Below, piece by piece: positions 1-64,000 of a stretch of DNA of 64,000 nucleotides. The stretch lies in the sequence record MZ170040.1. One strand, written 5' to 3'. Numbering within the stretch: position 1 is the first letter of the stretch; each line of letters begins with the position of its first letter. The notes below the pieces were generated by a model. It did not search any database. It was not told the DNA's origin and was given only the letters and a program-made list of their open reading frames with translations. This DNA is from Escherichia phage vB_EcoM_FJ1. The position numbers and the translations under genes are program-made.

Positions 1-1
1 A

Positions 2-253
2 TTAGAAAAAATTCTCGATGCAATGAATCCTATTAATTTAACATTACATATGTCATGTTGTAATAAGTATGTAAAAAAATACACTGATATAGTAGATGTG
101 TTTAAGCTATTAGTTAACCCAGATGAAATATTTACTTTTTATCAAATTAATCACACACTCGTAAAAAGTAATTATAGCTTAAATTCAATAATGAAAATGA
201 TTCCTGCTGAGCGCGGATTCGTATTAAAACTGATTGAGAAGGATAAACAATAA
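2..253 (+). CDS. 51: baseplate hub assembly protein gp51, 3' end (gene runs off window start)
   Basis: Frame open to window edge; TAATG stop/start overlap with gp27; position directly upstream of gp27 as in T4. Confidence 0.6.
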
Positions 254-1428
254 TGAGTATGTTGCAACGCCCAGGATATCCAAATCTCAGCGTTAAATTA
301 TTTGATAGCTACGACGCTTGGAGTAATAATAGATTTGTTGAATTAGCTGCTACTATTACCACATTAACTATGCGGGATTCTCTTTATGGCCGAAATGAAG
401 GAATGCTGCAGTTTTATGATTCTAAAAATATCCATACAAAAATGGATGGAAATGAAATAATTCAGATTTCTGTAGCTAATGCAAACGATATTAATAATGT
501 TAAAACAAGAATTTATGGATGTAAGCATTTTTCAGTGTCAGTAGATTCAAAGGGTGATAACATCATTGCTATTGAATTGGGAACTATTCATTCTATAGAA
601 AATCTTAAATTTGGCAGACCGTTTTTCCCTGATGCAGGTGAATCTATAAAAGAAATGCTTGGCGTCATTTATCAAGACCGCACATTATTAACTCCAGCAA
701 TAAATGCAATAAATGCTTATGTTCCTGATATTCCGTGGACTAGCACATTTGAAAACTATTTGTCGTATGTTAGAGAAGTTGCTCTAGCTGTAGGAAGTGA
801 CAAATTTGTATTTGTGTGGCAAGACATCATGGGAGTTAACATGATGGACTATGATATGATGATAAATCAAGAACCGTATCCAATGATTGTTGGTGAGCCA
901 TCTTTAATAGGTCAATTCATCCAAGAATTAAAATATCCATTAGCATATGATTTCGTTTGGTTGACTAAATCAAATCCTCACAAACGTGACCCAATGAAAA
1001 ACGCTACTATCTATGCGCATTCATTTTTAGATTCTTCATTGCCAATGATTACTACAGGAAAGGGTGAAAACTCTATTGTAGTGTCAAGGTCAGGTGCTTA
1101 TTCTGAAATGACTTATAGGAATGGATATGAAGAAGCTATTCGTCTTCAGACTATGGCGCAATATGATGGCTATGCTAAATGTTCTACTGTCGGTAATTTT
1201 AATTTGACTCCTGGCGTTAAAATTATTTTTAATGATAGTAAAAACCAATTTAAAACAGAATTTTACGTTGATGAAGTTATCCACGAATTATCCAATAATA
1301 ATTCAGTAACTCATCTATATATGTTCACTAATGCAACGAAACTGGAAACAATAGACCCAGTTAAGGTTAAAAATGAATTTAAATCTGATACTACCACTGA
1401 AGAAAGTAGTTCTTCCAATAAGCAATAA
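253..1428 (+). CDS. 27: baseplate hub subunit gp27
   Basis: 391 aa, same length as T4 gp27; synteny 51-27-28-29-48-54. Confidence 0.9.
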
Positions 1429-1909
1429 AGAAGTTTCTATTCCTAAAATGGGTCTTAAACATTATAACATTTTAAAAGATGTTAAAGGTCCTGATGAAAA
1501 TTTAAAACTTCTTATTGATTCTATTTGTCCGAATTTATCACCGGCAGAAGTTGATTTCGTTTCCATTCATTTATTGGAATTTAATGGAAAGATTAAATCT
1601 CGTAAAGAAATAGATGGTTATACTTATGACATTAATGATGTTTATGTATGCCAAAGATTGGAATTTCAATACCAAGGAAATACATTTTATTTTAGACCGC
1701 CTGGAAAATTTGAACAATTTTTAACTGTGAGCGATATGTTATCCAAATGCTTGCTTAAGGTCAATGATGATGAAGTTAAAGAAATTAATTTTCTTGAGAT
1801 GCCAGCATTCGTTTTAAAATGGGCAAATGATATTTTTACAACTTTAGCAATTCCTGGCCCTAATGGTCCAATAACCGGAATTGGCAATATTATTGGATTA
1901 TTTGAATGA
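1373..1909 (+). CDS. 28: baseplate hub distal subunit gp28
   Basis: 178 aa; ATG at 1373 overlaps 3' end of gene 27; synteny. Confidence 0.85.
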
Positions 1910-3678
1910 AAAAGCCACAAGAAATGCAAACGATGCGTAGAAAAGTTATTTCAGATAATAAACCAACACAGGAAGCGGCTAAATCCGCTTCTAATACTTT
2001 ATCTGGACTTAATGATATATCTACGAAATTGGATGATGCTCAAGCTGCCTCTGAATTAATAGCTCAAACTGTCGAAGAAAAATCGAATGAAATAATTGGA
2101 GCAATTGATAACGTAGAAAGCGCAGTGAGTGATACTACTGCTGGTTCTGAGTTAATTGCTGAAACTGTCGAAATTGGCAACAATATTAATAAAGAAATCG
2201 GTGAATCACTCGGAAGCAAATTAGATAAATTAACGAGTTTATTAGAACAAAAAATTCAGACAGCTGGAATTCAACAGACGGGAACTAGTTTAGCCACGGT
2301 TGAAAGCGCTATTCCTGTTAAAGTCGTTGAGGATGATACTGCCGAATCTGTGGGTCCTTTATTACCAGCTCCCGAAGCAGTTAATAATGATCCTGACGCT
2401 GATTTTTTCCCTACCCCTCAACCAGTTGAACCCAAACAAGAATCACCAGAAGAAAAACAGAAAAAAGAAGCATTTAACTTAAAATTATCTCAAGCTTTAG
2501 ATAAATTAACAAAGACAGTTGATTTTGGATTTAAGAAATCTATTTCAATTACTGATAAAATATCAAGCATGCTATTTAAGTACACCGTCAGTGCTGCTAT
2601 TGAAGCCGCTAAAATGACTGCAATGATATTGGCTGTTGTTGTTGGAATAGACCTGTTGATGGTTCATTTTAAATACTGGTCAGATAAATTTTCAAAAGCC
2701 TGGGATTTATATAGTACTGATTTTACTAAATTCTCTAGCGAAACCGGAACATGGGGTCCTTTATTACAGAGCATCTTTGATTCTATTGATAAAATTAAAC
2801 AACTTTGGGAAGCGGGAGATTGGGGTGGATTGACAACAGCTATCATAGAAGGACTTGGAAGTGTTCTTTTTAATTTAGGAGAGCTTATTCAATTAGGTAT
2901 GGCTAAATTATCTGCAGCAATTCTTCGAGTCATTCCTGGTATGAAAGATACCGCTGATGAAGTAGAAGGAAGAGCGCTGGAAAATTTCCAAAATACTACA
3001 AATGCTTCTCTTAGCAAAGAAGACCAAGAAAAAGTTGCAAATTATCAATATAAAAGAATGAACGGAGACCTTGGTCCAATAGCAAAAGGATTAGACAAAA
3101 TTGCGAACTGGAAAACTCGTGCATCTAACTGGATTCGTGGTGTAGATAATAAAGAAGCACTAACAACTGATGAAGAGAGAGCAGAGGAAGAAGAAAAATT
3201 AAAGCAGCTTTCACCAGAGGAAGCTAAAATTGCTTTAATGAAAGCTAATGAAGCTCGTGCTGCTATGAATCGTTTTGAAAAATATGCTGATTCAGCTGAT
3301 ATGAGTAAAGACTCAACGGTTAAATCTGTTGAATCTGCCTATGAAGACCTTAAAAAACGGATGGATGACCCGGATTTAAACAATTCACCGGCAGTTAAAA
3401 AAGAACTTGCTGCTAGATTTTCTAAAATTGATGCTACTTATCAAGAGCTCAAGAAAAATCAGCCTAATGCCAAACCTGAAACTTCTGCTAAATCGCCAGA
3501 AGCGAAACAGGTCCAGGTTATTGAAAAGAACAAAGCACAGCAAGCTCCTGTTCAGCAAGCATCTCCTTCAATCAATAATACTAATAATGTTATTAAGAAA
3601 AATACTGTCGTTCATAATATGACACCTGTCACAAGCACAACTGCTCCTGGTGTATTTGATGCGACTGGAGTTAATTAA
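1906..3678 (+). CDS. 29: baseplate hub subunit / tail length determinator gp29
   Basis: 590 aa as in T4 gp29; ATGA overlap with gene 28; Ala/Glu/Lys-rich low-complexity middle region. Confidence 0.9.
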   Translation: MKKPQEMQTMRRKVISDNKPTQEAAKSASNTLSGLNDISTKLDDAQAASELIAQTVEEKSNEIIGAIDNVESAVSDTTAGSELIAETVEIGNNINKEIGESLGSKLDKLTSLLEQKIQTAGIQQTGTSLATVESAIPVKVVEDDTAESVGPLLPAPEAVNNDPDADFFPTPQPVEPKQESPEEKQKKEAFNLKLSQALDKLTKTVDFGFKKSISITDKISSMLFKYTVSAAIEAAKMTAMILAVVVGIDLLMVHFKYWSDKFSKAWDLYSTDFTKFSSETGTWGPLLQSIFDSIDKIKQLWEAGDWGGLTTAIIEGLGSVLFNLGELIQLGMAKLSAAILRVIPGMKDTADEVEGRALENFQNTTNASLSKEDQEKVANYQYKRMNGDLGPIAKGLDKIANWKTRASNWIRGVDNKEALTTDEERAEEEEKLKQLSPEEAKIALMKANEARAAMNRFEKYADSADMSKDSTVKSVESAYEDLKKRMDDPDLNNSPAVKKELAARFSKIDATYQELKKNQPNAKPETSAKSPEAKQVQVIEKNKAQQAPVQQASPSINNTNNVIKKNTVVHNMTPVTSTTAPGVFDATGVN

Positions 3679-3686
3679 GGAATAAT

Positions 3687-4781
3687 ATGGCAATTGTTAA
3701 AGAAATAACTACTGATTTAATTAAAAAGTCCGGTGAGAAAATTTCAGCCGGACAGAGCACTAAATCAGAAGTAGTAACTAAAACATATACTGCCCAGTTT
3801 CCAACTGGGCGTGCTAGTGGTAATGACACTACAGGGGACTTCCAGGTAACAGATCTATATAAGAATGGATTATTATTTACTGCATACAATATGTCATCTA
3901 GGGATTCTGGAAGTCTTAGATCGATGAGATCTAACTACTCTTCTGCGTCTTCGGGTATTTTGAGTACAGCTAAAAACACTATTAGTAGTACAGTATCAAA
4001 ACTATCAAATGGATTAATATCAAATAATAATTCAGGAACAATAAGTAAAGCTCCTGTCGCAAACATTCTTTTACCGAGATCTAAATCTGATGTTGACACA
4101 TCATCACATAGATTTAATGATGTTCAAGAAAGCCTTATTAGTAGAGGCGGAGGTACTGCTACTGGTGTGCTAAGTAATATTGCTTCAACCGCAGTATTTG
4201 GGGCACTGGAAAGTATAACACAAGGTATAATGGCTGATAATAATGAGCAGATTTATACGACAGCCAGAAGTATGTACGGTGGCGCTGAAAATAGAACTAA
4301 AGTGTTTACATGGGATTTGACTCCACGTTCAACAGAAGATTTAATGGCTATTATTAATATCTATCAATATTTTAACTATTTTTCTTATGGTGAAACAGGT
4401 AAATCTCAATACACTGCTGAAATAAAGGCGTATTTAGATGATTGGTATCGTTCTACGTTAATTGAACCTTTATCTGCGGAAGACGCAGCTAAAAATAAAA
4501 CACTATTTGAGAAAATGACAGCAAGTTTAACGAACGTTCTAGTAGTTTCAAACCCGACAGTTTGGATGGTGAAAAACTTTGGTGCAACATCTAAGTTTGA
4601 TGGAAAAACGGAAATATTTGGTCCATGCCAAATACAGAGCATTAGATTTGATAAAACACCTAATGGTAACTTTAACGGATTAGCTATTGCTCCAAACCTC
4701 CCTAGTACATTTACTCTCGAGATTACTATGAGAGAAATTATCACGTTAAACCGTGCTTCTTTATATGCGGGGACTTTTTAA
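3687..4781 (+). CDS. 48: baseplate tail-tube junction protein gp48
   Basis: 364 aa as T4 gp48; synteny. Confidence 0.9.
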   Translation: MAIVKEITTDLIKKSGEKISAGQSTKSEVVTKTYTAQFPTGRASGNDTTGDFQVTDLYKNGLLFTAYNMSSRDSGSLRSMRSNYSSASSGILSTAKNTISSTVSKLSNGLISNNNSGTISKAPVANILLPRSKSDVDTSSHRFNDVQESLISRGGGTATGVLSNIASTAVFGALESITQGIMADNNEQIYTTARSMYGGAENRTKVFTWDLTPRSTEDLMAIINIYQYFNYFSYGETGKSQYTAEIKAYLDDWYRSTLIEPLSAEDAAKNKTLFEKMTASLTNVLVVSNPTVWMVKNFGATSKFDGKTEIFGPCQIQSIRFDKTPNGNFNGLAIAPNLPSTFTLEITMREIITLNRASLYAGTF

Positions 4782-5746
4782 TGTATTCTTTAGAGGAATT
4801 TAATAATCAAGCAATAAACGCAGATTTCCAACGTAATAATATGTTTAGCTGCGTTTTTGCAACAACTCCATCAACTAAAAGCTCTTCGTTGATAAGTTCA
4901 ATTAGCAACTTTTCTTATAATAACTTGGGCCTAAATTCAAATTGGTTAGGATTAACTCAAGGTGATATTAATCAGGGAATTACCACGCTAATTACAGCTG
5001 GCACACAAAAACTGATAAGAAAATCAGGGATTAGTAAATATCTTATTGGTGCCATGAGTCAACGTACAGTTCAAAGTTTATTAGGCTCATTTACAGTTGG
5101 TACATATTTAATTGACTTCTTTAACATGGCATATAACTCATCTGGATTGATGATATACTCTGTAAAAATGCCAGAGAATAGATTATCCTATGAAACTGAC
5201 TGGAACTATAATTCTCCTAATATTCGTATAACTGGGAGAGAATTAGACCCTTTGGTTATTTCATTTAGAATGGATTCAGAAGCTTGTAACTATCGTGCAA
5301 TGCAAGACTGGGTTAACGCTGTTCAAGACCCAGTAACTGGACTGCGTGCTTTGCCACAAGATGTCGAGGCAGATATTCAGGTTAATCTTCATTCTCGTAA
5401 TGGATTGCCTCATACTGCGGTGATGTTCACCGGATGCATTCCAGTGTCCGTAAGCGCTCCTGAACTATCATATGATGGAGATAACCAAATAACTACATTT
5501 GATGTTACTTTTGCGTACAGAGTGATGCAGGCTGGAGCAGTTGATAGGCAAGCTGCGCTTGAATGGCTTGAATCTGCTGCTATAAATGGTATTCAAAGCG
5601 TTCTCGGAAATAGTGGAGGTGTTACTGGACTATCTAATTCGCTTTCACGACTCAGTAGATTAGGGGGAACTGCAGGAAGCATTTCAAACATTAATACTAT
5701 GACAGGAATTGTCAATTCGCAAAGTAAAATATTAGGAGCAATATAA
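4781..5746 (+). CDS. 54: baseplate tail-tube initiator gp54
   Basis: 321 aa (T4 gp54 ~320); start overlaps gp48 stop; synteny. Confidence 0.9.
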   Translation: MYSLEEFNNQAINADFQRNNMFSCVFATTPSTKSSSLISSISNFSYNNLGLNSNWLGLTQGDINQGITTLITAGTQKLIRKSGISKYLIGAMSQRTVQSLLGSFTVGTYLIDFFNMAYNSSGLMIYSVKMPENRLSYETDWNYNSPNIRITGRELDPLVISFRMDSEACNYRAMQDWVNAVQDPVTGLRALPQDVEADIQVNLHSRNGLPHTAVMFTGCIPVSVSAPELSYDGDNQITTFDVTFAYRVMQAGAVDRQAALEWLESAAINGIQSVLGNSGGVTGLSNSLSRLSRLGGTAGSISNINTMTGIVNSQSKILGAI

Positions 5747-5750
5747 CAAC

Positions 5751-5768
5751 GGGGACCTTTCGGTCCCC
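5751..5768. terminator. bidirectional hairpin terminator between convergent gene 54 and the minus-strand early block
   Basis: GGGGACC-TTTC-GGTCCCC stem-loop followed by T-rich run; lies between two convergent stop codons. Confidence 0.75.
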
Positions 5769-5774
5769 ATATTT

Positions 5775-6065
5775 TTATTTACGGAATGAAATGAAAGCAG
5801 AAACTGAAGCAACTAAACTGTCTTCAATATAAACTTCAATTTTTACCGGAGCTTCTGACTCAAATTTACCTGTTACTACACCCTGAAAAATACTTTCAGT
5901 CTGTTCTGGCTTTGAAAAATTTTCAGAAGGAAAAATTCCGAACTTTTTATCTGTTCCAAAAATTTTAATAAATTCATCGTAAACCGCTTCGTTAAAAGCA
6001 TTATCAGCAGGAATAACGCCTTCAACTACAAGTTCTTGACCTAAAAAGCGTAAAGAAGATTTCAT
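5775..6065 (-). CDS. hypothetical protein (alt.-x position)
   Basis: 96-aa ORF; GAGGA Shine-Dalgarno and early promoter cassette immediately upstream. Confidence 0.6.
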   Translation of the reverse strand: MKSSLRFLGQELVVEGVIPADNAFNEAVYDEFIKIFGTDKKFGIFPSENFSKPEQTESIFQGVVTGKFESEAPVKIEVYIEDSLVASVSAFISFRK

Positions 6066-6072
6066 TTTGTGT

Positions 6073-6126
6073 TCCTCATGTTATGTCAGTAAGACTACTA
6101 TAACACAACACGAGGGACTTGTAAAC
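6073..6126 (-). promoter_or_regulatory. early promoter/leader cassette (GTTTAC -35, TATAGT -10, GAGGA SD), copy A of a 54-bp perfect repeat
   Basis: 54 nt identical to 20347-20400; minus strand reads GTTTAC-N18-TATAGT...CATAACATGAGGA. Confidence 0.7.
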
Positions 6127-6486
6127 TACATTTTGAACTTTTTAGTACGCGTAATAGGCATGCGTCGATTTTATACTGTTTCATTGTTTGAAGAGCAGTA
6201 TCAAAAACAGCATTAATGACGCCAATTGGATTTCCACCCAAGTTTTTAAGTTTAACTAATGATAGTTTCTCATTAACACCTATCATTACGATATGCATCA
6301 TTTTGTCGCCTGGTTTAACGTTTTATCTGTATCACCGCCAGAGGTGTATGTACAAAATCTAAATCCAGGAAGCACGCTTTCTTCGCCGGCTTGAATAGCA
6401 AAAATTTGTGGTATTTTATGCTTAGGATTTAAGTTAACAACCGGCGCCGAAGCGCCGTCAAATAATTATGTAATAAGTTCCATGAT
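6098..6486 (-). pseudogene. decayed duplicate of the alt 5' region (about 125 codons; stop at codon 6 plus a frameshift)
   Basis: DNA and protein similarity to alt codons 1 to ~125 (compare 6301-6486 with 8400-8583); ATG at 6483 followed by TAA after 5 codons; 67-aa ORF 6098-6301 matches Alt residues ~65-125 in another frame. Confidence 0.7.
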
Positions 6487-8583
6487 TTATCCTTGAACGA
6501 ACTTGTAAGGCATGTTTGCAATATCTATGCAAGACGCAATAATTCCAAGAGATGATTCTACTTTCTGTTTAACATTTGATGAAACAAATGATGCAAAGTC
6601 AACTCTGTCTTCTATTTCAATATCACCTGTCATTGCAACCAATTCACCAGTTTCCATTAAATGGTCTCCATCATAGATTACCGATTCGGTGAGCTCTTCC
6701 GTGGTCATAACTTCAGCTTGAATGAGTTTTGTATTATTAGATGTTGTTCCGTCATTATTAGAAGCATCAGTTATTTTATTAACTTTGACCATCAATCCAC
6801 GCGGTAGAATAACTTCAGCTTCTGTTGCTATTCCGAGACTTCCTGGATATACAACATTAACTTTATGAGCTCCATCAATTGCCCATCCTATTTGAACTTT
6901 AACGTATTCAGGATTTTCTTTATACGCTCTTATTTCGTTTGGATTAATAGTTATTCCTTCTTCATTTTTATCAACTGTTAATTCATTGCGAGCTTCTGGT
7001 TCTAAAAGACCAATACCAGCATGTGTAATTCCAAAACGTCCAAAAATGATAGGAGTTAAAGAAGTAGATACAAAATTTCTGAAATAGAATACTTTATTTT
7101 TAACTAGTGCTTCGTATATAGGAGCAGTCATACTTTGAGCACGATAAACTGTAATGCCTTCTGGTATACGATCACCATTTTCAAAAGCAGAATCTAAATT
7201 AGTTATAGCAGCTTCAATTTCTTTTTCACTCATTACTTCATAACGTTCTGGATCATAACGACCCAAAAGAAGATTATTGATGTCAGTATATCCTGAACCG
7301 CAATACTCTCTAATGCCACGCTTTTGTGATGGAGTATATTTAGAACCATCACGGGCAATAGTAATATCAATCATTGGACCTGCACCAATTCCAGAGAAAC
7401 TATAAATCATTCTTTTGAGGAATTTAGTTTTTGTCGCGTTCCAGGAATTTTTAGTTATTTCTTCCCAGACTTCATCTGGCTGTCCTTTACGGGTTTTATT
7501 ATGTTTATCAAGCCAAGTATCTTTATATTCTTCAAATAATTGATTAACAGCTGCTGCGTATTTCTCTAAACATTTTATTGAAGTAGTCGGTTCATTTTTA
7601 ATCGCATTAAGAATTACATCTTTAATTTTTTCAGAAACTTCATTAACCTCACTTTTTGAAAAGAATTTATAGTCATAATGAAGTTCATCTGCAGTTCCTT
7701 CGGCAATGATTTTTGCTGCCTTAGTTTTAGAAGCTAATGAATTAATTCCAATTTTCATTTCTTCTGCTTCGGGAATTAAAGGTGCAGTAGCTGGTTTATT
7801 AAAATTAGCTGCTGTAGATTCATACTTCTGGAATAATTCACTTTCAAATCTAGAAGACTCTAATGATTGACTTTGTGCAATTGCTCTACGGGAAATTTTA
7901 ACTTTAACGATTACAGCTTGATCAGAACGTTTATCATTTTCTTGTGCAATAGATGCTGCAATTGCCTCATTTTTAGTTACTTGAGCTCCGGTATCTTTAT
8001 TGATATAAACATCACCGACCTTCGATTCAACTTTAGTAAAGAGCTCGGTACTAATTTCCGGAACTCCTGGAATGTCTTCTAGTGATACATTTTTGCGATG
8101 TATAAGAATATATGCATACTTTTTATCATAATCCCAGAGTTCCTTAAGAAGGACGTATCTGCCACCTGAACGACTACGGATAAGTCTATCAACAATAACT
8201 TGAATTTGTCGAGCTTGACCAGCAGTTTTAGACTTAAGAATACGGAGCATACAGGCATCAATTTTATACTGACGCATTGTTTGCATTGCAACAGTAAAAA
8301 CCGAATTGATATAATTAATTGGGCTTGGACCAAGACCTTTCAATTTAGCAATTGAACCTTTAGCGGTTAATGTAAAAGGAACAATATGCATCATTTTATC
8401 GCCCATCTTTAAATCACGATTAGTATCACCTCCAGATGTATAGGTACATAAACGAAAGCCTGGTTGTTCAATTGCATCATCAACATGAACTGAAAAAATT
8501 TGTGGTATTTTCTTCTTTGGATTTAAGTTTGTAATCGGAAGAGTAGTATCTTCGTCAAATAATTCTGTAATTAGTTCCATCAT
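6487..8583 (-). CDS. alt: Alt ADP-ribosyltransferase (virion-packaged)
   Basis: 698 aa (T4 Alt 682); position between gene 54 and gene 30; late promoter upstream. Confidence 0.85.
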   Translation of the reverse strand: MMELITELFDEDTTLPITNLNPKKKIPQIFSVHVDDAIEQPGFRLCTYTSGGDTNRDLKMGDKMMHIVPFTLTAKGSIAKLKGLGPSPINYINSVFTVAMQTMRQYKIDACMLRILKSKTAGQARQIQVIVDRLIRSRSGGRYVLLKELWDYDKKYAYILIHRKNVSLEDIPGVPEISTELFTKVESKVGDVYINKDTGAQVTKNEAIAASIAQENDKRSDQAVIVKVKISRRAIAQSQSLESSRFESELFQKYESTAANFNKPATAPLIPEAEEMKIGINSLASKTKAAKIIAEGTADELHYDYKFFSKSEVNEVSEKIKDVILNAIKNEPTTSIKCLEKYAAAVNQLFEEYKDTWLDKHNKTRKGQPDEVWEEITKNSWNATKTKFLKRMIYSFSGIGAGPMIDITIARDGSKYTPSQKRGIREYCGSGYTDINNLLLGRYDPERYEVMSEKEIEAAITNLDSAFENGDRIPEGITVYRAQSMTAPIYEALVKNKVFYFRNFVSTSLTPIIFGRFGITHAGIGLLEPEARNELTVDKNEEGITINPNEIRAYKENPEYVKVQIGWAIDGAHKVNVVYPGSLGIATEAEVILPRGLMVKVNKITDASNNDGTTSNNTKLIQAEVMTTEELTESVIYDGDHLMETGELVAMTGDIEIEDRVDFASFVSSNVKQKVESSLGIIASCIDIANMPYKFVQG

Positions 8584-8603
8584 ATCCTCTCTAGTGTTTA
8601 TTC

Positions 8604-8611
8604 TATTTATA
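8604..8611 (-). promoter_or_regulatory. late promoter TATAAATA upstream of alt
   Basis: Minus-strand TATAAATA about 20 nt upstream of alt ATG, followed by AGAGAGGA SD. Confidence 0.6.
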
Positions 8612-8632
8612 AAATTAAAGGCCCGAAGGCCT

Positions 8633-8821
8633 TTAGTAATCTAGTGGTAAGAGAGTACGATATATTTCAAACTTTGGTCCTTTTTCATAGGCATCAAATG
8701 TTTCTGTAAATTTATTATAAGCGTATGCATCTACAAATTCGAGAATGACTTGTGATACAGAAGTAGAAACATCTCCACCTTCTTTTTGAGCAATGACAAT
8801 TGTTTCTAAGTAAGCTTTCAT
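8633..8821 (-). CDS. hypothetical small protein
   Basis: 62-aa ORF; ATGA start/stop overlap with gene 30; hairpin AAAGGCCCGAAGGCCTTT at its 3' end. Confidence 0.55.
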   Translation of the reverse strand: MKAYLETIVIAQKEGGDVSTSVSQVILEFVDAYAYNKFTETFDAYEKGPKFEIYRTLLPLDY

Positions 8822-10281
8822 AGACCAGTTACCTCATGAAAATCACCAAATACATCCTCGAATGTATTAGCTTTAGTTTTATCTTCACGTAAACGAATCG
8901 CAATCGGAAGAAATAATTTAACGTAATCAGTGCGGCCATCAGATTTTAACCAACCGTTGCATTCGCACTCTAGAATTTTTCCAATATAATAATTTTGGTT
9001 TTCCATAATGCGAGTACGGTCAAGTTCATGTGATTTTACACCGGCTTTATCTTTTAAGCCTGAACCAGCATTTACCTTAATTTTTCCACACTCTGACTCA
9101 AGAATAAATCCACCCGCTTTAGTAGGGTCTTTACGGTGAGGATAAATTCCTACAATTTTTAAATCAACATCAATTACTTCTTTAAATTTATAGAGATTTT
9201 TTGAACGAGCATTTTCCCATAATCCATCGATATTTTTGAGAATAATACCTTCAAGACCTTGGTCAATATACTTTTTATAAATTACCTTAGCTTCATCTAG
9301 GTTATTTACTACCTGGTTTTCAATTAAAATTACTTTATCATAGCCTGATGTCATTTGTTCTAGTTTAGAAAAACGTACATCATATTTCAAACGAAATGCA
9401 GGAAGACCGTATATTTCTACCAATGGAACATAATCCCAGACCTGAAACTTCATGCATTGAGCTTCTTTTTCAGAAATGGTTCCCTTTAAAGATTTATTAG
9501 CGATTCCATTAGAAGTAGTACGTGATTCAGCTACTTCGGCGAATTCTTTGGCTTTACTGTTTTCAGGATGAGCATCAAAAAGAAAATCTAGGTCTTCTGG
9601 CTCCTTTTTAACTTGCTCATGGTATACCAATTCGCCATCAATTAACACGCCTTCTGGATGAATCTGGCGGGCTTCAGCGGTCATTTTGATTAATTCTTCC
9701 TTAAGAAGATCTAATCCTAGATATTCATTACCGGCTCGTGATAAAAGACGAACATCATCTAATTCATCACCTCTGACTTCGGCAAAGCACCGAGCCCCAT
9801 CAGCTTTTAACTGGGCAAAGGCTGGAAATTTGATATTCTTATTAATGCCTTTTTCATCATAAGAACTTGCCAGCATTTGAGGTTGTTCAGGAATTAAACC
9901 TGGCCAAACTTTGTTTGCAATAGATACTGAAGCACCACATTCAAGGTCTCGCATCATCACTCGACGCAAAACTTCAACATCATCTTTTTTACCATCGGTG
10001 ATATATCCAGTTAATTCCTCAATTGCCGCATTTCCAGTCAATTTCCGAGTAGCTAACGTGAATTCAATGAAGTCAAGCATATCGGTAAGAGTCAACATTC
10101 CAAAACTCTGGGTAGCAATACCAGGTTTAGGCCATTTCTTGATATAATACTGTAACCCACGAGAATAAGTCAGACGATATACTCGTTTAAGCAATTCATT
10201 ATCTTTATTCTTTTCAAGAATTGCTTGCTTCTGCTTAGTTGAACCAATAGATGCTATTTCGTTCAGAATTTTAAGAATCAT
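8818..10281 (-). CDS. 30: ATP-dependent DNA ligase gp30
   Basis: 487 aa as T4 ligase; KADGAR adenylation motif. Confidence 0.95.
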   Translation of the reverse strand: MILKILNEIASIGSTKQKQAILEKNKDNELLKRVYRLTYSRGLQYYIKKWPKPGIATQSFGMLTLTDMLDFIEFTLATRKLTGNAAIEELTGYITDGKKDDVEVLRRVMMRDLECGASVSIANKVWPGLIPEQPQMLASSYDEKGINKNIKFPAFAQLKADGARCFAEVRGDELDDVRLLSRAGNEYLGLDLLKEELIKMTAEARQIHPEGVLIDGELVYHEQVKKEPEDLDFLFDAHPENSKAKEFAEVAESRTTSNGIANKSLKGTISEKEAQCMKFQVWDYVPLVEIYGLPAFRLKYDVRFSKLEQMTSGYDKVILIENQVVNNLDEAKVIYKKYIDQGLEGIILKNIDGLWENARSKNLYKFKEVIDVDLKIVGIYPHRKDPTKAGGFILESECGKIKVNAGSGLKDKAGVKSHELDRTRIMENQNYYIGKILECECNGWLKSDGRTDYVKLFLPIAIRLREDKTKANTFEDVFGDFHEVTGL

Positions 10282-10547
10282 TGTTCATCCTTCAGAGTTT
10301 GGTTTACAGCTCTATTATAAATCAATTCATCATTAAGCTCAGTCAAAGACTTATGATATGTGGTTCTAACTTTATTTCCTTGCATCCAGTGCTTGATATA
10401 AATGAAACCTTGCTCTACGCATTTTTTAAAAATTCGTTCGTCTTTTTGAGCTCGGAATTCTGGATTGCATCTAAAAAATTGATTTACGTGACCGTAATCA
10501 CGTGTAGTATTACCTTCATTTTCATAAATAGTGTGAACAACAAACAT
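10278..10547 (-). CDS. hypothetical protein (30.1 position)
   Basis: 89-aa ORF; ATGA overlap with gene 30. Confidence 0.7.
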   Translation of the reverse strand: MFVVHTIYENEGNTTRDYGHVNQFFRCNPEFRAQKDERIFKKCVEQGFIYIKHWMQGNKVRTTYHKSLTELNDELIYNRAVNQTLKDEQ

Positions 10548-11386
10548 TAGAATGCTCCTTGGAAAATATTATCACCACAAGTAGGTCTATTATACAAATA
10601 CTCTATACCGCCGGGTTTAATATAGTTCCATGTCTGAAACGGATGTGTCTGATATGGATGATATAGATGATTATAAGGATTAAATCCAGGAGTTCTCCAG
10701 GTAGTGTTCCAACGAAAAGAATCGTTTTTAATCATCTTTTCAATTACATCTTTTATAGCTTTTTCACTATCAAAACTTTCTTTATTTTCCTTTGGTGAAA
10801 AAAACTTATTCTCTACATCGTTCCATGTATAAACTCGCTGAGCAGTTTTTGGAATACTGTCACGTTCCCCTCGAGCCATCCAATAAACAGGAACACTTAA
10901 TATTTCACTCGCGTGATCGCAGTGGTGAGCGAGATCGTCAATATAACAAATTACGTTATATTTCTCTTTTGCCTTTTTGAACAACTCTTCTTTTGAAGAA
11001 TCATGACCACACATCAGTACTTCTGAGAAGGCACCAGGAAAAAGAGCATTCAAATTAAATTGACGATTCAGCAGAGCGTCAATAGAATCACCCAGCGCTG
11101 TAACAGCTACAAAATTATAATCTTCTTTTAATTTGTTAATTACACACAGAGCATCTTTATATGGAGACAAGTAACGAATAAAATCTGAACGATTGTATTT
11201 TTCAATTAACTTGACACCAAGTTCTTCATCACAATTAAAAAGTTTACCAGGAGAAATAAATTTTTCATCTTGGATCATTTTTAAAATATGTTCCAACGGA
11301 AGATTATATTTCTGAGCAAAATAAGGAAGGCCTGATTGCCAGCTTAAACACACTCCATCAATATCAGTTAAAATAGTAGGCTTCAT
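10547..11386 (-). CDS. HAD-superfamily hydrolase-like protein (30.2 position)
   Basis: 279 aa; N-terminal ILTDIDGV (DxDG motif I) and downstream YIDD acidic motif. Confidence 0.7.
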   Translation of the reverse strand: MKPTILTDIDGVCLSWQSGLPYFAQKYNLPLEHILKMIQDEKFISPGKLFNCDEELGVKLIEKYNRSDFIRYLSPYKDALCVINKLKEDYNFVAVTALGDSIDALLNRQFNLNALFPGAFSEVLMCGHDSSKEELFKKAKEKYNVICYIDDLAHHCDHASEILSVPVYWMARGERDSIPKTAQRVYTWNDVENKFFSPKENKESFDSEKAIKDVIEKMIKNDSFRWNTTWRTPGFNPYNHLYHPYQTHPFQTWNYIKPGGIEYLYNRPTCGDNIFQGAF

Positions 11387-11847
11387 AGAGAGTCTCTTAA
11401 TAGGTTTAACACATCAATAAATTCAGCTTCGGTTAGTATTGTATCATCTTTTGTTAGACCACTAGCCATGCTGTGCTTCAAAACTTTTCCTTTCGAGGCT
11501 TGTAATGCATCACGAAAGCCCTTGTTTTGGATCGCTGCTTCAAAATATGCATTTGTGTATAATTCTTTCCACGCCGGGGAGTATCTTGAAAATGGAACTC
11601 CAAGCCAGAAGAGGGTTCCACGGTCCTGAGCTCTTGCATAAGACCTTCCAGCTTGTTGGGCGGCAAGCCCGGATAACCCAAATATACGACGTTGTTGTTC
11701 AACGTTTTTCACCTTGCATCCTTGGAGGAATCCTTCAAGACCTCCAAATTGAATACCATCCATAACGAAAGGCCATTGGGCGAAATTACTTAATGCACAT
11801 GATGGCCACCTAAAATTGCTTCTAATCTCTAACTCAGACATTTTCAA
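11383..11847 (-). CDS. NADAR/YbiA-like domain protein (30.3 position)
   Basis: 154 aa; LSNFAQWPFVMDG...E.FLQGCK resembles the YbiA/NADAR core SNFa.WP..DG...E.yFQa.K. Confidence 0.65.
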   Translation of the reverse strand: MKMSELEIRSNFRWPSCALSNFAQWPFVMDGIQFGGLEGFLQGCKVKNVEQQRRIFGLSGLAAQQAGRSYARAQDRGTLFWLGVPFSRYSPAWKELYTNAYFEAAIQNKGFRDALQASKGKVLKHSMASGLTKDDTILTEAEFIDVLNLLRDSL

Positions 11848-12040
11848 TGCTTATAATTTCAACATCAGCCCAATGACCATAGCAAGGAAGACGAAATTCA
11901 ACTGGCCAGTTAGGGTCCTTTTCTAATATAATAGACTCAACTCGTGGTTCTTCACGTTCATCAGTATATGGATTTTTATCTGTTACTTTATATGTGACCT
12001 TAATGTACTGAATTCCAAAAATCTTATTAATTATATTCAT
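11834..12040 (-). CDS. hypothetical protein
   Basis: 68-aa ORF in operon-like array. Confidence 0.55.
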   Translation of the reverse strand: MNIINKIFGIQYIKVTYKVTDKNPYTDEREEPRVESIILEKDPNWPVEFRLPCYGHWADVEIISIENV

Positions 12041-12234
12041 ACTAATTCCTTTAATCCGTAGATAGGAGATAATTCATCACCCATACGAAGGTCTTCATTT
12101 CCATCTACCCAGGAAACAATATAAGCCTCTTTTATTTGAACACCGCTCCATTTAAATGGAGGTAGAACCTTAGAAATTAATCCAGGTATACCAACTCCCT
12201 TTAATTCAACAGTTTGACCTAAAAAGAATTTCAT
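12037..12234 (-). CDS. hypothetical protein
   Basis: 65-aa ORF, ATGA overlap. Confidence 0.55.
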   Translation of the reverse strand: MKFFLGQTVELKGVGIPGLISKVLPPFKWSGVQIKEAYIVSWVDGNEDLRMGDELSPIYGLKELV

Positions 12235-12521
12235 TAGAACCTCATCTGAAAACCGTGCGATTTAACATTACCGCCGCCAATATCAGAGATATTAATTTCG
12301 CGCGCAATTGAAGGGTCAATGTCAATTTCACGATTGAGTTTAGTGATAGCTAAAGTATCGCGCCCATTTACAGTACGAAACTCTAAAGGACAAACCACAT
12401 CAACGTAGTTTTTAATCGATTCACTGGTAGGCTGCAAATGAGCAGGAAGGTCTTTAGGCGCCTTTGAGAAAACAACTTCACAGAAATTTTTGCGGGTATC
12501 AAAATAAGTAGTCATAAACAT
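12234..12521 (-). CDS. hypothetical protein
   Basis: 95-aa ORF. Confidence 0.55.
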   Translation of the reverse strand: MFMTTYFDTRKNFCEVVFSKAPKDLPAHLQPTSESIKNYVDVVCPLEFRTVNGRDTLAITKLNREIDIDPSIAREINISDIGGGNVKSHGFQMRF

Positions 12522-12560
12522 AGTATTTTCCTCAATAGGGGCCGAAGCCCCTCATTTATT

Positions 12561-12938
12561 TTAAATATCAAATTCGTTAAGAACTACATCAAAGATTGCT
12601 TCCAAGTGCTCAGGTTTAGCTTTGTTACTCAGAATATGACGAATCCAAGTTTTAACTAAGAGTTTACGATTAGCACCATTCCAGCAAGGATGAGTCCCTA
12701 AATCACGTTGACGGAAATCATCATCCAGAGCGATTTTAAAGTTGGAACCTTCCATCGTGATTGAAACCGTGATACCGTTTTCAAATCGCATATAAACGTA
12801 GTTAGGAGTCATATACTGTTCAATTTCGCATACTGATCCATTTTGATGTTTCCAAAGGCAGATGGTATCAATAGAACCTGCAATACCATTAGAAACATAT
12901 TTACGTTCAAAGTTAATGTAGTTCATTTTATTCTCCAA
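12561..12938 (-). CDS. hypothetical protein
   Basis: 125-aa ORF; hairpin GGGGCCGAAGCCCC after stop. Confidence 0.6.
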   Translation of the reverse strand: MENKMNYINFERKYVSNGIAGSIDTICLWKHQNGSVCEIEQYMTPNYVYMRFENGITVSITMEGSNFKIALDDDFRQRDLGTHPCWNGANRKLLVKTWIRHILSNKAKPEHLEAIFDVVLNEFDI

Positions 12939-12993
12939 GATGTTTAATTGCGGTACAGGTATATAATATCATGTCCTGTACCAAAGTAAACAA

Positions 12994-13326
12994 TTATTTT
13001 ACTACTTTCCAATGCTGCATGTCAAGTTTACCAACTTTTTTCATCTTCTCAATTAAGCGTTCGGCACGTTGGCGAGCTGTAACATAATACCATTCACCTA
13101 ATTCATTTTGTTCAATTTTTCCAACGATTACTGTATTCAATTCATAAATCCAACCAGTAAAGAAATTATGAACTTGAATTGTAAAGGTGAAATCTGTTCC
13201 CATACCTTCTGTTGTTTCTACTTCAATAATATCACCTTCAACTGCCATTAAGAACCACATAGTTTCATCATATTTACCATTGAAGCATTTAGTTTTAACT
13301 GCAGCGTTCAGATTAATCGTTTTCAT
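12994..13326 (-). CDS. hypothetical protein
   Basis: 110-aa ORF preceded by early promoter with stem-loop in spacer. Confidence 0.6.
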   Translation of the reverse strand: MKTINLNAAVKTKCFNGKYDETMWFLMAVEGDIIEVETTEGMGTDFTFTIQVHNFFTGWIYELNTVIVGKIEQNELGEWYYVTARQRAERLIEKMKKVGKLDMQHWKVVK

Positions 13327-13436
13327 TTTATTCTCCTTTGTTTGTGTAAGATAATACTATCACAAAGGAACCATACTGTAAACAACTTTATGCAATCTTT
13401 GGAAAATAAAAAAGGACTCCCGAAGGAGTCCTCAAC

Positions 13437-13613
13437 TTATGCTTTCTGCTTACCAAAACGAGAAGCATCATCTCGAAGAACCGCACGTGCTCGGCGCATG
13501 ATCTTCTCAACAGTTTGATTGATACGAGAGTTCGACCCACGCTTGTAGCCAGCGCGTTTAGAATCACCAACTTTCTTTTCAACTGCTTTCTTTGCTTTAG
13601 CTTGTTTTGCCAT
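13437..13613 (-). CDS. hypothetical basic protein (Lys/Arg-rich)
   Basis: ORF track 13437-13655; likely start at internal ATG 13613 (MAKQAKAKK...), 58 aa; hairpin GGACTCCCGAAGGAGTCC downstream. Confidence 0.5.
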   Translation of the reverse strand: MAKQAKAKKAVEKKVGDSKRAGYKRGSNSRINQTVEKIMRRARAVLRDDASRFGKQKA

Positions 13614-14011
13614 TATAAATTCTCTTTTAAATGAAAATGCAGGACTTATTGGCATTGCCTGCGCAAGCCCTCAAGGGGAACATAGGTTTTTGGATATTTA
13701 ACGACCAGGATAACCATAAACCCGTCATCATACCTTATAGCTCTTATCTGTTGCACACCGTTAGCTTAAAGGTTCCGGGTTCGATTTCTCGAGGATAAGA
13801 TATATACTGATGGATATATAGGCCTTGAGGCGTACTCCCGATTGGCCATCACCTCGGGGTAGCATGCACTTGCCGCTATAAGAATAACATTCAAGAGGTA
13901 CACCGTAAAACTGCCGGGGTCTTAAAACTATAATGATTCGCAAATCATTAATCAGACAGTTCGACGGCTCCTCGATTTTAGCTCACACTAAGGCAGTGAA
14001 TCTCCAGTAAA

Positions 14012-14260
14012 TTACTTCAGTGTTACCACAAAGTGACGAACTGCTTTTCGTGCAGCAGAAGCCAGAGGCTTAGCATATTTAAGTTCATCTTTTTCCTGAA
14101 GCTCAGCAGCTAATGCAGTTTGAGCAGGATTCAGATGTTTGAAATAACGCAGGATTTCAAGAGCTTCGGCTTCAACATCAATAGATGCGCCATAGTTTTC
14201 GTGACCATTATTCCATGCGTTTCGTTGCAGTTCAAGAGCGTGTTGTAATTGTTTAATCAT
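14012..14260 (-). CDS. rIII: lysis inhibition accessory protein rIII
   Basis: 82 aa as T4 rIII; position between 30.x cluster and gene 31. Confidence 0.85.
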   Translation of the reverse strand: MIKQLQHALELQRNAWNNGHENYGASIDVEAEALEILRYFKHLNPAQTALAAELQEKDELKYAKPLASAARKAVRHFVVTLK

Positions 14261-14399
14261 TTAAAAATTCTCGTTAGAGATTAAAACTCGGTAGTCACGT
14301 TCTTCTGAATTTCATCTTCTTTCGACAGATCTCTCAGTTGTAGACTACCACATAGAATTGTTCGGTTAACTTATTATTCCGACACCCAATTCATATTAT

Positions 14400-14407
14400 T
14401 ATTTATA
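14400..14407 (-). promoter_or_regulatory. candidate late promoter TATAAATA upstream of rIII
   Basis: Minus-strand TATAAATA directly after gene 31 stop. Confidence 0.4.
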
Positions 14408-14743
14408 TCACTTATAAAGACACGGAATAGCTTTATAGTGACAGGTAACAAATTTTTGTTTAATTTCTTTTGGCTGCTTAAGACCCAGAGCTACAAAAGG
14501 ATGCGGAACATTTCGAATTTGACCAACTGGGAGAGAAGTCAAATCACCAACTTCGCAGAAACCTTCAGGAACATCAGGACCGACAGAGTGAATTACACAC
14601 AGTTCAGGAACTTCACCTTGAACACGTTTACCGATAATAAGTCCTGATTCTGTAACTTCTTCATCACCGGCTTGTGCAGGTTCAGAAACTAAAATAACAT
14701 ATTCACCGACAGCACGAATTGGTAGCTGTTGTACTTCAGACAT
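14408..14743 (-). CDS. 31: co-chaperonin gp31 (GroES analogue for capsid folding)
   Basis: 111 aa as T4 gp31; synteny. Confidence 0.85.
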
Positions 14744-14799
14744 CGTTTTTCCTTTTTGTTAACAGATGAGTTAATAATAACAAATAATTCTTAAAGCAT

Positions 14800-15108
14800 T
14801 TATTTACCAATAAATTGAAGCAAATGCTCAACTTTCATACCATTAACAGAAATCAATTTGTCAATAGAAAAACCTCGCCAAGCGCCAAGTTCAACATCAA
14901 ATACTGGAATCATATCCGTAGATTCTTTCCGAGTAGATTCAGTCAATTTACCGGTTTGCATGGTTGGCATAAAGTCTGCATCACGAGTACCTTTCATAGT
15001 ACGAATAGTACCATCAGACTTTTCAAAAACTACGTTTGAAACACCCATGGACAATTTAGTTTTCAAAATTTCACGAATTGCTACTTTCTGCTCAGTTGTT
15101 AGTTTCAT
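14800..15108 (-). CDS. hypothetical protein (31.1 position)
   Basis: 102-aa ORF. Confidence 0.6.
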   Translation of the reverse strand: MKLTTEQKVAIREILKTKLSMGVSNVVFEKSDGTIRTMKGTRDADFMPTMQTGKLTESTRKESTDMIPVFDVELGAWRGFSIDKLISVNGMKVEHLLQFIGK

Positions 15109-15345
15109 TTATTTACCTATCACAGTTTTAATATGAGTTGTTCCACGTTCTTTAAGGGTGGAAAGTAATTTTTGGCATTTTTCTAAATCAGATTTCCAAC
15201 TATATGGTTTATCAATACAAACCCAATTTGTCTTATAATACTGTTTCCATTTAGAGAAAAAATATTTCTTATACTCTACAGCAAATGAGATGTTCTCGTT
15301 AGAATAAGAACTAATTGCTGTGAGCTTTACCAAACGAAATTTCAT
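15109..15345 (-). CDS. hypothetical protein (31.2 position)
   Basis: 78-aa ORF. Confidence 0.55.
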   Translation of the reverse strand: MKFRLVKLTAISSYSNENISFAVEYKKYFFSKWKQYYKTNWVCIDKPYSWKSDLEKCQKLLSTLKERGTTHIKTVIGK

Positions 15346-15926
15346 TATTCACCGCAGAATTCGTTGATATTTTCCCAGTTTAACTTATTCAAGTTTTTCT
15401 TAGGAACATTAAACACTTCAATACCTGCATTTCGCAGAATATCATCCCAACCAGGTTTATTTTTGTCGTATGTTTCACAATAAACCAGCTTTTTAATACC
15501 AGATTGAGCTATCGCTTTTGCGCAATCTGGGCAAGGAGAAAGTGTTACATACATAGTAGCACCTTCAATAGAAGAACCATTTCGTGCAGCAAACAAAATT
15601 GCATTTAGTTCAGCATGAATTTCATTTTTAGATGACCATTCCGAGTGAGCACTACGATGTTCTTTCGCCAAAACAAAACGATCAGTTGAACCAAATGATA
15701 CGCATTCAGGCTTATGACCTTGAATGATAGTATGTTTAGGCTTATTCAACAACCAACCTTGCTCAGCAGCATAATCACAACAGTTCACACCCCCTGCGGG
15801 TGAACCATTATACCCAGTAGAAATAATACGTCCATTCTTTTCAATTACTGCTCCTACCTTCCAGGAGCAACATTTTGATTCCTGCGATACTAAATATGCA
15901 ATTTGAAGTACTGTACTCGCTTTCAT
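15345..15926 (-). CDS. cd: dCMP deaminase
   Basis: 193 aa; zinc-binding HAE...PCPDC deaminase motif. Confidence 0.9.
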   Translation of the reverse strand: MKASTVLQIAYLVSQESKCCSWKVGAVIEKNGRIISTGYNGSPAGGVNCCDYAAEQGWLLNKPKHTIIQGHKPECVSFGSTDRFVLAKEHRSAHSEWSSKNEIHAELNAILFAARNGSSIEGATMYVTLSPCPDCAKAIAQSGIKKLVYCETYDKNKPGWDDILRNAGIEVFNVPKKNLNKLNWENINEFCGE

Positions 15927-16261
15927 TTCATAATCACCAGATAAGCAGATTTAGCAGTTTCAACACGATAAATTTCGTGACGAAGTTTAGTTATACTTTT
16001 AATAACAGAACTAATTATATTCTGCCCATCTTTAAAGCGGTTTTTCTTATCAATAAAAACTACACCAGTCATCTTTTTGTGAAGCTCAACTGGATACTTC
16101 GTCACAATAATAGCATCATACACAGAAGGATGAATACTATTCACCAGAGTATCATTCATTAAAGTTATTCTAATGAACTTTGCTGTTTCAGAGTCAAGCG
16201 CTCTATGATCACCAGTATCATTTTCAAGACAATTATCAATTATATCAGTTAAATTCATCAT
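15923..16261 (-). CDS. hypothetical protein (cd.1 position)
   Basis: 112-aa ORF, ATGA overlap with cd. Confidence 0.6.
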   Translation of the reverse strand: MMNLTDIIDNCLENDTGDHRALDSETAKFIRITLMNDTLVNSIHPSVYDAIIVTKYPVELHKKMTGVVFIDKKNRFKDGQNIISSVIKSITKLRHEIYRVETAKSAYLVIMK

Positions 16262-16494
16262 AGTACGCCATACACCCTTTGTGCTTCAACTAATCCATCA
16301 AAATCCAGTTTAAGATGCGATATTTGATCGCCATCACCTGGATTCACAATTACTAATACTGAACGAGGAGTTTCGGTAATAACACGAACCGATGTTTCAG
16401 GAAATCGTTCAGAAACCTTATTTACCAATTCCTGCGCAAATAGTTTAACTTTTTCTTGGAATTCTTTAACAGTAATTGGTTTTTCACTTAGCAT
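16258..16494 (-). CDS. hypothetical protein
   Basis: 78-aa ORF, overlaps neighbours by 4-7 nt. Confidence 0.55.
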   Translation of the reverse strand: MLSEKPITVKEFQEKVKLFAQELVNKVSERFPETSVRVITETPRSVLVIVNPGDGDQISHLKLDFDGLVEAQRVYGVL

Positions 16495-17015
16495 GTTGAT
16501 CCCAGCTCCTTACTTTCAACGTTTTTAACTAATTTGACAGAAACTAATTCAGCATCTTGAGTAATCATTACCGGGCCTTCTTCATACTCTTCAAGATATT
16601 CTAGAGCTTTCTTTTTAGCTTCTTCCTTCGTATCAGTTTGAGCATAGATATAAAACATACAACCAGTAATACCTACTACTTTCCACTTAATTTCTTTATC
16701 AGTTTTAATTTCAAATTTACTGACAGAATCATCTTTTTGAACTTCTTCGAAAAAAGAATATTCTAACATATAAGCAATTGAAAATAACGGGCTAACTTTA
16801 TAAGATTCGCCCATTACATCAACAGCTTTATACCAACAATCATCAATTTCGCGTTTAATGCTAATAACATTTTTCGCAGGATCTATTTTTACTTTAAATG
16901 AATTTTCCCCAATAAACTGGGCAATTCGTTTATTAGCCCCGCAAGTTTCATTAAAAATATCTTTATATCCAGCTTTAAAGCGATAAACCTTATCTTCTTC
17001 AAACCATTCGCTCAT
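16488..17015 (-). CDS. hypothetical protein
   Basis: 175-aa ORF with SD; early promoter upstream. Confidence 0.6.
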   Translation of the reverse strand: MSEWFEEDKVYRFKAGYKDIFNETCGANKRIAQFIGENSFKVKIDPAKNVISIKREIDDCWYKAVDVMGESYKVSPLFSIAYMLEYSFFEEVQKDDSVSKFEIKTDKEIKWKVVGITGCMFYIYAQTDTKEEAKKKALEYLEEYEEGPVMITQDAELVSVKLVKNVESKELGSTC

Positions 17016-17045
17016 TTCAATTTCCTCATTTGTTTTGGTAGAGCT

Positions 17046-17075
17046 ATAATATCACAACTCTACCGTAAAGTAAAC
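17046..17075 (-). promoter_or_regulatory. early promoter (GTTTAC-N18-TATTAT)
   Basis: Minus strand GTTTACTTTACGGTAGAGTTGTGATATTAT upstream of ORF 16488-17015. Confidence 0.55.
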
Positions 17076-17077
17076 TA

Positions 17078-17383
17078 TTAAATTGCTTTGAATTCTGATG
17101 TCTGTGATTCAAAGCGAATATCGCCTTTGATGACTAGCTCAGCATCAAGACCGAATACAACAATGATATGCGCGGAACCTGGATACAACGTGATGGCAAC
17201 AGAATCCACCTGGTCTGGAAGCAAAGTATTCAATACATGAGTCACTTGAGCGTGGATTCGAAGTTCAGCTGCATTATCAAGCTTTTCAAACATGTTATTA
17301 GCGATAATTTGGCTAAACACTACTTCTACGATTTTAGAGTAAGTCGGAAACATATTTACCTCACATAATTTTCTTCGAGCCAA
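17078..17383 (-). CDS. hypothetical protein
   Basis: 101-aa ORF. Confidence 0.55.
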   Translation of the reverse strand: MARRKLCEVNMFPTYSKIVEVVFSQIIANNMFEKLDNAAELRIHAQVTHVLNTLLPDQVDSVAITLYPGSAHIIVVFGLDAELVIKGDIRFESQTSEFKAI

Positions 17384-17556
17384 TCAATAACATCCAAAGC
17401 GTTATCAAAAGTTGAACCATCTACTTTGTCTTCTGTTTCATAATCAAGAACATCTAGGCCTACTCTTCCGTCAACAATAGGCCATAAACAAAATAGATAT
17501 TTCTTTTCTTTTTCAATTTTATCACAAAGACGATAAATCTTTTCTATATTATTCAT
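17356..17556 (-). CDS. hypothetical protein
   Basis: 66-aa ORF. Confidence 0.5.
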   Translation of the reverse strand: MNNIEKIYRLCDKIEKEKKYLFCLWPIVDGRVGLDVLDYETEDKVDGSTFDNALDVIDWLEENYVR

Positions 17557-17745
17557 AAGTTTTCCATGGTAAAGGCAGTTTAGTTTTCTTTACTGTTAGT
17601 TCAATATCAGGATTCTTTTCTCTTAATTTAAGGCATTCCTCCCAAGCTCTGATTTCACTAGTGAATACACAAAATTGCCCATTACTAGTACCAACTAAAC
17701 CACTATTTACAATAACAATAGACCAAGTTTCATGATGCCACGCCA

Positions 17746-17746
<1 letters not shown>
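17549..17746 (-). CDS. hypothetical protein
   Basis: 65-aa ORF. Confidence 0.5.
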
Positions 17747-18971
<1,225 letters not shown>

Positions 18972-18974
18972 TTA

Positions 18975-19205
18975 TTATTTCTCAACCAATGATTGAATAT
19001 AATCATGCAGGTCTTTAGATGCTTTACCCCACTTATTTTGGTATTCATTTTTAAGATTAGCCCGAGATTGAGCTAATAAAACATCATTAGTTGGAGGTAA
19101 AGATTCTAACCGTTGAATCTGGCGTCCATAAATCATTGCAGCCATCTCGGATTCATAAATCAATCCTTTGAGATGTTCAAATTGATGCCATGAAATCATT
19201 TGCAT
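18975..19205 (-). CDS. hypothetical protein
   Basis: 76-aa ORF. Confidence 0.5.
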   Translation of the reverse strand: MQMISWHQFEHLKGLIYESEMAAMIYGRQIQRLESLPPTNDVLLAQSRANLKNEYQNKWGKASKDLHDYIQSLVEK

Positions 19206-19495
19206 TTATCCTCTTTTAGCTCTTGACGATAATAACATATCATAGTTTTTTGGTCATGTACATATCGTTTTACATCATTAAGCCAAATACGAAATTCCTG
19301 GGAATCTTCAAATGGCATACCGACCCAAGCTTTACCATCAATAACTTTAACTTGCCAAGATAGTTTAGCTTCATCATATGACTTTATTTGTACAGGCCAA
19401 TTAGGATGAACTGTTTCTTTCTTTACTTCTAGAGGCTTTGTCGAACAACCAACTAGAAGACCAATAGATAATATTACTGCTGATAGTTTAATCAT
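19196..19495 (-). CDS. o-spanin (outer-membrane lipoprotein)
   Basis: 99 aa; signal peptide with lipobox LLVGC; overlaps i-spanin gene by 4 nt; pseT.2 position. Confidence 0.75.
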   Translation of the reverse strand: MIKLSAVILSIGLLVGCSTKPLEVKKETVHPNWPVQIKSYDEAKLSWQVKVIDGKAWVGMPFEDSQEFRIWLNDVKRYVHDQKTMICYYRQELKEDKCK

Positions 19496-19845
19496 TTAGA
19501 AAGGTCCTGGATGTCTTCTGCGAACTTGTTGAAGGAGTTGTTGATTTGTTTTTCAACCAATCCTGGCTTATGAGCCACCACATCCGCCTTCTTTGCGTCT
19601 TTGCGCAGTTTTTCATTTTCACGCTCAATAGCAGCAATTGCCTCACGATTTTTATTATTCATCGCATCAATATAATTATACTGAATTCGCAAATTATTTA
19701 ATGCTAAGGCGTTTTCATTGGCCGTTTTTGTAATTTCTACAACAGACGTTTCTAATCTTTCAATTTTATTTTTTAAAATTAAAGAAGTTCCGCCCAATGC
19801 AATTACAATTAATAGCAAGCCTGCTGTCGTATTACTTAATTGCAT
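19492..19845 (-). CDS. i-spanin (N-terminal TM anchor plus periplasmic coiled coil)
   Basis: 117 aa; N-terminal hydrophobic segment then heptad-like coiled coil; pseT.3 position next to alc. Confidence 0.75.
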   Translation of the reverse strand: MQLSNTTAGLLLIVIALGGTSLILKNKIERLETSVVEITKTANENALALNNLRIQYNYIDAMNNKNREAIAAIERENEKLRKDAKKADVVAHKPGLVEKQINNSFNKFAEDIQDLSK

Positions 19846-20342
19846 AAAGTTTTAATAACCTCTATAATATCGTCTTGAGAAAGACCGTTAATTAAAATAT
19901 GATGTTCAGCCGGAGATTTAGAAATTTTAAAGCATGCCTCAACATCTTCTGCCATATCCGATGCGCTACGATTTGGATTACTAATCCCAAGGCGGTGTTT
20001 TCCCGTCAAAGGATTAACGATGATATAGCATTTACAACTATTGATATGAACATTAGGCTGAGTCTGATTAATGAACACTTCACAATCATACTTAGCGAGT
20101 TGATTTTCTAAAAAGACTTTCATCTCTTCAACCGCATCAGGAAGCATATCACGGGCTTGCTCAAGACGACGATTTCGATATTCTTTAATGGTCGTTTTCC
20201 GCTTGACTTGCTTAGCTAAATCTTTCTTAAGATCAGTGATATATCCAACTCGACGATTTCCTTTGAATACCGAAATCCCATCTGTAGTATCACCGTATGC
20301 TTCAACGACCATTTCAGTAGTAATAAGTTGTAAATCCATCAT
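19836..20342 (-). CDS. alc: Alc, inhibitor of host transcription on cytosine-containing DNA
   Basis: 168 aa (T4 Alc 167); position between pseT.3 and rnlA. Confidence 0.8.
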   Translation of the reverse strand: MMDLQLITTEMVVEAYGDTTDGISVFKGNRRVGYITDLKKDLAKQVKRKTTIKEYRNRRLEQARDMLPDAVEEMKVFLENQLAKYDCEVFINQTQPNVHINSCKCYIIVNPLTGKHRLGISNPNRSASDMAEDVEACFKISKSPAEHHILINGLSQDDIIEVIKTLCN

Positions 20343-20346
20343 AAAG

Positions 20347-20400
20347 TCCTCATGTTATGTCAGTAAGACTACTATAACACAACACGAGGGACTTGTAAAC
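20347..20400 (-). promoter_or_regulatory. early promoter/leader cassette, copy B of the 54-bp perfect repeat
   Basis: Identical to 6073-6126; immediately upstream of alc. Confidence 0.7.
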
Positions 20401-20403
20401 AGC

Positions 20404-21991
<1,588 letters not shown>

Positions 21992-22018
21992 AATAAAATG
22001 GGCCTTGCGGCCCACTCC

Positions 22019-23197
22019 TTAAAAATATTTTTTAAAACTCATCATAACTTTATCATCAACGTCATTATCAATCTGTGCAACAAGGTAAGATGACAGTTCT
22101 ACTTCTTGTGGCGCGGATTGAACATTATCAGAATTAAGATATTCACGAATCCAAGGATATGGATGTTTAACCGGAGCATCGGTAATTGGGCATGGAAGAC
22201 CACACTGTTTCATACGAGATACAGTTAAGTAATCAATAAAGCTCCACATGCTATTTGTATTTAATCCAGGAACATCGCCATCTTTAAATAAATGAACTGC
22301 CCAATCTTTTTCTTGGCGGTTAACTTCCATGAAAATATCAACTGCTTCTTGTTCACACTCTTGAGCAATTTTAACCCATTCATCACCATCAGTACCGGAT
22401 TGAAGCTGACGAATAATATATTGAGTGCCTTTAAGGTGAAGCTGCTCATCACGTGCAATGAACTTCATAATCTTGGCATTACCTTCCATGATTTCCATGT
22501 TCTTATGGAAGTTAAAGGTACATGCGAAAGATACATAAAAACGAATAGCTTCTAAGGCATTAATAACGTGCAAACAGAGGTAAAGAGATTTCATTAAAGC
22601 ACGTTTAGCTTCGGCTTCTTGTTTAATAGCTCGGTTTAAACGAAAGACAGCATCAGGAGATTCTTTAGCTAGTTCTACAAATTCTTTAGCATTTTCCCAT
22701 TCACGGGTTTTAATCAGAACATCATCATAATAACGCCCAATGGATTCAGCACGTTTCATAATAGCTTCATCTAATACAATCTCATCAAATACCTTCGATG
22801 GATCAGTATAAAGATTTCGCATGATATGTGTATATGAACGGCTGTGAATAGTTTCACTAAAAGTCCACGTAGCAACCCATGTATCAAGGCTTGGGTCTGA
22901 AATTAATGACATAAGTACAGCAGACGGCGCACGACCCTGAATGCTATCCAAAAGTGATTGATACTTCAAGTTGTTAGTAAAAATATTCTGCTGATACTGA
23001 GGAAGCTTATTAAACTGTGCAGCATCCATCATTAAGTTTACTTCTTCGGGACGCCAGAAAAATGATAAGGACTTCTCTGTAAGTTCTTCAAATACTCGAT
23101 GCCGTTGAATATCATAACGCGCAATACCAAGACCTGAACCAAAAAACATAGGTTCTTTTAAAACATCAACTGGATTTGTATTAAAAACTGTGCTCAT
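22019..23197 (-). CDS. nrdB: ribonucleotide reductase small subunit, intron-less
   Basis: 392-aa uninterrupted ORF; R2 ferritin-like size and position. Confidence 0.9.
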   Translation of the reverse strand: MSTVFNTNPVDVLKEPMFFGSGLGIARYDIQRHRVFEELTEKSLSFFWRPEEVNLMMDAAQFNKLPQYQQNIFTNNLKYQSLLDSIQGRAPSAVLMSLISDPSLDTWVATWTFSETIHSRSYTHIMRNLYTDPSKVFDEIVLDEAIMKRAESIGRYYDDVLIKTREWENAKEFVELAKESPDAVFRLNRAIKQEAEAKRALMKSLYLCLHVINALEAIRFYVSFACTFNFHKNMEIMEGNAKIMKFIARDEQLHLKGTQYIIRQLQSGTDGDEWVKIAQECEQEAVDIFMEVNRQEKDWAVHLFKDGDVPGLNTNSMWSFIDYLTVSRMKQCGLPCPITDAPVKHPYPWIREYLNSDNVQSAPQEVELSSYLVAQIDNDVDDKVMMSFKKYF

Positions 23198-23248
23198 AAA
23201 TTTTCCGCTTAGTTAATAGTTGGTGACTCGTCCATGAGTCAAATTATA

Positions 23249-25513
23249 TCATAATTTACAGGATGAACAATCTTCAGCTTTTGGAGTTTCTATTTCATAA
23301 TCATCAGTACCAGAACCATCGCGGGTATTATGATAATAGAAGTTTTTAATGCCATAATACCATCCGTATAGCATGTCATCAATCATTATTGACATTGGAA
23401 CCTTTCCTTTTGGAAAAATCTGCGGGTCATAATATGTATTCGCCGAAGCTGATTGACATACCCATTTCAGCATAATAGCTACCTGCGTAAGATAAGGTTT
23501 ATTACCTTTCTTAGCTAATTTCCATGTATAGTCGTAAAGGTCTATGTTATGCTCAATATTGGGCACGACTTGATTAAAGGAGCCCTCTTTTGATTCTTTA
23601 ACAGAGACTGGTCCACGTGGAGGCTCGATACCGTTTGTACTGTTAGAAACTTGGGAAGATGACTCACATGGCATAAGTGCTGATAATGTGCTATTACGGA
23701 TGCCAAAGAGCTTAAGGTCTTCCCGCAGCGCCGACCAGTCACAAACGTATTTTGGAGCTGCGATTTGGTCAATCTTTTTATTGTACCAGTCGATAGGTAA
23801 TTCGCCTCGAGACCAACGAGTGTCTGAATAATATTCGCAAGGTCCTTTTTCTTTGGCGAGCTTAATGGATGCTTTAATGAGTCCATACTGTAATCTCTCA
23901 AATAGTTCATGTGTTAAATCGTTAGCATCTTCATAAGAAGCAAAGTTACTTGCCAGCCAAGCTGCATAGTTAGTAACACCTACACCAAGGTTACGACGCT
24001 TTTTAGCTTTTTCTGCTTCAGGAACTGGATATCCTTGGTAATCCAACAGATTATCAAGAGCGCGAACTTGAACTTCTGCTAATTCATTAATTTTATCTTG
24101 GTCTTGCCAATCGAAGTTATCCAGCACAAATGCAGATAACGTGCACAATCCAATTTCAGCATCAGGGCTATTCACATCATTTGTTGGAATAGCAATTTCA
24201 CAGCACAAGTTACTCTGACGAATAGGTGCCTTTTCACGAATAAACGGAGTATAGTTATTCGTATTATCAATGAACTGCACATAAATCCTTGCTGTTCCTG
24301 AACGTTCAGTCATGAGCAATTCAAATAGTTCACGGGCTTTAATACGCTTTTTACGAATATTAGGGTCTTTTTCTGCTGCTTCGTATAATTCACGGAAACG
24401 GTCTTGATCTTTAAAATAAGAATAATAAAGCTCGCCACCCATTTCATGTGGACTGAACAAAGTAATGTAATCGTTCTTTCCGAATCGTTCCATCATTAGA
24501 TCATTCAGCTGAACACCATAATCCATGTGACGAATGCGGTTTTCTTCTACGCCTTTGTTATTTTTCAAAACGAGAAGATTTTCAACTTCCAAATGCCAAA
24601 TAGGATAATAAGCAGTAGCAGCGCCGCCACGAATTCCACCCTGTGAGCATGATTTAACAGCAGTCTGAAAATGTTTCCAAAAAGGAATAACACCAGTATG
24701 GCGTACTTCACCCATGCCAATCTTAGAACCTTCAGCACGAATCATACCAACGTTAATACCAATTCCAGCGCGTTTAGAGATATATTCAACAATTGAAGCG
24801 GAAGCCTTATTGATAGACTTTAATGAATCACCTGCCTCAATAACAACACATGAACTGAACTGTCGAGTCGGAGTACGACAACCAGCCATAATAGGAGTTG
24901 GCAATGAAATCTGTCGGGTTGATACTGCTTCATAAAAACGGATAACATGTTTTAATCTATCAACAGGTTCATCTTGATGCAATGCCATTCCAATAGCCAT
25001 AAATGCAAACTGTGGAGTTTCATAAATTTGACCAGTGGTTTTATCTTTAACTAGATATTTTTCTTTTAATTGCATCGCCCCGGAATAAGTAAATTCCATA
25101 TCCCGTTCGTGCTTAATTTTTGATTCTAAAAATGTAATTTCTTCTGCTGAATATTTTGACAATAATTCAGGGTCATATTTACCTTCATTTACACAATAAG
25201 AAATATGGTCAATAAATGAACGTGGTTCATACTGCCCATAAACATGCTTACGAAGAGCAAACATTAAACAGCGTGCAGCTACATATTGATAATCAGGTTC
25301 TTCAACCGAAATAGAATTCGCAGCGGCCTTAATGACAATAGTCTGAATATCATCAGTTGTCATTCCATCACGGAGATAAGATTTAATATTTTCATATAAT
25401 TCATAAGGATCTACTGATGTTCCTTCAGCTGCCCAAGATAAAACTTTAATAATTTTTTGCGGGTCAAAGCTCTGAGAAACACCACTACTTTTGATAACAT
25501 TAATTAATTGCAT
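23249..25513 (-). CDS. nrdA: ribonucleotide reductase large subunit
   Basis: 754 aa as T4 NrdA. Confidence 0.95.
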   Translation of the reverse strand: MQLINVIKSSGVSQSFDPQKIIKVLSWAAEGTSVDPYELYENIKSYLRDGMTTDDIQTIVIKAAANSISVEEPDYQYVAARCLMFALRKHVYGQYEPRSFIDHISYCVNEGKYDPELLSKYSAEEITFLESKIKHERDMEFTYSGAMQLKEKYLVKDKTTGQIYETPQFAFMAIGMALHQDEPVDRLKHVIRFYEAVSTRQISLPTPIMAGCRTPTRQFSSCVVIEAGDSLKSINKASASIVEYISKRAGIGINVGMIRAEGSKIGMGEVRHTGVIPFWKHFQTAVKSCSQGGIRGGAATAYYPIWHLEVENLLVLKNNKGVEENRIRHMDYGVQLNDLMMERFGKNDYITLFSPHEMGGELYYSYFKDQDRFRELYEAAEKDPNIRKKRIKARELFELLMTERSGTARIYVQFIDNTNNYTPFIREKAPIRQSNLCCEIAIPTNDVNSPDAEIGLCTLSAFVLDNFDWQDQDKINELAEVQVRALDNLLDYQGYPVPEAEKAKKRRNLGVGVTNYAAWLASNFASYEDANDLTHELFERLQYGLIKASIKLAKEKGPCEYYSDTRWSRGELPIDWYNKKIDQIAAPKYVCDWSALREDLKLFGIRNSTLSALMPCESSSQVSNSTNGIEPPRGPVSVKESKEGSFNQVVPNIEHNIDLYDYTWKLAKKGNKPYLTQVAIMLKWVCQSASANTYYDPQIFPKGKVPMSIMIDDMLYGWYYGIKNFYYHNTRDGSGTDDYEIETPKAEDCSSCKL

Positions 25514-25830
25514 AAGTCCTCAACTTGAAAATCGTCTTTAAACAATCGGTTAACTATATGAGCTATTATATCACCATGACACGGCTTTGGTTTACATGTG
25601 CATCCTAGCCTCATTCCACGTAAAGGCTCTAAATGTGCTTTAGTTATTTCTCCGGATTTAATTCGACGTATAAAATCTTTTTTGAATAATTCAATGGCAG
25701 CCTCCCGGCTGCCAGCATCTTTACCGACGTAATTTCCCCAAAATGTACCGCGGTGAATATTAACATCAAAGTCGGATTTGTATTTATTCACTACCCGGCA
25801 TAGACGGCCCACGCTGGAATAATTCGTCAT
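25504..25830 (-). CDS. DUF4326-like protein (HRGTxWGN and CxCxPxPCHGD motifs)
   Basis: 108 aa with RGTFWGNY and [14 protein letters not shown] signatures. Confidence 0.6.
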
Positions 25831-26047
25831 ATTGTTTTTCCGTTAATACAGTAATATCATAGTAACAATCGGAAGAAGTTTTAACTGTGGAAATTTTATT
25901 ATCAAAATACTCACGAGTCATTTTATGAGTATAGTATTTTTTACCATAAATGGTAATAGGCTGTTCTGGTCCTGGAACTTCTAACTCGCTTGGGTTAGGA
26001 AGTGTAAAAAGAACAACGCCAGAAGTATCTTTAAATCGTAAAATCAT
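25784..26047 (-). CDS. hypothetical protein
   Basis: 87-aa ORF; ATGA overlap with td. Confidence 0.55.
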
Positions 26048-26904
26048 ATTGCCATTTTCCCTTTAATTGCTGGATGCGATTCATAATTTTCAAGGATAAA
26101 ATCTTTCGGTTTCATGTATTCAGTTAACCAGTAAAGCTGTGTTTCGGTGTCACAATTTCCAAACTCTATAGGCCAATCAATTTTAAGTTCACACAGTTCT
26201 TTAGGCTCACGACGTAAAATTTCTTTACATTGCTCAGTATGATTCATATAGATGTGAGTATTACCACCAGAAAATATCAAATCTCCTGGGATAAGATTAC
26301 ACATCTTAGCCACAATATGCGTCAAGGCAGCGTACGAGGCAATGTTGAATGGCAAGCCCAAGAAAACATCTACACTTCTTTGGTACCATTGTAAATCAAG
26401 ATAACCATTACGCACATTAAACTGATAGAACATATGACAGGGCGGTAATGCCATTTGATTGATTTCAGCTGGATTCCATGCTGAAACGATTTGACGTCGA
26501 TCAGTTGGTAATTTTTTAATACGATCAATAGTTTCAACTAATTGATCCACACCACCGAAATCACGCCATTGTTTACCGTATATAGGACCAAGTTCACCAC
26601 TATGATATCCTAGGTCTTTAGCCTGGTTTTCATAGTTATCGTCCCAAATAGTTTTACCTTGAATAAGACTGCCATGAGTGCGAAGACGTAAATCATTAAC
26701 ATTGGTAGAACCGGAAATAAACCATAGAAGCTCAGCAATGCATGCATTCCAGGCGAGCTTCTTAGTTGTTACTGCAGGAAAACCTTTGGTTAAATCCCAA
26801 CGCAATTTAGTACCGAACAAAGCAATTGTTCCTGTGCCCGTTCGGTCATCGGTTTCATAGCCATTTTCAAAAATGTCTTTAATTAAATCTTGGTATTGTT
26901 TCAT
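26044..26904 (-). CDS. td: thymidylate synthase, intron-less
   Basis: 286-aa uninterrupted ORF; active-site region ALPPCH. Confidence 0.95.
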
Positions 26905-26949
26905 TTAGTACCTTATATAAATTATAATACATTTTATGAAGCTGAATAA

Positions 26950-27309
26950 TCAATACGGTTTAGCATCAAATTTTCTTTCAATTTCAGGCGTGAAATATAA
27001 TTCTTTACCACGTTTGGAAAAGCGACCAATAATATGATAATTATTCTTATCAAACGTAATATTACCAATATCCATAGCTTTCAACCAAATATCGATATTT
27101 CTATCCAGCTTTATGTCAAAATTCCAATACGGAGAACTATTACCGAAAATACTGCAAGCGGATTCAGTGAAACAGCTACTATAAATCTTGTCTTTAGGAA
27201 CTACTAATTGATAGACACCTTTAATAAACTGAGGACCTTGCCATTTTGGCTGTTTCGCGTCTTTTTCTAATAGAATAGGGTAATAATTAAAATTCATATT
27301 TTCCGCCAT
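26950..27309 (-). CDS. hypothetical protein inserted between frd and td
   Basis: 119-aa ORF; no recognisable motif. Confidence 0.5.
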   Translation of the reverse strand: MAENMNFNYYPILLEKDAKQPKWQGPQFIKGVYQLVVPKDKIYSSCFTESACSIFGNSSPYWNFDIKLDRNIDIWLKAMDIGNITFDKNNYHIIGRFSKRGKELYFTPEIERKFDAKPY

Positions 27310-27317
27310 GCGTTATT

Positions 27318-28144
<827 letters not shown>

Positions 28145-28155
28145 ATTATCTCCTA

Positions 28156-28488
28156 TTAAAAAGGATCAGGAACATATCCGCTAGCTTTAATCATTTTAAT
28201 TAACGTTAACATTCCTTTGTTAACTGCTCGTGAGATTTCATCAAAAACTTCATCACTAAAAAGTTCTAACACGCCCTTCTGAACTTTTAATTTACAGCCA
28301 ACAATTTCGTCATCGCCTATAGTAAATTCGTTTCCGCCAATTCCACCGAAAAACTTAATTACACCAGTTAACTGTCTTCCACGAGAATATGGGTCGTGTG
28401 ATAAAGTAATATGAGTCACCCCGGGTACAGTTTTAAATTGGCAGCGAATATTTACTTGTGAAATTCCAGTTACATGAATGTCAGACAT
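28156..28488 (-). CDS. hypothetical protein (frd.2 position)
   Basis: 110-aa ORF. Confidence 0.55.
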   Translation of the reverse strand: MSDIHVTGISQVNIRCQFKTVPGVTHITLSHDPYSRGRQLTGVIKFFGGIGGNEFTIGDDEIVGCKLKVQKGVLELFSDEVFDEISRAVNKGMLTLIKMIKASGYVPDPF

Positions 28489-28498
28489 AATATTTTCC

Positions 28499-28741
28499 TC
28501 AAATAGACTTTTTCACAATTTTCCAATCAGCTTTAAACTGATCGACGTCAGAGTGATAAATCCAAAATCCTGCGCTTTCACCGTCTTCATAAAGCGGACA
28601 CCCATCACATTCATCTTCCCATCCCATGCCACGTAAAAGGTGTTCAGCTTTTTCAACAAGTTCAGAATCTTTACCGATGATATTAAAATACCATTTACCT
28701 CTAACTTCTGAATCTTTGATGCTCTGGCGTTGTAATCTCAT
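28499..28741 (-). CDS. hypothetical protein (frd.3 position)
   Basis: 80-aa ORF with AAGGAGAA SD. Confidence 0.55.
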   Translation of the reverse strand: MRLQRQSIKDSEVRGKWYFNIIGKDSELVEKAEHLLRGMGWEDECDGCPLYEDGESAGFWIYHSDVDQFKADWKIVKKSI

Positions 28742-28750
28742 TTTATTCTC

Positions 28751-28819
28751 CTTAGCAAGCTTTAATCAAAAGATATAAACAGACCAACATAACTGCTGCC
28801 ATAATATAAGGTGCGAACA
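28751..28819 (-). CDS. candidate 22-aa hydrophobic peptide (MFAPYIMAAVMLVCLYLLIKAC)
   Basis: ATG with GGAG SD; its stop overlaps the SD of the downstream gene; promoter upstream. Confidence 0.35.
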
Positions 28820-28879
28820 TTTTCTTTTCTCCATTAGTTTTGATAGGGTAATAGTATCACACTACTACTCTTCTGTAAA

Positions 28880-29245
28880 CTACTTTTTGAAAGTTTTTCG
28901 CAAAAGTTCAATGATTTCATCTACATTGTTTTCGTCAACAATGCAGTGAATTTTTGTTACGCCAGAAACCTTGTCTTTGACTTCATCTTCTTCAGAAGTC
29001 GGTTCTTTATACTCACGAAAACAATGAAATTCATCTTCGCAGACGTTGAAGTAAAAATGCTTTCCATTGGCGCATTCTACGTGTTTTACTACTTTAAATC
29101 CATCAGCAAAGAAAACTTCTTTAACTTCAAACCATCCGCCATTTTCTTGAATAGCTTTAACTATTAATGAATTAGAACGCGGGCGATAATTAATAAATGT
29201 ATCAATAAGTCTTGGAACAAGTTCGTACTTTTTATCAATATACAT
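28880..29245 (-). CDS. hypothetical protein
   Basis: 121-aa ORF; hairpin AGGGGCT...AGCCCCT after stop. Confidence 0.55.
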   Translation of the reverse strand: MYIDKKYELVPRLIDTFINYRPRSNSLIVKAIQENGGWFEVKEVFFADGFKVVKHVECANGKHFYFNVCEDEFHCFREYKEPTSEEDEVKDKVSGVTKIHCIVDENNVDEIIELLRKTFKK

Positions 29246-29289
29246 TATGTTTTCCTCATTTTAATAGGGGCTTGATAGCCCCTCGATAA

Positions 29290-29541
29290 TTACTGTTCAA
29301 TCAATCCCATGTAAAATTCTGCATCTTCAGCATCCATACCATCACAGTATTCATTAGCCATAAATCGTTCAAGAACTTCTAAAGGACCTTCAATAACAAT
29401 AGAAAAATTGCAATAATTGGGATCATCATGAATACTTGTGATACTAAGTTCAGGATAACGATTACGAATAATTTCTTCAATATATTCAAAATCAACGATG
29501 TCAATATCAACTTTAGCCATATTGTTTTCCTCTTTAATCAT
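29290..29541 (-). CDS. hypothetical acidic protein
   Basis: 83-aa ORF downstream of promoter cassette. Confidence 0.55.
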
Positions 29542-29584
29542 CAGCAGTATTGCCGATAGTTGTATAGTACCATAAAGCTTTATG

Positions 29585-29623
29585 CTTGTAAACCGTTTTG
29601 TGAAAAAATTTTTGAAATAAAAA
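29585..29623 (-). promoter_or_regulatory. early promoter cassette with A/T-rich upstream element, member of a repeat family
   Basis: Near-identical to 47525-47565 and similar to 51165-51200; minus strand has the A/T-rich element then GTTTAC. Confidence 0.6.
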
Positions 29624-29624
29624 A

Positions 29625-29643
29625 GGGGACCTCTAGGGTCCCC
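29625..29643 (-). terminator. intrinsic terminator after gene 32
   Basis: GGGGACCCTAGAGGTCCCC hairpin followed by T-run on minus strand. Confidence 0.75.
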
Positions 29644-29665
29644 AATTAATTAGTAATATAATCTA

Positions 29666-30571
29666 TTAAAGGTCATTCAAAAGGTCATCCAGGTCCGTGT
29701 CATCAGCACTAGATGAACTGCCAGAGCTTGAGCTCATAAAATCATCTTCAGTTTTTGTATTGAAGTCATCAACATTGAATGCATCCAAATCATCAGCAAC
29801 TTTATCAGCTTTCTTAGCAGCAGTTGCTGCGGCACCACCCATAGCAGCAGTTCCCATAACTTGACTGAACTTAGTGCTCAGTTCTTCAAACGATTTGAAT
29901 TTATCTTTAGAAGTCATTTCAGAAAGGTCAACCATTTGTTCGAACAGTTCTTTCTGGAAAGATTCATCGTCAATATTTGGAATCGCAGATTGATTCAGGA
30001 ATTTAGATTCGTCGTAGTTACTAAATCCAGAAACCTGTTTAACTTTCAGTACAAAGTTAGCACCTTCCCACGGGCAAGTTACATCAACTGGAGTTTCACC
30101 CATTTCTACATCAACCGCAATCATTGCATTGATTTTATCCCAGATTTTCTTACCGAAACGGTATTTAAATACTTTACCTTCGTTTTCTGGAGCAGCTGGG
30201 TCTTTTACTACAAGAATGTTAGCCCAGTAAGAAGTTTTACGTTTAACAAGACTGTACTCTTTATTGTCAGTGTTGTACAGATCATTTTTACTGATGTACT
30301 GACATACTGGGCAAGAATCGTAATCACCATGGGTAGATGAACATGTTTCAATATACCATTTACCATTTTTCTTGAAACCGTGATTTACAAGAATTGCGAA
30401 TGGTGCTTGTTCATCATTTTTAGACGGAAGAAAACGAATTACTGCTTGACCGTTACCCGCATTATCGAGTTTCAGTTTCCACTCGCCTTTATCTTCAGAA
30501 GAAAAACCTTTATTGCCATTCAGTTTAGCCATTTGTGCAGCAAGTTCAGCAGTAGATTTACGTTTAAACAT
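29666..30571 (-). CDS. 32: single-stranded DNA-binding protein gp32
   Basis: 301 aa as T4 gp32; acidic C-terminal tail. Confidence 0.95.
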
Positions 30572-30625
30572 TTTATTTCCTTTTTAATTTAATTTAATTA
30601 ACAGTTGGTGCTATGACACTTTACC

Positions 30626-31258
30626 TCATAGCTGGCATAATTCGCAATACTCTGGGTCTTCGAGAGGTATCCAACCTGAGTTGAAATACTTTACCATCGA
30701 TTTAGCAGTTGTATCAGTTATATTTATATTACCTTTAACTCTTCGCCATCCAGGAGTTTTACCGTACAGATTAGAGGATAATAATAACACATAATTCTCG
30801 TAAGCAATATGAGATAATTTCCAAGACTCTATATTAGCTCGTGATGTTTTCCAAGGTCTAAAATCGTCACGGTTCATATAATTAGCCAATCTCATATGCT
30901 CTCTAACTTCCGGGTCTTTGGCTGGATGAGTTTCACCACTCACACCAAATCCACCACCAGCATATACCAGATTAAAATAGTCTGGATTATCTCTGGCATT
31001 TACTTCAAGTTGGTATTTTCGTTCTGCTTCAATAACATCCAAGTCATCATCAATTTGAATTATTTTAACGCTCGGTTTTTGAAGCATTAGCGCATTCAAA
31101 AATCTTTTTTGTTTACATGAGCTCCAGTATTCCTTTCCGGAAGAGTCATATATTATTCCGTTCTCAAATGAGCAATTTAATTTACTACCGATATAGTAGT
31201 ATGGCGGAGTCTTATTTTTGACACGGTCTTCAAATGTAAACCAATATACTATATTCAT
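30626..31258 (-). mobile_element. GIY-YIG homing endonuclease gene (seg-like) between genes 32 and 59
   Basis: 210 aa; N-terminal IVYWF...YYIGSK and THPAKDPEVREH resemble I-TevI/Seg GIY-YIG motifs; same site as T4 segG. Confidence 0.75.
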
Positions 31259-31259
31259 A

Positions 31260-31913
31260 TCAATACTTGCAAGATTTCACAGTTTCAATGAAAACACTTT
31301 TAGCTTTCTGTGAATCAATATTTAAAATTTTTCTATAAGCCTTTAACTTTATAGAATAATTATTCCAGACTAAATTATCAGTCTGTTCATCATGTTTATC
31401 AATTATATTTAAAAACGAATCAAGCAAGATAAACGTCTCAAACGAAATTATGTTCGATTGCAGAAGTTTAAAAATATAACTTGATTGAACTTTTGGATTA
31501 TACTCAAAGATTTCTTTAAAAGCAGAAACTTCAACTTTTTTACTAAAATAATAAATGTTGCGAATATCTTCTTCAAACTTAAATTTAATTTGCTTTAAGC
31601 GTCCGATATATTCACGATAAAACACAAGTGCATCAGCGTCAGAGATGTCACCAATCCAAGCATCTTGGTTAGCAACCAAATTACTTATAAAGATTAAAGC
31701 AAGTTCCTTTAATTTATATTTTTCTGATAACTTCTGGAAAAAATACTTATCCCTTCGCTTTTGATAAGCGGCATCAGACACCCGCATGCACCAATTATAC
31801 TTAATTACATCATACTTTCCATTCATATGTTGTTTTATCATTAAGTATAATTTATAAACTGATTTACCATCAATATATCTTTCACCACCAGCAGGCATGC
31901 GGAGTTTAATCAT
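31260..31913 (-). CDS. 59: helicase loader gp59
   Basis: 217 aa as T4 gp59. Confidence 0.9.
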   Translation of the reverse strand: MIKLRMPAGGERYIDGKSVYKLYLMIKQHMNGKYDVIKYNWCMRVSDAAYQKRRDKYFFQKLSEKYKLKELALIFISNLVANQDAWIGDISDADALVFYREYIGRLKQIKFKFEEDIRNIYYFSKKVEVSAFKEIFEYNPKVQSSYIFKLLQSNIISFETFILLDSFLNIIDKHDEQTDNLVWNNYSIKLKAYRKILNIDSQKAKSVFIETVKSCKY

Positions 31914-32257
31914 AGTAGAAAATCTAATGTATTAGTTTTTTCACAACGAACAACAGAAGGACGTAAAAGATTTTCGTCAATAGCTTCCGACTGAATTTTT
32001 TCAATTATACCCGAAGGAATAAATTTAGCAAATTGAGTTTCAGGAATAGAGTTTTCTTCCAAGAATGCTGTCGTAGCTTCAAGATAACTCATTCCAAACT
32101 CTTCTACCATTTTTTCAATAATAAATCCATTTTCTTGACGATCAAGAAGCTTTGCTATTTCATCCTTTTCTTTCTTAATTGAAAGTTCTTTTTCTGAAAG
32201 ACCGGTCTCATCGACCGGACGAATATCATTTAGAGAAAACTGTGTCATAAAGTTCAA
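31910..32257 (-). CDS. 33: late transcription co-activator gp33
   Basis: 115 aa; ATGA overlap with gene 59; synteny. Confidence 0.85.
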   Translation of the reverse strand: MNFMTQFSLNDIRPVDETGLSEKELSIKKEKDEIAKLLDRQENGFIIEKMVEEFGMSYLEATTAFLEENSIPETQFAKFIPSGIIEKIQSEAIDENLLRPSVVRCEKTNTLDFLL

Positions 32258-32495
32258 CTACCTCTTCAGTTTCAGCTTCAAACACATCACGGTTATCTTT
32301 ATGATACAAAGCTAATAGACGATTAAACATCTTACCATCAACGCCAAGTTCATCTTTGGCACGAATTCGAATATCTTTAATCAATTCATTATAACCAGAA
32401 ATTTTCAGTTTATGATCAGATGCTTCTTTAATAAATTTAGCCAAGTCTTCGCCGTGGATAGCTTCATCAAATTCAACCATTTCTTTTTTAGCCAT
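32226..32495 (-). CDS. dsbA: dsDNA-binding protein DsbA
   Basis: 89 aa as T4 DsbA; synteny. Confidence 0.8.
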   Translation of the reverse strand: MAKKEMVEFDEAIHGEDLAKFIKEASDHKLKISGYNELIKDIRIRAKDELGVDGKMFNRLLALYHKDNRDVFEAETEEVVELYDTVFSK

Positions 32496-32503
32496 TATTC
32501 ACC

Positions 32504-33421
32504 TCAAAATTCATTAATGCTATTAGTTAATTTAGAAAGACCCGCTTTTACAAAATATGAATAAATTTTGCCACGCGGTGGTAATTTATATGAATTATAG
32601 TAATTCACAATGTTTGAAGCAATATTATCAGGAATATAATCAAAATCAATTAGAACTAAATTTTCTTTATAACGATTATATTCAGATTCTGTGAGAAGCA
32701 CCTTAGCTTGCTCACGGTCATTAGCAATAGCTTCAACGATTGAAGTTTTCATTGAAGGAGTTCGTTCACCTTCAACTCTGGTAAACCAAAAGTCAGATCG
32801 TACTTTAACTGAAGCAACGTTATCCTTTTTGTCGCCTTTAAGGATTTTAGTCATACAGTCAATTTCAGCAGAACCGCTTTTAATTTTAACCCATTTCTTG
32901 TGCATCGGTGACCATTGCTTAACATTTGGGTATTTGTGAAGTTGAGTAAAGTCACCATCCGATGAAATGATTAAAATCTTGTGTCCTTCTAAAGAGAACT
33001 TTTTAACAAGAACAGCAATGTGGTCATCTGCTTCATACTTATCAATATCCATAACAATGTATGGCATATAAGCTTTCAATTCATCTATAACTTTATGGCT
33101 GGATTCAAAATAACCTTCCCAGTCCCAAGTCGATTCTTCTCGTGCCTTTCCACGGTTTTTCTTGTAATAATACGCGAAATCACGACGCCAATATCCAGAT
33201 TTCGCGTTATCAATACACAGTACAATTTTAGTGTATCCAAGAGCTTTTGCTTTTTTGACATTAAACTTAATTGAGTTCAATATCAAATGACGAACCATTG
33301 ATAAATTAATTTTTTCTTTATTTGGGAAGTTTACCAAAGCAGTTGAAAGCGCAATTTGACTAAAGTCAATTAAGCAGATTCCTTCTTTGTAATCTTCATC
33401 CAGCATCATTTCTAAATCCAT
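32504..33421 (-). CDS. rnh: RNase H (5'-3' exonuclease, FEN family)
   Basis: 305 aa from ATG 33421 (MDLEMML...); track start is a TTG extension; GAGG SD. Confidence 0.9.
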   Translation of the reverse strand: MDLEMMLDEDYKEGICLIDFSQIALSTALVNFPNKEKINLSMVRHLILNSIKFNVKKAKALGYTKIVLCIDNAKSGYWRRDFAYYYKKNRGKAREESTWDWEGYFESSHKVIDELKAYMPYIVMDIDKYEADDHIAVLVKKFSLEGHKILIISSDGDFTQLHKYPNVKQWSPMHKKWVKIKSGSAEIDCMTKILKGDKKDNVASVKVRSDFWFTRVEGERTPSMKTSIVEAIANDREQAKVLLTESEYNRYKENLVLIDFDYIPDNIASNIVNYYNSYKLPPRGKIYSYFVKAGLSKLTNSINEF

Positions 33422-33450
33422 ATGAACCTCGTTCAATTAGTGAGATTTCT

Positions 33451-33480
33451 ATTATATACCATCCGAATCTTAAAGTAAAC
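33451..33480 (-). promoter_or_regulatory. early promoter for rnh (GTTTAC-N18-TATAAT)
   Basis: Minus strand GTTTACTTTAAGATTCGGATGGTATATAAT. Confidence 0.6.
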
Positions 33481-33483
33481 AAG

Positions 33484-33491
33484 TATAAATA
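33484..33491 (+). promoter_or_regulatory. late promoter TATAAATA for gene 34
   Basis: Plus-strand TATAAATA about 35 nt upstream of gene 34 ATG. Confidence 0.7.
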
Positions 33492-33525
33492 CTTATTATT
33501 GAAAACACAATAGGAGCCCGGGAGA

Positions 33526-36500
33526 ATGGCCGAGATTAAAAGAAAGTTCAGAGCAGAAGATGGTCTGGACGCAGGTGGCGATAAAATAATCAACGTAGCT
33601 TTAGCTGATCGTACCGTAGGAACTGACGGTGTTAACGTTGATTACTTAATTCAAGAAAACACAGTTCAACAATACGATCCAACTCGTGGATATTTAAAAG
33701 ATTTTGTAATCATTTATGATAACCGCTTTTGGGCTGCTATAAATGATATTCCAAAACCGGCAGGAGCTTTTAATAGCGGACGCTGGAGAGCATTACGTAC
33801 CGATGCTAACTGGATTACAGTCTCATCTGGTTCATATCAATTAAAATCGGGTGAAGCAATTTCGGTTAACACCGCAGCTGGAAATGACATCACGTTTACT
33901 TTACCATCTTCTCCAATTGATGGTGATACTATCGTTCTCCAAGATATTGGAGGAAAACCTGGAGTTAACCAAGTTTTAATTGTAGCTCCAGTGCAAAGTA
34001 TTGTAAACTTTAGAGGTGAACAGGTACGTTCAGTACTAATGACTCATCCAAAGTCACAGCTAGTTTTAATTTTTAGTAATCGTCTGTGGCAAATGTATGT
34101 TGCTGATTATAGTAGAGAAGCTATAGTTGTAACACCAGCGAATACTTATCAAGCGCAATCCAACGATTTTATCGTGCGTAGATTTACTTCTGCTGCACCA
34201 ATTAATGTTAAACTTCCAAGATTTGCTAATCATGGCGATATTATTAATTTCGTCGATTTAGATAAACTGAATCCACTTTATCATACAATTGTTACTACAT
34301 ACGATGAAACGACTTCAGTACAAGAAGTTGGAACTCATTCCATTGAAGGCCGTACATCGATTGACGGTTTCTTGATGTTTGATGATAATGAGAAATTGTG
34401 GAGATTGTTTGACGGGGATAGTAAAGCACGTTTACGTATCATAACAACTAATTCAAACATTCGTCCAAATGAAGAAGTTATGGTATTTGGTGCGAATAAT
34501 GGAACAACTCAGACAATTGAGCTTAAGCTTCCAACTAATATTTCTGTTGGTGATACTGTTAAAATTTCCATGAATTACATGAGAAAAGGACAAACAGTTA
34601 AAATCAAAGCTGCTGATGAAGATAAAATTGCTTCTTCAGTTCAATTGCTGCAATTCCCAAAACGTTCAGAGTATCCACCTGAAGCTGAATGGGTGACTGT
34701 TCAAGAATTAATTTTTAACGGTGAAACTAATTATGTTCCAGTTTTGGAGCTTGCTTACATAGAAGATTCTGATGGAAAATACTGGGTTGTACAGCAAAAT
34801 GTTCCAACTGTAGAAAGAGTTGATTCTTTAAATGATTCTACTAGAGCGAGATTAGGCGTAATTGCTTTAGCTACACAAGCGCAAGCTAATGCCGATTTAG
34901 AAAATTCTCCACAAAAAGAATTAGCAATTACTCCAGAAACGTTAGCTAATCGTACTGCTACTGAAACTCGTAGAGGTATTGCAAGAATAGCAACTACTGC
35001 TCAAGTGAATCAGAACACCACATTCTCTTTTGCAGATGACCTTATCATTACTCCTAAAAAGCTGAATGAAAGAACTGCTACAGAAACTCGTAGAGGTGTT
35101 GCTGAAATTGCTACGCAGCAAGAAACTAATGCAGGTACTGATGATACTACAATCATTACTCCTAAAAAGCTTCAAGCTCGTCAAGGTTCTGAGTCATTAT
35201 CTGGTATTGTAACCTTTGTATCTACCGCAGGAGCTACTCCAGCTTCTAGTCGTGAATTAAATGGTACAAACGTTTATAATAAAAACACTAATAATTTAGT
35301 TGTTTCGCCTAAAGCTCTGGATCAGTATAAAGCTACTCCAACGCAACAAGGTGCAGTAATTTTAGCAGTTGAAAGTGAAGTAATTGCTGGGCAGAGTCAA
35401 GAAGGATGGGCAAATGCGGTTGTAACGCCAGAAACGTTACATAAAAAGACATCAACTGATGCAAGAATTGGTTTAATTGAAATTGCTACGCAAAGTGAAG
35501 TTAATACAGGAACTGATTATACTCGTGCAGTCACTCCTAAAACTTTAAATGACCGTAAAGCAACTGAAAGTTTAAGTGGTATAGCTGAAATTGCTACACA
35601 AGTTGAATTCGACGCAGGCGTCGACGATACTCGTATCTCTACACCATTAAAAATTAAAACTAGATTTAATAGTACTGATCGTACTTCTGTTGTTGCTCTA
35701 TCTGGATTAGTTGAATCAGGAACTCTCTGGGACCATTATACCCTTAATATTCTTGAAGCAAATGAGACACAGCGTGGTACACTTCGTGTAGCTACACAGG
35801 TTGAAGCTGCTGCAGGAACATTAGATAATGTTTTAATAACTCCTAAAAAGCTTTTAGGTACTAAATCTACCGAATCGCAGGAAGGTGTTATTAAAGTTGC
35901 AACTCAGTCTGAAACTGTGACTGGAACGTCAGCAAATACTGCTGTATCTCCAAAAAATTTAAAATGGATTGTGCAGAGTGAACCTACTTGGGCAGCTACT
36001 ACTGCGATAAGAGGCTTTGTTAAAACTTCATCTGGTTCAATTACATTCGTTGGTAATGATACAGCTGGTTCTACGCAGGACTTAGAGCTATACGAGAAAA
36101 ATAGCTATGCAGTATCACCATACGAATTAAACCGTGTACTCGCTAACTATTTGCCATTAAAAGCAAAAGCTGCTGACGCAAATTTATTAGATGGCCTAGA
36201 TTCATCTCAGTTCATTCGTAGGGACATTGCACAGACGGTTAATGGTTCACTAACCTTAACCCAGCAAACGAATCTGAGTGCCCCTCTTGTATCATCTAGT
36301 ACTGCTACGTTTGGTGGATCAGTTTCGGCAAATAGTACATTAACTATTTCTAATACTGGAACGGCAACTCGTCTGATTTTTGAGAAAGGACCTCAAACTG
36401 GAACTAACCCAGCACAGACGATGACTATCAGAGTTTGGGGAAATCAGTTTGGCGGCGGTTCAGATACAACACGTTCTACTGTATTTGAAGTTGGTGATGA

Positions 36501-37395
36501 AACATCTAATCACTTTTATTCTCAACGTAATAAAGCTGGGAATATAACGTTTAGTATCAATGGTACTATGATGCCAATAAATGTTAATGCTTCGGGTTCT
36601 TTGAATGCGAACGGCGTTGCAACATTTGGTAGTTCAGTTACAGCCAATGGCGAATTCATCAGCAAGTCTGCAAATGCTTTCAGAGCAATAAATGGCGACT
36701 ATGGATTCTTTATTCGCAATGATGCTGCTAACACCTATTTTATGCTTACTGCATCGGGTGATCAGACTGGCGGATTTAATGGATTACGTCCTTTAGCTAT
36801 TAACAATCAGTCCGGTCAAGTAACGATTGGTGAAAGCTTAATCATTGCCAAAGGTGCTACTATAAATTCAGGTGGTTTAACTGTTAACTCGAGAATTCGT
36901 TCTCAGGGCACTAAAACTTCTGACTTATATACCCGTGCGCCAACATCTGATACTGTAGGATTCTGGTCAATCGATATTAATGATTCAGCTACTTATAACC
37001 AATTCCCGGGTTATTTTAAAATGGTTGAAAAAACTAATGAAGTGACTGGACTTCCATACTTAGAACGTGGCGAAGAAGTTAAATCTCCTGGTACATTGAC
37101 TCAGTTTGGTAACACACTTGATTCGCTTTACCAAGATTGGATTACTTATCCAACGACGCCAGAAGCGCGTACCACTCGCTGGACACGTACCTGGCAGAAA
37201 ACCAAAAACTCTTGGTCAAGTTTTGTTCAGGTATTTGATGGAGGTAACCCTCCTCAACCATCTGATATCGGTGCTTTACCATCTGATAATGCTACAATGG
37301 GCAATCTTACTATTCGTGATTTCTTGCGAATTGGTAATGTTCGCATTATTCCTGACCCAGTGAATAAAACGGTTAAATTTGAATGGGTTGAATAA
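33526..37395 (+). CDS. 34: long tail fibre proximal subunit gp34
   Basis: 1289 aa as T4 gp34; internal repeats; conserved MAEIKR N-terminus. Confidence 0.95.
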   Translation: MAEIKRKFRAEDGLDAGGDKIINVALADRTVGTDGVNVDYLIQENTVQQYDPTRGYLKDFVIIYDNRFWAAINDIPKPAGAFNSGRWRALRTDANWITVSSGSYQLKSGEAISVNTAAGNDITFTLPSSPIDGDTIVLQDIGGKPGVNQVLIVAPVQSIVNFRGEQVRSVLMTHPKSQLVLIFSNRLWQMYVADYSREAIVVTPANTYQAQSNDFIVRRFTSAAPINVKLPRFANHGDIINFVDLDKLNPLYHTIVTTYDETTSVQEVGTHSIEGRTSIDGFLMFDDNEKLWRLFDGDSKARLRIITTNSNIRPNEEVMVFGANNGTTQTIELKLPTNISVGDTVKISMNYMRKGQTVKIKAADEDKIASSVQLLQFPKRSEYPPEAEWVTVQELIFNGETNYVPVLELAYIEDSDGKYWVVQQNVPTVERVDSLNDSTRARLGVIALATQAQANADLENSPQKELAITPETLANRTATETRRGIARIATTAQVNQNTTFSFADDLIITPKKLNERTATETRRGVAEIATQQETNAGTDDTTIITPKKLQARQGSESLSGIVTFVSTAGATPASSRELNGTNVYNKNTNNLVVSPKALDQYKATPTQQGAVILAVESEVIAGQSQEGWANAVVTPETLHKKTSTDARIGLIEIATQSEVNTGTDYTRAVTPKTLNDRKATESLSGIAEIATQVEFDAGVDDTRISTPLKIKTRFNSTDRTSVVALSGLVESGTLWDHYTLNILEANETQRGTLRVATQVEAAAGTLDNVLITPKKLLGTKSTESQEGVIKVATQSETVTGTSANTAVSPKNLKWIVQSEPTWAATTAIRGFVKTSSGSITFVGNDTAGSTQDLELYEKNSYAVSPYELNRVLANYLPLKAKAADANLLDGLDSSQFIRRDIAQTVNGSLTLTQQTNLSAPLVSSSTATFGGSVSANSTLTISNTGTATRLIFEKGPQTGTNPAQTMTIRVWGNQFGGGSDTTRSTVFEVGDETSNHFYSQRNKAGNITFSINGTMMPINVNASGSLNANGVATFGSSVTANGEFISKSANAFRAINGDYGFFIRNDAANTYFMLTASGDQTGGFNGLRPLAINNQSGQVTIGESLIIAKGATINSGGLTVNSRIRSQGTKTSDLYTRAPTSDTVGFWSIDINDSATYNQFPGYFKMVEKTNEVTGLPYLERGEEVKSPGTLTQFGNTLDSLYQDWITYPTTPEARTTRWTRTWQKTKNSWSSFVQVFDGGNPPQPSDIGALPSDNATMGNLTIRDFLRIGNVRIIPDPVNKTVKFEWVE

Positions 37396-37403
37396 GAGGT
37401 ATT

Positions 37404-38519
37404 ATGGAAAAATTTATGGCAGAGTTTGGACAAGGATATGTCCAAACGCCATTTTTATCGGAAAGCAATTCAGTAAGATACAAAATAAGTATAGCGGGTT
37501 CTTGCCCGCTTTCTACTGCAGGACCATACGTTAAATTTCAGGATAATCCTGTAGGAAGTCAAACATTTAGCGCAGGACTTCATTTAAGAGTTTTTGACCC
37601 TTCCACCGGAGCATTAGTTGATAGTAAGTCATATGCTTTTTCGACTTCAAATGATACTACATCAGCTGCTTTTGTTAGCTTCATGAATTCTTTGACAAAT
37701 AATAGAATTGTTGCTATATTAACTAACGGAAAGGTTAATTTTCCTCCTGAAGTAGTATCTTGGCTAAGAACTGCAGGAACGTCTGCTTTTCCATCTGATT
37801 CTATATTGTCAAGATTCGACGTATCATATGCTGCTTTTTATACTTCTTCTAAAAGAGCTATCGCATTAGAGCATGTTAAATTAAGTAATAGAAAAAGCAC
37901 AGATGATTATCAAACTATTTTAGATGTTGTATTTGACAGTTTAGAAGACGTCGGAGCTACCGGGTTTCCAAGAAGAACGTATGAAAGCGTTGAGCAATTT
38001 ATGTCAGCGGTTGGTGGAACTAATAACGAAATTGCGCGTCTACCAACTTCGGCTGCAATAAGTAAACTCTCTGATTATAATTTAATTCCTGGTGATGTTC
38101 TTTATCTTAAAACACAGCTATACGCCGATGCTGATTTACTTGCTCTTGGAACTACAAATATATCTATCCGTTTTTATAATGCATCAAATGGATATATTTC
38201 CTCGACACAAGCTGAATTTACTGGGCAAGCTGGGTCATGGGAATTAAAGGAAGATTATGTAGTTGTTCCAGAAAACGCAGTAGGATTTACGATATACGCA
38301 CAGAGAACTGCACAAGCAGGTCAAGGTGGCATGAGAAATTTAAGCTTTTCTGAAGTGTCAAGAAATGGTGGTATTTCGAAACCTGCTGAATTTGGTGTCA
38401 ATGGTATTCGTGTTAATTATATCTGTGAATCTGCTTCACCTCCGGATATAATGGTACTTCCTACGCAAGCATCGTCTAAAGCTGGTAAAGTGTTTGGACA
38501 AGAATTTAGAGAAGTTTAA
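37404..38519 (+). CDS. 35: long tail fibre hinge connector gp35
   Basis: 371 aa; synteny. Confidence 0.9.
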   Translation: MEKFMAEFGQGYVQTPFLSESNSVRYKISIAGSCPLSTAGPYVKFQDNPVGSQTFSAGLHLRVFDPSTGALVDSKSYAFSTSNDTTSAAFVSFMNSLTNNRIVAILTNGKVNFPPEVVSWLRTAGTSAFPSDSILSRFDVSYAAFYTSSKRAIALEHVKLSNRKSTDDYQTILDVVFDSLEDVGATGFPRRTYESVEQFMSAVGGTNNEIARLPTSAAISKLSDYNLIPGDVLYLKTQLYADADLLALGTTNISIRFYNASNGYISSTQAEFTGQAGSWELKEDYVVVPENAVGFTIYAQRTAQAGQGGMRNLSFSEVSRNGGISKPAEFGVNGIRVNYICESASPPDIMVLPTQASSKAGKVFGQEFREV

Positions 38520-38524
38520 ATTGA

Positions 38525-38548
38525 GGGAGCCTTCGGGTTCCCTTTTTC
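38525..38548 (+). terminator. hairpin with UUCG tetraloop and T-run after gene 35
   Basis: GGGAGCC-TTCG-GGTTCCC then TTTTTC. Confidence 0.6.
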
Positions 38549-38550
38549 TT

Positions 38551-38558
38551 TATAAATA
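38551..38558 (+). promoter_or_regulatory. late promoter TATAAATA for gene 36
   Basis: TATAAATA about 24 nt upstream of gene 36 ATG. Confidence 0.75.
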
Positions 38559-38581
38559 CTATTAAAATAAAGGGGCATACA

Positions 38582-39244
38582 ATGGCTGATTTAAAAGTAG
38601 GTTCAACAACCGGAGGCTCTGTCATTTGGCATCAAGGAAATTTTCCATTGAATCCAGCCGGTGACGATGTACTCTATAAATCATTTAAAATATATTCAGA
38701 ATATAATAAACCACAAGCTGCTGATAACGATTTCGTTTCTAAAGCTAATGGTGGTACTTACGCCGCGACTGTTCGATTTAATGGAGGAGTACATGTTCCT
38801 ACTATAGGTAGTAGTCAACCGTGCGGTGTTTATCCAGGTAACGGTGATGCAGCTACTTTTGCTATGGCAAATATTGACATCGTTTCGTGGAATGGTATTG
38901 GTTTTAAATCATCACAAGGTTCAGCAGACCGAACTGTTGTTATTAACGCTCGTACCGGTGATATCAGCACTAAGGGCGGTTTTTATGCAACTGGTCCTGT
39001 CCGTTCTAACGCTGCTGCTCCTATAGCAGCGAATGACCTTACTAGAAAGGACTATGTTGATGGAGCAATAAATACTGTTACGGCAAATGCGAACTCTAGA
39101 GTGTTACGATCTGGTGACACCATGACAGGTAATTTAACCGCACCAAACTTTTTCTCGCAGAATCCTGCATCTCAACCTTCACATGTTCCACGATTTGACC
39201 AAATCGTAATTAAGGATTCTGTTCAAGATTTCGGCTATTATTAA
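38582..39244 (+). CDS. 36: long tail fibre distal connector gp36
   Basis: 220 aa; synteny. Confidence 0.9.
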
Positions 39245-39252
39245 GAGGACTT

Positions 39253-42200
39253 ATGGCTACTTTAAAACAAATACAATTTAAAAGAAGCAAAACCGCAGGT
39301 GCACGTCCTGCTGCTTCAGTATTAGCCGAAGGTGAATTGGCTATAAACTTAAAAGATAGAACAATTTTTACTAAAGACGATTCAGGAACTATCATTGATC
39401 TAGGTATTGCTAAAGGCGGTCAAATTGATGGAAATGTGACTATCAATGGTCTTTTAAGATTAAATGGGGATTATACACAAACTGGTGGAATGACCGTAAA
39501 TGGACCTATTGGTTCTACTGAAGGCGTATCCGCCTTAGTTTTTAGATCTATGCGAGGGTCATTTTACGCAAGAGCAACAAATGATACTTCCAATGCCCAT
39601 CTTTGGTTTGAAAATACAGATGGATCGGAGAGAGGTGTTTTATATTCAAAACCACAGTCTGAAAATGAAGGCGTAATTACAATGCGTGTTCGCCAAGGAA
39701 CCGCAGCAGGGGCTCAAAATTCAGAATTTCATTTCATTTCGACTGATGGTGGTATTTTCCAGGCACGTAAATTAACTGCTTTAACTTCTATTAGTACACC
39801 AACTATTAGTGTTAATTTAATTAATCATGATTCTAAAGCCTTTGGGCAATACGATTCACAATCATTGGTTCAGTATGTTTATCCTGGAACCGGTGAAACT
39901 AACGGAGTAAACTATCTTCGTAAAGTTCGTGCTAAATCTGGCGGCACTATATGGCATGAAATCTGTACAGCTCAGACTGGACAAGCTGATGAAATGTCAT
40001 GGTGGACTGGTAAAACACCATTATTTAAACTATACGGTATTCGTAACGACGGTAGAATGATTATCCGCAATAGCTTGGCCATTGGTACTGTGACTGAAGG
40101 ATACCCGTCAAGCGATTATGGAAATACCGGGGTAATGGGAGATAGGTATTTAGCTCTTGGCGATAATGCTTCTGGACTTAAATGGGTTCGTACTGGCGTT
40201 ATTGACTTAATGGCTAACGGTATTTCTGCGGCGACTATTATTAATAATGGTATTAATAGTACTAAAAAATTGATGGTCGGTTATAGCCGCGATTCTGGTA
40301 CTACATGGGATTTTCCAAATAACAACCAAGCAATGTTTACTGCGCGTACCGATATTGATGGTAATAATAACGGTGATGGGCAAACTCATATCGGTTATAA
40401 CAGTAATTCTAAAATGCATCACTATTTCCGTGGTACAGGTCGTATGGCTGTTGGTATGTCCCAAGGTCTCCTTGTTGAACCAGGAATTTTAGATATTAAC
40501 ACTGGTTCTAATAGAGTTGCTATTAGAGCAGATGGTACATTTGACTCAACCCGACGTATTTCAATGCGTACTGGATTATTTTTATCAGGTGATGATAATA
40601 CCAATGCTTTGTCATTTAAAGCTCCTACCGGTGTTGACGGAACCAAAACCATTAACTGGGATGCAGGCACTCGTAACGGACAGAATAAAAATACTGTTTC
40701 AATTAAAGCATGGGGTAATGCCTTTAACTCAGTTCCCGGTATTAGAGAAACTGTATTTGAAGTATATGATTCACAAGGTTATTATTTTTATTCACAACGC
40801 CAGCGCCCAGAAGGTTCTGAAACTGTTGGGCCCGTTGTAACCCAGTTCAATGGACCAGTTAATGCTAACGGCTCTATTAGCACTGCAGGAAATCTTAAAG
40901 TTGATGGTTTAAGCACTTTAAACGGTAATGTTACAATGAAGAACGGCTTGTTTTTACAAGGTGGTTCTTCTATTACCGGCCAAGTTAAAATCGGCGGAAC
41001 AACAAATGCATTGAGAATTTGGAACGCCGAATACGGTGCTATTTTCCGCCGTTCGGAAAGTAATCTTTATATTATTCCAACCAATCAAAATGAAGGCGAA
41101 AGTGGAGACATTCACAGCTCTTTGAGACCTGTGAGAATAGGATTAAACGATGGCATGGTTGGGTTAGGAAGAGATTCTTTTATAGTAGATCAAAATAATG
41201 CTTTAACTACTATAAACAGTAACTCTCGCATTAATGCCAACTTTAGAATGCAATTAGGACAAAATGCTTATATAGACATTGAGGCTTCTGATGGAGTTCG
41301 CCCAACAGGTTGTGGTTCCTTTGCATCTCAGAATGACGTAAACGTCAGAGCTCCAATTTATATGAATATAGAGCGTACTGCTACTTCTGAATACATTCCT
41401 ATTGTTAAACAACGGTATGTAAAGGGCGATAGTACTTATTCTATTGGTACCTTGATTTCTCAGGGAGACTTTCGCGTTCATTATCACCAGGGAACTAGCA
41501 CCAATGGCGTAGATTTGAGTTGGGAATTCCGTCGCACAGGCGATTTCCGCGCGGCAGGTAAAATTATTGCCGGTGCTGCTACTCTTGGCACTGATGGTAA
41601 TATCACGGGCGGTTCAGGAAACTTTGCTAACTTGAATACAACTTTAAACCGTAAAGTGAATTCTGGTTTTATTACTTATGGAGCAACTGCAGGTTGGTAC
41701 AAGTTTGCAACAGTAACAATGCCTCAAGCTACATCAACCGTTTCAATTACAGTCACTGGCGGAAATGGATTTAATTCTGGATCATTTAATCAGTGCGCAA
41801 TTTCTGAAATTGTTCTTCGTACAGGAAACAATACTCCTAAAGGATTAAATGCTGTTCTATATAGAAGAGGACTAAATTCATTTAGAGATATTGCTTGGGT
41901 TAATACATCTGGTGATACATATGACATTTATGTTAATATGGGAACATATGCTAATCAGTTGATATTTAACTATAGTTCTGTTGATAACGCTACAGTTCAA
42001 ATTATTGGCGCATTCAGTTCAGCCCAAAATCCTGTTGATGCATTGCCAGAAACATATATTAAAGGTCAGGTAGCAGATGTATTGACTAACTTAGTTGATT
42101 CTGGAAAAACGAAGCGTTTTGTTGCTGAATCTGAAATAGCTGTTAATAATCAAACTGGATTACGTATTACGAGTAATGGTGATAAATCTGGTTCAAATTC

Positions 42201-43209
42201 AGTATTATTTAGAAATGACGGTGGAAGCTTCTATATTTTACTGACCGACAAAAACTCTTCAGACGGCGATAATAAAGCAACTGAAGGTGATTGGAATGGA
42301 AAACGACCGTTTTCAATTGATATGACTGCTGGTACTGTTCGTCTTGGCGAAAATACTTCTTTTGATAAAGATATTGTTATTAATGGAAACATTAATTCAC
42401 GAGTTAAAGTTGCTGGACAGTGGAACGTCAGCTTTTCTTCTATTTCAGATGTGACTCGCGACAATTCTGCATTCTTAGCGAATACTGGTGGCATTTCCAA
42501 GACAAGTCAAGCTTATTACCCGCTATTTTCTGGATACAGTTTTTTAACTGACGCAGGTTATCGCCAATCGTTTGAATTTGGATGGTTAGGTGTTTCTGGT
42601 ACTTGGCGTCAAGGCATTATTCGCATGCGTGGTAACAACCCATCGGGGCAACAGGCTCGTTGGACTTTTGATATGGACGGAACATTTTATGCTCCTATAC
42701 TATCATGTGGGTCTGCGAGAGCATTCGGTGTCAATACAACAAATGGATGGGGTGGTAACTCAATTGCGATAGGTGATAGTGATACTGGTTTTAGACAAGT
42801 AGGCGATGGGCTTTTAGAAACATGGGCAAACAACGTTAAGGTCGTTCGTTATACTTCAAGTGAAGTTTATTCCGAGAAAAACGTCAACGCTCCTAACGTT
42901 TATATTCGTTCTGATATTCGTTTGAAATCTAATTTCAAGCCTATTGAAAACGCGCTCGAAAAGGTTGAACAACTTGATGGTTTAATCTATGACAAAGCTG
43001 AATATATAGGCGGTGAACCTGTCCAAACAGAAGCGGGTATTATAGCTCAAACGTTGCAAGACGTTTTACCAGAAGCTGTCCATGAAACAGAAGACAGTAA
43101 GGGTAATAAAATACTCACTGTTTCTTCTCAAGCCCAGATTGCTCTTCTGGTTGAAGCTGTGAAAACACTTTCTGCTCGTGTAAAAGAACTTGAATCTAAA
43201 CTTATGTAA
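39253..43209 (+). CDS. 37: long tail fibre distal subunit gp37 (T2-type, with C-terminal intramolecular chaperone-like domain)
   Basis: 1318 aa; conserved N-terminus [13 protein letters not shown]; C-terminal SDIRLK...GIIAQ...LPEAV motif. Confidence 0.9.
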
Positions 43210-43210
43210 A

Positions 43211-43228
43211 AGAGGGCTTCGGCCCTCT
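43211..43228 (+). other. intergenic RNA hairpin between genes 37 and 38
   Basis: AGAGGGC-TTCG-GCCCTCT stem-loop. Confidence 0.5.
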
Positions 43229-43239
43229 AAGGATTTTTA

Positions 43240-44046
43240 ATGGCAATTGTAGGTGTTCCTGGCTGGATTGGCGAATCTGCCGTGAATGAAACTGGACAAC
43301 GTTGGATGGATGCTGCGATGAGAGCAGTTCGTGTTTCAGTTCCCGGTTGGATGAGTTCAATGGCAGGAAAGTCAGTTGAAAAAGCTTATTCAATTGGCTC
43401 AAATCATTCATATAATAAAGATACTTTAATTAATTGGCTTAAATCAATTGGAACAGCTCCTGCTGTTGTAACAATAACAGGAGATATTGTTTCTAGTTCT
43501 TCAACTATTCCGTGCTTAGATTTTCCTAGTTCATTAACTAATGAATATGTGACATTGATTATTAACTCTGGCGTTACTGTTTATGGCCGAGGAGGTAATG
43601 GATCTGGATCTAGTGGAGGTTCTGGAGATGCTTTAGTTCGAGCAACTGCTGGTGGTACAGCGATTAATAATGGTATTGGTACACGCTTACGTATTACGAA
43701 TAATGGCGCAATTGCTGGCGGCGGTGGTGGCGGCGGTGGTTGGTCCGTAGATTATAACTTCACATTAGGTAATGTTGCTGGTGGTGGAGGCGGACGTCCT
43801 TTCGGTACTGGTGGTCGAGGTGGTCGAGGTAATGGTGGTAATGCATCGTTAACCGCCGCAGGTGGTAAAGTAACTGTTGATGGTAATAACATGAGTGGTG
43901 CGGGTGGTAATGTTGGCTCAGCTGGTGGCGCTGCTGTTCGTACATCAAACTTTCAAACTAGTGGCGCTGGCGCTGCGGGTAAAGCTGTTACCGGAAATGC
44001 CCCAACATGGACTAAGGTTGGTACAATATACGGTTCAAGAGTATAA
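43240..44046 (+). CDS. 38: tail fibre tip adhesin gp38 (T2-type, glycine-rich motifs)
   Basis: 268 aa; conserved N-terminal region then poly-Gly blocks separating variable segments. Confidence 0.85.
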   Translation: MAIVGVPGWIGESAVNETGQRWMDAAMRAVRVSVPGWMSSMAGKSVEKAYSIGSNHSYNKDTLINWLKSIGTAPAVVTITGDIVSSSSTIPCLDFPSSLTNEYVTLIINSGVTVYGRGGNGSGSSGGSGDALVRATAGGTAINNGIGTRLRITNNGAIAGGGGGGGGWSVDYNFTLGNVAGGGGGRPFGTGGRGGRGNGGNASLTAAGGKVTVDGNNMSGAGGNVGSAGGAAVRTSNFQTSGAGAAGKAVTGNAPTWTKVGTIYGSRV

Positions 44047-44077
44047 TTTTGAATAAATATCCTTAAAAGGAGGGTCT

Positions 44078-44734
44078 ATGGCAGCACCTAGAATATCATT
44101 TTCGCCCTCTGATATTCTATTTGGTGTTCTAGATCGCTTGTTCAAAGATAACGCTACCGGGAAAGTTCTTGCTTCCCGGGTAGCTGTCGTAATTCTTTTA
44201 TTTATGATGGCGATTGTTTGGTATAGGGGAGATAGTTTCTTTGAGTACTATAAGCAATCAAAGTATGAAACATACAGTGAAATTATTGAAAAGGAAAGAA
44301 ATGCACGCTTTGAATCTGTCGCCCTGGAACAACTCCAGATAGTTCATATATCATCTGAGGCAGACTTTAGTGCGGTGTATTCTTTCCGCCCTAAAAACTT
44401 AAACTATTTTGTTGATATTATAGCATATGAAGGAAAATTACCTTCAACAATAAGTGAAAAATCACTTGGAGGATATCCTGTTGATAAAACTATGGATGAA
44501 TATGCAGTTCATTTAAATGGACGTCATTATTATTCCAACTCAAAATTTGCTTTTTTACCAACTAAAAAGCCTACTCCCGAAATAAACTACATGTACAGTT
44601 GTCCATATTTTAATTTGGATAATATCTATGCTGGAACGATAACCATGTACTGGTATAGAAATGATCATATAAGTAATGACCGCCTTGAATCAATATGTGC
44701 TCAGGCGGCCAGAATATTAGGAAGGGCTAAATAA
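44078..44734 (+). CDS. t: holin T
   Basis: 218 aa as T4 T; single N-terminal TM segment and large periplasmic domain. Confidence 0.9.
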   Translation: MAAPRISFSPSDILFGVLDRLFKDNATGKVLASRVAVVILLFMMAIVWYRGDSFFEYYKQSKYETYSEIIEKERNARFESVALEQLQIVHISSEADFSAVYSFRPKNLNYFVDIIAYEGKLPSTISEKSLGGYPVDKTMDEYAVHLNGRHYYSNSKFAFLPTKKPTPEINYMYSCPYFNLDNIYAGTITMYWYRNDHISNDRLESICAQAARILGRAK

Positions 44735-45007
44735 TTATTTGTTCGTATACATCTCTAGATATCGATATACACCCTCAAAACCCTCGTTGAATTCGTCGAT
44801 GAGGGTTTTCTTATCTTCTTGAGTTAATTCAGAAACAATTTTACGGAATGAATTCTGATTTAATTTTCTACCTTCATGCGTTACTCCAATCTCATTCAGA
44901 AATGCAATAAAATTAGCACGATTCTCAACAATATCTTCTCTGGAAAATTTAATCAAAATAGACGCAACAGTAATAATTTCACGAACTGTATCAATATTTT
45001 TATTCAT
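44735..45007 (-). CDS. asiA: anti-sigma-70 factor AsiA
   Basis: 90 aa as T4 AsiA. Confidence 0.9.
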   Translation of the reverse strand: MNKNIDTVREIITVASILIKFSREDIVENRANFIAFLNEIGVTHEGRKLNQNSFRKIVSELTQEDKKTLIDEFNEGFEGVYRYLEMYTNK

Positions 45008-45019
45008 TAACTATACCAC

Positions 45020-45172
45020 TCAATTAGTTGACTTTGTTATAATATCATCAGACGCTTGATTTGTAAACCGGTCTGTGTTATTTTCTTCAAAAATTTTTTC
45101 TACGAATTCCTTGAACGACTCACGTTCCTGAGCTGCATTATGCTCGATTACCTTTTCAAGATTATGACTCAT
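45020..45172 (-). CDS. hypothetical small protein (asiA.1 position), 50 aa
   Basis: ATG overlaps arn stop (ATGA); below the 60-aa track cut-off. Confidence 0.45.
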   Translation of the reverse strand: MSHNLEKVIEHNAAQERESFKEFVEKIFEENNTDRFTNQASDDIITKSTN

Positions 45173-45447
45173 TCGAAATAATCTTCAATTTCATAATCAT
45201 GGACATAAATCATTATAGTTTTTAATACATCATCAATACTTTTTCCTGGAGCTGGAATTACGTAGAAATATCCTGCTTTTGAGAGGTCTTTATAAGTTCC
45301 AATCAAGAAATCATTATTCTCAAGATGTAGTTCTTCAACTAATTCATTAACAATTGAATGGTATAGGTTTGGTAGAAACTTATATAGCTTTTCTAGAATA
45401 TCAATTTTGATTGTGTATTGAACCACAGACTGAGAATCAATAATCAT
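45169..45447 (-). CDS. arn: Arn anti-restriction protein (McrBC inhibitor) candidate
   Basis: 92 aa as T4 Arn; position between asiA and motA. Confidence 0.7.
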   Translation of the reverse strand: MIIDSQSVVQYTIKIDILEKLYKFLPNLYHSIVNELVEELHLENNDFLIGTYKDLSKAGYFYVIPAPGKSIDDVLKTIMIYVHDYEIEDYFE

Positions 45448-45530
45448 AGACCTTCCCCTTATGTTTCTGTTTGCGATTAGATTCTTTAAACGCTTTCTTC
45501 TTATCCTTATGAACAGAAGCTTTATTAAAA

Positions 45531-45749
45531 TTATGTTTTGCGACTAAATTGTTCATAGTGCTGAATTACCTCTCTTAAACATTTGCATGTGAATGAAAAC
45601 TTTTTAGCTACACCACATTCAAATATATGTTCTCTTAAATCGCGTGTATCAGTATATCCCATCTCAACAATAAAATGCCGTATTAGATTTTTATCTTTAT
45701 CATTGAGAGAGTTAAAATAGTCAGATTTTGAATTAATTTCCCTGGCCAA
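45531..45749 (-). CDS. hypothetical protein
   Basis: 72-aa ORF. Confidence 0.5.
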   Translation of the reverse strand: MAREINSKSDYFNSLNDKDKNLIRHFIVEMGYTDTRDLREHIFECGVAKKFSFTCKCLREVIQHYEQFSRKT

Positions 45750-46029
45750 ATTGAATCACCTTCAGTTGACGTTTTAACTCTTTTATCATTTCTTCGTTCA
45801 TCGCAATATAAAGATCACGTAAAGCAGGTTTTAGCGTTCCATTTATTGGAGAACTAAATGGACATACATAATCTTTTCCTACAAGCTTTTTGGTGAATTC
45901 CATATCGCAGAACTTAAATCCCGGCTCATTGGTATAAATTCCCCAATTAGTTGACATCATTTTATTGGCATATTCTAGTGCCTGGATTTGATTCATAATT
46001 CCATCAATTTGAAACTTTTTAATATTCAT
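45733..46029 (-). CDS. hypothetical protein
   Basis: 98-aa ORF. Confidence 0.55.
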   Translation of the reverse strand: MNIKKFQIDGIMNQIQALEYANKMMSTNWGIYTNEPGFKFCDMEFTKKLVGKDYVCPFSSPINGTLKPALRDLYIAMNEEMIKELKRQLKVIQFGQGN

Positions 46030-46490
46030 TAGTAAAGGTCCTCAGAGTAAAGTTCTTTTTCATTACCACCACGTTCAATACGTACTTGTCCAGCGTAAGT
46101 TGCAATAATCATTGCTTCTTCACGTGTCCAATAATTACTATATTGGTCAATAAACCCTTGGTCATCATTACAAACTTGTTGAGTAACTAATTGAGGTTTA
46201 ACTACATCTAAAACTTCTGCCATATCTTTAGAATAATGACGAGCACCTGGAATAATAAGAGTTCGTCCATCTTTTAATTTAAAACGGTTGGCTGCACAGA
46301 CAATTCGTCGTTGATACTTTTGGTTTTCATCCCAATACACAGTCTGCCAACAGATTTCAGGAACTTCATCTAAAACATTTTGTTCTGTATATTCACCACC
46401 GTAAGAAGCTAATTTAGCAGCCAGACTTTCCGGAGTCTCACGAGATAAAGCTTTATCTAACAGAGCTAAACGTTCTTTAAAAGTTTTCAT
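46029..46490 (-). CDS. hypothetical protein
   Basis: 153-aa ORF. Confidence 0.6.
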
Positions 46491-46816
46491 TTAAACCATC
46501 CTTTAATACGTTGCCACAAAGTTTTCTGCTGAGCTTTGTTAACACCAATTGAGCGAATAACCGGTTGAGATTCCTGGAATTCTTTATAATCAGCAAGGTA
46601 AATTTCGTAAGCTGCATCTGTAAATGAACTTATCGCTGCCATAAAATTATTGCGAATACCTACTGGAGCATCTTTACTTTCACGAATAATCATGTATTTA
46701 CCAGTCTTAATCTTTACGATAGTTCCAAGATAAGCTCCATGGTACCAAATATCCCAACCCTCTTGAGTAGGTTCTGCGCAACGACGAAGTTCATTAACAA
46801 TTTCTAACTTGTTCAT
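46487..46816 (-). CDS. hypothetical protein
   Basis: 109-aa ORF, ATGA overlap. Confidence 0.55.
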
Positions 46817-46826
46817 TATTTATTCC

Positions 46827-47462
46827 TCACAGTTCAGATGCTACAGTGATTACAGCTTCAATGTTTTCTGCCGAGCGTTTAATGTCAAGATACACATTAC
46901 CGTTTTTAGCGATTTTACATGACATTCCGATATCAGTAAATTTCTGAATATGATGTTCCATCATTTTGTATCCAAAAATTCGCATATTTCCATTGTTGTT
47001 AATTTCAAAATTACGAATTCCGTGAGTGCGTTTTTCTAAAATGGCAAGATAATTACTACGATAAGTTTCAACCTTTTTAAGAACAAATCCATTTTCATCT
47101 AAAAGTTTTAACATGAGGTCTTTATCTTCTTCCATATCAGAAGTAATCTCACGAGCTTTACGAGTTGCTCGTTTTTTCAGCAGTTCTGGAGCATTTTCTT
47201 GTGCGTATAAAGTTGCTGCATTTGAAATAATATCCTGAGCTTCACCAGTAATGATTAATCCATCACCAGATTTCTCCACCAGGCCTTTTTTAATCAATAC
47301 CCCAATATTACTATTAACTACTGCGTTACCTAAATCTGGATGCACCTCACGAACTTCTGCAGCTGTAATGAAATCTTTCTTAGCAATGGTAATTAAAATC
47401 GCAGCAGTTTTTTCATTCAGAACATCGTTAGAAGCTTTGATGATGTAAGTTACTTTAGACAT
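46827..47462 (-). CDS. motA: middle-transcription activator MotA
   Basis: 211 aa as T4 MotA. Confidence 0.9.
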   Translation of the reverse strand: MSKVTYIIKASNDVLNEKTAAILITIAKKDFITAAEVREVHPDLGNAVVNSNIGVLIKKGLVEKSGDGLIITGEAQDIISNAATLYAQENAPELLKKRATRKAREITSDMEEDKDLMLKLLDENGFVLKKVETYRSNYLAILEKRTHGIRNFEINNNGNMRIFGYKMMEHHIQKFTDIGMSCKIAKNGNVYLDIKRSAENIEAVITVASEL

Positions 47463-47524
47463 TTTCTAATCTCCGTAATTCTGTATCAGTAGTTGATAGT
47501 TGTATAGTACCACAGTATGCTTTG

Positions 47525-47565
47525 GTTGTAAACCGTTTTGTGAAAAAATTTTTGAAATAAAAAAA
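47525..47565 (-). promoter_or_regulatory. early promoter cassette upstream of motA, member of a repeat family
   Basis: Near-identical to 29585-29623. Confidence 0.6.
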
Positions 47566-47566
47566 G

Positions 47567-47584
47567 GGGAGCCGAAGCTCCCCA
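47567..47584 (-). terminator. intrinsic terminator hairpin
   Basis: GGGGAGC-TTCG-GCTCCCC followed by T-run on minus strand. Confidence 0.7.
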
Positions 47585-47588
47585 AAAA

Positions 47589-47735
47589 TTACTGTTCAAA
47601 CGCGATAACTATCGTGATAACACGCTGAATACCAAAAGCAAGAAGACCTCCTGCTACGGCTGGAACAACACCTACCCCCGCTAGTAAAATGCCGCCAGAT
47701 ACTAATGCTGCGCTTGTAATACCTACGAATGGGAC
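47589..47735 (-). CDS. candidate transmembrane peptide frame in-frame after the gene 52 stop, no canonical start
   Basis: 48 sense codons VPFVGITSAALVSGGILLAGVGVVPAVAGGLLAFGIQRVITIVIAFEQ immediately after gp52 TGA; good codon usage; ends 4 nt before terminator hairpin. Confidence 0.35.
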   Translation of the reverse strand, partial: VPFVGITSAALVSGGILLAGVGVVPAVAGGLLAFGIQRVITIVIAFEQ

Positions 47736-49064
47736 TCATTTGATTTCCTCTAAATCTTTGGTGTATTCTGTAACTACATCAGTAGTTTTCCAATATTCGT
47801 TTTCTTCTTTCTTAGCTTTAGCTTCTTCAGCAAGTTTCTTTGCTTCGTCGGAAGTCATATGAAAAATATTCATTCCGACTAGTTTATCAACATAAGAAGA
47901 ATACATATCGATTTTCGAAAGTTCTTCGGTCAGTTCTTTACGAGTTTTACCCTGCACAACGATTTCACCTGAAATTACTTTCTTAATGAAATGCGCCTTG
48001 GCAAAGGCTAAACGAAAAGCTGATTCAGTTTCTTTAATTTTGTTATCAATTCGTTTTTGAACATAAGTTTTACGAACTTCAACAAAGTCTTTAATTAAAT
48101 CAACTACGTTATCGTAAACTTGTAGTTTTCCTTTCTCATTAATAACCGTAATATTCTGAGAACGACGCTCAATCAACCCGAAGTCTTTCATGATTTTTGC
48201 ATGGCGTTCTTCTTCATTATCACTCAAAGAGTATTCTTTGCGGAATTTAATTTTAAAGCCAAAACCATGCTCACCACAAGCATCATCCCATGTAATGAAG
48301 CCTTTATCTTCAAGCGGGTCTAAGATTTTACTCACGTAAGTTTCACGATCATACTTATACGGAATCTCAGTGATATTCATTTGAGTTCGTGAAGTAAACT
48401 TGTACGTTCCACGAATTTCATATTGACCGTCAATTTCAACGACTTCACCGCGAAATTCTGGGAATTCTACCTTCGGTTTAGTTACTTTCTTTCCTTGAAG
48501 AGCTTGTAGTACAGCTTTCTTGACAGAAGAAACACTATGAGGAAGAATGTAAGTTGCATAACCAGTTGCAATACCGGAAACACCATTAAGAAGAACAGTA
48601 GGAATAATAGGCAAATAGAAAGCAGGCGGAATGTGTTCTTTATCTTGATGTACTGGAGCATATTCAGTATCTTTATACACGTTATAGAAATTTTTACTTA
48701 CACGAGCAAAAATATAACGACTTGCCGCTGCCTTTTGGACAGTACGAGAACCAAAGTTTCCTTGACCATCTAACAGAGGAAAGTTATTATTCCAAGTGTT
48801 AGCCATCAAAGCGCCCGCATCTTGTGCAGAGTTTTCGCCATGGTGATATCCAAGGTCCGCTACACCACCTGCAATAGAAGCAAGTTTGTGAAACTTATCT
48901 TTATTTCCTCGTGCTAAATCAAGGGCTCGAGCAATAACAAATCGTTGAACTGGCTTAAATCCATCAATCATATTTGGAATAGCACGATTTTCAACCGTGT
49001 ACATAGCATAAGCCAATGCTTCATTATCAATGATACTTTTTAAATCACGATTATTCAGTTGCAT
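47736..49064 (-). CDS. 52: DNA topoisomerase II medium subunit gp52
   Basis: 442 aa as T4 gp52; GyrA-like. Confidence 0.95.
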   Translation of the reverse strand: MQLNNRDLKSIIDNEALAYAMYTVENRAIPNMIDGFKPVQRFVIARALDLARGNKDKFHKLASIAGGVADLGYHHGENSAQDAGALMANTWNNNFPLLDGQGNFGSRTVQKAAASRYIFARVSKNFYNVYKDTEYAPVHQDKEHIPPAFYLPIIPTVLLNGVSGIATGYATYILPHSVSSVKKAVLQALQGKKVTKPKVEFPEFRGEVVEIDGQYEIRGTYKFTSRTQMNITEIPYKYDRETYVSKILDPLEDKGFITWDDACGEHGFGFKIKFRKEYSLSDNEEERHAKIMKDFGLIERRSQNITVINEKGKLQVYDNVVDLIKDFVEVRKTYVQKRIDNKIKETESAFRLAFAKAHFIKKVISGEIVVQGKTRKELTEELSKIDMYSSYVDKLVGMNIFHMTSDEAKKLAEEAKAKKEENEYWKTTDVVTEYTKDLEEIK

Positions 49065-49068
49065 AAAT

Positions 49069-49209
49069 TTACCATACTAGTGAATGTAGTGCCATAATAA
49101 CATCAGAAATGAAAAGCACGACTTGAATTAATCCGAACATTACTCCATAATATAGTGCTACCAATAAAGTAGCAAGGGCTAATGAATAGCCCAAGATTTT
49201 CTTAATCAT
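49069..49209 (-). CDS. small membrane peptide (52.1 position), 46 aa
   Basis: MIKKILGYSLALATLLVALYYGVMFGLIQVVLFISDVIMALHSLVW; hydrophobic. Confidence 0.45.
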   Translation of the reverse strand: MIKKILGYSLALATLLVALYYGVMFGLIQVVLFISDVIMALHSLVW

Positions 49210-49360
49210 TAGTAGATAACAACACAAATGTTAAATATGCACACATACCCTGGGCTAAAGCTTGTGAAAACACACTGCTAGCATCGATACAGATAGTTAA
49301 AACACATGCTACTATCCAACAAATAAATGAAATAACTCCTAATAATTTTGCAATATTCAT
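49202..49360 (-). CDS. ac: small membrane protein at the ac (acriflavine sensitivity) position, 52 aa
   Basis: Hydrophobic 52-aa ORF with TGAGGA SD; position between 52 and stp. Confidence 0.5.
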   Translation of the reverse strand: MNIAKLLGVISFICWIVACVLTICIDASSVFSQALAQGMCAYLTFVLLSTND

Positions 49361-49367
49361 ATTTTCC

Positions 49368-49448
49368 TCACTGGCGTCCGAAGACGCCTTTAGTTTTAAG
49401 ATTGTTACGATAGAACTGCATCACGTGTTCGTTATGGAAATTACTCAT
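49368..49448 (-). CDS. stp: Stp peptide (activator of host PrrC anticodon nuclease / EcoprrI inhibitor)
   Basis: Translation [26 protein letters not shown], matching the 26-aa T4 Stp as recalled from memory (not database-checked); ATG overlaps ndd stop. Confidence 0.85.
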
Positions 49449-49906
49449 TAATATGCCTGCAAAACAAATTTAAAGTTATCAGCCAACATACGGTTCATTT
49501 CTTCAAGTGTTTGATACTCAGAATGATGATTACGAGTAAACGCTAAAGCTAACTGACCCTTTCCAAATCCCGTCGTCAGAGGTTTCATCTTAGAAGCAGG
49601 CAAATAAAATACCGTGTATGGAACATTGTTATTTGCAATAGTACGCGCAAGCTGAGACCGACGTTGACGAATATGACTTAAAACCGCACTGAATCCTTGC
49701 TTAGAACGCTGATTACCTACATAAAATCGTGCAGACACACATGGATTACTAAATGGACGACCATCTAATTTACTTACTAAAAAGTAAAATCCAGGTTTAG
49801 ATAAAATATCTTTATGTGGAACTCCCAAAAACCATTCACCGTTCTTGATTGTACCAATAACAGTAGCGCCTGCGTTGTTCAGATCAGTAACAGTCATATA
49901 TTTCAT
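49448..49906 (-). CDS. ndd: nucleoid disruption protein Ndd
   Basis: 152 aa from ATG 49906 (MKYMTVTDL...); track ORF has a 16-codon upstream extension. Confidence 0.8.
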
Positions 49907-49966
49907 ATTAATTTCCTCTAAATTATTTTCTACTCCAAGGCCGCATGAATACACGCGGCCATTAAA

Positions 49967-50182
49967 TTAATCGTCGCAGTCGACGCTCAATTCCCAAAAC
50001 TCTTCTACGGTATAAGTTTCAGTATCATTTTCAATACAGAAACGTTCATTACTGTTATTTGCTAAAGTAGCGTTAACTGTCATTTTCTCGCTGGTGCTCT
50101 TAAGAGGTGAAATACGAATTAACTGATCACCACTATCCAAGCAAAAAATTTCACCAACTTTTACATCTTTAAAACTTTTCAT
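49967..50182 (-). CDS. hypothetical protein (ndd.1 position)
   Basis: 71-aa ORF with GGTG SD. Confidence 0.55.
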   Translation of the reverse strand: MKSFKDVKVGEIFCLDSGDQLIRISPLKSTSEKMTVNATLANNSNERFCIENDTETYTVEEFWELSVDCDD

Positions 50183-50190
50183 AATTCACC

Positions 50191-50298
50191 TCAAGGAGTA
50201 TAAAATCCAAATGCAGTTGTTGACCATCCCATCCAATATGGAAAATTTGCGCCAATGTAAAACATAAGAATATAAAACCAAATGTTTAGTAAATTCAT
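50191..50298 (-). CDS. small membrane peptide, 35 aa
   Basis: MNLLNIWFYILMFYIGANFPYWMGWSTTAFGFYTP; ATGA overlap with upstream gene. Confidence 0.45.
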   Translation of the reverse strand: MNLLNIWFYILMFYIGANFPYWMGWSTTAFGFYTP

Positions 50299-50495
50299 CA
50301 TTTTACACCATTCCAAATTGTTTCAACCACAGATTTTAAACCATTTTGATGAATGTCCATTCCGACTACCGCCATCAAATAGATTCCAACTACAACTGAA
50401 CCTAAGGCAAAAATCAGCATGAAAATGAATAAAGCCGGAAAAATATTATCGAAAAACCATTCAATAAATGTAAAAGCACTGCGTTTACGCTTCAT
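50298..50495 (-). CDS. small membrane protein, 65 aa
   Basis: Track ORF starts at an upstream TTG; likely ATG 50495 (MKRKRSAF...) with GAGGAAAAT SD; one TM helix. Confidence 0.55.
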   Translation of the reverse strand: MKRKRSAFTFIEWFFDNIFPALFIFMLIFALGSVVVGIYLMAVVGMDIHQNGLKSVVETIWNGVK

Positions 50496-50502
50496 ATTTT
50501 CC

Positions 50503-50616
50503 TCACATAAATCCAAAGTAAGCGTTTAATACATCAATCATTAAAACGATTGGGAATATACTCAAAACTACTAGTATTATAACTACATTCCATATAGCTT
50601 TAACAATCTTTTTCAT
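50503..50616 (-). CDS. small membrane peptide, 37 aa
   Basis: MKKIVKAIWNVVIILVVLSIFPIVLMIDVLNAYFGFM; GGAGGAACA SD and early promoter upstream; track ORF is an upstream extension. Confidence 0.5.
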   Translation of the reverse strand: MKKIVKAIWNVVIILVVLSIFPIVLMIDVLNAYFGFM

Positions 50617-50681
50617 TTTCTGTTCCTCCGTAGTTGATAGGGTAATAATACCACAGAGGAACAGTCTTGTAAACAACTTTT

Positions 50682-50780
50682 TTAAAAATATTCGTAATAA
50701 ATGTGAATACCAACTACTACCGCTGAAACTTGTGCAACCCACCACGCACAAGCAATAAGTACAGAATTCAAAATTTTCAT
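50682..50780 (-). CDS. small membrane peptide, 32 aa
   Basis: MKILNSVLIACAWWVAQVSAVVVGIHIYYEYF; ATGA overlap. Confidence 0.4.
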   Translation of the reverse strand: MKILNSVLIACAWWVAQVSAVVVGIHIYYEYF

Positions 50781-50863
50781 AATAACCTCATCACAAAAGT
50801 AAATGTTAAACAAATTAATGGAATACTAATTAACCAAACAAAACACCACCATAATGAACTCAT
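50777..50863 (-). CDS. small membrane peptide, 28 aa
   Basis: MSSLWWCFVWLISIPLICLTFTFVMRLL; ATGA overlap with upstream ORF. Confidence 0.4.
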   Translation of the reverse strand: MSSLWWCFVWLISIPLICLTFTFVMRLL

Positions 50864-51123
50864 AGTTCAATCTCAATGATTTCAAGATTATTTTCTTTAA
50901 TAGCTTTCTTTAAATCATCGTAAATAAGAACTTCCCAAGAATTGTTTAAATCACCATTCAACAAACGCTCTTGTTGCAATTTATCAGTAAGATATGGTTG
51001 ATCTGATTCATATTTAGACAATCCCAATGAAATAAATGATGTTGCATCATCAATTTCAGAATATTGTACATAAACAAATTCACCTGTGATTTTATGTTTA
51101 ACATAAAAGAATTTAAATTTCAT
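50860..51123 (-). CDS. hypothetical protein
   Basis: 87-aa ORF; promoter cassette upstream at about 51130-51190. Confidence 0.55.
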   Translation of the reverse strand: MKFKFFYVKHKITGEFVYVQYSEIDDATSFISLGLSKYESDQPYLTDKLQQERLLNGDLNNSWEVLIYDDLKKAIKENNLEIIEIEL

Positions 51124-51199
51124 TTTTGTTCCTCCGTAGTTGATAGGGTAATAGTACCACGGTCCTTGTGGTATGTAAACCGTTTTGTGAAAAATTTTT

Positions 51200-51757
51200 T
51201 TAAATGGAAAGATACCATCCGTTGTAGTTGCTTTTTCTTACAACTTTACGAAGGTCTTCTCTGTCACCGATGAACTTCGGAGTGTACTGGATGACACCTG
51301 GATGAATTTCTTTAGTGTTGAATATAATTATACAGTCAGCGACCTGATGATTCAGAATGGGCCCTAGATTTATTCCAGAACCATATGGATACTCTCCGCT
51401 GCATCCTGTTGTAACCGAAATCCAACGTGAGTCAGTTTGATGTGTCTTAACTTCTACACGAAGCCCACAGTATTTTGGATGCGCCAATACATCCCATGCA
51501 TATGTGTACGGATCATCGACATCTTCTTGACCTTTGTTAACATACCCGCTTAGCCAATCTGCTACAAAAAATTCTGCGTACACAGCGATACGACATCTTT
51601 CAATAACTTCTGCTTTATCCTGGTTCGGGTTTTGTTTTAAAGAGTATCTTGCTGTATCAGCAATTTTGACCTTCATTTCACTAGTCAAGTCACTGTTCGA
51701 TAGGGTAAATGTCGGAATCTGAAATAGTCTCTGTAAACCCGGATTCGTTTTCTGCAT
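51200..51757 (-). CDS. denB: endonuclease IV
   Basis: 185 aa as T4 DenB; position before rIIB. Confidence 0.8.
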   Translation of the reverse strand: MQKTNPGLQRLFQIPTFTLSNSDLTSEMKVKIADTARYSLKQNPNQDKAEVIERCRIAVYAEFFVADWLSGYVNKGQEDVDDPYTYAWDVLAHPKYCGLRVEVKTHQTDSRWISVTTGCSGEYPYGSGINLGPILNHQVADCIIIFNTKEIHPGVIQYTPKFIGDREDLRKVVRKSNYNGWYLSI

Positions 51758-52019
51758 TTAGACTTTCCTTTTTACCACTGAGATAGGCGTTATATACTTT
51801 AAGAGTGCCGTAATAAATTCGGTCATTTTCATCTAAAGACTCGCGGTCAAGTTCATCGAGCTCCTTTTTATCCATGACTATAACATTATTACAGTAAAGA
51901 AACCCAAGTTTTTCGTGACCAAACTCAAATTTATTACAGTACACAATATTAGCGTGATGATTTCCGTGTAGTTTAATCTCTTTTATGTCGGAATCACCGA
52001 TATTCATACAATAAATCAT
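51690..52019 (-). CDS. hypothetical protein (denB.1 position)
   Basis: 109-aa ORF overlapping denB 5' end in another frame. Confidence 0.5.
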   Translation of the reverse strand: MIYCMNIGDSDIKEIKLHGNHHANIVYCNKFEFGHEKLGFLYCNNVIVMDKKELDELDRESLDENDRIYYGTLKVYNAYLSGKKESLNAENESGFTETISDSDIYPIEQ

Positions 52020-52057
52020 AATTTTTCCTTAAAACAAAAGGGCCGAAGCCCTTTATT

Positions 52058-52279
52058 TTACTTGAATTGTGCAATTCTTTTCTCTAAACAATCTGCGTAA
52101 GATTTCATTGAGATAAACTGTGAAAGCAGCAGTTCTTGCTCAACTGCACTAACTGTTAAAAACTTTGCGCTTTCTAAAAATTTGCTCAGTGCATTAATTT
52201 TGAGCATTAATTGATCGTATTCTTCTTTTACTCGTGCTTGATAACCTAACATAATTTTCCTTAATGCGATAAGGGCCAA
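52058..52279 (-). CDS. hypothetical protein
   Basis: 73-aa ORF flanked by GGGCCGAAGCCC-type hairpins. Confidence 0.55.
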   Translation of the reverse strand: MALIALRKIMLGYQARVKEEYDQLMLKINALSKFLESAKFLTVSAVEQELLLSQFISMKSYADCLEKRIAQFK

Positions 52280-52284
52280 AGCCC

Positions 52285-53223
52285 TTATTTAAATTGTTCA
52301 GTAACGTCTTCAACTACTTCGTATTGGCAGGTACGCATTTTAGCGTCGTTGTAATCAATCGGAATTGATACTACATCGCGAGGATGTACTTTAACTTTTA
52401 CAACTCGGCTGGTTGAACTACCAAAGTGACGAATATAAGATTTAGAACACACATGCAGACCACGAGAACAAGTTTGTGTATCATCGTCGTTCACACGAGT
52501 ACGTGGCATTTTAACTACTTTACCCGGACTGTTATCAAAGGTATTTGAGTGACAGTCAAAGTAATTGCTACGAACTACTTTCCAAGCATAGAAGTAACCA
52601 TCTTCTGTAATTTCAATATCGTTTGCTACCAAGAAATCAAAGAGTCGAGATACCGCTTTTTGGTTTGGGTTTTCCAACAGATTTTCCAAGAACGGAAAAT
52701 AAAATTCAAAGTTTTCGCCTTTTTCCATCGAGTCAAGAATACGACCAACCAAACCAGACCGCAATTCAATATTTTGATAGAACAAGCTTCCACCTTCAAT
52801 TCGAACATCGCCGGAAATATATTTTTCAACAGCGCGACGAACATTAATTTTTTGTGCCGCTTCTTCTAACTTATCCGCTACAAGCAGATTAAGAATTTCC
52901 TGGAAGTTTGAATGAGTATTAGGAGTTGCGTTATAAGTTACACCGTCAACAGTAATTGAAATGAATTTTTTAGATGCATTCCAAATAATATCAGATTTAG
53001 CAACCGGAGCAATAACTGCATCGCTATTAACTTTAACTGTAATATCACCTCTAATAGTAACTTTAGGGCGTTTAGCTTCTTCAGCATTTTTCAAAACACG
53101 ACGGATTGTGTCAACCGATACATCCTTCCAATAAGCCAATTCCTGTTGAGTGTAATTACCGCTTGAATACAGTTTAACAATTTCAGCTTGTTCGTTTTTG
53201 GTCAGGCATTTAATATTGTACAT
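52285..53223 (-). CDS. rIIB: rIIB protector-from-prophage-exclusion protein
   Basis: 312 aa as T4 rIIB. Confidence 0.95.
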   Translation of the reverse strand: MYNIKCLTKNEQAEIVKLYSSGNYTQQELAYWKDVSVDTIRRVLKNAEEAKRPKVTIRGDITVKVNSDAVIAPVAKSDIIWNASKKFISITVDGVTYNATPNTHSNFQEILNLLVADKLEEAAQKINVRRAVEKYISGDVRIEGGSLFYQNIELRSGLVGRILDSMEKGENFEFYFPFLENLLENPNQKAVSRLFDFLVANDIEITEDGYFYAWKVVRSNYFDCHSNTFDNSPGKVVKMPRTRVNDDDTQTCSRGLHVCSKSYIRHFGSSTSRVVKVKVHPRDVVSIPIDYNDAKMRTCQYEVVEDVTEQFK

Positions 53224-53234
53224 AATTTTCCTTA

Positions 53235-55412
53235 TTAGGCCGCAAGGGCCTTCATAGTTTTAGCGATTTGGGAAACTTCATCATCACTTAAAGAGTTGCG
53301 ATAACCGATGAAGTCGGAAACAATACGGAATTTCTTGGTAAACTCAGCAACCATTTTATCACTATTTTTTGAAGCATTACGTGATAATTCATCAAAGAGA
53401 TTAGTTACTGTCCAGATGTCATGACCGATGGTATCTTTTCCACCATTAAAATATACACCCTGTAATGAACTAACCATATTACCAAGTCGTGTATATTCTT
53501 CAGAAACTTCATCTGTACTGAAGTACTTCATCATAAAATCTAGTTCAGGATACTTGATAATTTTATCAATATATCGTTTAGCTGAACTTGAATAACCTAC
53601 ATACTTATCATAATCTACAGCATCAAAAGCATCTACATATAAATCACGCAAAGCTTCAAAAATACATTGGCACTGACCGAGTTCTTTTACCTTTTTCTGT
53701 AAAAGCGGACGAATAACATAAAATTCATTAATGCCAATAAGATTAGCCATACGAATCAAAATATTCATAGATGGATGACAAAGAGATGTAGTACCATCCA
53801 TAGAGAAAATATCAGAACGATGCATATACGCTACATAACCAGTAATTTCATCTGCTTCTGACGTGAGTGTAAATAGTTCCTCTTTTTCCCAGCGCCCATC
53901 TTTAATTTCAAACTTAAATGCTGTAGCAGCTTTAGGACGAGGAGCTTTACTTTTAACTACCTTTGGAATATAGCTTTTAACTAAAGCTTCAATTTCTGAC
54001 AAATAATGAATGTTAACTTCATCACTTTCAAACATTGCCATAATATCAGGAAGTAAATCAATCTGCGATTCTACTTCTGGATTAATAAACAGAAGACGCT
54101 CATTATGATGAATATTCAAAGTGTTATTAAATTCACTATCATCTAACGCTCGTGCTAATCCACGAACAATATTAACACGATTTTTAATATTATCAATAAC
54201 GATATTAATTTTTGTTGTATTAATACCAAACAGACGATAACTTGATGCAACGGCTGAAGTTTCATGACTTTGCTTAATACGTTTCAGTCGAGGGTCAAGA
54301 TTTACTTCATACACAACTCCTGCATTGCATAACTTACTATCAGGTTCAAACATGCTTTGCATCTTCTTATATGACAGATTTTTAGTCGTGAATTTGACTG
54401 AATTACTAATCATATAATCTCGAGCAGAATATCCCATCTTCATCAATTCACGATATGTGTGACGAGGAGATGTAGATTCTTTAAATCGTTTTACATCTTC
54501 ATTAAATGCTTTCTCACTGAGTTCTTTAACTCGTTCAATAATATTTTTACGAGTACGATCATCCAGTGAAAGAGCCTCGCGAGATGGAGCAATATCAAGT
54601 GAACCCATTGGAAACTTAATGTAATTCACTTCATTGCGAATGCTTAGCCAGTTACGGTCTCTAATAACACCATCGATAGGATAAACAATACCGCCATAGA
54701 TAGCATATAATCCACCACGATCAGGCCAGTATCTTTCTGGATTTACGCCGTAATAGTCATCGAAATTCGGAAAATAATCAATTTCGCGGTCAAGACCATT
54801 AATGATAGCCAAATCTTTGAACGGTCGCATGATATAAGAAACTTCATAAGCAAAGTTTCTAAAGTCTTTTTCTTCAACTGGAACTACGATTTCAATACCA
54901 GTTTTATCATCTGGACCCATTTCTTTTACGAATGTAGGTTTAATCTGTGGACCATCACCATCCATGTAAGCTACATAACCGCGAATTTCACCTTTATGAT
55001 ACGAAGTAATACTAAATGTATCAGTATAACTAAATGGAGATTTAGAACCTAAACCAAATCCGCCAATGAAATCGTTAGATTCAGCCTTAGATGAACTGAA
55101 GTATGAATTATACAGCCCAGGAGAATTATCATCACCCTGAATATCAAAATCACTCATACCCGGACCAAAATCTCGGCAAACAAATCGTGGATCTAAACGT
55201 CCAGGAACTTGAATGATAAATTTTTCAGGATTTCCATTGAGAGCATGAGCATCAATCATGTTAGTAATTAATTCACGGACTACTGCGCGAATTTTGTTTG
55301 TATACAAATCAGATGACAGAATTTTAAATACTTTAGGAGATGCTGTGATGCTAAATGCTTTTGATTTAGAACCATTACCAAGAATTGTTTCTTTTTCAGT
55401 GGTGATAATCAT
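53235..55412 (-). CDS. rIIA: rIIA protein
   Basis: 725 aa as T4 rIIA; N-terminal GHKL-like ATPase motifs. Confidence 0.95.
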
Positions 55413-55422
55413 AATTTCCTCA

Positions 55423-55626
55423 TTAATTCATATTACGCTTAATAACTTCAGCAACTTCTAGTAGTTCATCTTTAGTTGCGGTGTCGGATTGAATTTTATC
55501 TCTAATATCTTTAAAGCGGTTTTTAAATTCTTCGGCTTCTCCCATATCGAAAAAGCGTTGAATGATTCTATATTCTCGATGAACTGCTTTATCAAAAAGT
55601 TCTAAATTTACTTTATATGATTTCAT
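55423..55626 (-). CDS. hypothetical protein (rIIA.1 position)
   Basis: 67-aa ORF. Confidence 0.6.
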
Positions 55627-55651
55627 TTCAATATCCTCATTTGCCCAATTA

Positions 55652-55681
55652 ATTATACCACATCCTTGTGGTAAAGTAAAC
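55652..55681 (-). promoter_or_regulatory. early promoter (GTTTAC-N18-TATAAT) with CCAC...GTGG stem-loop in spacer
   Basis: Minus strand GTTTACTTTACCACAAGGATGTGGTATAAT; -35 overlaps gene 39 stop. Confidence 0.6.
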
Positions 55682-57501
55682 TACTGACTCATCCATTCTT
55701 TGCGAAGGTCAGCATTATCTCCCATGAGCATTTCAAAAAGCTCTTTCCAATTCTCAGGAAGTTTAACAACATCATATACTGGGTTTTGAATCATCTCACG
55801 ATATTCAGATTTTTCCAAAGAGCCAAGTCCCTTAATATAACGGATGCTATGTTTAGGTAGAGCATCTTTAGCACTCTCATATTCAGCGACTGTATAAAAC
55901 CATTCTTGTTTTTTACCGACCTGAGCGATGATTACAGGAGTTTTGACAAAGCGAATTCGTCCTTGCTCAAACAATTCTGGCCAATTACTAAAAAACCCGA
56001 GCAGAGAAGGATAAATGCTTCCTAAACCATCATGGTCAGCATCAGTCATAATAGCAATATTATGATAATTCAAGTTTTCAGCTTTTTCACCAAGAACTAG
56101 ACCAGTGATTGCGCAAATATCAAATAGTTCTTTGTTTTTAAGCATATCAGCATATGACATACCCCAACTGTTGAGAACTTTACCGCGCAATGGATAACCA
56201 CCATGAAGTTCTTTATCACGAACATCAATAAGATATCCGATAGCAGAATCACCCTCAGTCAAGAAAAGAGTAGTGTCAGCATCTTTACCGCAAAGATTCG
56301 CTTTGATATGTTTATGAACTTTAGCTTTAGAAGCCTTTTTAGCTGCTTTAGTTTCAGCTGCTTTTTCTGCTGCCAATTTACGGGCCAAGGCAGCTTCAAT
56401 AATTGGCATCAAAATAGCTTCATTATTTAGAATAGCGCGTGAAATCTTTTTAGCATCAAGCTGAATATGACTACGAATTTCGCCAAATGGAGAAGTCAAA
56501 CGCTCTTTAGTTTGAGAATCAAATCGCATGTTTTTCATATCACGAACAAACATAACGATAGTCAAACATTCTTTAACACGTGCTTTAGTTACATCAATTT
56601 TGAATTTACGTTTGATTTGTGGAATAAGGTCTTCACAAATATCATCCATCACGCAGTCAATGTGATGGCCACCATTCTTAGTATGAATGTTATTGACGTA
56701 CGTCAACTGACGAAAACCATCAGGTGAACGACCAACCGCAATAGAACAATTTTCTTGTTCTTGAACGATAGCATGTTCATCATACTGTCGTGCATATTTC
56801 TTAAAATTGCCCTGAACCTTTTTACCATTAAAGGTAAATTGAATATCAGGATAAACAACAGCAAGTGTCTGGAGACGATCTAATGTAATGTCAAGATAAA
56901 CTTGGGACAGCTCATTAGTTTCAAATGACATAAAATCAGGAATGAAAGTAACACGAGTTCCTTTCCATTTTCCTGGAATAGTTTCCCATGATTTATTTTC
57001 CATGCCGTTTGAACAACGAACTACAATATTATTTTGACCATCGCCAGTTTCACCGACAAACATCACAGAAAAAATGTTTGTCAAACTAGAACCAACACCA
57101 TTCATACCGCCAGTGACGCGTTCTTTATCATCACCGAAGTTACCACCTGCTTTTGGAATAGTCCATGCAGCAACAGGACCAGGAATTTCTTCACCGGTAG
57201 GTGTTTTAACCATCGCCTGTGGAATACCGCGACCGTTATCTTCAACTGTTACTTGATTGTTTTTAATAGTAACATTAATTTTATTTGCGAATTTAAACTT
57301 AGTACGAATACCTTCATCTACTGAGTTATCGATAATTTCATCAATAAGCTTAACAAGACCAGGTACATACTGAACACTTTCCCATTTACCAAACAGAAAG
57401 CGCTCATGCATTTCATTAGCAGAAGAACCAATGTACATGCCGCTACGCTTTTTGATATGTTCAATATCGCTCAGAATTTTAATTTCATTCTTAATCATCA
57501 C
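55681..57501 (-). CDS. 39: DNA topoisomerase II large subunit gp39 (GyrB-like), unsplit 39+60 form
   Basis: 606-aa continuous ORF spanning ATPase and Toprim regions; no separate gene 60 and no intervening mobE/bypass gap. Confidence 0.9.
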   Translation of the reverse strand: MMIKNEIKILSDIEHIKKRSGMYIGSSANEMHERFLFGKWESVQYVPGLVKLIDEIIDNSVDEGIRTKFKFANKINVTIKNNQVTVEDNGRGIPQAMVKTPTGEEIPGPVAAWTIPKAGGNFGDDKERVTGGMNGVGSSLTNIFSVMFVGETGDGQNNIVVRCSNGMENKSWETIPGKWKGTRVTFIPDFMSFETNELSQVYLDITLDRLQTLAVVYPDIQFTFNGKKVQGNFKKYARQYDEHAIVQEQENCSIAVGRSPDGFRQLTYVNNIHTKNGGHHIDCVMDDICEDLIPQIKRKFKIDVTKARVKECLTIVMFVRDMKNMRFDSQTKERLTSPFGEIRSHIQLDAKKISRAILNNEAILMPIIEAALARKLAAEKAAETKAAKKASKAKVHKHIKANLCGKDADTTLFLTEGDSAIGYLIDVRDKELHGGYPLRGKVLNSWGMSYADMLKNKELFDICAITGLVLGEKAENLNYHNIAIMTDADHDGLGSIYPSLLGFFSNWPELFEQGRIRFVKTPVIIAQVGKKQEWFYTVAEYESAKDALPKHSIRYIKGLGSLEKSEYREMIQNPVYDVVKLPENWKELFEMLMGDNADLRKEWMSQ

Positions 57502-57550
57502 TTATCCTCGTTTGGTTTCGGGAATATTATACTCCGGTAATCATAAAGCT

Positions 57551-57568
57551 AAAGGCCCGAAGGCCTTT
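57551..57568 (-). terminator. hairpin AAAGGCC-CGAA-GGCCTTT overlapping stop of lipoprotein gene
   Basis: GC stem with tetraloop followed by A/T-rich sequence. Confidence 0.5.
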
Positions 57569-57828
57569 TATTTAAAACGAATAGTTGAATCCTTAAAGAA
57601 CAGCCCAGAACATACTGTTCCTTCTACTTTCTGCCCAGTAGGTCCAATAGCACGAAATCCAGTATGCTGGAAATCATTTTCAGAGCAACCGAACCAGTTA
57701 TATCCAGTGATTTCAATATTAGTAAAACCACTTGAAGACAAAACTTTGGTTGCATTATCAGCATCAGTACATCCTATTAAAGACACTGCTAATACTAATG
57801 CTGCGATAGAACGATTAATATATTTCAT
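57568..57828 (-). CDS. putative lipoprotein
   Basis: 86 aa; signal peptide ending in lipobox LIGC. Confidence 0.6.
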   Translation of the reverse strand: MKYINRSIAALVLAVSLIGCTDADNATKVLSSSGFTNIEITGYNWFGCSENDFQHTGFRAIGPTGQKVEGTVCSGLFFKDSTIRFK

Positions 57829-57830
57829 AA

Positions 57831-58007
57831 TTACCCTTTAAGCAAGTCGTAAAATCCACCATTCACATGCTTAGGGGCAGAGACTAACCGAATAGCAATC
57901 CGATGACAATCAGGACATACATCAGTATCTCTTTCAGAAATTTTCTTGATTTTTTCGTATTCTTTTGCGCAGTCTTTGGATTGACATTTATAATCATAAA
58001 GCGGCAT
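57831..58007 (-). CDS. FmdB-like zinc-ribbon protein, 58 aa
   Basis: MPLYDYKCQSKDCAKEYE...CPDCH; two Cys pairs; tightly packed between neighbours; below track cut-off. Confidence 0.55.
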   Translation of the reverse strand: MPLYDYKCQSKDCAKEYEKIKKISERDTDVCPDCHRIAIRLVSAPKHVNGGFYDLLKG

Positions 58008-58009
58008 AA

Positions 58010-58429
58010 TTATTCCTTAAAGTGAGCTTTCAACATCTGATACAAGGACCATGCTTGTTCATTATTTTCAATAGTAATTTTCATGACTGGGAATTCTGTG
58101 AAATCTTCTATTTGTTCTTGCTCTTCCTGCTCTTGTTCTTCAGCTGCCTGGTATGGATTTTCAACTTCATTAAAGAACCCAGCTTCGTTAGTAGAAAGCC
58201 AGATAAAGTTTTCGCCAAGGATATCACCATATGTTGAATATCCAACTGTGCCAGTAGATGTCACAATTTTAGTAGGACGCCCGTAATAGTCAACATCTAA
58301 AATTTTAAAAGGTTCCATACCTAAACGGCGCGCATAGATTCCGTTATAAGTATGGTCTTTAATAAAAGCTTCTTGAGCTTGTTTATTTTTAAATTGATAC
58401 CATTTATTAACTTCAAATTTAATAGCCAT
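58010..58429 (-). CDS. hypothetical acidic protein (goF position)
   Basis: 139-aa ORF with [10 protein letters not shown] tract. Confidence 0.55.
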
Positions 58430-58647
58430 TAATAAATTTCCTTCCAGTAAGTTGTGCCATCTTCAGTAATTTCACGAAATACACCGTAAATTGGTTGTTT
58501 ATCACTGACTTTCTCATACACATAAACCAAAGTCAAGTGAGTAAACTTGCTAGTATGTTCCTTTTGAACTACTACCAAATCTGGATCGAATAATACATCT
58601 TCAAATTCATCATTAGTGCAATTCTGAACAATTTTACGTTTCATCAT
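58429..58647 (-). CDS. hypothetical protein (cef position)
   Basis: 72-aa ORF. Confidence 0.5.
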
Positions 58648-58742
58648 AATTTCCTCATTAATTGAACATTGGAGAGATGCGTTTCAGAAGAGTATCAGCA
58701 CCTTTGGCGAATTATCCATTTTATTCTTCAAGTTGTTTTCTG

Positions 58743-58797
58743 TATCAGTAGTTGATATTGATATAGTACCATAATCAACTACTGATGTATATAGTTT
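58743..58797 (-). promoter_or_regulatory. promoter cassette with 13-bp inverted repeat (ATCAGTAGTTGAT/ATCAACTACTGAT)
   Basis: Stem-loop encloses a TATAGT/TACTAT -10-like element; left arm shared with cassette at 47481-47500. Confidence 0.5.
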
Positions 58798-58816
58798 TAT
58801 GAAAAAATTTTAAACT

Positions 58817-59308
58817 TTATGCATAGCGAGCTTTGCTGTAGTGTTTAATCCAACTTTCAGGAATGACTTTGTATGTTCCTAAAAATACCACATTGTACAG
58901 CTTAACGCCATCTTCTACCCATTGATCAGTAATGTATGCACACATAGCGCGAGTACGCTGAGGAAGTGGTTGTCCACCTTCGGTAAATTCAAACTCATAA
59001 GGAGCAATGAACTTGATAGCTTGACCAAGTTTCCACTTAAAGTCTACACCTACATGTGAAGTATCAATCGTTTCAATTCCTTTAGCAGGAACAGCTTTCA
59101 AAAACGCAGATTCAAGAAATTTCGCGCGAACATAACCAAACTGAGGTTTAGACTTTCCATCTTTAGGAATGATACGCACTTTTACTTCAGAATCTTCATC
59201 TTTAACGCCATGTTTAAGCTGAATGCTTACAATTTCGACCAATTTTCCTGCTGCTTTAGAACGGGATTTATCAGATACACGAGCAATTTCACCAATATTA
59301 ATAATCAT
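58817..59308 (-). CDS. motB: MotB-like protein
   Basis: 163 aa (T4 MotB 162); position between cef-like gene and dexA. Confidence 0.6.
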   Translation of the reverse strand: MIINIGEIARVSDKSRSKAAGKLVEIVSIQLKHGVKDEDSEVKVRIIPKDGKSKPQFGYVRAKFLESAFLKAVPAKGIETIDTSHVGVDFKWKLGQAIKFIAPYEFEFTEGGQPLPQRTRAMCAYITDQWVEDGVKLYNVVFLGTYKVIPESWIKHYSKARYA

Positions 59309-59384
59309 AGTTATCTCTCACTTGTTAAAAAGATTTTATACTCCACAGGACCATTATACTCTGGTCCCAAGAGTTTGTAAACTA

Positions 59385-59927
59385 TTAATTCAAAATAGCT
59401 ACCACTGCACTACGAGGTACTACGCTAAAATCACCTGCATGAACAACGTTCAGAAGTTCAACACCATCTTCAATCCATTGGTCTGTTACCCAACCACAGA
59501 CCGAAATAAATGGAGTCTTGATAGCTACCGCATGAGTTAGAAGGTCGGTAGGGTCTTGTTCTTCAACTTCTTGGAACAGGATGAACTCATCTTCATAAAC
59601 CAGGTTTTTCTTTATTTTGTTATTATCTAACCGGCGACCGTGGATGACGTAAGATTTGTCAAACCACTCACTTTTGGCAAATTCTTCAACAATAAATTCG
59701 CCTTCGCCAAAAACATCAGTCAGAGTTTTATGACCGGAAATCAAGGCATTAGTTTTAATTTTAGGTTCAACCAGTTTGTAGGTTTTGCCGATTTCAATAG
59801 CGGTAGTCATAGTAGGTTCCTTAATTTCCAGCGGTTTAACAGGGCATACATAAGTGCTTACAACATCAAAATCAATCAGTTTAGCTACCGGATTTGGTAT
59901 GTATTCAGGATTATAATTAAATTTCAT
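59385..59927 (-). CDS. hypothetical protein sharing a C-terminal domain with the MotB-like protein
   Basis: 180 aa; C-terminal motif VTDQWIEDGVELLNVV matches ITDQWVEDGVKLYNVV of neighbour. Confidence 0.6.
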   Translation of the reverse strand: MKFNYNPEYIPNPVAKLIDFDVVSTYVCPVKPLEIKEPTMTTAIEIGKTYKLVEPKIKTNALISGHKTLTDVFGEGEFIVEEFAKSEWFDKSYVIHGRRLDNNKIKKNLVYEDEFILFQEVEEQDPTDLLTHAVAIKTPFISVCGWVTDQWIEDGVELLNVVHAGDFSVVPRSAVVAILN

Positions 59928-59929
59928 AA

Positions 59930-60469
59930 TTATCTCATTTCAATAAAATCTACGAGTTCAGCATGCGATTTGCGGAACATTACTTGGTGCCCACCAATGA
60001 TAACTTCATCTTCAGGAACTTCGTATACAGCGAGATAAAATCCTTTAGAAGATAATTCTTCCCGCTCTTCTCGCGTGAACCATCTCATCATATCATATTC
60101 GCTAGCGAAAGCAAAATGATAAAGACCTATAAACCATCCTGGAATATGATATTCTACTCCAACATAATCTTTCTTGAACTTAGTATTAATTACTTTATTA
60201 GCGTTTTTAACTAATAGTTTATCTTCGTGTGGTAAAGGAATTCTTTTATTATTATCGCTATGATGCATAAAATTAGGTCTGTCATAACCTACGTGTAATA
60301 ACCACTCTTCGCTCCATGAATCTATTATACTCCTGTATGGCGTTATTTGAACACAAAGATTTCGACGTATTGTTATAGCATCTTCATAATCAAGAATACT
60401 AAACGATGATTCAACGCGATAAATTTTCATTTTATTATCCTCAGTAGCTATGATGTTATAATACCACAA
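59930..60469 (-). CDS. hypothetical protein
   Basis: 179-aa ORF. Confidence 0.6.
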   Translation of the reverse strand: MWYYNIIATEDNKMKIYRVESSFSILDYEDAITIRRNLCVQITPYRSIIDSWSEEWLLHVGYDRPNFMHHSDNNKRIPLPHEDKLLVKNANKVINTKFKKDYVGVEYHIPGWFIGLYHFAFASEYDMMRWFTREEREELSSKGFYLAVYEVPEDEVIIGGHQVMFRKSHAELVDFIEMR

Positions 60470-60493
60470 CTAACCGAGGAAGTAAACAACTTT

Positions 60494-61177
60494 TTATCGT
60501 TTTGTTGGAAGAGACAGAGGATCGCACTCTTCCTCTGACGGGGCATCTTCAAGACCCATAGCATATCGCAAAGCATACTTCATCATCAGGATGTCTTTCG
60601 CACAGTCATGAATAGAATCATGTGCAACGAATCCATCTAAGGTTCCCTTTGGAAGAGGACATGTGGTCATATCACGAACAAGCAGAAGTGCTTCAATTCT
60701 GGTACGAATATCACGCTGATTCCAAAATTTACAAGGTTCTAACTTAAATGTATCAAGCTCATTCTCGGAAACACCATTAAGACGTTGAATATCGCGAATG
60801 AGATCGACTAAAATTGGAAAATCAAACGACATTCCACGGCACCAGCCCTGAGATTTCCAAGGATCGATGTTATGTGCATTGATGTAATCATTAAATTTTG
60901 CAATACCATCGATAGTGCTTACATCTTCATCTGATGGCGCAATATTTTTTCGAGCTTCGGGAGACTGATTTTTCCACCATTCGATAGTGCTTTTAGTAAA
61001 AAGACGATGTCCTTTTTGGCTTTTTAAATCAAACTTGATTTTAATGCCACGTGAAACTAATTCATCAAATGTTTCAACGACTTCTGGATTAGGGTCAAAA
61101 GCAATTACAGCCAAATCAATAACAGCTGCTTTTTCACCACTTCCCATTGTTTCAAAATCTATAATAAAATCAAACAT
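60494..61177 (-). CDS. dexA: exonuclease A (DEDD 3'-5' exonuclease)
   Basis: 227 aa as T4 DexA; N-terminal DFETMG motif. Confidence 0.9.
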   Translation of the reverse strand: MFDFIIDFETMGSGEKAAVIDLAVIAFDPNPEVVETFDELVSRGIKIKFDLKSQKGHRLFTKSTIEWWKNQSPEARKNIAPSDEDVSTIDGIAKFNDYINAHNIDPWKSQGWCRGMSFDFPILVDLIRDIQRLNGVSENELDTFKLEPCKFWNQRDIRTRIEALLLVRDMTTCPLPKGTLDGFVAHDSIHDCAKDILMMKYALRYAMGLEDAPSEEECDPLSLPTKR

Positions 61178-61434
61178 TAAATTTTCCTTGCTAAATCACG
61201 AATTTGACCTACAGTATAATCTTGAATATAAACTTTATTAATAGGCTCATCAATAAATTTTGCCATAGATTCAATATCTTTTTGCATCTCTTCAAGACTG
61301 TATACTATCTTTAAAGCTTTTTCGCGAATAGTAATATTTTCAGGACCCGAATTTTTCTCAATGACAGCTTTAACATTTGTCATAAGAGATTTAAACTGGT
61401 ACCAACTTAATTCAATCATTAATAATCGCCTCAT
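61177..61434 (-). CDS. hypothetical protein, tandem paralogue 1
   Basis: 85 aa; similar to product of 61412-61672. Confidence 0.6.
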   Translation of the reverse strand: MRRLLMIELSWYQFKSLMTNVKAVIEKNSGPENITIREKALKIVYSLEEMQKDIESMAKFIDEPINKVYIQDYTVGQIRDLARKI

Positions 61435-61672
61435 AAAGATAGCTAATTTCGCCTAAAACGTAATCATTGATTGTAACAGTTTTCACTTCACCACAAAAGA
61501 ATTCTAACGCAATTAAATCTCGTTCAATTTCTTCTAATTGAAGCATCAACTTACTAGATTCAATTTTTACAGTTTCACGATTTTTACCATGAGCAATTTC
61601 ATAAATTTCGCTCACTTTATCTTGAAGCAGATAAAACTGATCTTTAGTTATTTCCACGAATAGCTTCCTCAA
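61412..61672 (-). CDS. hypothetical protein, tandem paralogue 2
   Basis: 86 aa; shares MR.L...QF..L...V...E...I...L....E...D....F..E...V.I.DY.VG.I pattern. Confidence 0.6.
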   Translation of the reverse strand: MRKLFVEITKDQFYLLQDKVSEIYEIAHGKNRETVKIESSKLMLQLEEIERDLIALEFFCGEVKTVTINDYVLGEISYLYEAIIND

Positions 61673-61904
61673 ATTTAATTAGTAATTTACAGACACTTTC
61701 ATCTAGTGTAATTACCGTATCTGTATTACTGTGATATGATTGTTTTTCAATTCGTTTAATTGCTAATATAGTATCACTTATAAGATAAAGCTTATGAAGG
61801 AGCTCAGCTCCTGTTACCATAACATTAAGATTATCTTGCTTATTAGTATGCTTCCTTATACCATCTATTAGACGATTTAAATATTTTGAATTGATGTTAA
61901 TCAT
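61644..61904 (-). CDS. hypothetical protein
   Basis: 86-aa ORF. Confidence 0.55.
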   Translation of the reverse strand: MININSKYLNRLIDGIRKHTNKQDNLNVMVTGAELLHKLYLISDTILAIKRIEKQSYHSNTDTVITLDESVCKLLIKFEEAIRGNN

Positions 61905-61910
61905 ATAGCC

Positions 61911-63230
61911 TCACACATAAAACACATCATAACGACCACGGGTAACACCAACATAAAGAAGTTGTTGGGCCAATTCAGCATCTGCATAATGAATACAAGG
62001 CGTATAAATGAAAGCACGGTCTACAGACATACCCTGAGCTTTATGGAATGTTGATGCAGGAAGTGCTTTCACTTTACTGAACTGTGATTTAGCATCCCAA
62101 AAATCACTCCATGGAGCTTTTCCGCCTTTGTTCCAATTTTTATAAGTTTCTGCCGTTTTACCTAAAAATAGGTTAAACTTATATAGCTCTTCATCAGATG
62201 AAATTATTTTAATCTTTTCACGATAATATTCATCATCGCCGTAAGTTTCTACTGTTAAATCCCAATGACGAATTAAGTATTCTCCAGGAACACCACGAGC
62301 TTTAACAAACGTTGATGTATACTCTGCTTCTATAATACGAACTAATTGTCCGTTATTAAAAATAATTTCTGACACAGGCTTTCCATCAATTTTATATGTT
62401 TTAATTAATGGTTCCTGCATTACAATAATTTCACCGACAATAAAATCTTTATCAGTTTCAAAAATCTTTTTGCGAATAATGCTATTTAACTTGTCAACAG
62501 ATTTATTCGTAAATGCCATTACGCGATTTTCAAACAAATCATCTAATGATTTTACGATTGAAAAATAATTTACCATAAAATCGCGTAAAGCGGTATCACC
62601 AGTAAATCCACGTACTCCATGCCCGTCAACAACTTTATCATAAATCCACTTACCGTTGCGAACATCAGTAGCTACATCAATAATAGGAGCATTACTGCGT
62701 TTAACTTCAGTAAGTTCACACTGATAAAAATCTTTGTGTGTAAAGAATGGACTGATATAAGCAGTATTTTCTCCTGGATCAACAGGTCTAATTTGCTTAT
62801 TATCGCCTATTCCAATTATAGTACACCACGGCGGGATAGTTGAAAGCAGAATTTTGAATAGCTTTCTATCATACATTGACACTTCGTCGCAGATTAATAC
62901 TCTGCATTTAGCTAAATCCGGTACTTCCTTCTGTTCAAAAAGAACGTTTTCTTCATATGTTACCGGGTTAATTTTGAGAATACTGTGAATAGTACTCGCT
63001 TCTTTCCCTGACAGTTTTGAAAGAATCTTTTTAGCTGCATGAGTAGGAGCTGCTAAAATAATGCCAGTTTCGCCCGTAGATATTAAGGCTTCAATGATGA
63101 ACTTAGTAAGAGTAGTCTTACCAGTACCAGCAGGTCCATTAATAGTTACATGATGTTTCTTTTCTTTAATAGCCTTCATAACAATGTTAAAGGCATTTTT
63201 CTGGCCTTCGGTCAAATCATCAAATGTCAT
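61911..63230 (-). CDS. dda: Dda DNA helicase (SF1B)
   Basis: 439 aa as T4 Dda; Walker A GPAGTGKT. Confidence 0.95.
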   Translation of the reverse strand: MTFDDLTEGQKNAFNIVMKAIKEKKHHVTINGPAGTGKTTLTKFIIEALISTGETGIILAAPTHAAKKILSKLSGKEASTIHSILKINPVTYEENVLFEQKEVPDLAKCRVLICDEVSMYDRKLFKILLSTIPPWCTIIGIGDNKQIRPVDPGENTAYISPFFTHKDFYQCELTEVKRSNAPIIDVATDVRNGKWIYDKVVDGHGVRGFTGDTALRDFMVNYFSIVKSLDDLFENRVMAFTNKSVDKLNSIIRKKIFETDKDFIVGEIIVMQEPLIKTYKIDGKPVSEIIFNNGQLVRIIEAEYTSTFVKARGVPGEYLIRHWDLTVETYGDDEYYREKIKIISSDEELYKFNLFLGKTAETYKNWNKGGKAPWSDFWDAKSQFSKVKALPASTFHKAQGMSVDRAFIYTPCIHYADAELAQQLLYVGVTRGRYDVFYV

Positions 63231-63538
63231 CGTAAATTCCCTGCAATTGGAATACTAACAATACGCCCAGTATCTAGAATTCGCTGATATAATCTTTGTG
63301 TGTCTACATCAGGCTTAACATGTTTAACTTCTATTTTATTAAACCAAAATTTACGTGGAGTCTCAACTAATCTTGGAATTCCCTTGCCTAAAGCTAGTTG
63401 ATACTGCTCTTTGAGAGTAGTAAAAACTCTATCAGCAATCTCTCTTTCAAAAAACACAGCAGGACGATGTTCATCAAGTGGAACTGGCGCCGTAAATCCG
63501 TCTTTGTCTCGGTAAACTATCGCATATACATAAACCAT
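63227..63538 (-). CDS. hypothetical protein (dda.1 position)
   Basis: 103-aa ORF, ATGA overlap with dda. Confidence 0.6.
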   Translation of the reverse strand: MVYVYAIVYRDKDGFTAPVPLDEHRPAVFFEREIADRVFTTLKEQYQLALGKGIPRLVETPRKFWFNKIEVKHVKPDVDTQRLYQRILDTGRIVSIPIAGNLR

Positions 63539-63539
63539 A

Positions 63540-64000
63540 TTATCCTCGGATAAGTTTAAAAATTGAACAATTTAGCGGGTATCCTCTTTTCAGTTTAAGT
63601 TTATCAATAAAAGACAAGTTTTGATACCGCTCTACACCTTGAATAATTTTATCACACATATCATATTGCATTTCTGCTTCTGACAACTTTTTCACAGTTT
63701 TCCAATCCGAGCCTTTAAGAAGAACGTTCAGTTTAACAACTTCAGCGCCTTCTGCTATGCGAGAACCATCAATACGAGCTTTAAGTGCTATAATCATCAG
63801 CTTAATGTCAGAGGTCTGTTTTGATTTAGAAAGCTGAGAAATGTGCTCAATTCGGTTTTCACGTTTTTTCTGTATAGCTTTAATTTGATTATAAGTCTTT
63901 TTGATTTTAGCCCATTTCTTTTCATCTAAATTTAGTTTATGAACTTTTTTCGCAGATGAACGACCAATTCGCAAAGCAAACAAATCACGCTTTTCAATCA
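63540..64000 (-). CDS. hypothetical protein, 5' end beyond window (srd position)
   Basis: Open frame continues to window edge; Lys-rich. Confidence 0.5.
   Translation of the reverse strand, partial: IEKRDLFALRIGRSSAKKVHKLNLDEKKWAKIKKTYNQIKAIQKKRENRIEHISQLSKSKQTSDIKLMIIALKARIDGSRIAEGAEVVKLNVLLKGSDWKTVKKLSEAEMQYDMCDKIIQGVERYQNLSFIDKLKLKRGYPLNCSIFKLIRG

Follow-up and report, generated by a model that had tools for sequence, protein, structure and literature searches.

The interval directly downstream of gene 52 in Escherichia phage vB_EcoM_FJ1 (sequence record MZ170040.1) is, by homology and position, motA.1, a known T-even phage gene of 49 codons that is located between gene 52 and motA and was present in every Tequatrovirus examined. 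In the 64,000-nucleotide stretch that we analyzed, called the window throughout, its sequence makes it a disrupted allele of the motA.1 family rather than a functional member as written. The window copy carries a private one-base insertion, which we consider probably a genuine frameshift that abolishes or severely reduces the function of a dispensable accessory gene. The allele would be null or hypomorphic, and the gene is presumably dispensable given its small size, its accessory location, and the recovery of a phage genome carrying the allele.

The identity of the interval is supported by database homology, by gene order, and by the annotation of close relatives. In T4, the counterpart is NP_049874.1 (NC_000866, 163730..163879), described as "MotA.1 hypothetical predicted periplasmic protein," and the family carries the labels PF26886 (Phage_T4_Y16H) in Pfam and 3487 in PHROG. 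The region is 92 to 98% identical to several hundred Tequatrovirus genomes, where the interval is annotated as motA.1. When the window sequence is repaired by removal of the extra base, its product matches PHROG 3487 over residues 1 to 49 of 49 with an E value of 2.8e-28. PF26886 was found on all 16 homologue clusters, and database homologues are almost all 49 amino acids long. The window peptide is 83% identical to T4 MotA.1 and, downstream of codon 3, 100% identical to that of phage ELT1. As annotated in T4, RB32, UFV-AREG1, Aplg8, ELT1, PST, CrRp10, slur03, Sf24, KRT47, EC128, AndreasVesalius, and OE5505, the motA.1 coding sequence is 150 nt long and has its ATG start in a 4-nt overlap (ATGA) with the gene 52 stop codon; the translation in these relatives, MSPF[I/V]GITSAALVSG..., is the transmembrane (TM) peptide of the window read from that ATG.

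Most elements of the gene are still in place in the window. The ATG used as the annotated start in relatives lies at 47737..47739 on the minus strand, with the same 4-nt overlap with the gene 52 TGA, and a putative Shine-Dalgarno sequence, GAGG (47747..47750, minus strand), sits within the codons for the gp52 residues LEE, 7 nt 5' of the ATG. A GGAGG or GAGG likewise precedes the overlapping start in other Tevenvirinae. Past the site of the frameshift, the body of motA.1 (codons 4 to 49 plus TAA; 47589..47730, minus strand) encodes FVGITSAALVSGGILLAGVGVVPAVAGGLLAFGIQRVITIVIAFEQ*, as assigned by DNA identity to ELT1 and by PHROG 3487. The synteny typical of the family is also retained, the gene following gene 52 directly and preceding the terminator and motA. 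The one family feature that the window lacks is the intact open reading frame (ORF), an ATG in frame with the 49-codon peptide.

Gene 52, which encodes the 442-amino-acid medium subunit of topoisomerase II, occupies 47736..49064 on the minus strand according to the ORF list; its product aligns with T4 gp52 from end to end at 99.3% identity, and 15 public contigs code for exactly the same protein. Its C terminus reads ...DLEEIK-TGA, with the stop codon at 47738..47736. Beyond this TGA, the gp52 frame remains open for 48 sense codons, VPFVGITSAALVSGGILLAGVGVVPAVAGGLLAFGIQRVITIVIAFEQ (47735..47592), and closes at a TAA at 47591..47589, and no in-frame ATG, GTG, or TTG was found across those 48 codons. 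An initial annotation of this DNA had pointed to just such a hydrophobic helix, encoded in the gp52 frame past the UGA and lacking a canonical start, and its description is borne out. In an AT-rich genome, an open run of this length would not by itself lie much above chance expectation; homology is what marks the run as nonrandom, residues 2 to 48 of the post-TGA peptide being a 100% match by tblastn to the annotated product of phages ELT1 and ECML-123-2.

What the overlapping ATG (47739..47737, within ATGA) opens instead is an out-of-frame ORF of 47 amino acids, MSPIRRYYKRSISIWRHF... (47596..47739, minus strand), which ends at a TGA at 47598..47596 and is rich in Arg, Ser, and Cys, with AGG and CGG codons. 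Its product matched nothing in PHROG or Pfam, and a public gene index holds no record of such a gene in public assemblies. The two frames differ sharply in hydropathy, with a GRAVY score of +1.58 for the TM frame versus -0.80 for the 47-amino-acid ORF. We rejected the latter as a real gene, as it has no family match, is unrecorded, encodes what looks like hydrophilic junk, and shows no selection in its frame; the ORF arises as a side effect of the frameshift. The proposal that the TM frame is the real one and the ATG-initiated Arg/Ser/Cys frame its shadow thus agrees with both homology and selection.

The TM frame lacks a start codon because of one extra C in proline codon 3. Where relatives read ATG AGT CCA TTC (MSPF...), the window reads ATG AGT CCC ATT C, and the resulting CCC run (47731..47733, minus strand) is both the frameshift site and a CCC-A slippery context. 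With one C removed, the 150 nt of the window are 100% identical in DNA to motA.1 of ELT1. A 30-mer spanning the CCC had no match in 50,697 phage records, while a control without the extra C matched 11 of them. Degenerate CCC patterns likewise gave no matches in IMG/VR, JGI metagenomes, or GTDB genomes, and the corresponding CC patterns, run as positive controls, found four IMG/VR contigs and seven metagenome contigs, such that the normal allele was recovered in three of the four collections (phage records, IMG/VR, and metagenomes). All 20 contigs that encode exactly the gp52 or the MotA of the window have CC. Even the one relative in which no 49-amino-acid gene had been called (L033), with the same 274-nt spacing, carries an intact motA.1. 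By these searches, the extra-C allele is private to this genome among the collections covered. A decayed membrane-peptide gene, one of the three options in the initial annotation, is the one that these results bear out, motA.1 having its frame broken by one C here and being intact in relatives.

Conservation in relatives points to the ATG-initiated frame as the one under selection. An intact 49-codon ORF starting from ATG is present in all 44 relative loci, which comprise 28 distinct DNA sequences and 14 distinct proteins. Across this 44-locus set, variable sites in motA.1 number 10, 5, and 26 at codon positions 1, 2, and 3, respectively, and in a set of 15 sequences pN/pS was 0.28 for the ATG/TM frame compared to 0.80 and 1.53 for the other two frames. 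Residues 1 to 39 of MotA.1 are almost invariant among homologues. Purifying selection on the ATG-initiated frame means that motA.1 is a real gene, not an annotation artifact. The gp52 frame past the TGA, by comparison, reaches a stop within five codons in each of the nine relatives that were translated (*VHS* or *VHSLV...*), and the remaining 35 loci have the same CC junction as those nine. When asked of other T-even genomes, the question raised initially, whether the post-stop frame is kept, is therefore answered in the negative: what relatives share is a conserved ATG-initiated gene together with early stops in the gp52 frame.

Whether the extra C is a mutation or an error can be weighed against the rest of the genome, and for this purpose some 60 kb of the window were set against T4, Lutter, and ELT1. 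Orthologues of roughly 95 T4 genes were recognized there, and motA.1 alone has lost its start or its frame. Among five small ORFs whose N termini failed to align with T4, cd.2, ndd.4, and 39.1 have a normal in-frame ATG, the difference in ndd.3 from T4 is a G common to the window, Lutter, and ELT1, and only motA.1 is without any start. Checked by hand against the coding sequence tables, the CCC is the sole isolated indel of a length not divisible by three inside an annotated coding sequence versus Lutter and ELT1; the remaining gaps of this kind versus T4, Lutter, and ELT1 are compensated pairs in divergent stretches, intergenic, or common to other relatives. Homopolymer errors are therefore not widespread in the assembly, although the absence of a genome-wide homopolymer signature neither proves nor excludes one single error.

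A less likely but plausible alternative is that the extra C arose in sequencing or assembly and that motA.1 in the phage itself is intact and starts at the ATG, as in every relative. An allele unique among all the collections searched, consisting of a +1 change in a homopolymer, is what such an artifact would look like; removing the extra base gives 100% identity to ELT1, and the gene is intact and under purifying selection in 44 of 44 relatives. Another +1 change in a homopolymer lies at a distance of 170 nt, in the T tract of the terminator (47559-47565), which is T7 in the window and T6 in ELT1 and UFV-AREG1 (indel at 47565). This is the only other indel versus ELT1 within 170 nt of the CCC, and it fits either an error or natural slippage; single-base indels in intergenic T tracts are common natural variation among these phages. 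Against an artifact, miscalling CC as CCC in a run of only 2 to 3 bases is an unusual type of error for consensus assemblies, and the lack of any frameshift in the other conserved genes among the roughly 95 compared points to a very low error rate. The low homopolymer error rate and the uncommon type of error that would be needed therefore lead us to favor, by a modest margin, a real mutation over an artifact.

If the insertion is real, its consequences for expression can be proposed from the layout of the locus. In the normal gene, translation begins at the ATG of the 4-nt overlap with gene 52, served by the GAGG 7 nt upstream. With both the Shine-Dalgarno sequence and the ATG intact, ribosomes would be expected to initiate in the mutant, make M-S-P, and then read the 47-amino-acid nonsense frame. 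The insertion deprives the real peptide frame of its start and, by chance, places it in the phase of gene 52 after the UGA. At most, trace amounts of peptide might arise by spontaneous +1 slippage at CCC-A, and trace amounts of a gp52-Trp-TM fusion might arise by leaky decoding of the gp52 UGA. We regard slippage and UGA leakage alike as leakiness of a mutant allele rather than as mechanisms, because both lack conservation and the sequence shows no stimulatory element. That the extra C is real and a functional peptide is nevertheless produced, either by +1 slippage (MSPFVG...) or as a UGA-readthrough gp52-TM fusion, strikes us as improbable; if true, the window would hold a natural leaky allele reporting on recoding near a start codon.

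Of the recoding routes, +1 frameshifting by tRNAPro at CCC-A in codon 3 has the most to recommend it, as a shift at ATG AGT CCC A/TTC restores exactly MSPF..., and CCC-A is the most shift-prone CCC-N context in vitro for the native UGG tRNAPro (Gamper et al. 2015; PMC4519876). The same study reports about 1% +1 frameshifting in E. coli for a slippery CCC-C next to AUG (PMC4519876). Still, we think it very unlikely that normal MotA.1 is made at a biologically useful level in this way. The site occurs in none of the 44 relatives and in no database sequence searched, no Shine-Dalgarno-like stimulator stands at the 3-nt spacing of the prfB type, and the next 0-frame codon, AUU, is neither a stop nor rare; with an expected yield of about 1% or less, this would be a leaky mutant and not a programmed device. 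More doubtful again is readthrough of the gene 52 UGA to give a functional membrane-anchored isoform of gp52 (gp52-Trp-48 amino acids). In its favor, no stop codon is leakier in E. coli than UGA, this genome alone has the TM frame following the gp52 UGA in phase, and the RB32 record labels gp52 "membrane-associated." Even so, the phasing is a side effect of a private 1-nt insertion, no element promoting readthrough is evident, and relatives show selection on the ATG-initiated frame as well as a stop within five codons in the nine that were translated and the same CC junction at 35 other loci. The early stops in the gp52 frame of relatives refute readthrough, an option of the initial annotation, as a conserved mechanism. 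Noncanonical initiation, also offered there, would account for a frame with no canonical start, for instance by use of the ATT that forms codon 6 of the open frame, as would termination-reinitiation after the gp52 UGA, but we reject this reading and give it the least credence of all. A strong Shine-Dalgarno sequence and an ATG only 1 nt out of phase, the latter being the normal annotated start in relatives, will capture initiating and reinitiating ribosomes, and the ATT has no Shine-Dalgarno sequence at a useful distance. Setting readthrough and noncanonical initiation aside removes a false lead, and a fitting label for the interval is "motA.1, frameshifted" (likely pseudogene or base-call error).

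The neighboring elements are those expected around motA.1. A terminator scan identified an intrinsic terminator, GGGGAGC-TTCG-GCTCCCC plus T7, at 47559..47583 on the minus strand (hairpin, 47583..47566). The initial annotation had correctly placed a GC hairpin terminator after the TAA; its spacing of 4 nt needs only the trivial correction that the hairpin, as measured, starts 5 nt past the TAA. A terminator is annotated at the equivalent site in Aplg8, Lutter, and OE5505, and "motA.1" has been used as a terminator label (PMC5931544). Farther along, a promoter scan placed a candidate sigma-70-like promoter for motA (TTTACA, 17-nt spacer, TG-TACTAT) at 47504..47532 on the minus strand, and Lutter has a promoter annotated in the equivalent place. 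The motA gene itself (46827..47462, minus strand) encodes the 211-amino-acid activator of middle transcription, is 98.1% identical to T4 MotA, and specifies a protein whose exact sequence is widespread. Some relatives have an extra ORF of 75 amino acids between the motA.1 terminator and motA (L030, 3111-3338; L004, 778-1005; also L032, L040, L045, L048, and L049). This ORF has no Pfam match and is absent from the window and from T4.

Several other differences from T4 were seen in the course of the comparison. At ndd.3 (50414-50494, minus strand), the window, Lutter, and ELT1 have ATGAAGCGTAAACG and T4 has ATGAACGTAAACG. The annotated 26-amino-acid Ndd.3 frame of T4 is without an ATG in the window, and the ATG frame there reads MKRKRSAFTFIEWFFD..., which means that T4 is the exception or that one group has the frame misannotated. 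A single uninterrupted ORF of 606 amino acids at 55681-57501 (minus strand) corresponds to T4 genes 39 and 60 together. About 64 nt (window positions 56017-56080) stand in place of the 60.1/mobA insertion of T4 and the 5' part of gene 60, which contains the 50-nt translational bypass. The large topoisomerase subunit of this phage thus appears to be fused and bypass free. Between about 39250 and 44050, no match to T4 gp38 was found, and the first 849 residues of gp37 show an identity of only 65%; the distal tail fiber/adhesin module is therefore of a non-T4 type. Both mobE and nrdB.1 are absent from the window, and SegG is 100% identical to that of T4.

MotA.1 is a very hydrophobic protein of 49 amino acids (GRAVY, about 1.6), rich in Gly, Ala, and Ser, and the peptide is presumably inserted in the membrane. 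For the database homologues, AlphaFold2 predicted one continuous helix spanning residues 3 to 48 (pLDDT, 89.6; pTM, 0.44; 15-sequence alignment). Searches for function by homology returned nothing from NCBIfam, PADLOC, or our local copy of Pfam, the last of which lacks or does not score PF26886. In the searchable literature on motA.1 or Y16H, we found one incidental mention only, the terminator label, and no expression or phenotype data.

Short hydrophobic ORFs of 23 to 49 amino acids, mutually unrelated in sequence, start overlapping the gene 52 stop in six lineages of Tevenvirinae, four of them unannotated. The annotated cases are the 49-amino-acid ORF of Tequatrovirus, which starts in an ATGA overlap, and a 26-amino-acid ORF in Mosigvirus (HX01), which starts in TTGA. 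ATGA overlaps also open the unannotated ORFs of Dhakavirus (PSD9; 34 amino acids), Gaprivervirus (CJ20; 29 amino acids), and Klebsiella phage PMBT63 (23 amino acids), and in Gelderlandvirus (UoN_LG358_1) an unannotated ORF of 45 amino acids uses an ATG 9 nt before the end of the TAG. By position, these micropeptide ORFs lie at 852-932 in locus L050, from 1097 in L062 and L063, from 1100 in L065 and L066, and at 47589-47739 in the window. An overlapping hydrophobic ORF at the gene 52 stop is absent in the more distant T4-like groups Ac42, Krischvirus, Tulanevirus, and Pseudotevenvirus. As a base rate, none of the 41 other long ORFs in the window has an overlapping hydrophobic ORF, and the recurrence at the gene 52 stop is therefore not due to chance. 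The micropeptides may be functionally linked to gp52, the medium subunit of the topoisomerase, and it is conceivable, if improbable, that they act as a membrane partner or tether of the T4 topoisomerase.

Some known recoding systems invite comparison. Like the start-proximal CCC-N sites described by Gamper et al. (2015; PMC4519876), it has a CCC-N near a start codon, in AUG AGU CCC A, where a +1 slip regenerates the wild-type protein; unlike the published high-frequency case, which is CCC-C at codon 2, the site in the window is CCC-A at codon 3 and is not conserved. Set beside programmed +1 shifts of the prfB type, the window has a slippery CCC-A, a GAGG 13 nt upstream where a stimulator would be spaced at about 3 nt, and an ordinary A-site codon, AUU; the shift site is not kept among relatives. 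With programmed UGA readthrough, as in the extension of the Qbeta coat protein to A1, the window has in common an open frame in phase behind a UGA; it differs in that this in-phase layout exists in this genome only and that relatives use their own ATG. As a gene, motA.1 resembles ac, 52.1, ndd.3, and ndd.4, which encode small membrane peptides in the 52-ndd region of T4 and are likewise very short, hydrophobic, early-transcribed accessory ORFs with overlaps of 1 to 4 nt, although MotA.1 has no sequence similarity to their products and forms a family of its own.
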